Source of the DNA: Utricularia gibba
Lineage: Eukaryota > Plantae > Magnoliophyta
Assembly (NCBI GenBank): GCA_002189035.1
Contig: NEEC01000014.1
Span: 1,798,001 to 1,862,000 of the forward strand
Length of the DNA stretch: 64,000 nt
Reading direction: 5' to 3'
A program made the position numbers and the translations under genes. Below, in pieces: positions 1 through 64,000 of the stretch (the first letter of the stretch is position 1; each line of letters opens with the position of its first letter). A model generated the notes under the pieces. It searched no databases and had not been told where the DNA came from. It saw only the letters and a list, made by a program, of their open reading frames with translations.

Positions 1-108
1 CGTAATTCGACAACTTGAATCGTTCGTTGCTTCTTAGCTGTTGAATAAGAGAAAAAAATTGTGCTGTGAGAAGGGTGATTCATGTGAGAAGAATGTAGAT
101 GAGCTAAC

Positions 109-2009
109 CGTTCTCTGCTTCTTGATATCGCTCCTGAAGCTTCCTCTTGGCAGCCTCCAGCTTCCTTCCAACTGAACCCTCATCGCAGGAAGCTGGCTTC
201 TGTTGAAGATAAAATGCCTTTATATTTGTAAGTGAAGTGCAACAAGAGATGGTTCTCTTTAAGCATACATACCTCGAGCCTAGGCATCGGTTTCTGAGAT
301 GCTCCACTCTTGTGTTCTTTCTCTGAATTCCTTCCATTGTTCAAATTTGGCCGAACGGGATCGGATTCCTTGAGCCAACTGGGTCGCTTCTTCAGTGTGG
401 CTTCAACGTTTCTCTTCTGTTCTGCTTTTGGATCCTTTGGTAAAGCATGTGAGAAGTTGTTTGTGTTCACAGGCCCTTTCTGCGTGTAACTCTGCTTTGA
501 AGTGCTTTCTCTTGTAATGGCTAAGTTGCCATTCTGATGAGGATCTAAAGCAGCATCAACAGCATGAATATCAATCAACATGTTTCAAACCAACAAGAAC
601 GTAGCTCAAGATCAGAAAAAAGACTCACTTCCGTCGTCATCCATCCCATCAAAGAACTAAACAGAAAAAAAAAAAAGATCAATTCAGTGTACAGGATGAT
701 GCATTACAAGTGAAAAAAATGCAACTAGGAGAGTATAATGTATGTACCCTGGAGAGCTCCATTGAACTGGGAGTGGTGAAGAAGGCTCCTTCGTCCATTG
801 GAGGAGATGGAAGGCCTTCCTCATCTTCGACTGCAGAAGTCTTAACAGATTCTGTCGCAACTTCTTCTGCTGCAAGCAGTGGGAAGATCACCAAACACTC
901 AATTCAGAACAGTACAAACAACTGAAGAACATAGATGAAAAAAACTGCAACTTTTTAGTAGGAGTACCTGCAATGGATGCTGTGGTACTGACCCAAGAAT
1001 CAACCATTACTTTCCAATCCCTGCGAATGGAGAAACAATCAGCAACACAATTAAATCAACTTCTTTATCATGAAACTTTTTATGGAAACTGTATCCCTCT
1101 AAACAATCATGAACCAAGAGTTTGCAAATTATCATCAGCCCCAAGTTCTAAACTTCATCAATGTCAACAGGCTATTCCATCTAAAGACTAGACTCAAAAG
1201 GGAAAATGAATGAAAAATATATAGAGGGAAGAGTGGCACTCGACTAATGTTCTTGCAAGACTTCGGATTTCCTTCGATCTATGTTTCCGAAGAGAGTTAA
1301 CAGACTTTCCAATCTCCGTACCCTGAACAATTAAGTGGCAAAGTTAGAGTGATTTTTTGAACTGCAAAAAGAAAAGGAATTCAAGATGAAACCTTGAGAG
1401 TCTCCACATTGAAAGCCATCAACCGAAGCCTCCTCAGAGACTCAAACAACAGTGAATCAGACTGTCCAAAAAAGGACATGTGAATCAGATTGAGACAAAC
1501 AAAAATCTCAAAACTTTAAAAAGTAAACAAACCTGTTCCTGATGGTTGTCAAGAATCTCTTTGATCCTCAAAACCTCCCCATGAAACTGATACTCTTCCT
1601 CGATCACATCAGTTAGAGCTTCAGCATCTCCATAGCTGAAATTGCTAATCTGATTCACTTTCGTCGCCATCTCTCTGTGATCTTCATTCTCATCTCTGCT
1701 ACAACTATTGACCTTGCTTTCCTTGGAATCTTTGCTACCCCCTGCTTCAACCACGCTCTTGGATTTGTCTTCACTTGGATTCAAACAATCGGTGTTGGGT
1801 AAAGCTAACTCAATTCGATCACAACCAAAACACTTAGTGGCCTTGCAAGAGAAGAGCAGTTCCGCAATCCTGTCCCTTTTCATTCTGAAATCGTAGGGAC
1901 AATCTGCGGCAGCTACAATTATCGCATGCTCGATTATCACAAAGATATCGCAGTTCGCCGTCCGAAAGTAAGACCTCCATTTGTCAAGACTGTCGAAATT
2001 GTTTGCCAT
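109..2009 (-). CDS. MED26: Mediator subunit 26-like / TFIIS N-terminal domain protein; multi-exon, 3' end lies left of the window
   Basis: N-terminus MANNFDSLDKWRSYFRTANCDIFVIIEHAI. Spliced TFIIS-N domain LRRLRLMAFNVETLK|GTEIGKSVNSLRKHRSKEIRSLARTLVE|DWKVMVDSW. Motifs EEGLPSPPMDEGAFF and KLEAAKRKLQERYQEAEN. GT donor at 108-107. Confidence 0.85.
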
Positions 2010-3903
2010 GGTGAAGAAGAACAGAAACGATTCGCAATGATCTTGACTGTTCTGGGGTTTGAGTTAATACCCAGATGAAGAAGCCATCGTTTCTTTTCAG
2101 TATCAGAGTATGATCCTGATCATCGAGCCAATAGAGAAAAGTTCACTTGTTGAAGAAAAAAAGGTCGTTTTTTTCCTTCTGAAAATCAGTTTCTCACTGC
2201 GGATAAATCGATGGGAAGAAGAGGAATCAAAGTGGGTGTTCTTAATTTTTTCTCCCAGAGACAACTCTGGGAAAAGATTTCTTTTTTTTTTCCCTTCCGG
2301 GAACAGCTTTCAGTCTAACAAAATGTTTCCTTCAAAATCAATAACTGGACTGGTTTTTTGTTTAACAACTCAACAAAGACGGGAACCCAATTCATTCCCA
2401 GACATCAAAAGCAGAGATTCTGCAAAGCCAACAAAATCATCCTTCACAAAACGACGGAAACCCAGAAAGCAGAAGAGAATAAAAACGCCCAACACAAAAA
2501 GGAGCAATGAATGGCGCTGTTTATAAATTCTCCTTGTATTCCGTCGCTTGCCCAGAGTATGCAGGGAAAAGGGGGAAACAAAAGAAAGGTCCGATGTTCT
2601 CTTTCCTGGGCAGTATTAGAGGCTGCAACGAAATGAGGAAAAAAGAAAATGCAATCGCAACAACAAAACGACGTGCCGCCGATTCAACTCCTTGTCCCTT
2701 GCTAGGACAACCCGTCTTTTGGATAGAAATCCTGCGTCCCTCAGGATTGCCTAATCAGCATTTACTGCCCCCTCACGCCCGCAGTTTTGAGGCTTCACAC
2801 GATAAAAAAGACTCAATCTTGCAATAGGAAATGCATTCAACAGGCGGAAGCTGGTTTTTTTAGCGGAGCGCCTAAAATAGTGCACACATTCTACTCATAA
2901 TTTCACCTCTTTTTTTTTTAACCGAAATACATTTTATATAAATGAATAAAAAATTAAAAACAAAAAGCAATTATCGCTACTACAAAGCCCTAATAATCAC
3001 AAGGTTTGAAAATGCGAATGCATCAGGAACCACCCACTTTTTTATACTTTTTTTATAAAAATAAATGAATATTTATTGTTGCATAAATTATGTTTTTTAT
3101 AATATTTTTTTCTCTCAAATATTAAGCACGCCACTGAACATTGGACAAGAGAAGGTCTGGGCTCAAATCTCACATCGGTTGTATATAAATTAAAATAAAA
3201 GTTTATACTAAGGTATCTTCTTTAATTTTGCATATTAACTTTTTTCTAAAAGAAAAAAATAAAATTATATGAATTAGATGTACAAACAAATAATACCGTA
3301 TAAAAAAATGAATCATTACAATTGGCTCAATAGGAAAATTAAAAATTAATATCAAATTTTGACTATAAAAAAATTGTGACAAATAAACTATATGAATTGA
3401 TAATTTTTGAAATAAAATAACAAGACACAACGAATTATTACACAAAAAATATTCAAAAGTAACATAAATCATTTTATTAAATAAAGTTTATTTCCTAAAT
3501 ACTTATTGGACCGGGCCGAGATTCGAATATAGTTGGGCCGGGCCGATAAGTAGAAATATAAAAATTAAACCCAGGATATTGGGCCGGAGTTCTCCTTGTT
3601 GTTTTGGATAGGAATATTGTTTTTTAATAAATAAATTTAAATAAAGGGGATTGGAGAAAATGGTAAAAGAAGACAAGACAACTAACGGCCGTAAAATGAC
3701 AGGTCGGTAATCGAGGAGAGGCGCCCACTACAACACAGTGCCCACTGCAGAGGGACCATGGAAGTCCAAACAGTTACTTGTTTTATTCTTCACATTTTCG
3801 TGTAGGGAATACGGGCCTGGGGTTCGTGAGCATGTTCTAGGAGCGTTTCTCCTTAGTTTTCCTTTTTTGTTTAGTTTCTTTGGCAATTGATTCGTCACTG
3901 TAA

Positions 3904-6078
<2,175 letters not shown>

Positions 6079-6909
6079 GGCATGGAAGTGTGGAAGGGGA
6101 GCTATTGGATCCAAGATGGAAACATTATTCTGAATGTCAACTCTGAAAGTATGTTGAAACATTTTCATTGACAGAATCCGGTGATCATACCCGCATACAT
6201 CAGGCTTTCAGAAACAAGACGCTGGTTCATGGAGCTTGAACAATTGAAGGATCTGAGTCATATTATGACATAAATCAATTCTGCACAGTGTTAAAGGGAT
6301 GTTATGTTCCTGGTAAGAATGGTACCTGAAACGGGACATTCCTTGTTAGCATTGAATCAACAAGGGCTTCACAAGGCAGCGAATCAAGAAGTGGCCAACA
6401 ATTAAACTAGGAAACCAACATGAATGCAAACCTAACCGAAAGTAACATCTCCTTACTCCTTTATGCCAAGCTTTAATTCAGGCAGCAAGACCATCTCCTT
6501 CCTTTCCTGGAACCAGGTCCACGGCATCATTTCACTGGAATTCACATCACACGGAACTTGGAATCTTCAATATGAAAAATTTGCTTTTCTAAATGCTTTA
6601 CTCGAGATATACTGTTGCCTCATTTTTTCCATCCATGGCTGGAGCTCTTTTTATGGCCGTTGGTAGAAAACAGCAACCAACTGTTCGCCCTCTAGAGGCT
6701 AATGTTGAATGGTGCCAAGGAATTCATTAGCACATACAACGAAGGTCGATCTGGAGTCAGCCTCAAATATGATCTCAAATGTGTATACCGTAGAATGTTC
6801 AAATGGAACGACGTAGAACAAACCCAGATTACAAAAGGTCATATCTGCTGTGTTCCATGTATACATGTTGACATTGTCAAATAAAGTGCATTGGTGGCTC
6901 CATACTTGG

Positions 6910-8754
6910 TCAATGTGCTCGTGACTCAAGGAGAATGTTTGTGGCTGCATTAACATCATTCCTAGCGCGTATCAATGCTTGCCTTGCTGCATTTCTATCG
7001 AATCCCATCGCAACTAGCGTTGAAATGGATTCCGCATGAGGCTCCAATGTTATCATTCTTGCCGGAACTGGATAGTTTGGCTGATTCCAAAAGTTCAGTC
7101 AGAAACCTCAACGGGATATAAGGAAGTTGAAGAAAAACTTGTTATTTTCCAATAATTTACCTCGACGTTGTGGGCACTGAAGGATGGAACATTTCCAAAG
7201 CCATTCGTAGATGATCTGGTAGGTGATCTGTCATTTCCCAAGGTTGGCCGAGAGGGTCCTGAGAAGAATGATGCAACAAAATTTGGAAACTGAAACAGCA
7301 AGGAGAATCAATTAGATGCAGCAAATGCAAATCACACTTGGGGTGACAGGGTCCTGGATGTAACCTTGATTCTATGTATATGGAAAACATTCAGGCGATA
7401 CAGCAACCCAGAAACCATGCCACAGACTCCAAGCAGCATGGATCTTTTCCAGGATGACAAGAGTAGCTGCAACAAGAATCCCAATATATAAAGTAAACAA
7501 GACACGAGGTTGCAAAGTAAAGAGCATGAGTGAATTCTATTACTTCATGACTCATACTCAGAGTTGATGGGGCGCATGGATTACCTGAAGACCCGCTAAA
7601 TATATAATGGTCTTGTCAGAAAATTTCAGGCTAAACATATGAAACCGCGTTGAAATGGGAATGTCATAATAGAAGGGCACAAATAACGAGAATATAAGCC
7701 CGTAAGGTCCAGAAGTTAAGATTTTCAACGCAGGATCTGCCAACAGAAGAGCCACAATACGTTTATATAAAGGACATGAGGTTCACATGAACGGATGTTC
7801 TCTATATGCAGTTGACACAGCAGGGTGCACGAGAAAGTGAATAATAACCACATCAGAAAAATGAACTACCCCACCTTTAAGTAGCCATAGTGCGAGAAGA
7901 TGAATTGCAGATGAAGTAACGCCAGAGAATATGACAAGAACCTGCAAAAGAAAAATTATTTGGATAGTTCTTCGGAAATTCGTAATTTCAGTGTTGATAT
8001 GAGCTGACATTCAGCAACAGCAACAACACCAAAGTGAATCAACGACATGGGCTGTCACATAATATTTAAAACGCAAGTTTTCTAAGAAGAAAATTTATTT
8101 CATCTGCCACCAATGGTCAAGAAATGGCTTCATACGCCAAGAACCCACCATATATTTGTTGGAACCCATTTGCCTCTCAAACACACGGAAGTAGTAGAGA
8201 AGATATGCGCCGAAAACGAGTTCTGGCGTTGACGAAAAACCAAAAGCTGAAACTATCAGCTTCCATATTTGAAGTTTCTTAAAAATATCCTGCAATAAAG
8301 AGAACGCTGAACTTCTGCTTACTTTCACAGAAAAGCGAAATAAAATGGCAAGAAGGAAATGGAAAGATCCTTCATTTTAATACGCCCAGGAGATGCCAGA
8401 CAAAATTCAGTTAAAAAAAAGAGCACGTCTGTGCGTATGGAAAGAGCACATTAACGCAATAAAAAAACCGCTAGAAACAAACCAACTGGCACTTCAACCA
8501 ATTTCGGGAAAACATTAATCAAAAATAGGCTTCACGAAAGACGAAACCTGATATGAGAAATCAATGTTCCTAGTTCGACCTTGGATCCCAAATACGATTG
8601 TAAAAAGAGCACACGCTATCACTATTATCCTCGTCACCGGCGCGTTGTCTGTAATACAAACGTCGTTATGATGAATCCATAGAGCAACCAAAACTTGCAA
8701 ATTTCATAAAAGGAGACAAAAAGACCTACTGAAACCAGATGGGCCACCGTTCAT
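6910..8754 (-). CDS. UBAC2: Rhomboid-like pseudoprotease with C-terminal UBA domain (RBL18/20, UBAC2 homologue), 8 exons
   Basis: Spliced MNGGPSGF|[28 protein letters not shown], and UBA domain [34 protein letters not shown]. All junctions are GT-AG and in frame. Confidence 0.88.
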
Positions 8755-8997
8755 CTTCCTGGAGAGCCTACTATTGCTCTTAATACTTGTACATACAACT
8801 ACCGATTAAGATTCAGAATTCACCGGCAGGAATCTCAAAGAAAGAAGCGTATTCCTGCAATTCGCGAATCAATCCCTCAACGTCGATCTCCGAGGGCAAC
8901 TTCTTCGTTGGTCTTCCCGCTCCCCCTAAAGGATGCCGCCATTTTAATGAGAAACGGGTTCGGGTTGACCCATTATGTATTTATAATTAAGAGGGGG

Positions 8998-9072
8998 ACT
9001 CATTTGGAAAACCTAGGTTTCTTGGGGCATTTTGTAATTAACAGAACGTTGAGTTACTCATTTGGAAAACCT
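8998..9072. repeat. 17-bp perfect direct repeat ACTCATTTGGAAAACCT (8998-9014 and 9056-9072) in the UBAC2/PPR divergent promoter
   Basis: Read directly from the sequence; a telo-box (TAGGGTTT, 9078-9085) follows it. Confidence 0.8.
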
Positions 9073-9147
9073 CTCTTTAGGGTTTAAGAAACTTCGGTTT
9101 CTACCTGCTCATCATTTCTGCGACATTTGAATATTTGGAAGGTTACA

Positions 9148-11614
9148 ATGTTGGCATTTCGTGGATTTTCAGGGCGCTGCAGGTTCCTGCACTTCTTCGG
9201 TTCCACGTAGATGCGTTCGTTTGTCATTTTTTGTTGTTTTTTTGGTGTCTTTGTCTGTCTGTTGTCAATCGTCTTGTCGTGCTCATTTCTCTCTTAGTTG
9301 TAGGCTTCAGAGATCTTTGGTAGAGTAATATGGGATTTTGAGTTTTTTGTCTTCTTGAATACTTTTTTCTTCTCTCAAAGTTTGATTTCTATAAAGGGCC
9401 TTGAATGAATGAACGGTATTGTGTTCATAGTGGTAGTTCATTTTTGGTATTCCAGCGTTCTCTTTTCTTTCTTTTTTTTTTCTGACATCTCATTGCTTTA
9501 GAGGGGTTGCAATTTTGCATTTATTTGTTTGTGATTGTTTTTAGGGGAAGTATTGTTTTCCCTTTTGTAGGATTCGAGGGCATAGCTTTTGGACAGCTCG
9601 AGTTTGCTGCAGGGCATCAGATGTAGGAGGGTGCCCTGAAGATTACTATCCTGAATTATCTGAAAGTCAAGGAAAACCATTGAATAGATTATTCCCTCCT
9701 ACAAGGTTTTATAGCTCCACATCTAGTTGCTTAAGGTCGTATGGAAATATGCACAAATTTTCAGTACAAGCGGGTGCAGAGAGTGGAGAAGAGGAAGCTG
9801 ATGACTTGGAAGATGGCTTTTCTGAGCTTGAAACCCCACATTGTATATCTGAAGAAACTGCTTCTCAAGATGAGAATCATGATGATGAGGTGTTGTCCGA
9901 ACCAGCGCTTGTAGAAGAAGACGATGTTTTTGATGGAGAAGAAACCCTTACTGAAGAGAAAAAAAGGGGCAAAGGGTCAGATATATCTGGGATTACTAAG
10001 GCCCTCTTTGATGCACCCTCCTTGCCTGTGAGCAACATTATGGATAAGTGGGTTGAAGAGGGAAATGAAGTTACAATAACAAAAGCTTCATCCGCCATGC
10101 TATTTTTGAGAAGAAGAAAAATGTTCTTGCGGGCCTTGCAGGTTTATATTCCAACATGCTTCTTTATTGATCAAGCTTGATTTCGTGTTCTATTCGGCAA
10201 AACTTGGATGGAATTGCGTGTCATTTTCGTTAATTTAATACATGTCCAAGGATGGGGAATGATTAGTCGACATGTGTTGAAAACGTAACTCCAAGTTCAT
10301 AGCATTTATTTAGTTCTTTTGCCCATGGCATTAAATATGTGAGATTTATCTTAATTTCTCTTTCAGCTTTCAGAGTGGTTGGAGTCCAGAAAACCTTATG
10401 AATTGACAGACAAATTCTATTCTTCTCATGTTGATCTGCTTGCTAAAGTACGTGGTATTCCTAAGGCTGAGGAATACATTAACCGTCTTCCTACGCCACT
10501 CAAGACCGAACTTGTATATCGGAGTCTGCTTGCAAACTGCATTTCTCGACGTGATGTGAAGAAATCAGAAGAGATTTTTGACAGAATGAAGGAGTCCAAT
10601 TTGCGCATTTCATGCTTCTCTTGCAATCAGATGCTGCTGCTTTACAAGAAAACTAATAAGAAGAAGCTCGCAGATATACTTATGTTGATGGAGGAGGAGA
10701 AAATCAAGCCTTCACTTTTCACGTACTATCTTCTTATTGATGTGAAAGGGCAAGCTAAGGATATTCAGGGAATGGAAATGATTGCTGAGACAATGAAAAC
10801 TGAAGGGTTGGAAACTACCCCCCAAATTCAAGGTTTAATGGCACGACACTATGCAGGTGCTGGTTTGAAAGACAAAGCTGAAGTGCTTCTGAAGGAGTTG
10901 GAAGGTGATGATCTCACAAAGACACGTCAGTTTTGTCAAATACTGCTTCCCGCATATGCTTCCCTTGGAAGAGATGATGAAGTTGATAGGGTATGGAAAG
11001 CCAGTGAGTCTGATCCATCTGTCGAAAAATGCATAGCTGCTGTTGAAGCATGGGGACAGCTAAAGAAAGTTGAAAAGGCCGAGGCAGTCTTTGAGAAAAT
11101 GCTGAAAAAATTAAAGAAGCCGCCCTCCAGATACATCGCCCTTATGCTAAGGGTGTACGCGAATAACAAAATGCTGACAAAGGGGAAGGATCTTGTGAAG
11201 CGAATGGCAGACTTGGATTGCAGAATCGGACCTTTGACGTGGGATGGCCTTGTGAGGCTTTATGTTGGTGCAGGAGAAGTAGAGAAAGCAGACTCCATAA
11301 TGACGAAAGCCATTAAACAGAAAAAGGGGAGGCCTTTGTACCAGACTTTCATGCTAATCATGGATAAGTATGCCGAGAGAGGCGACGTTCACAATGCTGA
11401 GAAGCTTTTCCTCATGACAAAAGAAGCCGGATACGTTGCAGGAGGGCGGCAGTACCAAACGCTCCTCGATGCATATGCAAACGCCAAGGTTCCCGCCTAC
11501 GGCATCGTGGACAGAATGAAGGCTGATCAGATATTTGTCAGCAAAGCCCTGGCTGCTCAGGTGGCTCGACTGAATGCATTCAAGCAGTCTGCTGTGTTGG
11601 AGTTGCTTGACTGA
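9148..11614 (+). CDS. P-class pentatricopeptide repeat protein, probably mitochondrial (At1g80270/PPR596-like); exons about 9148-9182, 9571-10141, 10367-11614
   Basis: MLAFRGFSGRCR presequence exon, acidic ELEDGFSELE-like motif, RALQ|LSEWLE junction, tandem 35-aa PPR motifs (VYRSLLANC.., TWDGLVRLY..), and C-terminal LNAFKQSAVLELLD. Confidence 0.88.
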
Positions 11615-11769
11615 CCTGCCAGGTTCCTCCAACTGGAGTTGCACATTCTCATGTGGAACAGAGTGGGCATCTTTTTGGAATTCAGATTCTCTGTGGGTAT
11701 CTTTTCTAGATTTTTTTGTGTATTTTTACTGGTTTTCTTTCACCCCACATTTTCATGTATTTCCACGTT

Positions 11770-12065
11770 GGCCCCATCGAAGGGCCCAAAGAATTTAGGA
11801 AGCCCAATAATTTAATATCATATTGGCCTCGCCGCTTCATCTTCTGCTCCATTTCGGCATTTCACCGGGAATCTGGTGCCGCAGCCGCTTCTTCGGAAGG
11901 TACGCCGGCGTTATCTTTGTGTTTTTACATATCCTCGTGAATACGGTTGATTGGGCTTGTTCATCATGTGCGTTCAAATTACTAATGATTCGCCTATTTT
12001 TCTCAGCGAGAAGGGTTTCCTCCTGTTACCAGCTTGGGTTTAGGTTAAGCCAAGATGTAGGGTTT
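11770..12065 (+). promoter_or_regulatory. Site II cluster (GGCCCA/AGCCCA) plus a telo-box (TAGGGTTT, 12058-12065, in the 5'UTR intron) upstream of the uL18-like gene
   Basis: GGCCCATCGAAGGGCCCAAAG..AGCCCAAT at about 11770-11808. Site II plus telo-box is the known promoter module of plant ribosomal-protein genes. Confidence 0.55.
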
Positions 12066-12195
12066 CTCATCATTAACCATGAACTGAGGATTTCCATCAT
12101 AAACCATGGATTGACTGCTTTTCCATTGCCGAATGTTGCGTTGCGGTTTTGATTTGCGTGTTTGTTTCTGTTGTTTTTAGGGGGGGAGGCAGAAA

Positions 12196-12552
12196 ATGGT
12201 GGTTCCACCGCCGGTGAGACCAGAAAGAGTAACCCAGTTTCTGAAGCCGTACGTTTTGCGGATGCACTTCACCAATAAGTTCGTCCATGCACAAGTGATC
12301 CACACACCCTCTGCAACAGTTGCTTCATCCGCCAGTTCACAGGAGAAAGCTCTGCGGCTAAGCATGCTGAAGGCGAAAGACAGCACAGGAGATGTCGCCG
12401 CCGCTGCAAAAATCGGAAAGATCCTTGGCGAGCGCCTGCTGCTACGAAACATACCCGCGGTGTCGGTTTGCCTTGAGAAGGAGCAGAGGTATCATGGCAA
12501 AGTTAAGGCTGTGATAGATTCATTGAGAGATGTAGGTGTCAAATTGTTGTAG
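12196..12552 (+). CDS. Organellar ribosomal protein uL18 family / uL18-like protein, single coding exon
   Basis: MVVPPPVRP..FLKPYVLRMHFTNKFVHAQVIH..AAAKIGKILGERL..RYHGKVKAVIDSLRDVGVKLL matches the L18p fold pattern. Confidence 0.85.
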   Translation: MVVPPPVRPERVTQFLKPYVLRMHFTNKFVHAQVIHTPSATVASSASSQEKALRLSMLKAKDSTGDVAAAAKIGKILGERLLLRNIPAVSVCLEKEQRYHGKVKAVIDSLRDVGVKLL

Positions 12553-13239
12553 CCTTCTCCAATTGCATCTGATGAGGGCAATAGAAGACCACCATATGCC
12601 TTGACTTATTGATTCCACAAATAAACAACTACATTAGCAAGTCTGCAGTGAACAAAGAAGATGATCGGCTCTTCAATTCGTTGTACAGTTGGATTTCTGC
12701 CCTCTCCCCTTCAATGATCAATATGCAAAGCAAAGAGCACCAAGTGTGCTCTATTGCTTCAGGCGATGAGGTTTGAGACTCTACCTTCTGCTCAACTTGT
12801 AGCTTCATCATGTCCTATGCCTGAGAAGAATGGGTAAATCTTGAGGTACAGTAACATAAGCAACAGGTTAAACGGAGAATTTACAGTTGGTATGCAGAAC
12901 TGAAGTTGGATAGCATTTTCAATGTAATAAACTTAAAGAGATGTATGCAGTGTTTCATAAACGTTTCAGTGCAAAAAATAAAAATAAAAATAAAAACAGT
13001 GGCATTATCAACCCAATGGAAATGTCGATGAGAAAAAGGAAACGAGGGGCAACAAACTTATGTTGCGCATGTTTTAACATGAGGAATAGAACGAGGATCA
13101 CAAACAAGACGTCACCTTGGTTACAAAATGTCTCTTTAATTTGAAGCAGTGCCACAATAGTGGAAGCAGACAGGAGGACTGCATTGCGCTCAACTCAAAT
13201 GCTTCCTTGCTTAATTGTTCTGGAAATCCAACTACTGAA

Positions 13240-15819
13240 TCAATGTCCTTTCCCCCTAGGTCGATTATGCAACTCCAGCAGCTGCTTAAGGGATACTGAC
13301 GACCATTTCTCTCCAGTCTGTGCAAGAATCATTTGATTGAGAGAATCTACCACTACACTTATGTTTCCGAAGCCATAAACCTGATGCCCGTCTCGTGTTC
13401 TTCCAGGCTTGGGCTTGAATAGGAGTCCATTCTGTTGAGCATAAACTTCAACTGCTTCCTTCAAACTCATTTCAGGCATATTGTCAATGTCTTCTGCATG
13501 TACTCCGTTATCCAATCCTGAGGAGGATCGTTGCTGAGCTTGGGCTGCGGATTTTTTCTGGGACTCGAACTGCCTTTGTTCGCGTGCTCTGAGATAGCTA
13601 ATATTCTCTTTCAAACCAGGTGGTGCAACCTCCATGTCAAGAACTGCCTGACTCATCATTTGCAGACCAAGGTTAAGCCTGTAGCGGATATGGTCATTTG
13701 CCTGAAGCTCTGGCGGAAGCTCTTCTTTCCATCCCAGATACCATTTCTCGACTTCATTAAAATTTGGTTTTGAGCATAACCAATGATACAATACTTCTTG
13801 CCATTTATTGAAAAAAACATCCATCAACTGAAGCATGTGATGAGTTGGAATTGAAGTAAGCCACGTTCGTACCCAATCAAATGGCTCAGGATTCTGATTT
13901 GCTGGGTTTATTTGAAACTCATGCATGACATTCAGCAGCTTTGGGATGATACACTGGACCATGAGCCGCTCCCAACTGGCGGCATCAAATACATTCTTCC
14001 ATGGAGAAAGGATATAATAAGCAGACTTATCACTTGGGTGCCAAGCATGCAGAACATTCACCAATTTATGACGAATTGTGTGATAGCAAGTCTCTAACTT
14101 GGTTCCTAGCAGTGGCAACCAAGGATGTATCCATGAATGAATTGGAATGGTTTCTCTACGTGGATCCCAAGAATCTACAGCAGCTGATATCTTTGGCATA
14201 ATTACGCTATCCAGTATGGTCTGCTGGACAGGGGCAGGCAGAAACTCATCCCAAGACTCCAAAAACCTCAGCATTGGTTCAGGGTCCCTCGCTTGCCATG
14301 AGTTGGTTCCAGATATTCTCACAGCAGGAAATACAACTTCCATAAGCACCTGGACATATGGAGAGGCTGCAAATGAGAGCTTAAATGATTCTTGCCCTTG
14401 CAATAAACGCCTCCATTGAGACACTACCTCCCGCCCATGAGTTGGATTCTGGAGAGGGTCCCATCCTTGAAAGACTCTAATAAGTAAAGGTAGAGCATGT
14501 AAAGAAGCAATGGATGCTAGGTTGCACAATGTATAATCATCCGGAAATCTTTTCTGCATATCCATGAACGAGTGCACAAGTGATTCAAGTGTCAGTGTCC
14601 CTAGAGATCTCTTCTCTTCGATTTCATCCAGCACAAGCATGATTTCCTCCATGTTGCCAAGTTGCTGCTTCTGCTGATGTGCCTCTTTTTGCAACTTCTC
14701 TTTTTCCCTCTGCAGAGCCACAACAGTCTCATTTTCATTCCTCAAATCCTGATCCAGCTTCTGTATATCAAGCTCAGCTAGGTCAACCATCAATCTTAAG
14801 TTGTGCTGAAGCTCTGGCATTGGAACATCATTTTCTCGAGCTTTTTCTTCAGCATTCAAGTTCCCTAAGTTTGTCACAACACGTACCTGTGGTCCTCTCA
14901 TATCAAAAACCTTCTCAATAACATCAAGACCACGCTCCTGCTTCTGAGCCAGCAATTCTTCAGCGGTTATATAAGATTTTTTCTTTCGAGAACTCTTTGA
15001 CCACTGTTTTTCTTTTGATCGAATTTCTGCAGACTGGATCATCGCAACAGTGGGCCTTTCAGTTGAATCTGTTAGTGGCGGTTGTGCAGCAACCTCCTTG
15101 TAGTCATTGAAACCCATGCCCATGTTCTTGGGGCGTAACTTTGCCTCTATAGGAGTCACGATTCCCTGTTCATTCTTACCAAGGCCACCTCCCTTGTACC
15201 CCATCTTCTCAAGCAACTTCATTCCAATACCTTTGGTATGCTTCTCGAATGTACCAACACCAGCAGAGCCCAAATCTTTTCTCGAGGAATGGGATGACTT
15301 CTTTGCCAAAGCAGACCTCTCCTTCTCCCTTTCTCGTCTCAGCTGAGCACCTTCCCTGATTTTCATTTCAAAAGGAGTGTGCAGGAAGTTATCATCTTCA
15401 TCTACCCCTTCATCGCGAGTGGCCTTTTCAGAAGATCCAAATCCAAGGCCAGCAGAAGCTCCAAGCCCCAAGCCAGCAGGTTTAAGGTCATCTTCAGACA
15501 TAGCATCCTTATCCTCGACAGTACGATCAATTTCTTGACTTGGAAGAACAGAACCCGTAGAAACAAAATTAACTGGCTTTGTATAATCAGTTTTGCCTAA
15601 ATCTTTCCGACGCTTCCTTGAACCAGAGCCCTCATAGTCAGAGTCACTATCACCAGCCGCAAACACACCGTACAAAACATCTTCCTTCGTCTGGACACGC
15701 TTCTCCCTTCGTTTTCCATAAAATTCACCACCAATCCACTGCCCATCGTCATAATCATTATCCATGCCGAACCTCTCCATTTCTTGATCCTCATCCATAT
15801 TCTCTTCGCGAATAGCCAA
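13240..15819 (-). CDS. NTR1: Septin/tuftelin-interacting protein (TFIP11/NTR1) spliceosome-disassembly G-patch protein, intronless, 859 aa
   Basis: TIP_N region (KEDVLYGVF, YTKPVNFVS), G-patch GIGMKLLEKMGYKGGGLGKNEQGIVTPI, and GCFC domain (PIHSWIHPWLPLLG). Confidence 0.95.
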   Translation of the reverse strand: MAIREENMDEDQEMERFGMDNDYDDGQWIGGEFYGKRREKRVQTKEDVLYGVFAAGDSDSDYEGSGSRKRRKDLGKTDYTKPVNFVSTGSVLPSQEIDRTVEDKDAMSEDDLKPAGLGLGASAGLGFGSSEKATRDEGVDEDDNFLHTPFEMKIREGAQLRREREKERSALAKKSSHSSRKDLGSAGVGTFEKHTKGIGMKLLEKMGYKGGGLGKNEQGIVTPIEAKLRPKNMGMGFNDYKEVAAQPPLTDSTERPTVAMIQSAEIRSKEKQWSKSSRKKKSYITAEELLAQKQERGLDVIEKVFDMRGPQVRVVTNLGNLNAEEKARENDVPMPELQHNLRLMVDLAELDIQKLDQDLRNENETVVALQREKEKLQKEAHQQKQQLGNMEEIMLVLDEIEEKRSLGTLTLESLVHSFMDMQKRFPDDYTLCNLASIASLHALPLLIRVFQGWDPLQNPTHGREVVSQWRRLLQGQESFKLSFAASPYVQVLMEVVFPAVRISGTNSWQARDPEPMLRFLESWDEFLPAPVQQTILDSVIMPKISAAVDSWDPRRETIPIHSWIHPWLPLLGTKLETCYHTIRHKLVNVLHAWHPSDKSAYYILSPWKNVFDAASWERLMVQCIIPKLLNVMHEFQINPANQNPEPFDWVRTWLTSIPTHHMLQLMDVFFNKWQEVLYHWLCSKPNFNEVEKWYLGWKEELPPELQANDHIRYRLNLGLQMMSQAVLDMEVAPPGLKENISYLRAREQRQFESQKKSAAQAQQRSSSGLDNGVHAEDIDNMPEMSLKEAVEVYAQQNGLLFKPKPGRTRDGHQVYGFGNISVVVDSLNQMILAQTGEKWSSVSLKQLLELHNRPRGKGH

Positions 15820-16896
15820 TACAAAACCACCAAAAAAAAAAAAAAAAAAACCCCCTTCGAACCCTAATCCTCCGGCAACGGAAATTCCGAATCAGAGCCC
15901 AAAATCATACATCAAAAAGCAAAATCCACAATCACATAAGCTGTAACAATTGAACAACAGAAGAACCCACCGAACTCCGAGAGCGCTTCGGAAGAGCAGA
16001 GTCCTCCTCCTCCAGCGCAAGTCTACCGTGGTCGGTATCAGAATAAAACACTAGGGGCGGGAGGATTAACAAACAATAAACACTAATAATAATATTAATA
16101 AATTCAAAAACATAAATAGTGACCATATCCTTAACCTTACATCGCCTCATTATTATTATTATTTTGGATAAATAAAATATCTCATTGTTTAAAATTTACC
16201 CCGAAATAAATATTTTAAAAATATCTCATTATATTTTTAAAAAAAACAATCAATTTATATCTATTTATGTGAAATACCCAAACATTGTTTGATTTAAAAA
16301 TTTAAGATTAATTTAATAAAATTGTGTTATTTAGTATTTAGGTATAATTATATCAATTATATGAGTATAATCATCATTATACTCATATACTAATCTTATA
16401 TATAGGTATATGTATACTCAAGAAAAGTATGGATATTTTTATACTCATATATGAATTTATCTAAATTCAAATAATTTAAACCCATCAACATCTAAATACA
16501 CTAATCAAACAAAGTCCCAATGTCATAATTCTGAGTTTTCTTCTAAATTTAAAGATGGCGACCTGGATTTTGTTCTATTCCTTCCTTGGCTGAAGTGCAG
16601 ACACAGCTGCCAAAAAAGGCATTCTTTCCTCGAAACCAAAGAAACCTCCAACCTTTAAACCTCTGCATGAGCTTCTCATCCAATCCCTCGCGCTAACAAG
16701 CACAAAATGGGTCAAGTCCTCGACAAATTTGGTGAATGAACTTCTCCCTCGGCATTTACTTCCCATGTTAGCAGCCATCTCATGCTGTTGCCCTTCCGGA
16801 AATCTTGTTTTTTTTTTTTTTTGTATTGTTTTGCTCCTGTTGGGGGTGTGCATTCTGTGTATCCAGAAACCGAAAATACACAGATCTTGATTTACC

Positions 16897-17543
16897 ATGT
16901 ACCTTGCTTGCCACCCTTCTCGCATTTCTTGTTTTGATTCTTTGAACATGGCAGGGAGCAAGCAGAAAAAGGAAGGCGAAGTGATGGCGATTATTGAGAA
17001 ATGCTACGATAAGTTCTTCGTCAACACTGAATCTTGGAGCAAAGCCGACTTCCACCATGCAATCTGTCAGACCTTAGAGTAATCCAGCATCCATTTCCTT
17101 CATCATCTCCTTTGCACCTTCAGTATTAACCATTTTGTCTCCTCAGGGAGCTGAACAAAACCCTGGGCAGCACTCAGTTTCGCGTCCCAAGACCAGCACC
17201 ATCGAACAAGCCTACCAAGTAAGTTAAAATTCCATCACTCTCCGTCTACACAGATAAAGGCGATTTAGGAGGAGTCGAGTTTGTGCTTGAGCAGAAGCAT
17301 CACAAGGGGAAAGGGAAAGAGCTGAAGAAGGAAGAGTTTGAGAAGATTCTGCAAGCAGTGATTGTGGACAGCGGGGTTACGGGCATCGGCGCGAAGGATT
17401 TAGTTTTTTACATTTATGGAATTCCGGCGGCAACCTTACTGTTAAAGCAGCAATTGGCACCGAACATCTTCCCAAACGCCGTATTCATCCCTGCCATCAC
17501 TTCCGCAACTGTTTTTCTGCTTGCAAAGCTCAACAAGATTTGA
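16897..17543 (+). CDS. Small uncharacterised 3-exon plant protein with hydrophobic C-terminus; apparent -1 frameshift at 17186-17188
   Basis: Exons 16897-17079, about 17147-17218 and 17294-17543 with GT-AG sites. Adding one C gives a continuous frame (..RVPKTSTIEQAYQ|KHHKG..). Confidence 0.7.
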
Positions 17544-19800
17544 TGCATTCCTATTCTCTCTAATAAAATTGTTTCTAATATTATTAGTTTTAATTATTTA
17601 TAAAAAAATAAAAGTATACTTTTAATTTTAATCTTAAAATCACTTATATAAAAAAAAATTTCATAAAGAAGTTGTCATCTCATACTTTTCATGAAATTAG
17701 AGTGATTATCAAAATTAATTTTTGTATAATAAAACTTGATATACGTTTGAAAACAGTGGGTATTAGAGTATCTCCAATTTTCACAGAAGTATACGTGATA
17801 ATTCCATTTTGTTTATTAGATTTACATAAATCATTGTGTGAATGTAATTTTTTTTCTGAATTTACAATAAATGGAATTTTCATTTTCATTATGGAAATTC
17901 ATTAAAATGGACACAAAAAAATAACATTTTAAATTTATGAAAATGATTTACTTTACGTAAATGATTGTAGATAAAATGGAAATTTAGTAATTATATTTCT
18001 AGAAATATAATAAAAATGACATGATATTGCAGATTTTCGGAAATCATTCCAGATGGAATTAACAGTCAAGCCCAGCCCACTCGGATTACTTCCATACAGT
18101 GAGAAAACGTGTTCCCTTAGTGAGCCCACTTCAAAAACCCCCAGCACGTTTTCTTTCTGCTGCACCTCGGGGGTAGTTCTCTGGAGTGGAGGCCATCATT
18201 CCGAAGCAGCGAGCCAGGTTACTTCTCGAGTTGTTGGAAAATTCTTGCAAACTCCTTAAAGAGAAAAGAAAAAAAAAAGAGTTTGCAGAATTTTACACAG
18301 GCCCAATGATTGAGGGGAGAAATCAATGATCCCTAGAACAGCGCGCCCCAACTTCTACATTAAACACGCAATTATTAACATTTTGGATTGGATCGACTCC
18401 CCACCATCCTTCAACCCTGAAAAAAAAAGGAAAAAGAAAGAGCTTTCCGACAAGCCACGTCGTCCTCCTTGCAATGATTAAACTTGGATGATAGAACTCG
18501 GGCCGACCTCAAATTCCAACATATCAAAAACGTGGACGACTATTGAGCCAAGTTTTTTTGCTTAAATAGCGTCGCGACTAAAGAGGTTGGCTCATCACAT
18601 ATGCGTAGGACAAAGTAGTAGTCAAAGGTGAATGGTAATAATTGGTCTCTTGTCTCCCCCACAATGATGCATCTGTAGTTATCGCACCTCTTGTGATCGG
18701 GGAAAATACCCGGTAAAGAAGAGAATGTCATTTCCATTTCCAAGAAGCATCTCCGCCATGCCAGAAAAGTAAGAAGAGGGATCGAAATTGGGGACATGGC
18801 TACGCCGACGACCGCCACCTATGACCGCGACTGACGGCGAGGCTTCGTGACAAGAGAAGAGCCTAACCCAAGGGTGGGGCTCAAGGACAGGGACCCTCGT
18901 CGCCCGTGCGGGCAGCCTCACCGCGCACGGACCCATGCCCGGGATAACCCAATCCGATCCACCCACCCGCATCTACTGCGGTAATCAGTACGGCTTGTTG
19001 TTTTCGTGGAAGAAATAGAAAGCCATGGGTACTGTTCGGGTGGAGGGTAGAAAAGGGAAAACACTGCGACGAGGTGTACGGAGAAGACAAGGGTGCGTGC
19101 GGACAAAGTGCCATAAGAGGCGTCAGGCTAGTCTGCAACCCTCGTTTCTACCTACGGACTACGCTTGCAGTCTGCACCTCCCATCACTTGGAATTGAAAT
19201 TACCAAATCAATTTTAATTTAATGGGAAATGAATAAAACTGCATTTTCCTTCGACGGAATTAGTAATAACTTCACCGTGGGGTGAAATTATTGAAACTTG
19301 AAAGAGAAACACGTTTCAATTTGTGAGCTGGGGCTATTTACTAAAAGGTACATAGGTGGTCCCCACCATGATGATTATCACGCCAAGGTAAAAAAACAAA
19401 ATATAAGAAATAATTACTGGGAGTTATTACTGTGTCAGACTGAGAAAGAAAATATCAAGACCTCACCGCCTTCGTGATTGCTTCCATTTCTACCCTTTTT
19501 TGCTAATATTTTATGAAATTAATTAATTAATACATCCAAAAATTCCAATAATTTCATAGCATTGATGTCACGGAAGGGGGGGACTTGTCAAAAGTTTGGG
19601 CCGCGTGGAAAAATCCTGTCACATTGCAGTATCTCTCACCCTCTTCGTGAGACTTCCAGCCTGGCAACACCTATGTGTTATCCAATCAGGGCCGTTCACG
19701 TGTCCACGCGATGTTGACCCTCACTCCCATACAGCTGTCCTTTCCTTCCGTATAAGTATGCACCTCCCGCGCCCATCTCCTTCCTTTCTAAGCTCTATCC

Positions 19801-20697
19801 ATGGCGTCGAAGATGGTTGCGTGCTTCGTGCTCCTGATTCTGAGCGCGTGTTTTTATACTTCGCTGGCGGTTCTCGTCCAGGAACAGCCTCTTGTTCTCA
19901 AGTACCACAACGGCGTGCTGTTGAAAGGAAGGGTCACTGTGAATCTCATCTGGTACGGTACCTTCACCCCCACGCAACGCTCCGTAATCGTCGATTTCCT
20001 CGATTCTCTTAGCTCTGGTAAGGAGGCGAGTCCCTCCGCCGCCTCTTGGTGGAGGACGACAGAGAAGTACAAATCCGGCGGCGTGGGGCCTAGGATCGTC
20101 GTTGGAAGGCAGTTTATGGACGAGAAATACACATTCGGGAAATCGCTGAAGAATTCCAACATTATCTACCTCGCCGCTAGAGGCGGCCATGGAGTCGGTG
20201 CCGTTAACGTTGTTCTGACTGCGAAGGACGTCGCCGTCGACGGTTTCTGTATGAACAGATGCGGTACACACGGCTCAACACGCGGACCGGCGAGATTCGC
20301 GTACGCCTGGGTCGGAAACTCGGAGACGCAGTGCCCGGGGTACTGCGCGTGGCCGTTTCATCAGCCGATCTACGGCCCGCAGACCCCGCCCCTCGTGCCG
20401 CCCAACGGCGACGTTGGATTAGACGGTATGGTGATCAACCTCGCCTCCGTTCTGGCCGGAACGGTGACGAACCCGTACAATAACGGTTACTTCCAGGGGC
20501 CCCCCACTGCGCCGCTCGAGGCGGTCACCGCTTGTCCAGGTGTGTTCGGGTCAGGCGCTTACCCTGGATACGCCGGCAACTTGCTGGTCGACAAAACCAC
20601 CGGCGCTAGCTACAATGCGAACGGCGTGAATGGCCGGCATTTCCTCCTACCGGCAATGTGGGACCCCGAGACTTCCCAATGCGCGACCCTCGTGTAA
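19801..20697 (+). CDS. EXL: EXORDIUM-like / PHI-1 apoplastic protein, intronless
   Basis: Signal peptide; [46 protein letters not shown], and [11 protein letters not shown] motifs. Confidence 0.95.
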
Positions 20698-22322
20698 CAA
20701 CAGGAGGGAAGAACTCGGTTCCCTGTTCTTTGTATAAAGCCGCTGGGCCTCTGTTTTGTTTTTGCACGCTTTTCAAGCTCATGTAAAAAAAAATGCAAAA
20801 ATATATAATATAGTTCACCTCAAAAATTTATTTTCCAGAAATCTCCTCTAATAACCCCAATGGAGTTATAGATAGTGGGGACACGTGGAAGACGCAACGA
20901 AGGTATGGGGCGGGTGTCAATTTATTTCACTTAAAAAAGTAATTACTTTACACGTAATGCGGAATCATGCATTAATTAATATGTGGAAGCTTGGGACATT
21001 AATCCAGGTCAATGATGAGATTAAGACGTTAATGAAGGAAGATTCGGTCGGGTTACCAAGTGGGTAACTCCATTTAGGGCTCTGTCTATGTCTAATGGTG
21101 TATGTGGATTTACTTAGAGCGAGCTAGGTGTCAGTCCATTCATGGACGGAATTGCCCCACTCCTGGTCCCCAAACTCCATCAATACCAATTACTGCATCA
21201 CCCCCCGGTCCCAAACAATCACAAGTACCAAAATCCAATCTTGCTCCTATCCCCCCAGTCAACACAGCCCACGCCCCCATTGCACGTACGTTTCAAGAAC
21301 CCTAATCCACTGGCTGACGGAAGCCGCGACAGCGACGCTGCTCTGGTCCTAATGCAGTCGTTTATTTTCCTACAATGACCATGCCGCCCATTTACTTACC
21401 GTCCCAAGAGAAAAAAATTTAGAAATTTGATATGTATCATATATTGTGTTCAAAAAAATAGCCAATCTATGTATATTTTCTTATTAAGTGTGTAAGATAT
21501 AATATGATAATGATCATTTTTCTAAATGATCCCCAACAATTTCTGTGGTCCTATCTTGTGTTTTACCATATGGGAAACTTTAAGATCGTGTTTGGAAGGA
21601 TATGCATTATTCTATTATAAAATTTTCTATAATACCAAAATAAATTTAAAGAGGTATGGCATACAGGAAAAAAAAATGCTTATAGTAAAGGAAAAAAATA
21701 TACCGAAAAAAATTTATACTGACTAACAAACACATATTATGTATTCAAATACCCGATATATACTTGTTTATACTAACTATCAAACACATACTAAGAATAG
21801 ATTTTTAAGCTTCCAACACATGTGGATATTATGGTCACTCTGCATTGGGCTTGAGGAAACCTGGACTCTCTTTTCCTTGAAGCCCATTGGGCTTCTCGTT
21901 TCAGTAGGGCCCACATCATCCATTTCCTACGGATTTTGATTTTTCATTTGTTAAATGAAGAGTTGACAATCGGGATATAAGAAAAGGTTGGGCGGTCCAT
22001 ATCTAGAATATTTAAAATAAAAAAAATGAAGAGGAAAATTTTGTATACTAACCGTCCCTACCCTGGATTCCGGGTTGGGGGGGGGGGGGTTCGGACCGGA
22101 GATACAGTTAAGAGACAGCTCGCTAATACTCGGTCAGCTGCAATTAACTATTCTACATTCTTCTTCCCCACCTTCTTTTATTCCTCCTTCCCTCCTCAAT
22201 CGGGACCCTCGAATCTGTCACTCCGCCCATCCAACGGCTGCCGGAGTGCTCTCGCTCCCTCTATAAATCACGCCTGGGGGCAGGCATCAGTTGTATTGGT
22301 GCATTTCGTTGTTATACATCTC

Positions 22323-22589
22323 ATGGATGCTTCGAGAGCCTTGTGCTTCGCAGTCGTCGCCGTCTTGATCGGATTGGCTTCCGCGCAAGCGCCCTCGCCG
22401 GCTCTTCCGCCCGCCGCACCCACCCCGACTCGTACTCCGTCTCCTAGTCCCGCCCCTTCCCGCGCTCCTTCGCCTGCCCCTGCTCCCAGGGTGCCTGCGC
22501 CACCTCCGGCGCCCACCGGCGGCGCCGTCAGGAACGTAATGGGCGTCGCCTCCGGCGTCGTCTGCCTTGTGGCCTTCTGGTTGGTGTGA
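22323..22589 (+). CDS. Small classical arabinogalactan-type protein (88 aa), probably GPI-anchored
   Basis: Signal peptide ending ASA|QAP, AP/SP/TP dipeptide repeats, hydrophobic C-terminal tail, and TATA box (CTATAAAT) at 22261. Confidence 0.8.
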   Translation: MDASRALCFAVVAVLIGLASAQAPSPALPPAAPTPTRTPSPSPAPSRAPSPAPAPRVPAPPPAPTGGAVRNVMGVASGVVCLVAFWLV

Positions 22590-23154
22590 TGCCCGGCTTT
22601 TGGGAGTCATGGCGGTTGGCTTCGCATCACAATGATCACTACTTTTCGGATGAGTTCATTCTTGTGTTTGTGTCGCTTGTTGTACGATCATTGCCCACGC
22701 TAGAAATTTAAATTATTCATAATTTTAAAATAATTTTTATTTTCCAGTAAAAAATTTGGTAAAATTCTACACATATTTATTTTAATTTATTTGAATTGCA
22801 AATGTATTTTCAGTTTTTTTATAGATTAAAAAGTTCAAGGATAATAATAAAATCCCCTTAATAAATATATATTTTTTCAGAAGGGTAGGCGTAGTTAACG
22901 TGAATTTCATGCGATTCTATGGACGTAGAAATTGTCGACGCAGATTTTACTGTATTAATTACAAATTTACCCTGATTTAGAAAAATATGAAGGGGAAAAG
23001 TCAAATTTCAAATTTCAATGTAAAAGTGTGTGTTGCCTGCGCCGACGGAAATGCCAGAGAAAATGTTGATATGAGGGGAGTAGGGTTCCGCCGTTCTCCG
23101 TGACCTGGAAGAGTCAACTCGAGTGAAACAAGAACCGGCGACGCGGACGCCGCT

Positions 23155-24096
23155 ATGGCCGACGATCTCCGAAAGCTGCTGAATGATTCAAGCGAACCGC
23201 GAATATCTATCCGTGATGTTGTTCCAGTTGTTCTGGCGCCGGCGCCGGCGCCGTCGGAGTCGGATTTCTTTCCTGCAGCTGATGCTAAAGTCAACCCCAT
23301 GCTTTTCGTGATGGTTTCGCTATCCGCGCTTGCGGCTGCTTTCGTCTTCTTCATTTTTCTCGCCATCCGTAGACTCTACAGCATCTGGTACAATCGCCGC
23401 CGTCAAAGACGGCGGGAGTCTAGACAGAGCCGTGTAGTTGCCGATCAGTTTGTGGATCAGGACCTAGGGCTGGTGGTTGATCATCCAATTTGGCATATCC
23501 GAACTGTAGGTTTACAGCCTTCGGTAATCAACAAGATAGCCGTCGTGAGGTACAAGAAAGGGGATGCCCTAATTGAGGGCACGGATTGCGCTGTTTGCTT
23601 GAGTGAATTTCAACATGATGAGAGTCTACGAATACTCCCCAAGTGCAATCACCCCTTTCATCTCCCCTGCATCGATACCTGGCTGCGATCACACACAAAT
23701 TGCCCCATCTGCAGAGCTGGGATTGTTGAAAATCCATCTGGAGACAGATCTGCTGAGACTTCCGATGAAGATGAGATAAACCGGGAACGCGAAATGGTCG
23801 ATACAGAGGCCAACGAGCATGATCCTGAGCTGAGGATTGAGATCCATGACCCAAATGGATCATTAAGAGGGCAGAAAATGGAGGAAACATTCGTGGGGGA
23901 GGCAGCTCAAACAGTAGGAAGATCAGTTTCAATGGATTCAAGACTGTGGCATCCTGGACAGAGCCCAGTTGCAAGACAAGATGAAATGAATGACATATGG
24001 TACACTGAAACAGGGGCAGCTTCCTCCTCCTCCCCTGCTTCTTCTTTAGTTCAGAGGTCAGCCTCTTGCAATGCTAAAGTATTTCCTCCAAGGTGA
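23155..24096 (+). CDS. ATL: ATL-family RING-H2 E3 ubiquitin ligase, intronless
   Basis: TM helix, [12 protein letters not shown] (GLD box), and RING-H2 CAVC..C.H.FH..C..CPIC. Confidence 0.93.
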
Positions 24097-24705
24097 GGGC
24101 GACCGGAAACCGACTGGCTCTCTTGCCAGTTTTACTCCATCTGATTTACGTACTGTAACTGTACTATCATATACTTGTTCAAAAGAACACTCTGCATCTA
24201 AACTTGAAGTTGGAGGCTTTCATAGATATCTTCTTATGCCGAAGTAACTGGTACAGTTATGTGAATGGTGTTGTATCTGCTTCTCGTCTCCAACGGTAGC
24301 CATGGCATTGCAATAGAGTCTGCGATCGACGTCGTGTCTTGAATATTGAAACGGGGCGGGTCTGGGTATGAAGAAATGGTTGTGGGCCAGCTTATTGGGC
24401 CTGGGCATTTGGCCTTGACGCTCGGACACATCTCAGATGACGGTGGGGCCCGGTAGTATTAGCGCGGAAGATATTTTGTTGAAAATAAAAAAACAATTTT
24501 TTATTCCACGTCATTTTGGGCTTTCGAGTTTGTTTCGCGTTCGGCTTCGCCATCCTTATCCTCTGTGTTCAGCCCCATTTTTTTTTGGTGTTTCTGGTTT
24601 TTTTCTTTTGTTCTTCGTTAAGAATTGTGAAAAATATTATATATTTCCAGAATTTGTGGGAATTGGAAATTCTGCTGATTGCTGCTGATAGCAAAATTTG
24701 CCGAG

Positions 24706-27700
24706 ATGGCGTCGATATGCTCACCGGGGTTTGCATCGCCGCTGGCTGAGCCTTTATGGAACTGCGCCAATACGCGGTTCTTCTTCGGCAATTCGAGCAG
24801 GAGTGCGTTTCAACAGGGGATTTTGGTACCGAGGGTTTCTGATTCCAGTGTGTGCTGTCGGTGCGCTTCGGGAAGCGGTGGAGACATGGAGTCGAGCTCG
24901 CAGCGCTCTAAATTTGGAATGCAGGATATCTTTACAAGCGCGGTGAAGCGGATTGAAGATTACTTGCGTTCTTTTACCGACCGAGGAGTGGAGCGCCGTG
25001 AGTTTGTGCCGATGGAAGTGGATGCGGACGCGGAGTTGGAGGAGGATGAATGGAATTGGGATAGGTGGATGAGGCATTTCCTGGAGATTGATGAGCAGGA
25101 GCGCGTTATTGCGATTTTGAAGGTTCTCTGAATTTGTTTCGATTATTGTTGTGCTGGAATTTAGTTTTTTAGTCATCTACATGGTTGTCCTGGTGAAGTA
25201 CCTATTCCTTCCTCCCAGTTCCAATTATAGCTGCAAATCTTGAGTTTTTGAGTAACACGCTCAATTTTAACTCAACAGAGAGAGCTAGCTGGTGCAGTTG
25301 CGAGGGAGGATTATGAAGATGCCGCTAGACTTAAGGTCGCAATCGCTGCTACCGCTGCTACCCATGATACTGTTCTAAGAGTATTGTCCTACATGAAGGT
25401 ATGTATTATCTTTATGAATTGATATATGGATGGTTGCATTTTATTTGAGTTATTTGTTCTGTTGGAGTATCCAGTAAGGCATTATGTACACCAGCTCTAT
25501 AATATTTTTTCCTTCTAATCTGTACATAGAAATATGTGGAGGAAGAACGGTATGGTGATGCAGCTCGTATACGTGATTCTTCTGGCGCTGGTTTGGTGAG
25601 TTAGACCACACTTTTTTGAGCATGATAGCGCTGCACGTGACATAGTGTTGGTCTGTAAATTCATGAATGATGGATACTGTCCCTGTTCTACAGACGTATT
25701 TGAATTTTGGGTTTTTTATCACTGTTCATTATTGTCCAATAAATGTTACCTTCAGTATAATGCCTTATGTCTTTAGCGGGCCATCATTTGCTTCTGTAAA
25801 AACCAGGTTGGTTGGTGGGCAGGGGTCTCTGACAATCCCGATGATCCTTATGGTCGTGTCATTCGTATAGTTGCTGAGCACGGCAGATATATTGCTAGGA
25901 GTTACAGTCCTCGGTAATTTGCTACTTCTTGACTAGGATCTCATATTTGGCATTAGCTCCAAGAGAATGAATCTAAAAAAAAATGAATTTTTCAAATAGT
26001 AAGAGATTGCAAATTTTGGATACACCATTAAACCTAGGTTATCTGCAAGATTCTGCTACTGGTATTTTCACGTTATAACATTATACTGTGGACTCATCAG
26101 ATCGTTTATTTTGGTCTGTGTGCATTCTCATCAGACAACTCGCAATGGCCAACAGTGGAGCACCTTTGTTCGAAGTATATCTTAGAGAGACTAAAAATGG
26201 TGATTACCAACAACAGGCATATTCCCTTTTCTCTCAAGCTTCTTCTTTTTCACCTGACAGCATGGAGATGGGAGTAATTCTTTTCTCACAGGGTACAATT
26301 TTATAATGTATTTAATGGATCACTTGTTCCAGGCTGTTTATTTAAAGCGTAAAGGAGCTTTCAGAGACGCATATGGCAAATCCTTCCAGCCGTTTGGAAG
26401 TTCTAGAAATATGGATACTCATGATGTCAGGGACAGTACAGGTACACTATTTGGAAGAAGCTTGGATGATACAGATGACTCTGAAGATATGAGTGATGAT
26501 TCGGGTTTTGAAACTATCCTGCATGACATGATTCCTACTTTGAAGGTTAAGGTAGTACGAGTTACAGCACCTGGGAAGGTCGATCAGGATGTCATATCTA
26601 AGGTGATCGAACAAATAATACGTGAAGAGGATGAAAATGATGGCGATTCAGATACAACAGAATCTGATGATGAAGGTAATGAGACTAATGATGAAGAGGA
26701 TGAAAGTGATGTCGAATTGGTTAGGTCTGACTATGAGGCTAATAATGAAACCATCGAGGAGTACAGTGATGTTGAATTGGAGTCTAGTACGGACGACAAG
26801 CAAAAGCAGATTGCTTTTAAGGTTGTTGTTTTGGATAATATGTCTCGTCACAGACACCTGGATGACAGACTTGTGGATGAATTGGTTCGTGTACCAGCAA
26901 GGTTGGAGAACAAGGGTCGGATGTCATTTACTTTCAATGTGGAGGAAGATGAAAATGTAATTCTGTCCAGTGATGATCTGCAGTCTCCAAAAAGAAAAAC
27001 CTCTAAGGTTCCAGGTTACCGAAGTATTGACTTTGTTCTTCTTGATCTTGTGAAAGCAATTGGAAAGGGGAAAATTCCTATGAAGGTGTGTTTGATTCTT
27101 CTGGTTTAGGATGCATGCAACTGTTAGTTCCTGAAGTTTCTGGGGATTACATATATTTTTGTCGTCCAATTTCTATATGCAGGTTCTTAAGGATATTGGC
27201 GAGTTAGTAAATCTTACTGTAAGTCAAGCCCGAAATCACCAAGCACTTGCTGGGTCTACTACTTTTCACCGGATTGATGTTTCTTCATCTGCCGATCCAC
27301 TCAATGGTGATTAGCCTGTTATTTGCTTATAGTCTGTTTCATGGCCTTGTGTTATATGATCTCATCTGCCAGGCATATATATCGGTGCCCATGGGCTCCA
27401 TGCTTCAGAAGTTATCGTTATGAAACGGAGATTTGGTCAATGGAAAGAGGATGGAAACACGAAGAACCATTCGAAACTCAAATTCTATGAGTATGTAGAA
27501 GCAGTAAAAGTAACAGGAGATACTTCTGTTCCAGCTGGTCAGGTACCCTGATGATTTTTTCATTCAAGCGTGTTATCACCTAGCTCTCGTGGATTCAGAA
27601 CTTCTTTGCTTCCAGGTAGCATTCCGTGCCAAAATCGGAAAGCAATATCAACTTCCACATAAGGGAATCCTCCCAGAAGAATTCGGAGTGGTATGTCAAT

Positions 27701-28024
27701 CAAGCATTAGATACTGCCTCACCACGCTTGTCTACTACTTAAAGACTCTCCTTGCAGATTGGACGATATCGAGGACAGGGAAGACTAGCCGAACCCGGAT
27801 TTCGTAATCCTCGATGGGTTGATGGGGAACTCATCATACTAGATGGAAAGGTTGTGAATAACTGAACCCAAGTATATTCAGAACTCATGCGAACCCATGT
27901 TTCATGCGTCTGTTTTCTTCAACTTGTGCAGTACATAAAAGGGGGGCCTGTGGTGGGCTTCGTTTACTGGGACCCTGAGTATCATTTCCTGACATTCTTC
28001 AACCGTCTGGTGCTGGTGGACTGA
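24706..28024 (+). CDS. EX1: EXECUTER1, chloroplast singlet-oxygen signalling protein, 11 exons
   Basis: [13 protein letters not shown] domains ([10 protein letters not shown]; [12 protein letters not shown]), [16 protein letters not shown], and DUF3506 [24 protein letters not shown]. Confidence 0.92.
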
Positions 28025-28506
28025 AGCTGTGTCTTGTGCACGTACGTATTCCTTCTCTTGCTACCCCCACAATAGGGGCTTACCCGATGTATGATGTATA
28101 TGCCCATTCCATCGACTGGTAAAAAGGACCCTAAATTACTAGTTTCTCATCCCTAATTGAAAAGCCGTGCCTTAGTTTGTTTGGCCTGCGGAAATAGAAG
28201 GTTCAGAGCAAACAACCCTAGCCATGGCTTTTTGATTCTGTGAAGTTAAACTGGTTTATGCATGTTTTATAACATAAAAGTAGGAATAGATGTTAAACCA
28301 AAGAAGAGATTGGATATGACTTTCATGGTGTTTATTTACGTCTTATTAGACTTTAGATGTTAGTTTGAAGCATAGTCACTGTGTTTGTAAATGCATGAGG
28401 GACCGATCAGTCAGCTACAAACGAAATTTCCAGGTGACTTCGATTATTCATGTCTTGTTCCACTGTGCTGGCCCGAGCCGCAGAATTAGATTCATGTGGG
28501 TAAAAA

Positions 28507-28707
28507 CTAATGACTAGTCCCTGAGGTGCATGAGAGGGCAGCGAAGATGGTGCCCAACACCACCGGGAAAACCAGCAACGCCGTCAAAGGCGGCGGCTGA
28601 GGCAGTCCCGGAGCCATCCCCCACGGCAGAAATATCAAAAGCGCCACTGCGCATGCCATCACCACCACCGCCTCCAGTCCACACCCGCCGTTGGCCGCCG
28701 TCTGCAT
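28507..28707 (-). CDS. 66-aa two-TM microprotein with a Pro-rich linker, ARGOS/OSR-like
   Basis: True ATG; hydrophobic-LPQPPP-hydrophobic architecture; TATAAAT about 70 bp upstream on the minus strand. Confidence 0.65.
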   Translation of the reverse strand: MQTAANGGCGLEAVVVMACAVALLIFLPWGMAPGLPQPPPLTALLVFPVVLGTIFAALSCTSGTSH

Positions 28708-29102
28708 TTCCGGAAGATCACCTTTTTATCTATACAATTCGTAAGATTCCGGGAGGAGGCCTAGTGATTGAGTATTTATAACGTTTCATGGCGTCGTCTG
28801 GCGCCAAGGACGCATCGTTTCTTCAAGTTTGACGTTCCTTTTAACGTCTTAAGAATTAAATAATTAAAATTATTCTCATTTTAAGGAAAAGACTTGAAAA
28901 TGAAAATGCGCGTAAACTATACACAACTGTCTAAAGCTCTGAAGCTGTTACATCTGATACTGATAGCACAAACTCGAGCATAATACAATCTCCCTGCTTC
29001 TACACCTCCTGTTTCTTGGTAGGGTTAGATGTTTACAACAAGCATGATGAATGGAATGGGTTAGGCTGCTAAGGCGACTTCATCCCCCCACCCCCGCGTT
29101 CA

Positions 29103-30589
29103 TCACGAAAGCCTTCCTTTCAGGAAGTTAGTGCAGAGTTTCCTCCATAGCTCTCTGTCAGGCGCCTTGGCCTCCACTCTTGCCTTAGCTTCATCAGCAA
29201 AGGATTCCTGCACAACACACAAGCTACTGAGTTGGGTGGGAAGCGCACGCGTCTCGGAAAAAGGAGGAGTGGAGGTGCGTACCTCGAATAATACACCGTT
29301 GGAAAGGCGGTTGATGAGGTTCAAGAGAATGTCTTGGGTGTACTCGGGGTGGCCCTGGATGCCCATTATGTGGTTCCCGTACCTGAACATCTCGACACCC
29401 GTCTGCTCCGACCAGGCTAAGACCTCTGCTCGAGGTGGAAGTTCCAATACCTGAAGAGAAAGGGTTAGTTGGTGATCAGGGAATACATCTTCACAGAAGG
29501 CTGAAGCTTGGATATTGAGAGATAACCTCGTCGTGGTGGATTTCAAAGATGTTGAGAGAACTAGGCATGTTCATCGAAGCGAAGATCCGAGAGGGATACA
29601 AGTGAACTTCAGTGGTTCCGACGTCCCATCCTCCAACGGCTCGGCCTACTCTTCCTCCTATAGCTCTTGCCAGTATCTGGTTTCACAAAAAAGGGAAAAA
29701 GTTCAATACAGAAGACACAGATCAAAGGCCTGTAGTTGGGAGGCAGATAAAATGGAATCCAGCCGTGAAATGAATATAGAAAGCATATCTCTCCCTTTTG
29801 CAGATTTGAGGATCACAATAAAGAGATGTTGACAAGTCCATGCCAACACCACACATCGAATCTTATCTCCCCAAAGAATAAAAGATCTCCTACGCCATAC
29901 AGGGTAGGGTCCTTTTGATAACATTTATTATTAGTATTCTGGATTCTTGCAACTGAAAGATGATTGATTGGCCTGGAGAGTGAAGGGGGAAACTATTGTA
30001 TTCACAATTCAATGAGTGAACTTCAGGGTCGAATTTGAGCAGGAAAGACGTCTAGATGCAGAAGGTATCTTTGGCGTTTCAAAATTCTCAGGAATATTCA
30101 TAGGATACCAAAAAATCAAGGGGACGACGTCACAACGAGGTGGATTCACGTTGAAAGCAACAGCAGACAGAGATAGGAATTGAACGGATGCAGAATCTCT
30201 TAGGAGGGAAAAGAAAAATGAAATGATAAAATACCCAGAAATGGAGATTGGGGCGAAGTTGTTGAATCACAAACCTGATGGCCGAAGCAAATACCGAGAA
30301 CCTTCTTCCTCATCGCGATCAATTTCCTGAGGAGGATCAGAAGCCGTCGAATCCACAGATCATTCCCGAAAGCGTCACTGCAACTTCCGGTAATCACAAA
30401 TCCGTCGTACCCATGGATCTCCTCATCCGACGGCAAATCCCCCTTGGTCGCGGCGAATGCATCCCAAATTTCGCCTTCCTCCTTGAGCATTCCGGTGAAA
30501 ACCCCAAAATAACCACCATAGATTTTCCTTACGTAATCGGAATCCTCCGCGCAGAGGAGCACTGCAAACTTCTTGTGACCTCCTCCCAT
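29103..30589 (-). CDS. GGP: Gamma-glutamyl peptidase (class I glutamine amidotransferase-like), 4 exons
   Basis: FAVLLCAEDS..YGGYFGVF, GFVITGS, nucleophile GICFGHQ, and GIQGHPEY, so the Cys-His-Glu triad is intact. Confidence 0.9.
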
Positions 30590-31658
30590 TCCTTCTCCCT
30601 CCGGCTGCTGTAGATACATATCTTTTGTATGTAGATGAAAACACAGAGTGAAGGGAGAAGAGCCAAAGGAAGAAGGAGATGAAACGATATGAGCTGATTT
30701 AGAAGCAGAGGAAGGGGCATTATTTATAGGAGCACGTCGCAGTGCAGATTTTTAGGTGGTGGACTAAATTACCCTTCTCACGGTGTCTTTCAAAGCTGAA
30801 TATTCTCACTCACTCACTCCGGTCAAATATTCAAGAAAAATATATATATTATATCATATTACTCGTTTTTATTTAAATATAACCGTAGTATCTAAATATC
30901 AGTCGGTGTTTATTTTTCAAAATTTTTTAATAAAATAAATGAAAGAAGAATTTTGATAAATATAATTGAAATACTTCATGTATAAAAAAAGGAATAAATC
31001 CATCGATACACTTTTCCTTACATAGAATAAGGTATTAAATACGATGATCGTGCTTCCTCAACAGGAACATGAAAGGTAAGAAACATGGAGCGTGGTACGG
31101 GTCCGCACTTGGACGCGTAGCGCGGTAGCAGTGCATGATGCTTCAGAACCTAGCCGGAAAAGCGTCCCGCTTCACGCATGGTGCTGGGCCGGGCCGTCTT
31201 TCACGGGCGCAAAATCAACATACCTAATTTTGGTCGTCGACTTCCCATGTTTATTGACTTGTTCGAATTCCCATCTCCCCTGTGAATAGAAAAATCAGAC
31301 CCAAGATGTCGCACCACGAAATGGAAACGTGGCCACTATGACTCCATGCATAGCCGCATTTTCCAAGTTGAGGAATATTTGTGGGCCGCTTTGGGAAGCA
31401 TGAGTGGGGGTGCTTTTTTGGAGTGCAATCTTATCAGTGTACGTGGCACGATTTGATTTGACGTGGGGGCTTCGAGAATCCATGTTCAGGATCGTGGGCA
31501 TTGAGCAAGAATATTAAAATAAACACATTGCAATTTAGTGGATGGGTTAGCTAATTGAGTGGGGGAATTGGAAAGAATCTTATCTTGGTATTGTGCTGAA
31601 TGGATATCGCTGGTTGGATACACGTGAGGGCATGTGATGCACGTGTTACATGTAAACA

Positions 31659-33334
31659 CTTTAGTACGTTGATATGGGATACGGAATACGTTAAATTATA
31701 AATTATCTTATTTTAAGATGAGTTTCATATTTTTAATAATAATAATAATATTATTATTATATTATTGATTTTTTTTTCTAAATTGTATTATTGAAAAATT
31801 GAATTTTACATAATTATAAAATAATCTATTCATGATTGAATAACTTTAATATGTCTAATATATAAATAAATATAATAATTTAGTATAAAATAAATTAAAG
31901 ATAACATGAATGAAGTATATTTGAAATTAAAATTATTTTTATTAAAAATAAAAATAAAAAATGATTAGATATTATATAATAAGATACCAAAATAAAAATG
32001 ATATATAATAAGATACAAAAGGTTGTATAAAGTGTATAATAAAACTTAGTGTTTGTATATAAAAGAATAAATATTAATAAATTGTATATTTTAATATTAA
32101 GTTGTTAAATAATATTTATTTAATATATTTCACACTCTTTTTTTAAAAAAATCAACGTGTCCGACACCCTAGTTTTACCGGGAGGAAGAAGCGATGGGGA
32201 GGGTGTCAAGTGCAGCATCCAGACTGCAAGCCCAAGGGCTGAGGGGCCTCTCACCGCCGTCCATTGAAACACTTTTCAGTTTACGTCGGCACCGGCAAGA
32301 TTCAAGCTCTTCCTCCAGGTGTTTATTCTCCGACTCTTGCCTCAAAACTAGCCACTGCAGGGATTGGATCACTTGCAGATCATGAAGCTGCTTCTCCTCC
32401 GCAAATCTTCTGTAATGGCTCAACTCCATCTCAATCGAGCTCTTGGCGTTCTGAAGCCGAAGGATCATCGCCATTGCCTCCTCAGCCGCGGTGGCTGAGG
32501 AAGCTCTTTCCTTGTCGAGTTCCGAGAGCGCATCGTTCGTCTTCCGTCGCTCGATTTTGAGCGATTCTCGCAATGTCGAAACATCCGGTTCCGTTTCGCC
32601 CTTGGCGTCCGATTTTCTTTCCCGATACTTCGATTCGATGGGTTTCCCCCAATTCCCCAAAACCATCTTGAAACCGACGGCGATCAGTAAGGCCGGGATT
32701 ACAAACGTAGATACCTTGTCGATTTTCGCCATCCAAGAACACTCACATCTCTGTTCGCAACGCTCCATGCAGCATTCTATACAATCCATCAGCAAACAGA
32801 CCCACATTTGATCGGGCAGAATTTCGGTGATCGGGAAGCGACAGCGGCGGTGAAAGGTGATTGACGGCCGTCGAAGAGAGTGACGGGATGAGAAGCCCAA
32901 GAAGGTACACACATTTGAAACCGCAACGGCAGATAAATCTTCTGAGTACCGTTGGTGCAACGTGGCGGGACAAGTAATCGCCTCGTAAGGGAATATTCAA
33001 TAAATGAGGGGTGGAATTGTTTGAATGCTGAAATCCCTACAAGCAATTACTTACTTTTGCCGGGGCGCATTTAATATAATAAAAAGGTTATATTCATTTA
33101 ATTTTTATCACAAGTTAATATATAATTTTCTCCATCCTAACTCGCAGATATTCAATTGAAAACCTAATATATATTCAATTAATAATTTAAATAAATACAC
33201 ATTTTAGAAACCAGGTAGAAGTAGAAATTACGGTTATTTTTCACACCAATTATTATTAACTAAATATTTCCGAGTCTATATATATCACTGAGATACGTGT
33301 CCCCGTGTCCGTGTCCAAAATAGCATGTACTTAG
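31659..33334. mobile_element. Possible degenerate non-autonomous element with GACAC/GTGTCC-rich termini, enclosing the DUF593 gene
   Basis: Left end TTAGTACGTTGATATGGGATACGGAATACG resembles the reverse complement of the right end CGTGTCCCCGTGTCCGTGTCCAAAATAGCATGTACTTAG. An internal ACGTGTCCGACAC sits at about 32156, next to a very AT-rich spacer. Confidence 0.35.
32175..32807 (-). CDS. FLOURY1-like / GTD-binding (DUF593, zein/myosin-binding) protein, intronless; first ATG at 32807 or 32789
   Basis: TM segment followed by LRESLKIER..ELDKERASSATAAEEAMAMILRLQNAKSSIEME..YRRFAEEKQLHD, the DUF593 signature. The ORF-track start at 32960 is a TTG. Confidence 0.85.
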   Translation of the reverse strand: MWVCLLMDCIECCMERCEQRCECSWMAKIDKVSTFVIPALLIAVGFKMVLGNWGKPIESKYRERKSDAKGETEPDVSTLRESLKIERRKTNDALSELDKERASSATAAEEAMAMILRLQNAKSSIEMELSHYRRFAEEKQLHDLQVIQSLQWLVLRQESENKHLEEELESCRCRRKLKSVSMDGGERPLSPWACSLDAALDTLPIASSSR

Positions 33335-33350
33335 GTACCCGCAGGCTAAT

Positions 33351-36260
33351 TTAAAAGAGAGGACAACCATCCACCACTATACCTTTAGCTGTTGGGCACG
33401 TCGCTAGGTCACAGTGATCACCTTCGGTTCCCCACCAGCTGATCCCTTTGTTGGCTAAGCCCAACGCGAAATATAGAGCCAGGGTCATGAATGCCACCCC
33501 AGCATCCAGAGCTGCAGAAAGGATGTAGTTGTAGTTTTTCCACCATTGTTTCTTATACCTGAACACGAAGAAGTTGAATATGGTTCCCATGACGATCCAA
33601 GCATTGAAGTTCAATGGAGTTGCAGGAACCATGTAATAGGCTGATGTTAGGAGGACAGGGAGGTTAATGAGTTTGATCCAAGTGTGATTCGGAAAGCCCT
33701 TGTGTAGAAGCCAGACGAGAATGGGCCTAATCCACCTGCGACAAAAAACCAGTTCAAAGGGCCGTAAATCCGAGATCCCCAAAGGTTCTTCTGGTTCCAA
33801 GTAAACCCCATATCACTGATGTGTCGAAGAAAAGGTGATCCCATGGGCATGTCCATGGAGAGTCTGGTGGAAGAAGGTTGGTGTTGCATATGTCTTTTAT
33901 CGATGTAAGGAGCCACCATCCAACTGCCATGTTGATAGTTCCAGCTAGAATTGTACCTACAAGCTGGAGGAATGGAGACTTGAGCATTACTGTCTGTAAC
34001 TGAATTAAAAAGCTTCCTGCTTTACCTGTACAATGAACATGGATCTTGGAGGGATCTTCATGTAGTGTCCGAGCTTGAAATCACTGAGAAAAGATACTGC
34101 TTGCGACATGCTCATGAAGCCATATATTTTCAAACAAACAACGGCAATTGGTCTTCCAGGATATACGATTCCCATGATATATTGTACAAGTACATCTAAG
34201 CCTGGCATCTAGATTAAAAACAATGTTCTCATGCTAAGTATCTAGCCTGAAAGAAACAAAACTGCAAGAATGGCTATTTAGAATTGTTAGTGTTGAAAAT
34301 GAAAAAAGGACACAAGGTGCATTTGAAACACAGCAATCTTCCTAATACTCCCGACCCATAACTTAATTCTCAACATTAGATGTCTTACCACGTTTGTTGT
34401 GGCTGTAATGATGCTTATGGGAAGCGTGAATATGAAACCAAGGGTACACGCGAAGATAAGTCCCCACCATGGCATCTGAACTTGTTTTTCATTTACAATG
34501 CACAGCATTAGAGAAGCTGCAAATGTCAATGCTGACAATGTGTAGAACCACCAGGAAGGTATGGTTTTGTAATTGCGCATTAGCCGTGTGTGAATATCCT
34601 CCTTTCCACTGTACGAATCTCGAAATCTTTCATAAATTTCCCTGCCAATGTCACACAATGGTAAGTTGCCATTTCAAGATATATGTCCTTAACAAACCAT
34701 GACCCTAAGAAACAGATTCTTCACTTCCATTATAGGAACACTAACAATCAGTGTTTTAGTGGTACATTATTATGCATTGCAGCAAATCACCATAAAATCA
34801 TGAGGAGAGATTGCCAATAGGAATAATGAAATAGAGATGTACCTTCCATGAAAGAGTCCCACATGCGTCAATGTAGCAGCAATGCAAGCAAAGCCAACAG
34901 CATATCTAAAAGCGAAGAACATACTGAGATGCAGTTTCCCTTGTTGTTCATAGCTCGATACATCCAGCTCAAAATTCTCATTCACGACAGCAGATATATT
35001 ATAATTCTGACCGCTGAACGTGAACATCCCGGACGAGAAAATCGGAAACTTACGTGCACCAAATAAATCAAGTTTCCAATACGCAATCGGGAGAAAAACA
35101 TAGATCACTGGGAAATAACCCAGAAACGTGTTCGCTATGGCGAAGAAGGGAACCACCAGAGGATTCCCCAAGAAGGCTGATACTGCTGTCCAATCTAATG
35201 TAAAAGCGCCCAAACCAAGGCCACTGAGCCCGGAACCGAGCTGTTGAGCGGTGACCGATTTGGGGAAAATCCAGCATAGCCATGAAATGCTTGTGACCGT
35301 CTGGAAGAGATACCCTGGAACTACGTACCAAGCAAAGCTGCAAATCAAGGCGATGACAAAGAATTTTGCGCCAGAAATTCGCTTAGTGTCTTTTTCGTGC
35401 AGCGCCCTGCAAGAACAGTAATTATCAGAGCAGTTCGCACTCGGAATATTCCATGTTTTTATAGGGTGAAAAGGGATACGGACCGGAAAAGGGGAACTTG
35501 GACCAAGGCGGATGGCCACCACATTTGGGCCGGATCCACTACGTACTTACCCACAAGCCCGGCCCAACCATACCCAAGCACCTGCAATTACAGTTGCATA
35601 TGATGATCAAGTTTTGTTGAAATTCAATTATATAAGAAACATTGATCATATTAGAAAAGATTATTATTGATCTTATATAATCGATTATTTTACTTTCGAA
35701 TCCTTATTTGGAATTGTTTTTTCTAATAAGTTTTAGTTTTAGATGACGTCAACCCGTGAATGAGATACCTGGGTTGTGATTACGAGAAGCAGACCCGTCA
35801 GAAATGAGATTCTCCTGCGGTAGAAGACCTTGACGATATTAACAATTTCCAAAGCATACGCATTCCCGTACCCGAAAGCAGCTCCAGCATTCGCAAATAT
35901 GGAGATCAGCACATGTTCCTTGATGTTGAATGGCCCCGGATTCAGACTGAACCTCCTTTCTCCGAATCCAAGGATCCGGAACTCCGTCCTCGGCACCGTC
36001 TTCGCCATGAAGTGGCCGATAGGGAGGCTGGCGATGACGATGGTGATCTGAGTCAGTACAAGGGGCTCCGTTCTGTAGGAGAAGAACTGGTTGACGAATG
36101 AGAGAAGCGCGCATGACAACAACCCTAAAAACCACACCCGAAAAGTGGAAACCGGTAGGGTTGGATCGTCGGTGTTGGCGACGACCAGGCGGACTTCCTC
36201 GATCGGGGATTCGTCGACGACGCCATCGCCGGCGGAACGGTTTTTGTCGTCGGAAGTCAT
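33351..36260 (-). CDS. OPT: Oligopeptide transporter (OPT/PT clade); two apparent -1 frameshifts in the last exon (about 33770 and 33724)
   Basis: [39 protein letters not shown], and C-terminal [13 protein letters not shown] motifs. Confidence 0.92.
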
Positions 36261-37398
36261 GGTGATGCCAGTGAAGGAAGTGATGTGATAGATATAGGAG
36301 CTGATTGCAAGTTCAAATTTGGGTTCATTAGTCCAACATCTATCATGCTTTTATACGTAGATGGTGGCTATTACAGATGTATCCTCACTCTAGTATCACA
36401 TTAAAATAAATAATATCTTTTAAAAAATTTATGAATGAAAAAATTGTACAAGTGTTTTACAAATGATGCATGTATTTAAGAATACGACAAATATATTTTA
36501 AATGTAAATAATATCATAAATTTGAATTAAAAAAATCAAAATTCGTGTTGAAAATTGTAAATAATAAGGCATATGGGTGTGCATATTTTAATGGCAAATG
36601 TCAATCGAACATAGTCATTGCCAGTTAATAGACAGCCTTAGCAATTAGGGGAGGTTTGATCTTCATTTGGGGTAGGGTATTAAAATTAGGGTGCATGAGA
36701 CATGGTTTGTGTGTCGGATTTAATTCAAAAATTGAAATTTCGGAAATATCTTGTTTAAGGAAAAAAAAAAAATCCAAAATTTCATTAAAATTTATATGTA
36801 TTCTAATTTTAAATTATTTTATGAATAATATTACAAGCTGAATTGTAATTAGTAAACCCTGGAGTAATAATCACCTGTGGTAGAAATAATGGAGGGGGTG
36901 ATGTACTGTAGTGTCATCTTGAACCATCAACGGTGGAGAATGGGTTAGATATCCTACGTGGACCAATAGGGTTGAAAATGGGGTAAATTTTAAACATGAT
37001 TTGGAAATAATTAATCTGTCTAGAACCCTATCAAGTTCTATAATTTTGATCTCAAACCAGAATTTAGGCCTTAATCAAAAAAATATGAGCATGAGGGCAT
37101 ATTTATGACGAAATAATTAATATTAATGATTTTTCGTTTTTTTTGTTAGTTAGGCAAAATGGGCCTCATTTTTGTCTAAAGTCCCAGTTTTGGGAGAAAT
37201 GGCTTAAAGAAAATGTTCAATCAGGGAACAAGTTTTCTCCTTTTGCGCTTTTCCCCTGCTTAGCCCATTCTCCGTTGTCTTCTGCGGTAAAAGTTTTCTC
37301 CATTGCGGCCGTCGTTGGTAATATTCGGTGGTGTTTATTAGTCAGTCAGTCTATTCTTTTCGATGTTCTTTTGGTTTCATGGAGAAGATATTGAGGCG

Positions 37399-38005
37399 AT
37401 GGGTAGCAAACAGGGAGAGGCAGGTTTTGGGCGGGAATATTCCGGAGATCAGATTTGTGAAAAGCGAAAAAGGATTATATCGAAATGTACCAGAATAAGA
37501 AACAGCGTGATCAGATTTCCTGTGAGGAGCATTCGGATAAGAAGAAAAAAATAGAAGGGGAGAAGACTTTTGAAAGGCACAAGAATGAGAATCCGTATGA
37601 TCTTTCTGCCGTGCGTACCTCATCGATTAACAAGCCATCGTGAGATTCCGTGGAGAGGAAGAAAAGGCGAAGGCTTTGGATAAGGAAAGACAGGAAGGAA
37701 GTGTGCAGAATACTGATTTGGAATGTGGGAGGCGGGATGATGTAGTGGAAAACCGTGGGGTGGGATAAAAATATTGCCTGAGATTCGTAAGGGGTCTTGA
37801 TGCAAGTTTTAGGGAGTTTGCTGCAATGGAAATGGTTGCAGAGTCATGAAATGTGCAGGATGTGTTTGAGAAATTGGAAGATAAAGCCGCGGTTGAGGAT
37901 AAATCGAAACTTGAAGCCGAAAGGAACGAAGGCTTGAACAACTGTGCACCACCTGTGAGATACGCTGTGAGGAGACTTATTCCTCGTTTGTCATCATCGA
38001 GAGAG
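37399..38005 (+). pseudogene. Decayed K/E-rich coding-like relic of unknown origin
   Basis: An ATG-initiated purine-rich frame that needs two frameshifts and reads through two in-frame stops (TAA about 37766, TGA about 37847), ending at a GAG|GTGAG donor-like site. Confidence 0.3.
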
Positions 38006-39286
38006 GTGAGATTATTTATTTTAGGAAAATGAAATTCCTAGCCTTTAGCTAATGGGATTTTTGCAGCTAGGTACCGTTTTTATATACCTTGTGATCGCTG
38101 GAACAGGCGTGGTTTCATGTGGAATATCATAAAATTTCCTGATAAATTTTGTTTTTTTTTTTCGCGATCGTTTTTTTGTGCAGTTACCTGATAATGTTGT
38201 AGCTCACTGTTTTAATTAGCAAGGTTTCATGCATCAAGCCACAGTCTTTGTTAAAATTCATTACCAGTTTGCTGGAAATCTCTTCTTCCATGAAAGAACA
38301 GATGGGAAGATGCGTTGTGGTGTAGCTGTTCGAGTTGTGAAATCGGCTACCTGAAATTAGCGCTTGTCATATAGGAGGCTACTGGGGGGTTTTGTTTGCG
38401 TATGGAGCTATTGCGAGAATATTCGAGGAAAAGAAGAATCAAGAAGCTCCCTGCCCTTCCTTACTTTTACCTGCACGAAAATCCAGGCAAATTCATTTAC
38501 ATCTGTCATTGAGAGCTGAATTGTGTGATTCTTAGGCTTAGTTTTTCGGTGTTGGTCGACAAGTAATGGTCTTTACTGATCCATTTGAAGGCAGTTGAGA
38601 TATTTTCGAACCTGGCTCATGCATTTGCAGATCCACAAACTTAAGGAAGTGACAGCTTGGTCAACGAATATGGGGATTATTCAGAAGAAAATATTCAAAT
38701 CCAAGGACTATCCTAAAGGGGAATCCGCGCAGCTTTCTGAACGAAAATGGGCGAGGCCACGCGGGTGGCTGGATTGTGTTGTAATGCAACATCATAAATT
38801 TTGTTTGTATTTTTGCTTTTTTATGTTGATGTTTTCAACCTGTCCAAACGTGTTCATAAACTGATGAAGACATCAAACAGAAGATGAGATTTTGGGAAGA
38901 AATGTATCAGAAGATACCATCGTGCTGAACATTTTTATGCTGGATTGGGATGCCTCTCTATGCGTTGACTGTGAAGAACCCGGCTCGTGTTTCTTCAAAA
39001 TCCACGGCTTTGGTTGTTGCCAAGCAATAAATGACTGGAGCGTCGCTTTAAAATCTGGGATCCACCTGTGCTGCTTGTTGTTCAACCTCACCGTCGTAGT
39101 ACTTCTACATTTATGTGCAGTATTGCAGTTCCGTAATCGCACGCTGACTTCGCCAATTAGGGGATTTATGTGGGTTTTTTCATCAGCCATTTCGGCATAA
39201 TATTTAGTTTTGCTGTTTGGTTGTTGAGCTGAATTCCTGAGTTTGCTTTCGATAACATTTTGGTGGACATAAGCTTCAGATCGCAA

Positions 39287-42200
39287 ATGGGGAAGAAGGT
39301 GATGCAGCCGGCGGATAAGGTTGACTTGACTACTGTAAAGTACCTGAATGAACAAGTTGAAGGTGACCGGCAGGCGGTTGATTGTGTCTGATTTTTTTCT
39401 TGTTTTTTGGTAGCGTTTACAGTCTGGGATTGGTTTTTTGGTTTTTCATTTGTAGTCGCAGCGCCGCATTTGACTGGATTTCGGCTCAAGCTCTTTGTGA
39501 AGTTGATCGAGGCACCGATTATTGGGTCCTTGATCATTTCGCATTTGAAAAAAGAGAACAAAATGACCGAGGTGATCGCTTCTTCTTACCCGTGTTATTT
39601 TTTTCCCTGTTGGAAACTATCAGATTTTTTACATGATCTGCTCCACTGTTTTGCGAGGATCTTAAATGTTATTCATTATTGCCGTTTACAGATACTTAGG
39701 AATACTGTAATCCCAGAGATCCCGATGTTTAAACCTGAGTTTCCTCCTCAAGGTATGCTTTGTGATTTTTCTGGCGATTCTGTATGCTAGTTGTAGACGA
39801 CATAATTCTTGAGTCGGAAGAGAAAATGTCACTCATGGATGCCGTACCTCATGCTTCTTGGTAGGTCTTCAATTAGTGTCTGTGAGTGAGTGAAATTTGG
39901 AATCTCCGTTAAACTGTTTCTTTGTAAAAGAAAGGTATCATTATCATTTGCTGTTAGGTATATGAACTTCATTGCTTGCTGCCTTTGAGTAATGGGCGAT
40001 TGCCCAAACGTGTGTATACCAGAGAAGGATCGTCAATCCTCTGCAGTGTTAACTGAACTAGAAACAATGTTGCACCTATTCACAGAACGATTTCTCACTA
40101 CTTTTTAGTTGTGATTCAGTTTGCATTATTAATGGGTGGTGAAGAGACTGATGAACTTTCATCATTGTTTGTGATCTAAGAGCTGGTTAATTTATGATTG
40201 TTTAAACTTGCAAATCAGAACCCGAAACTGATGTTCTTCAAGTAGACGAGGACAGAGAGCCAGAAGAGAGGGTTGAATCAGCCCTAAAGTGTCTTCCGGA
40301 GTATGATCCCTCTAGGAGTTTGAATTGTGATTCTTCTTCAAGTTTTTTCTATTGGAAGATTCGGGATTATGCACATGCCTACAGATCAAAGCTAGCAACA
40401 CCATCAATTGTGAGTTGATGAATTGGCATCTGCACCTGTTATTCCCTTACACTTGACTGGTGCCATAAATTTGTTTCTAGGTTGCAGAGCGATTCATATC
40501 CGCTATTGATGAGTTTAAGAATAAGAATCCTAAGGCCCCACTATTGCTTTCTTACGACCCAGAACTTATAAGAGAGCAAGCTGCAGCCTCTACACGAAGA
40601 TTTGAGGAAGGCATGTTTACAATTGAGATTTCCATATTTAATTTACAATTGTGGAAGTTCAAGTTATGTGATTCCTTTGTTTATTTCCATCAGGGAACCC
40701 GCTATCCATCCTTGATGGGATTTTCATGGCAATTAAGGATGATATTGACTGTTTTCCTCATCCTTCAAAAGGTTTTTACTTGTGCTTTCGATATTGATAA
40801 ATGGCGTGAGAAGGATTTTCTAATGCTTCATAACAAAAAGGTGGATCTACCTACATTCATGAGGAACGTTGCGTCAAAGAGGATGCAGCATCAGTTGCAA
40901 GCTTGCGCCGCTGTGGTGTGATAATGGTTGGAAAGGCAAATATGCATGAATTTGGTTTGGGTGTATCAGGAAATAATCCAAATTATGGGTGCGTTACATG
41001 ATTTTGTCACTTAAGAGTGTTTTTGTTCATTGGTAACTGTTTAATACACGCCAGAAACATATTTCTATCTTTTAGTTGTGCTAGTCTGACACTTTATATT
41101 GACCCTCAATCATGACATTGTTTTATGGGTTGCAGTTATCTAGACATTGAATCACATGAAAGCATTTTTCCAACACCACTATCTTTTGCTGCATGCATTC
41201 CAGTTAGCATATCAAACCTGTCTGTATATATATTATTCTTTATTATGTGACTGTTGATACGCTATGCAAAGTAGTTTTAGCACCTTTGAGTTCATTTTAG
41301 TTGATAATTGATTTGTACTTTTTAATTCAAACCAGCAGAAATTTTCTCACCTATGTCCTAAAATTCACTTAAGATATCTATTTTTTTCTGTAGCACAACA
41401 AGAAATCCACATGCTCCGGACAGATATACTGGTGGGTCATCCTCGGGTCCAGCAGCAATTGTTGCATCTGGTTTATGTGTTGCAGCATTGGGAACAGATG
41501 GAGGAGGTTGTGATGTGTTTCATCAAATTTATGATGTTTCTTTCACTGAATGATACAAGAGAACACGATTTTACTTTAATTTTGAATACAGGTTCAGTTC
41601 GCATTCCATCATCTCTTTGTGGAGTAGTTGGACTGAAATCAACTTATGGAAGAACTTCTATGGAAGGGTAAGCTTATTATCTTTTTATCCTGCATTTTTT
41701 AGTATTTCTTTAGTGTTTATAGTTGCTAGGAGAACTTTATGACACGAATAAATTTCTGTTCGTAGCAGCTCCTTGTGCGATTCTGGAACTGTTGAGATTA
41801 TTGGTCCTATCACAACATCAGTTGAGGACTCTATACTTGTGTAAGTTAATGCCATTTATCATGACTTTACACAAGTTACATTTTCACTCTCTCTGGAAAA
41901 CATTGTGAAAGTATGACTTATGTCAACACAATGTTTAACCTACATATTTTTCTTAGCCTTTTTTTAAGTGTATAACCTGTTGTCTAAAATAATTCGTTTT
42001 CATTATTCAGGTACTCAGCAATTTCAAGGTCATCAACTGCTCAAAGAATTGCCATGAAACCTGTAATATCCTGAAACATGATTTTTCAAATTTTAAAAAC
42101 TTCTTCCTTCATTTGTGTGTGTGTGTGTGTGTGTCCGTACTGTAGTCAAACATTTGAAGGCACCCAACGTTAACAGTATTATCAGGGTCTTTGATAATGA

Positions 42201-43887
42201 CATCCAACTTTAACAGTATTTTTTTTTTCCCTTTTGCAGTCTCCACCTTGTTTCCCTATCTTAAATAATGAGAGTGTAGCTGCTCTTGGTTCATTCAGAT
42301 TAGGAAAGTATAGAGACGTAAGTAATCAATTCATTTATGCTTGCTACGATTGAATAACAGTGAATCAGGATTCTACATGTGCAGTGGTTCAATGATGTGG
42401 TTACTTCTGACATATCTGATAAGTGTGAGGACATTCTCAATCGTTTGGCTGAAACTCATGGATGTGAAGTACGTACATCATTTACTTATCATTTTGTAGC
42501 TTGGATTGCTTATATGAAAGCATAATTCTTTTTTTCATGCTTCAATTTTTGGTTTGATGTGAAAGACTGTGGAGATTGTTATACCAGAGCTCGTTGAGAT
42601 GCGCAATGCTCATGTAGTTTCAATTGGCTCTGAGTCTGCCTGTGGATTAAGTCCTGATTATGAAAATGGGTAAGTCAGTTACCCTTCCTCCAGATGGAAG
42701 TAATGCTGTATGATAATTGTCATGTAATGCTTTGTAAGATCAGAGCCTTGCAATGTGAACGAATATATACTCCTGTATAGGAAAAAGGTGAAGCTTACAC
42801 TAGATACACGGACAAGCTTAGCACTTTTCAGGTCATTTTCGGCTGCGGACTATGTTGCTGCTCAATGTCTCAGGTTAGCAGAAGTTCTTGAAAGTATTGT
42901 TCACTGGGAAACTGTGAGTTCGTAAAACATCTTTATGCTGATCATTACCAACTCATCTTTCAACTGTAGGAGGAGGCTTATGTACTATCACACAGAGATA
43001 TTTAAAAAAGTGGATGTGATTGTCACCCCAACCACTGGGTATGATGATAAAACCTTCTGCAACATTTCGCTCTCTATTTGTTCCACTTAGTATTTTGAGT
43101 TTTTTCACAACCAGTTCCTGTAACCAAACAGCCTTTACTCTTAACCGTAAATGGAGTTTCTCTATCTGTTATGCATAAAGTTGCAATCTTTTCTGTAAAG
43201 CTACCGTGATTTCGAGTTGCAGCATCTATGAGGAAGATATTTGAATTGTGATTATGCTGATTTTAGCTTGTCTCATTTCACCAGGATGACAGCACCTTTA
43301 ATACCTCCCTCTTCACTTAGTTATGGGGAGACGGATTTCAACGTTGCAGGTTGGTTGAAACATGAATGGAAGTTTAGGCAGTTGATAATGAATTCAGTCA
43401 TTCAGCATAAATCGTTCCAATATGACCTGTAGCATAAATCTTTTGATCTTCCTGTATGACTTCAGCATGTACTTTTCAGGACATATTATGAGATTCGTCG
43501 TAACAGCAAATTTTCTTGGATTTCCAGCGATTTCTGTCCCTGTAAGTAATCTGATTGTCCATCTTTTTCTTTGAATAGTCTGCCAAACTTACCTTTTTCA
43601 AGTCACCGTAAGTTCAATACGAATACACATGCCTTGAGTGAGCATACTTTGACATGTTATTCTTAGGTTGGGTATGACAAGCAAGGGCTCCCTATCGGCC
43701 TCCAGATCATTGGCCGCCCATGGAGCGAAGCTACCATTTTACGCCTGGCTGCTGCCATTGAGGTGGGATCATGAACTCCCGCAATGCATGAAACGTATGA
43801 ATGACAATGGAGCTTATTGCATTTCAGGATCTTTGCTCAACGAAAAAGAAACCAGTGCAATACTATGACCTTCTAAGAGGTGATTAA
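39287..43887 (+). CDS. FAAH: Fatty acid amide hydrolase (N-acylethanolamine amidohydrolase), about 19 exons, intact
   Basis: APHLTGF, AIKDDID (catalytic Lys), GKANMHEFG, GGSSSG, GTDGGGSVRIP, and GLPIGLQIIGRPW. All junctions are in frame. Confidence 0.95.
42115..42134. repeat. (GT)10 microsatellite in a FAAH intron
   Basis: Read directly from the sequence. Confidence 0.9.
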
Positions 43888-44187
43888 AACGGGGTGCTGC
43901 GCCAGCCAGTGTGAAGAAGATAGCCTGGTGACTGGTTCATTTTCCTTGAGTTTTAGGAACCACATGGAGCTAATAACTGGGCTGCTCAGTCATTCAAATG
44001 TACTGCCAATAATTGCGGAAAATGGTTGCATTGATGCTATGCTTTTACTGCAACTTAGATTAACCTGAAACATGCTTTATATTGGATTCCTTGTGTACAT
44101 GAATGAAGAACTTGAGAACAAGAATTTCACACACAATAGCCTTCTGTCGAATCGTACTACAGCATGTTGCTGGCAAAATTTATCTGT

Positions 44188-46170
44188 TCACTGCTTGAGC
44201 TTTTCATCATCATTTACAGAGTTGGGAGTATCTTTCTCCTGATGCTTCTCATTAGTAGCAGCATGATTCGGAGGAACATAACCGATATAATTCGATGCTG
44301 TGGAAGAATCACTCCCGCTGATGCTACCAAATGAAAAATGGAGAATTTATCTTAAACTGAACTTCAGCTAGAATTCCTGTTCAGAGGCTCGAATTGTAAA
44401 ACATCAGTCACCAACCTCTTGTTGATGATGACCATGGAGCGTATCTCACAGTTCGCAAAACTGCGACCATGATTGCAGACCAGAGTTACCATGGATGGAT
44501 ATCTGATATCTGAAACTTCAAATCAGAAGCCAAAACAGGGAGATGAAGATGATTACTTACGGTATTCCCTTCCTCATTGGAGGATGGCACTGGTTTCCGA
44601 AAGCAGCTAGGGTATGAAACAAGAATCCTCTATGGGTGACAATTGCTATCTCCTTCTCTTTCCTTGTGAACAGCCTGTGGGAAATGATGACTAAGAATCA
44701 AGAGAGCCAAAGGTGCAAAGGAAACTGCAGTTCAGTGGATTATTTCTATCATAAAAATGAAGAGTTTGTGAAGAATTTTCTATTCATATCATATGAAGTC
44801 AAGGAAGCAACAGCATTCACCAGGTGAAGAACTCGATTCCCCTGGCTGCCAGTTCTTCTTTGCTTTCTCGTATGTCAGCTTTCCATAAAACATCATCATT
44901 GCTCTCTATCTAATGAAGCTAAACAAATTGAATTGGAGGACCATTTCCTTGAATTCTATCTCAATCATTTCTACTTGTACTTTCAAAAATAACTCAGAGG
45001 TGATCAGAATGCTTACCAGGGAAAAATCAACTGCAGGAAAGAGACTTTTATACTCACTGATACTTCTTCTCTTATCGCAAGGAAGAACCCCCTATTTGAA
45101 TGTGGTCATGGCCAAGTTTCTGGTTCAGCACAATGATCAAAATAAAAAATGGCAACCTCTATAGACCATAGCCTTACCAGGTGTTCTCTGCAGAGTTCTA
45201 CTGCAAGAATGGGAGGACAGTTCACACCAGAAACTGCTGATCTTCCGCTGTTTCCAGCTCCTTCCACCATCAGAGGTGCCACATCCCCCTATCTGGATGG
45301 TCGTCGCTTCCAAATACTCCAACAGCAGTTTGAATGGTTCTATGAATTCAAGATGATATAACAATATCCTGAGTTCATGCAGAAATTTGGATCAAAGATG
45401 GAATGATCATCCACTGTCTTCAAATGGAAAACAATTGGGAATACAGAAAAAAATGAAAACCACAAATATTAGGGGAACTACAGATACAACCTTAACAAGG
45501 GAGACGTGATCACCAACTCAACTTTCTTGATCAGCCCGCTCTCATAAACATGACGATGTAAGCTGTCCACCTGAACCATATCAAAGCAATTTAGTTGAAT
45601 ATAAGTTGTGCAGAAGCTGTATGGTGATGAACCACTGCCTGCGTACTTGCTGCCAGCCCAGAGGAGTAAGATGAGCATCAAAATATTCAGGAGACAGTAA
45701 CGATTTGACGTTTTTATCTCCTTCAACATTGTGGATCCCTTGACCATGCCTCACCTAAAAATACAACAATCATTTTTATTAATATTATAGATTTCACCAT
45801 AGACGTAATCTAGCTTGCATCAGTGCCTGATTGGAGCAACAATTACTTTTATGCATCTTAAAAGTAGAGCATAGGGAAGAAAGGGTTGTAAGGAACATTA
45901 TTTGCAGATAAATTTTCCTTTTGAATCCCATAAAAGAAACAGCAATTCCCAGCATGGAAGATAATCCCTTGTACACACACTGGTACAACATATACAAAAC
46001 ACCAAATATCCAACCAGTGAGATAATACCATCCTGCAAATTCTAGTTATTAGAGTAAGTTCACACAATCCAACGATGAAAAAGCTGCAATGGAATTCTAA
46101 TTATACGAACCAGGTGAATTGTTTTTGACCAATGCAGGGGAAACAAGCTCAGGGTGCCCCCATTGTCCAT
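44188..46170 (-). CDS. Phosphoglycerate mutase-like (histidine phosphatase superfamily) protein; apparent -1 frameshift at 45285-45289
   Basis: MDNGGTLSLFPLHWSKTIHL|VRHGQGIHN, ELVITSPLLR, VELCREHL|GVLPCDKRR, EIAIVTH, and FANCEIRSM. Confidence 0.88.
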
Positions 46171-47426
46171 GTTCCCTTGCACCTAACAAGTTCAGATACA
46201 ATTACCATATAAGCTGAAAAACATGGGCAGCAGTAAATACCTGAAAGTGAGCAATTCAGACAAGTTTTTTACTGGTTACAGCATCCAGTTACTAGAAACC
46301 TATGCTACTAGTGTTTGATGAAGTTACAAGAAGAGGCAGAAGAACCCAAGTTCAGGACTATCGAAACAACTGGGAACACAAAAAAGCTACCGACTTTGGA
46401 GTCAAACTGTTGCAACCCCCAAGAAACGAAGAAAAATTCACAATTCCCAGACCAAAACGCAAACTTGGCAACAGAAAGCGCACTTACAGATCAAACAGAG
46501 AAAAGCAGGAGGATGATGGAGGTTCAAGATTGGCTTATGAGAAGTTCCCCCTTTTAATTTTTGTGGCTAAACCACTGCTTATTCAGATTGAAATTTCCTC
46601 ACCACACCTTTCGAATCTCTTGTACTCGTTATTTTGACCACTTTCCCACAGTCTACTGTACCCATTAAATTCCTTTTTTTACAGTTTTTGCCTCTCCCAC
46701 AACCTTCAGCCCAAAACCAACTGTTTATCCATGGCCATGTTAGGTGCAGAGAGAAGACGAATCTCCCATGTCCAGTCATGTGGCTGCTGTCCAAAAAGTG
46801 GTGGCCTGGACCCTTGCTTTTATCTTCTCCTCGATTCTCTTCCCCTCAGTCCACTAATATAAAAACAACAATATTTAATTTGGATTATCTGAAATAATCC
46901 ACTAACATAAGACAATTGAGATTTAAATAATAATTATTATAAATACAACAATAATTATCATATGTTATATGCAAGATATTCCACTATTTCTAATATGAGT
47001 AACGCTTGAAACACTCAACAGTATAAATTGTAGATACATCTAATGGATTTTTCATACGATATCTTTAATATAAGATGCCATCCATATCTCATCCAAAGAT
47101 TTAATTTGTTTTAAATAAAAAAAGAAAGTAGAAAATGTTCCATGGACCGGGAATTGACCCGGATAGAGTCGGTGGTCACCTCACATGGTCAGCCAGCACA
47201 GGCTTCAGAGAGGCACGTGATGGGGTGGCGTTGCGGGGAATTAACATCGGAGCCCGGCTCACGGCCTCTGGGTCGCAGCTGGCTTCACGAGCCAACACAT
47301 GCGTGGATGATGGATCCTCAATTATTGGGTGAGAATAACGACAACCCCCACAATGCGTTCTTCATAAAAGAATGAATCTTGATAAAGATAGTGCTAGTGG
47401 CTGCATGCATTATGTATATAAAAATC

Positions 47427-47456
47427 GGGAAAAAGGGGTTGGGGGTGAGGGAGGGG
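47427..47456 (+). other. Canonical G-quadruplex-forming motif with five G-tracts, upstream of Spinster
   Basis: GGG-aaaaa-GGGG-tt-GGGGG-tga-GGG-a-GGGG. Confidence 0.6.
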
Positions 47457-47585
47457 AAAGGTAGAAGAGACCTGAGAAGCCATTAACGGGGAGGTCTCTC
47501 TTACTGTGTTGTTGGCGGCTACGGCATAGTCAGTCAGTCAGTCGGTCGTATAATATTTAGATTTTTGGAGTCATATATATTGGCA

Positions 47586-50500
47586 ATGATAGAAGAAAAG
47601 TCAGAGGTCCCAGATCAAACTGTGATTCAATCTGCAGCCGTGCATTCTGAGTCTGAGAAAGAGACAGCGAAGGCTATGGGCAGTGGCTCCGCTTCGTCGT
47701 CCGCTAGCCCACCTTGGTTTACCCCTGGAAGGTAATGTTTTCGGGGTTGTTGGTGTTTGTGGATTCATGACTTATTTTATTGAAATTATGAAAATCAATT
47801 GATAAAATTGAATCTTTTACCGCTTTTGCGATGTGGGTCTCTGCAAGAATTCTTGGGAGCTAACTGTTTTGAGTTGGTGTGGGGCGGGAGTTCTTTTTCA
47901 TGAAATCATTTTTGTATACACTTCGGAGTTTAATGTGTGAGTTTTCGATTTTGGCAGGCTGCTTGCAATCTTTTGTGTTATCAACCTGATTAATTATATC
48001 GATCGTGGAGCTATAGCCAGTAATGGAGTCAATGGAAGCCGTAGAACTTGCTCTGAAAGTGGTATCTGCTCACCCGGCTCTGGAATTCAGTATGCTTAAA
48101 TTCCGTCTATTTCATCTGTCTCCCTTTCGTTCCAGTTTCGGCGTTTCTTGAGTTCCCTCGAGGGTAGCACTATAGAGATGGAAAAGTTTCTAGGATTACA
48201 TTATTTCTATTTATTTGTGCAGAGGCCAATTTAACCTGAATAATTTTGAAGACGGAGTTATATCATCAGCCTTCATGGTTGGGCTTCTTGTGGCATCTCC
48301 AATATTTGCGTCTTCAGCCAAATGGTAACAGATGACTTCATTGGGAAAAAAGATTTTTTTTTAATAAACGAAAGTAGGAATAAAGTTGGATAAGACTTGA
48401 CTATTTGTTGTTGCAACTAACTCGGAATACCTTCTTTGGATATATGAGGTTGAGAAGACTTGAGATAAATCTTTTTGTTCTGATCGAGGTGTGGCAGCTA
48501 TCTATGCTTCTCACTTCATACAAACTATCTCTCTTACAGTGTCAACCCTTTTCGGCTCATTGGAGTTGGGCTGACAATTTGGACACTTGCAGTTGCTTTT
48601 TGTGGATTCTCATTTAACTTTTGGTCCATCGCTATTGCTCGCATGTGAGTTAAATACTCAGATTTGGATTTGTGAAAAAAAAAATGTGTCTTTTTTTCAT
48701 GCTCTTATTTTCTTTCTCAAGGTTTGTTGGTGTTGGTGAAGCTTCATTTATAAGTCTAGCGCCTCCATTCATTGACGACAATGCACCAGCTTCAAAGGTG
48801 TAGTTATCATCCTAAGTGCATATTGCTAGTGTAGATTAACAGTTGTTTTTCTGACATACCATTTGTTGTGACAGAGGACTGCATGGCTAGGAGCCTTTTA
48901 CATGTGTATACCCACGGGAGTTGCTGTAGGATATCTTTATGGCGGATTGGTATTAACCTTAAGTAATTGCTTTATAAAGTTCTGCAGCTAACCAAAATCC
49001 CCTCCTCTCTGTTACAAGCAGTTTTCCTTGATTGTAGATTGGTCATCATGGCTGGCGTTGGGCTTTCTGGATAGAGGCAATTTTAATGCTCCCCTTTGCA
49101 ATTTTTGGCTTCTGGATGAAACCATTATATATGAAAGGTAAATTTTAGAGATTGCTTTAACTCGTACACTGATTTCTTAAGAGCACTCTGCGATGATAAT
49201 GGATGTTACATAAAAGGTTTCCTTCCTGTGGGATCTGGAGCTCAGAAATCATTGATAGGCAGTGATGAATGCCTGGTGGGTGAAGGTACTTTTCCCAGGC
49301 ATTAATTATCTCCTTCTGAAGTATTGAACTTTCAACAACGGGAGTAATGCTAATAATATGTGAAGGTACGGGAACTAACAGAAGTGAAATTTCCCCACTT
49401 GAAGTTTCCAGGTGTTCTGTGTGAGTGACTATCTTTTGGGTCAAGAGACCATGGCAAATGAGGTCATTTCATTGTTTGAACAGTAATTAATCTTACTGGA
49501 TTCTTCAACTGCCAGGTCTTCAGCTACAACAACGTTTCTAGGAGATATGAAAGTGCTTTTGCTTGAGAAAGTTTTTGTGGTGAATGTTCTGGGTAAATAT
49601 ACACCTATTTGCATTGCAGAAGCCTTTAACTCAGAACTTCCAGCACATGTCTTATGCTCATTATCGCGGGCTTCTGTTGCAGGGTATATTGCATATAATT
49701 TTGTCATCGGTGCTTATTCTTACTGGGACCCAAGGCTGGTTATAACATTTACAACATGGTAAATCTTGAATGCCCTTCTGGAACGGTTCAAAAGGTGTTG
49801 ATCCTTTTTAACACTGCAAACTCCATGTGTAGAAAAATGCCGATTATGTCTTTGGAGGCGTTACAGCAGTCTGTGGAATATTGGGTTCACTGGCTGGTGG
49901 TCTTGTTCTTGATCTCATTAGTTCCACACTGCCTAATGCCTTTAAGGTGAGAGCGAAGTGATGATGTAACTTGGAAATCCTAGTTTGATCACATTATGCC
50001 TTTTCTGGTACTCTGCATGCAGCTTCTCTCTACTTCAACACTTGTTGGAGCAGCATTTTGCTTTGTGGCCTTCTGCATGAAAAGTTTATATGCTTTTCTT
50101 GCGCTTTTCGCGATCGGGGAGTTGCTGGTATTTGCTACACAGGTACTGCATCATGGATGCATTTGTTGATGGGATTTTTCTTTCAAATTCTATGCATTGT
50201 TTAAACCTTCGGGTACCAAACAGGCTCCTGTAAACTTTGTGTGCCTGCACTGTGTCACGCCTAGTCTCCGGCCATTATCCATGGCGATCTCCACCGTGTC
50301 AATCCATGTGTTCGGGGATGTCCCTTCCTCTCCCTTAGTTGGGCTTCTCCAGGTTCATTTTTTCAACCTTTATTTCTGTTCTTTTATTCATTTCCTTCTG
50401 TTTCAACTTGTTGGCGTCTTGTCTGCAGGATCGGATCAACAACTGGAGGAAAACTGCTCTTATCCTAACTTCCATTCTCTTCGTTGCTGCTATAATCTGG

Positions 50501-50717
50501 TTTTTAGGTAGGCTTTGTAAACACAAATGAGAGCTTTTACACACAAGGAACTTGGATGCATCATGACGCCTGGACGCTGACTGCTGTTGTTCTTGCAGGA
50601 ATTTTTCTCAAGAGTAGGGATAGGTACAATGATGAAAGCGAGAACCCTGGTGTTTCTCCAGTTGAAAAGGCGAATTCTACACCATTGCTCAAGGAAAATG
50701 GAGTAGACATTGCTTAG
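47586..50717 (+). CDS. Spinster-like MFS transporter (probable sphingolipid transporter spinster homologue), multi-exon
   Basis: PPWFTPG|RLLAIFCVINLINYIDRGAIASNGVNG, FMVGLLVASPIFAS, VGVGEASFISLAPPFIDD, and SIHVFGDVPSSPLVG. Confidence 0.92.
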
Positions 50718-51114
50718 CTCTTTCCCAGAACTCTAAATATTGAAACAGGGGCTCTGAGAATTGTCCATATAGTTAGCGCGTGTCGCTTGCAGCATCAGTC
50801 TCTTCCTGTTGTAGTCCCTAGCTGAATTACACTTCGCTTCTGTTTTCTTTCAAAGCTGCTAAAGCATTCCTTGACAAAATGAACAAATAATGAATTTGCT
50901 TGCTCTCATGTCACGGCCAAACCTGGATACAGTTCTACATGAATGAAAGATGGTTTGGAAGATGCCTAGATCCCCTTGCTCTCATGTATAAAAGAATGCA
51001 GAAGGTGCTTTACTGAAGTACAAAGATGACACACAGAAAGGTAACAAATGCATTAGCACACACCACACTGGTTCCAAATTCATAGTGGGAAGATGCTGAA
51101 ATGGAGTACTGTCG

Positions 51115-52703
51115 TCAGCTCTGCTGGATACCGCTAGGCCATGACAAGTTCTTCACAGGCTTAAACATATCTTCCAGTTCTGCTAGAGTTTTCTCATCCT
51201 TAGCTCCGCTGGCGAGTTCTGTTGCAGCTTCGACATTCTCATCCACCTAAGGAGAGCAATTCGGATCAGGGTTTGCAGGGTTCAATCTTTGGATAGTGGA
51301 TTCCGTTCAGTAAGGGATTCACGAAAGTTTCTTGACTTGGGGATCAAACAAAGCACAGAAGAATGCAGATGGAGCAGGTGATGAGTCAAAAAGTATGCGA
51401 GAATATATAGAGAAAGTAACCTGTTTCACGGAATTCATTCCAACAAGGACTGTGGAAATATCCGTATTTGACAAACTGTATTGCAGAGCTAGCTTTGATA
51501 TATTCTTTCCTTTTTCTGTACAGTAAGCAGCAGCAGCTCGGCAGACAGTCTGCGAACAAACAATAAAAACCATTGACAACCTCAGAACTCGTGTGGGTAG
51601 ATTATCAGACAGTTGATCTTCAAGAGAAGACCAAGATCAAGAACAAGATAGAGGTTTATTGCATCTGACTACTTCCCATGCTTTTCCCGGATTTTCTTCA
51701 GAAATTGAGCTTAAATACGACACTAGAACTCTCAGGAAATCCACAAAATTTGGTACCCAACAAAGCAAAGATTAGCAAATACTTAGGATATCACCTTGAG
51801 CTCAGGGGGAGCAGGATGCCATTCTGGAGGGCCACCCTCAGTGAGAAGACCCATAGCCAGAGGAGAAGCAGTTATTATACCAACACCTTTGCTCTTTAAG
51901 TAAGGGACTAAATCCATCAAGGAAGAATCGTTGATGCTATAGTGACAATACGAAAGGATCACATCAATGGTTCCAAGCGGCACTCTGTCAATAACATAGG
52001 TGAAAATTTCCAGTGGAAGGCCCGTTATACCAATGAACTTTGCCTTTCCTGCTTCTTTAATTTTGACAATTGCCGGGATCGTCTCTTTCACAATCTGCAA
52101 AACGTAACAAAATCCACATTTTCCATTCGAAAGCAATGAACTTGGAATATTGCTCATACAAAAAAGGACTTAAAAAAAACCTGATCAAGGGACCCAAACT
52201 CTATATCATGACAATGGAGGATATCAACGTAATCAAGCTGCAGCCTTTCCAGACTTTCATCGATGCTCCTCGTCACTCTTTCAGCACTGAAATCGAAACC
52301 CTCTTTGTATCTACCACACTTCGTTGCTACAATGTACTCATTTCTCGGAACTCCCAAGGCCTTCAACCCCTTCCCTAGCATTATCTCAGACAAAGTACCC
52401 CCATAATACCTTCAGAAAGATGCGATCCAAATTACACTAAACCCAGATCACGAACCCAAATCAACTCGAGAGCGAGAACCAGATAAGCAAAAAGGATCAT
52501 TGAGGCAGAATTATTTACGGAGATGTATCAAAGAAGTTGATCCCCTGGCTAAAAGCACGGCCGACGGTAGCGATGGCGTCAGCTTCAGAGATCTCACCGA
52601 AAACATTTCCCAGAGGAGAAGCACCGAAGCCAACGCAACTTACCTTGATGCCCGTGTTGCCCAAATGCCGAAGCTCCAGTGGCTTAACCCCCTGAATCGC
52701 CAT
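51115..52703 (-). CDS. GalDH: L-galactose dehydrogenase (aldo-keto reductase, ascorbate pathway)
   Basis: LELRHLGNTG..VGFGASPLG..GINFFDTSP|YYGGTLSE, LDYVDILHCHDIEFGSLDQ, SASP-type MGLLTEGGPPEWHPA, and C-terminal WPSGIQQS. Confidence 0.95.
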
Positions 52704-53086
52704 TGACAACGATACCAGGAATGCTCTCCAGATAACTCCTCGGAAAGTTATTTGCCATTGAACAAAAAAAAAAAAAAAAACTCAGAAAATCATATTTTCC
52801 TTTATTAAAATAAAAGACATCATTTGATTCGTTAATTGGGCCTTGGCCCATTGGGCCACCTGTCCGGTAGTTTTATTGAGTTTAATTTAATGTAATTATC
52901 CGCCTCGGGTGGTGTGTTTGGCCCGTGGACCGTTGGTAATTGGCGGCAGTTCAGAGTCCAATCACAACACTCTGTTCTCTCCGCTGTCCTTCTCCGAATC
53001 CATTTACAGATACGATTTTGATTGTTTGCCTTGTATAATTGCAATCCGCATTGCTGTACGATCGTCTGCAACTCGGAGAAGAGGAA

Positions 53087-54922
<1,836 letters not shown>

Positions 54923-55165
54923 ATAGATAAGTGGTCATTCAATCTGTTTCTTGCTCCTTCATTTGTGCGTGGATTGGAACAACATAAACTTTATGTTTCT
55001 GATCCATTTCTTTGCTATCATAATGGAATAAAGGTTTAGGGTCACAAATCATCCCCTGCCTTTGTTACAGCATAATGTTGTGTGACATGAAGTACTCCTC
55101 ATGGATGTAAGTAACGACTGGCAAGGAGGAAGTGCTTGGTAAATAATGGTTGAATAAATGTAATC

Positions 55166-57842
55166 TTAGCTGTTTGGGCTTCTGAGGGGCCTTCTTGGCA
55201 CATTCATGTGGTGGAAATTTGACTCTCTGGTACCATCGTGTCTCCGAAAACCAGTAGCTGTTTTTTGAGGTGGGCGTAGTTCCCAGGTTTTAGATGAGTT
55301 TTCATGGATTGTGTCGAGTTTTTGACCTGGAATCAAGTAAGACGTCATTTTCTTCATTGGTGAAACCAACCTGCAAATGTGTAGGCGAAAGATTAGAATG
55401 ATCACAGCCTATTCAGATATTCTTTACTAATTCATAAAAGCGCTTGGCGAACCTTTGAATCCTTGTGGAACCTTTTTCAAGAGGTGGCGTAGTTGCTTTC
55501 TTGAACGTGTCTAGCCTTTGCATTGCATTATTTCCTTGAGAAGTCGTAGGTTTTGAGGCCGGGTGTTTGCTTGCCTCTGTCTTTTTTAGCTCTTTCTGCA
55601 CAACAATCACCACCTTTCTTACCTGCGTCTTTTCAACACTTCGGAATCAAAGACAGCCACGTACCTGAACTTCATTCTGTTTCATAACAGGCTTCACGGC
55701 TAATGTGCTCAAGTTCACAGCACATGCCTTTGCAGTATCAATGCAGTTAACTTTCTTCTCTGCGTTGGCTTCCCTGAGAACGCTTCTCTCCTGAAAATGT
55801 AAAAGAAGATATCATATATTGTTTCTTCGTGATTCAGAATTTATCCATGTGTACTTACATCTGTTCTCAGCCTGAAAGGCTTTGGGTTTGTGGTGTTCTT
55901 TCTTTTTAACTTGACTTCCTCCACCACCTGTTCATGAAAGAGCGAGGATTTTGAACACTTGACATTCGAACACCCCAATTCAGAGTCATTTCTAGATCCA
56001 TAATAACAAATACATACCTTTTGGACGTTATCACTCTTGTGAAGAATGCCTAAAATTTTTCTCTTAGTTTGATCCAAGTCCGTACCCGCACATCTGCAGC
56101 AGGTACAGTTCTGGTCAGTCCCAAATTCGTGTGAACACGGTAATAGAAGAAATAAAAGAGGGCATTCGTGCTCTAACCTATTAAGCTCAGAAGCACTAGC
56201 ATTCTCTTTGTCATCATCATTGACATTTTCAGTGGCAGTACTTGGATCATCATTATAGGAGTTCTTCCCTTGCTCTAACCTATTAAGCTCAGAAGCACTA
56301 CCATTCTCTTTGTCATCATCATTGGCATTTTTCGTGGCAGTACTTGGATCACCATTATAGGAGTTCTTCCCTTCTGAAGTATCTTCCACTCCACCATTTT
56401 CTCTCTCAAAGACATTTTTCTCATCTCTCTGCATGTCCTGTGGTAAGGACAGTTCTGAACTCCCTGCCGAAGATTGCACGTTGGAGTGTTCACAAGTGTG
56501 TTCTTGTAGCCCCTGATCCACGCATTGATCCAAAGGCCGTGAAACATCTTTTTTCTTCAAGCTGCTGGCATCATTTGCCACAAGGCTTATTGGTAATTTG
56601 GCTGCATCTTTTTTCGCTTTCCTAATTTTAGCTAGCCGTTGTTCCTGCTTCAGCTTCCCCTTCGTCTTTGAATTGCTCAACCTCCTTGATCTTGATGAAG
56701 AATCCTTACTCACATCCTTGCATGACTTGGTAGAGATCTCCATCTTTTTCATTGTTTCTAACAAATTGGGTACTGGACTCTTCAGTTTACAAGACATCTT
56801 CACTTCTTCTTCTTTCTTTTGAGTCTTAGGAAACAGAGCCTTCGCCACAATTCCACTTTCCGGAACATGAACACTACGAGGTTTATGATTCTGAACACTT
56901 CTGAAAGAAGCTTGTTGCGCGCAGTTTTTATTTCTTGGAGTAGATAGATACTTCGCAGCAACCACTCTACACTTGTTTACAGGTGTAGACTTCGGATTCA
57001 CCTCCTTTTTCTGTTCTTCCGATCTCTTCATCGGAATCGTCGTCAAGCTCAGAGATTTTGGCTTGGACGGTTTTGGAGGAGCAGAAAGAGGACATTTTAG
57101 AGGTGTCCTGAAGAAAAAAGCAGAGTTACAATTTTTCAAGATCGAACTATTCCAGCTTAACAAGGAAGAATTACACACCTAGAAGTCTTTCTTTCAAGTG
57201 CTTTTCGAAGCTTCATATAGGGACTTCTAGCAGCTGTGACCTGTAAGAAGAAATTCAGTACCAAAACCAAAAAAAGGAATCATTCTTCAGCTGAAACATG
57301 GAGAAAATTTTGAGGATAACCCTGAGTACGAATCTCTTGTAAATTTCTTCAGAATCCATTTCTTCCTCATGCTTTTGGTCACATCCTGAAACATAGCAGC
57401 AGTATACAAGTACCGTAAGCATATATAAGCTCTTCCAAAATCTTATTGATAGAAAATGAACTAATAAGACATCCAGCGATTCAAAGAGATCAGAAAAACC
57501 CGATTGGGCAAGACAACCGAGATCCCTCCAATTCACAACAGAACCAAAAAAAAAAAAAATGCAACATATCTACAACCCAGCGCAAGGAGAATATCACTTT
57601 TACACCGTCGAATATTACACAAGAAGAGTTTAGCAATAAGACTAACCGACACGAAAGCAAAACCAGTAGCGGTCATCAGGCCGGTAACGCTCAAGCGAAG
57701 TGAAATCAACAAACTTAGGAGCCTCGATTTCCTCATAAATTTCGGCATCTCTATCGTTGGAAAAAATAATCGGATCTCGATTTTCAGGAGGCGGAGAAGC
57801 ACCAGACGACAATCTGATCGAGTTTTCAGCAAACGCCTCCAT
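55166..57842 (-). CDS. TPX2-like microtubule-associated protein
   Basis: EIEAPKFVDF and DDRYWFCFRVG|CDQKHEEE N-terminal motifs, basic low-complexity middle, TNPKPFRLRTD|ER TPX2-type motif, and C-terminal ESNFHHMNVP. Confidence 0.8.
56169..56372. repeat. Two-copy 102-nt tandem duplication with 5 mismatches inside the TPX2-like gene
   Basis: Copies are 56169-56270 and 56271-56372; protein repeat GKNSYN(G/D)DPSTAT(K/E)N(A/V)NDDDKEN(G/A)SASELNRLE. Confidence 0.97.
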
Positions 57843-57923
57843 TTTTGCCACTCGGGTACTTGCTACTTGATTCAATGAAGATGAGCAAATGTGACCTGAG
57901 ATATTTCAACTCGAGGTGGGAAC

Positions 57924-57934
57924 TAGCCGTTGGA
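57924..57934 (-). promoter_or_regulatory. MSA (mitosis-specific activator, MYB3R site) element TCCAACGGCTA
   Basis: Exact match to YCYAACGGYYA, about 80 bp upstream of the TPX2-like ATG. A site II cluster follows at about 58030-58080. Confidence 0.65.
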
Positions 57935-58250
57935 GGCCGAGCTACGTAGATGGCCTCTAGTAATTAGAATCCCACCATAGGGGTAATTTCGTATTTCATC
58001 CAAATCCTAACGTTATGCAGCTCCGAAATGGGCTGTTATCAACTGGGCCTTATCAACAAGACTGGCCCATCTCCTACGGGCATTTGCAGTCTGATCCGAT
58101 GACTCCCACTTTAATATGATTTTAAATTCTACATCTTACACAATCCATAGAAAAGACACGATCAAAACTGTTGTCCAAATTAGAATGGAGCAAAATCCGA
58201 TCGAAAAGCCCTGCAATGAAGCAGAGGAGAAGCATCGAGATGGTTTCTTA

Positions 58251-60738
<2,488 letters not shown>

Positions 60739-61100
60739 TTTCGACTGCAGCGGCAGATCCTAGTTACAAGCAGTCACCGGTTACTATACCGGAGAACCCT
60801 AAAAACCCCAATTAAAGATTTCAATCTTGGGATTTTTCACCAACGGCATGGGACCCACCTATTAGGGGTTTTTGTAACGCCTTAAACCATCGCATTTAGA
60901 ATTCTTACTCTTCTAATCGAAGAAGAAAAGTCATCAAGATTCCCAGTGGAATTTTGCACTAGTACATGAATCAAATAAAGAACTAGAAGATCAAGTTGCA
61001 TTGCTTCGTGAATATGGAGACAGAAGTACAACGGCGGAGGAAAACTAAAATATCTACGTCTGAAACTAAAGACGATTCCAATTCGAGTGAGAATCCTAAA

Positions 61101-61661
<561 letters not shown>

Positions 61662-61753
61662 CTAATCGATGGTCCCAATCTCTCGAACGGGTGGATCCAA
61701 GTGATTCGATGAAATCGTTTTCGACGCTCCTTATTCTTTGGGTTTTCTAGCGG

Positions 61754-61771
61754 CGCGGATTGCTGACGTGG
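61754..61771 (-). promoter_or_regulatory. Plant histone type I element (hexamer plus octamer) CCACGTCAGCAATCCGCG
   Basis: One mismatch from the consensus CCACGTCANCGATCCGCG, about 245 bp upstream of the H3 ATG. Confidence 0.8.
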
Positions 61772-61780
61772 CACGGTAAA

Positions 61781-61831
61781 TCATTCTAGTGGGCTAAGCT
61801 CCTTATTCTTCGGCTTAGCCCACTAGAATGA
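61781..61831. repeat. Perfect 19-bp inverted repeat with a 13-nt spacer
   Basis: TCATTCTAGTGGGCTAAGC (61781-61799) and GCTTAGCCCACTAGAATGA (61813-61831). Confidence 0.95.
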
Positions 61832-61905
61832 AAGGCCCAAATTAGAGCTCATCGCGTTGCCCCTTTACGCTAACATGCGCCGGGTCCTAAGCATCGTCGA
61901 GCTCT

Positions 61906-63901
61906 ATGGCTACCAGTTTGTTCACACACGGCAGGAAGAAGCTCGGAGCTCCGGTTTCTTCGCGCCTTCTGCTGTTTCTTGCCTGCTTTATTTTTCTTGC
62001 CCTTTTCTTCTCCTTCCTAAGAGTTGATTACGGACCTTCTGTCATAACAAACACTGCTGTGTCGGAGTTTGTTGATGCCTACTGCAATTTCTCAGATGGA
62101 AGATGGGTTCGTGATCCTTCGATCCGATCTCCGCGGCGGTACGACCACACATGTAAGGAGATATTTAAAGGCTGGAATTGCATTGCGGCTGGAAAATCCA
62201 ATGCAATTGATATTCTGAAGTGGCGGTGGCAGCCCCATGGCTGCGACCTTCCACAATTCGATCCTAAGCGATTCCTAGATAATTTTCGGAGTAAGAGTAT
62301 CGGTAAGTTTATAGAATTGAACAGAATGCGAGCATAAGATCATCAAGTGAAATGCCGTGATGCACATTTCAGAGTGTGATTGTAAAATGTAGGTGCTTTT
62401 AACATTGAACAAGAGGGTTTAAATGTTCTACAGAGATTTACTTGTCCATAAAAATTTGCTATTGGAAGAAGATTTTCCTTGTAAAGAAAAGTTAGGGACT
62501 TGCGATTAAGCTAGGGAATTCCACGTTGCAGGATTTGTCGGGGACTCTCTGAACAGAAACATGTATGTTGCTCTGTTTTGTGCTCTGAGACAAGTATCGA
62601 ATGAGGTCAAGAAGTGGCGCCCTGCAGGAGCTGATCGTGGTTATACATTCCTCAACTACAACCTCACCATTGCGTATCACCGCACAAATCTTCTCGCCCG
62701 TTATGGTAGGTAAGCTTAGGTTGATGATTCCTATTTGAGCTTATGTAGAAGACCTGAAAGTTACTTTTGCAACCCGGCATGTATTATCGATGCAGTGTGC
62801 CTTGAGCTGAATTGATAGTGGTTGTGCATTCCTGTTATTTTTATCTAGGTGGTTAGCCAGCAGTGATAATGGTCCGCTGGAGTCTCTTGGTTATAAGGAA
62901 GGATATCGAGTTGATGTTGATGTGCCCGATGGGTCTTGGAAAGAAGCTCCATTGTTCCACGATGTGCTCATCTTCAATACTGGACACTGGTGTGCAGTTT
63001 GATTAGTGTTCTATGCTTAGTAACTGATTTAAACTGGATACCAGTGACCTTGCCGTTTTTGGCGATGTGTCTGCTCTAATTGTTCCTGGCTCAATTCAAT
63101 GATTCAATAAAATGCAGATGGTTCCTATGTGAATCTACTATTCTATTCTTTTTTCTGCTGAATGGTGCATTTGTAGTCGTTGCTCCTGATTTTCATCCTC
63201 TTGACCTTGAAATAGGTGGTGGGCTCCTTCTAAGTTTGACCCTGTAAGATCACCCATGCTTTTCTATGAGAAGGATGCCCCTCTTATTCCTCCTGTTAGG
63301 CCTGATGCTGGTCTGGACATGGTATTACGGCACATGGTATGTTTCCTCTTAGGATTGTATGTCCAAATCGATCCATTGTTGAAAACTGGAAACCATGGAA
63401 CAAGGCTAACTGGTTTATTTGTTTAGTACAGACATCATATGTGGAGAACAACTTGCGACCGGGTGCCATTCTTTTCTTCAGGACCCAATCTCCAAGACAC
63501 TTTGAAGGAGGTGACTGGGACCAGGGCGGATCTTGCTCCCGTATCCAGCCTCTATCAACACATGAAGTAAGCTCTTCATTCCCTGATTTTATCACATTCC
63601 ATGAGTTAGCTGCACAATCTCTGCTTGCCTCCAGGTAGAAGAATTTTTCTCGGTTAGGCTCAACAGAACGAATGTTGAGACACGGCTTGTAAACGACCAC
63701 ATATTCAAGGCACTTAAAGTTACCAAGGCGTTCCATATGCTTGACATAACTCAGATGAGCGAGTTCAGAGCGGACGCACATCCTTCCTCTTCTGGTGGGA
63801 AGAAACATGACGATTGCATGCACTGGTGTTTACCAGGTCTCACTGATACTTGGAATGACCTGCTCATTGCACAACTGAACTCCATTACCACTCAAAAATG
63901 A
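61906..63901 (+). CDS. TBL: TRICHOME BIREFRINGENCE-LIKE O-acetyltransferase (TBL13-type)
   Basis: TM anchor, [26 protein letters not shown], and [15 protein letters not shown] (DxxH). Frame is intact. Confidence 0.93.
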
Positions 63902-64000
63902 TGCCTTTTTCCCATCTCTTGGTTGCTCCAAGGTACTTTGGATGCTTTTGTGCATACCTTTCAACAACCTTTTCAATGGCAAGGTTCCTTTTTCCTTTCA

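Follow-up and report, generated by a model that had tools for sequence, protein, structure and literature searches.

The locus considered here, on the minus strand of a 64-kb stretch of Utricularia gibba DNA (64,000 nt, hereafter the window), carries two adjacent copies of a short module at the end of a long exon, and each copy includes both a KEN tripeptide and a 5' splice site. The question that it raises is what such a duplication does to the gene product: which of the two identical donors is used, whether the choice between them would adjust the number of KEN motifs in the protein, and whether the event is exceptional within its gene family. A sequence-only reading had proposed that the gene is TPX2-like and that the duplication created a splice-tunable degron switch. 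The best explanation overall, to which we assign a probability of about 0.6, is that of a lineage-specific 102-bp duplication spanning an exon-intron boundary in a conserved and unstudied eudicot gene, one of many amplifications of the KEN module in this family.

The coordinates of the relevant features are collected in Table 1. The coding sequence is divided in nine exons (57842-57647, 57385-57321, 57240-57179, 57107-56178, 56093-56018, 55927-55859, 55790-55665, 55595-55453 and 55370-55166), with the ATG at 57842 and the stop at 55166. The exons add up to 1872 nt with the downstream donor of exon 4 and to 1770 nt with the upstream one; both sums are multiples of three and give proteins of 623 codons plus the stop and of 589, respectively.

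Table 1. Features of the gene and of its duplicated exon-intron boundary, in positions of the window (a slash marks the exon-intron border)
Feature	Position	Strand	Basis or remark
Coding span, AT4G17000-like gene, 9 exons	55166..57842	-	tblastn by exon, orthologues P0009 and P0016 as queries; splice-site reading
Exon 4, long disordered exon	56178..57107	-	Collinear with orthologue residues 110-455; end at 56280 under the upstream donor
Intron 4 (84 nt, phase 2)	56094..56177	-	CTGAC branch-like site 56118-56114; acceptor AG 56095-56094
Exon 5 (CAGTDLDQTKRKILGILHKSDNVQK)	56018..56093	-	Orthologue alignment; exon-by-exon tblastn
Repeat copy A (upstream)	56271..56372	-	GKNSYNGDPSTATKNANDDDKENGSASELNRLE; both repeat searches and copy comparison
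Repeat copy B (downstream)	56169..56270	-	GKNSYNDDPSTATENVNDDDKENASASELNR plus the initial 9-10 nt of intron 4
KEN codons, copy A	56303..56311	-	Sequence reading; ORF translation
KEN codons, copy B	56201..56209	-	KENA fits the family consensus
Upstream donor GT	56278..56279	-	AATAG/GTTAGAGCA; purine-rich, exon-like sequence on its 3' side, T fraction 0.22
Downstream donor GT	56176..56177	-	AATAG/GTTAGAGCA; U-rich tract on its 3' side, T fraction 0.38; orthologous donor position
MSA (mitosis-specific activator) element TCCAACGGCTA	57924..57934	-	82 nt upstream of the ATG

The duplicated unit of 102 nt is present twice, head-to-tail on the minus strand (56372-56271 and 56270-56169), and straddles the exon 4/intron 4 boundary. 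Tandem Repeats Finder reported the interval 56169-56373 with a period of 102, 2.0 copies, 95% matches, 0% indels and a score of 375, and a second repeat search identified the same two copies (56169-56270 and 56271-56372), which confirms the in-frame, 95% identical duplication described by the sequence-only reading; the positions that it gave for both KEN motifs, both donors, the acceptor at 56094 and the alternative introns of 186 and 84 nt also proved correct when the sequence was read again. Each unit is formed by approximately 92 nt of exon and 9-10 nt of intron start, therefore the exon-intron boundary itself was duplicated. The copies differ by five substitutions (56352, 56333, 56332, 56325 and 56301, minus strand) and by no indels, so that the duplication is genuine and already of some age. 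Four of the substitutions are non-synonymous and one is synonymous, and all of them leave untouched the NDDDKEN codons and the region from -22 to +9 around either donor. This 4:1 proportion would be as expected without constraint, i.e. under relaxed or neutral evolution, although five changes have little power; with the same little power, the frame of copy B is still open and its DDDKEN intact.

Scans of a metagenome collection with two exact contiguous patterns, one from exon 5 and the other from the end of exon 4, gave 0 matches, and this lack of an independent sequence of the locus is the circumstance in which a truly single-copy genome, duplicated only in the assembly, could be considered. 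Nevertheless, stutter or collapse errors yield identical copies or indels, whereas the two copies differ by five substitutions without indels and are joined exactly head-to-tail and in frame; in addition, comparable natural duplications are known in relatives. An assembly artefact is, in consequence, highly improbable.

The 84-nt intron 4 is in frame and has no stop codon, and the reading frame is open throughout. In an alignment with 10 Lamiales orthologues the 84 nt that follow the downstream donor correspond to a gap, and the flanking residues, …DDKENxxxSxxNR on one side and …RKI(F/L)G… on the other, align with those of the orthologues. In Erythranthe guttata, Phtheirospermum japonicum and Sesamum indicum a single intron of ~80-110 nt interrupts the corresponding arginine codon, with no change of phase; their donors are AG/GTTGAG, AG/GTTTGA and AG/GTTAAG, respectively, and a GTT donor is found in all four species. 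The gene structure that had been claimed for this boundary is thus supported by an intron at the matching codon and phase in three Lamiales orthologues. Given this coincidence and the orthologue alignment, the downstream donor is the one in the ancestral position.

The window gene can be identified as a syntenic orthologue in the AT4G17000-like eudicot family, because its alignment with the other members is collinear over the full length, it shares a tail-to-tail neighbour, and the position and phase of the intron are shared together with AG/GTT donors. The conserved blocks EAPKFVDF, GCDQKHEEEMD, KCPLSAPPK, AAKYLTTPRNK, DDKEN, NPKPFRLRTDERG and IPGQKLDVIHE are all present, and the neighbour, an abhydrolase/proline iminopeptidase gene located tail-to-tail downstream, accompanies the gene in the window and in the Erythranthe, Phtheirospermum and Sesamum loci (L001, L002 and L003). 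The window protein is highly diverged: its identity to the best matches of a word search is 31-47%, and reaches at most 66% locally on short conserved exons. Word and exon-level searches found no relative closer than the core Lamiales.

From an all-against-all search of representatives (E ≤ 1e-3), the family comprises at least 356 clusters at 50% identity, and the best 150 of these 356 are all clear family members. Nearly all members are annotated as "uncharacterized" or bear misnomers such as "neurofilament heavy protein". The latter is the case of the Arabidopsis member, NP_001329352.1 (P0247, 661 aa, on a contig as long as chromosome 4, 18,585,056 bp), which has in common with the window protein the full-length collinearity, the conserved blocks and the order DKEN-then-intron, to which the shared neighbour gene is added in Lamiales. 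The locus number AT4G17000 comes solely from the label "like AT4G17000" that one annotator gave to a Hibiscus orthologue (P0132). The literature search on AT4G17000 returned a main-text mention in one unrelated paper only, and nothing on the family. The Arabidopsis member is also carried by transcript-like contigs of 2-5 kb, among them L004, in which the coding sequence runs without introns.

The label "TPX2-like" did not hold. Pfam reported no family for the window exons, and more than 25 full-length orthologues gave no match even at E ≤ 10, including TPX2 (PF06886) and TPX2_importin (PF12214); likewise, a PDB search with a profile of 25 orthologues retrieved no chain at E ≤ 10, hence no solved TPX2 chain. 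The ESM Atlas returned plant clusters of "hypothetical protein" and a lead of 0.89, below the reliability line of the tool, to a cluster with 60% PF12214 members. What the family shares with the plant TPX2/TPXL proteins is limited to this language-model lead and to short motifs: an N-terminal stretch (EAPKFVDF...RYWF) that we take to resemble the bipartite Aurora-binding motif of TPX2, and one KPFRLRTDERG motif that presumably resembles a TPX2-type repeat. To our knowledge, AT4G17000 is absent from the named Arabidopsis TPXL1-8 genes. Animal TPX2 is a substrate of APC/C-Cdh1 (PMC2635356), and this argument is not transferable to the plant family without homology.

The KEN motif, in turn, turned out to be deeply conserved. 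The pattern [DEGN]KEN occurs in 174 of the 179 full-length members, with D-D before it in most of them and D-D-K-E-N-A as the usual form, and a KEN is also found in nearly all of the further, more distant representatives. Around the last KEN, positions -1 and -2 are most often occupied by D (106/178 and 121/178, respectively), and the KEN lies upstream of the KPFxLxT motif at a median distance of 68 residues. DDKEN, placed ~10 codons before intron 4, is the most conserved short motif of the family, and CDK-type S/T-P-x-K sites are found within the conserved blocks. The AlphaFold model of the orthologue P0009 informs on the orthologue and not on the window protein itself; in it, 591 of 714 residues have a pLDDT <50, the KEN flanks included; residues 240-446 and 448-504 are in this class and show no secondary structure, and only weak helices are predicted at the N-terminus.

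An MSA element in the promoter had also been pointed out as perfect. The consensus YCYAACGGYYA has a single full match in the 64-kb window, where 0.22 are expected, and both its core CAACGGCTA and an ACGTAG block further upstream show no variation among the promoters of Erythranthe, Phtheirospermum and Sesamum, so this claim stands. With these features the family looks like one of G2/M-expressed, largely disordered proteins. Against a degron role, bare KEN tripeptides occur in ~8% of proteins (PMC4716142). KEN-box degrons of APC/C-Cdh1 substrates have been described (Pfleger & Kirschner 2000; Stewart & Fang 2005; as compiled in Table 1 of PMC2635356), and the family resembles them in the D-preceded K-E-N, the disordered region and the G2/M-type promoter element; proteins of this class often carry more than one degron. 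The difference is that the degron of the plant family is a candidate predicted from sequence, and that homology to TPX2, one of the animal substrates, is not demonstrable. We infer with moderate confidence that the family KEN acts as an APC/C degron of the CCS52/Cdh1 type. Since the KEN is near-invariant and lies in predicted disorder, the promoter MSA element is conserved and CDK-type sites are present, it is reasonable to view the product as a G2/M-expressed protein with such a degron, an assignment that we hold at even odds. The family would be a reasonable candidate for a substrate or a regulator of the APC/C.

KEN modules upstream of the KPF motif vary in number between members. Among the 179 full-length proteins, 5 have none, 76 have one, 79 have two, 11 have three, 4 have four, 2 have five, and one member each has six and seven; the Arabidopsis protein has four KENs, and Lamiales have mostly one. 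Recent tandem repeats of the KEN module, with units of 10-82 aa, are visible at the protein level in many genera, for instance Bidens, Smallanthus, Deinandra, Drosera, Reevesia (P0122) and Humulus (P0224). A separate tandem duplication of the module, with a unit of 96 nt (2.1 copies, 94% matches), is present in Phtheirospermum; it ends 3 nt before the end of the exon and thus excludes the donor. Because the unit lengths differ, many genera are involved and the duplication of Phtheirospermum is independent, the event in the window is best read as a further, independent amplification of a KEN module that is labile in this family. The only thing that sets it apart is its extension by 9-10 nt into the intron, through which the donor was duplicated as well; among the family members seen, only this KEN duplication included the donor.

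The lineage-specific duplication that we favour would have proceeded as follows. A tandem duplication over the exon 4/intron 4 boundary copied the KEN module and the initial 9-10 bases of the intron, which would leave two weak donors of identical sequence at a distance of 102 nt, either of which would lead to an intact protein in frame. Given that both splicing outcomes are intact and in frame, the duplication was probably tolerated rather than selected. Tandem repeats that span an exon-intron boundary are a known kind of event, of which this is a new example, small and probably neutral.

A close known counterpart is the minisatellite at the exon 7/intron 7 boundary of human F7 (Borensztajn et al. 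2006, PMC1557585). In both cases the repeat unit holds the end of an exon and its 5' splice site, and consecutive identical donors precede one acceptor. In F7, units of 37 bp are repeated into the intron, only the upstream-most of the identical donors is used, and the remaining copies are silent (PMC1557585); in the window there are two in-frame units of 102 nt with a conserved protein motif, and in plants the recognition of introns depends on U-richness.

Splicing from either donor of the window gene to the acceptor at 56094 would keep the frame, with an intron of 186 nt from the upstream donor or of 84 nt from the downstream one, both multiples of three. The donors are weak (GUUAGA) and identical from -22 to +9, so their local strength is equal, and what distinguishes them is the sequence that follows. 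In the 50 nt after the downstream donor the T fraction is 0.38, and after the upstream donor it is 0.22; the introns of the gene are in the range of 0.32-0.45 and the exon is at 0.22. The 102 nt that follow the upstream donor are exon-like and purine-rich, and include a GGGAAGAAC stretch. In Arabidopsis, a U-rich sequence just 3' of the 5' splice site recruits U1 via RBP45d and promotes the use of the site (PMC9813592). This sequence context, in which the U-rich tract is confined to the 3' side of the downstream donor, argues mildly for a protein that has two KENs constitutively, and we consider that the chances are about equal for and against a predominant use of the downstream, intron-proximal donor.

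Exclusive use of the upstream donor would turn copy B, with its KEN and its donor, into a silent intronic pseudo-copy, and the protein would have one KEN as in other Lamiales. The 5'-to-3' choice of the first of several identical donors in the boundary-spanning VNTR of F7 (PMC1557585) agrees with this possibility, and an intron of 186 nt has an ordinary length for a plant. It is made unlikely by the exon-like, purine-rich character of the 102 nt that the longer intron would have to include, and by the dependence of plant 5' splice-site choice on nearby U- or AU-rich intron sequence (PMC9813592); the open frame and intact DDDKEN of copy B point in the same direction, with the little power of five changes. 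An appreciable use of both donors is equally doubtful. A query of 200 aa over the repeat found no transcript-derived fragment from the same species, and isoform pairs of relatives (Tarenaya, Acacia and Quillaja) presented no difference at the donor of the KEN exon.

A regulated use of both donors is what a splice-tunable degron switch would demand, with one-KEN and two-KEN isoforms (±34 aa) that differ in their APC/C-dependent turnover. Competition between the donors is possible, since they are identical and weak, both preserve the frame, the KEN is strongly conserved, and its varying number among family members points to an evolvable degron dosage. Against these considerations, the searches for transcript fragments and exon patterns of the locus returned nothing, the isoform pairs of relatives are the same at this junction, the known precedents consist in the exclusive use of one identical donor (PMC1557585), the copies diverge as expected without constraint, and in other species two to seven KENs have arisen with no splicing device involved. 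Two KENs require no splicing trick, because Phtheirospermum duplicated the same module without the donor. The proposed novelty of such a tuning of turnover loses weight: about half of the family already encodes at least two KEN modules directly, through repeated independent duplications. A switch at this locus is therefore very unlikely, and the wider proposal, in which the number of KEN modules would be an evolvable "degron dosage" in a eudicot-wide mitotic family and the choice of donor would set the APC/C-dependent lifetime here, is just as improbable.

With the duplication taken as one of many KEN-module amplifications, the more useful outcome is the description of an unstudied, conserved and probably mitotic family, in which an MSA element, CDK-type S/T-P sites, a near-invariant DDKEN and a recurrent amplification of the KEN module come together. 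The duplication itself would provide a clean natural test of how plants choose between identical 5' splice sites, one in an exon-like context and the other in a U-rich one.

The KEN module has also been duplicated elsewhere in the Lamiales: the orthologue of Phtheirospermum japonicum (locus L002) carries its own tandem repeat of this segment (2.1 copies, 94% matches), which is an independent event. This duplication stops 3 nt short of the exon end, so the KEN motif was doubled and the donor remained single. In the Arabidopsis thaliana member (P0247, NP_001329352.1, 661 aa, annotated as "neurofilament heavy protein") there are four KEN motifs; this member is found on transcript-like contigs of 2-5 kb (L004 among them), in 50 blocks of the sequence collection, and a single paper, on an unrelated subject, has the locus number AT4G17000 in its main text.

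Four of the eight donors of the KEN gene start with GTT (U at +3), and the intron 4 donors of the Erythranthe, Phtheirospermum and Sesamum orthologues do likewise. Given that introns 4 and 5 are both multiples of three without in-frame stops, an open ORF spans 57178 to 55841 unbroken, and retention of one or the other would merely add 28 or 30 residues, respectively. Unlike intron 4 of the window, that of Erythranthe contains stops.

The upstream flanking gene ends just ~400 nt before the ATG of the KEN gene, which leaves a very short promoter. Four Lamiales species share the block CCACGTAG..(8-9 nt)..CAACGGCTA, in which an ACGT-core element lies immediately upstream of the MSA core, and the block AAGTTTAAA, located downstream, is present in the three relatives. 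On the basis of nothing more than their translated ORFs, the two neighbours that flank the KEN gene and the hydrolase gene resemble an LL-diaminopimelate aminotransferase-type enzyme and an aldo/keto reductase. The tail-to-tail pair formed by the hydrolase gene and the KEN gene is kept in three Lamiales, and this pairing is probably the reason why the Hibiscus orthologues P0135 and P0154 carry the wrong name "Proline iminopeptidase isoform 1".

Coordinates of the features in and around the KEN gene (window positions unless a locus is named)
Feature	Position	Strand	Remarks
Flanking genes	58248-60378; 51783-52709	both -	ORF translations alone
Promoter block	57924-57960; L001:2790-2835 (locus of a relative)	- (window)	conserved
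GTT donors	57645-57646; 57319-57320; 56176-56177; 55451-55452	-	
Intron 4	56177-56094	-	84 nt
Intron 5	56017-55928	-	90 nt
Alpha/beta-hydrolase gene	53039-54922	+	proline iminopeptidase-like
Phtheirospermum duplication	L002:3047-3247		96 nt, tandem
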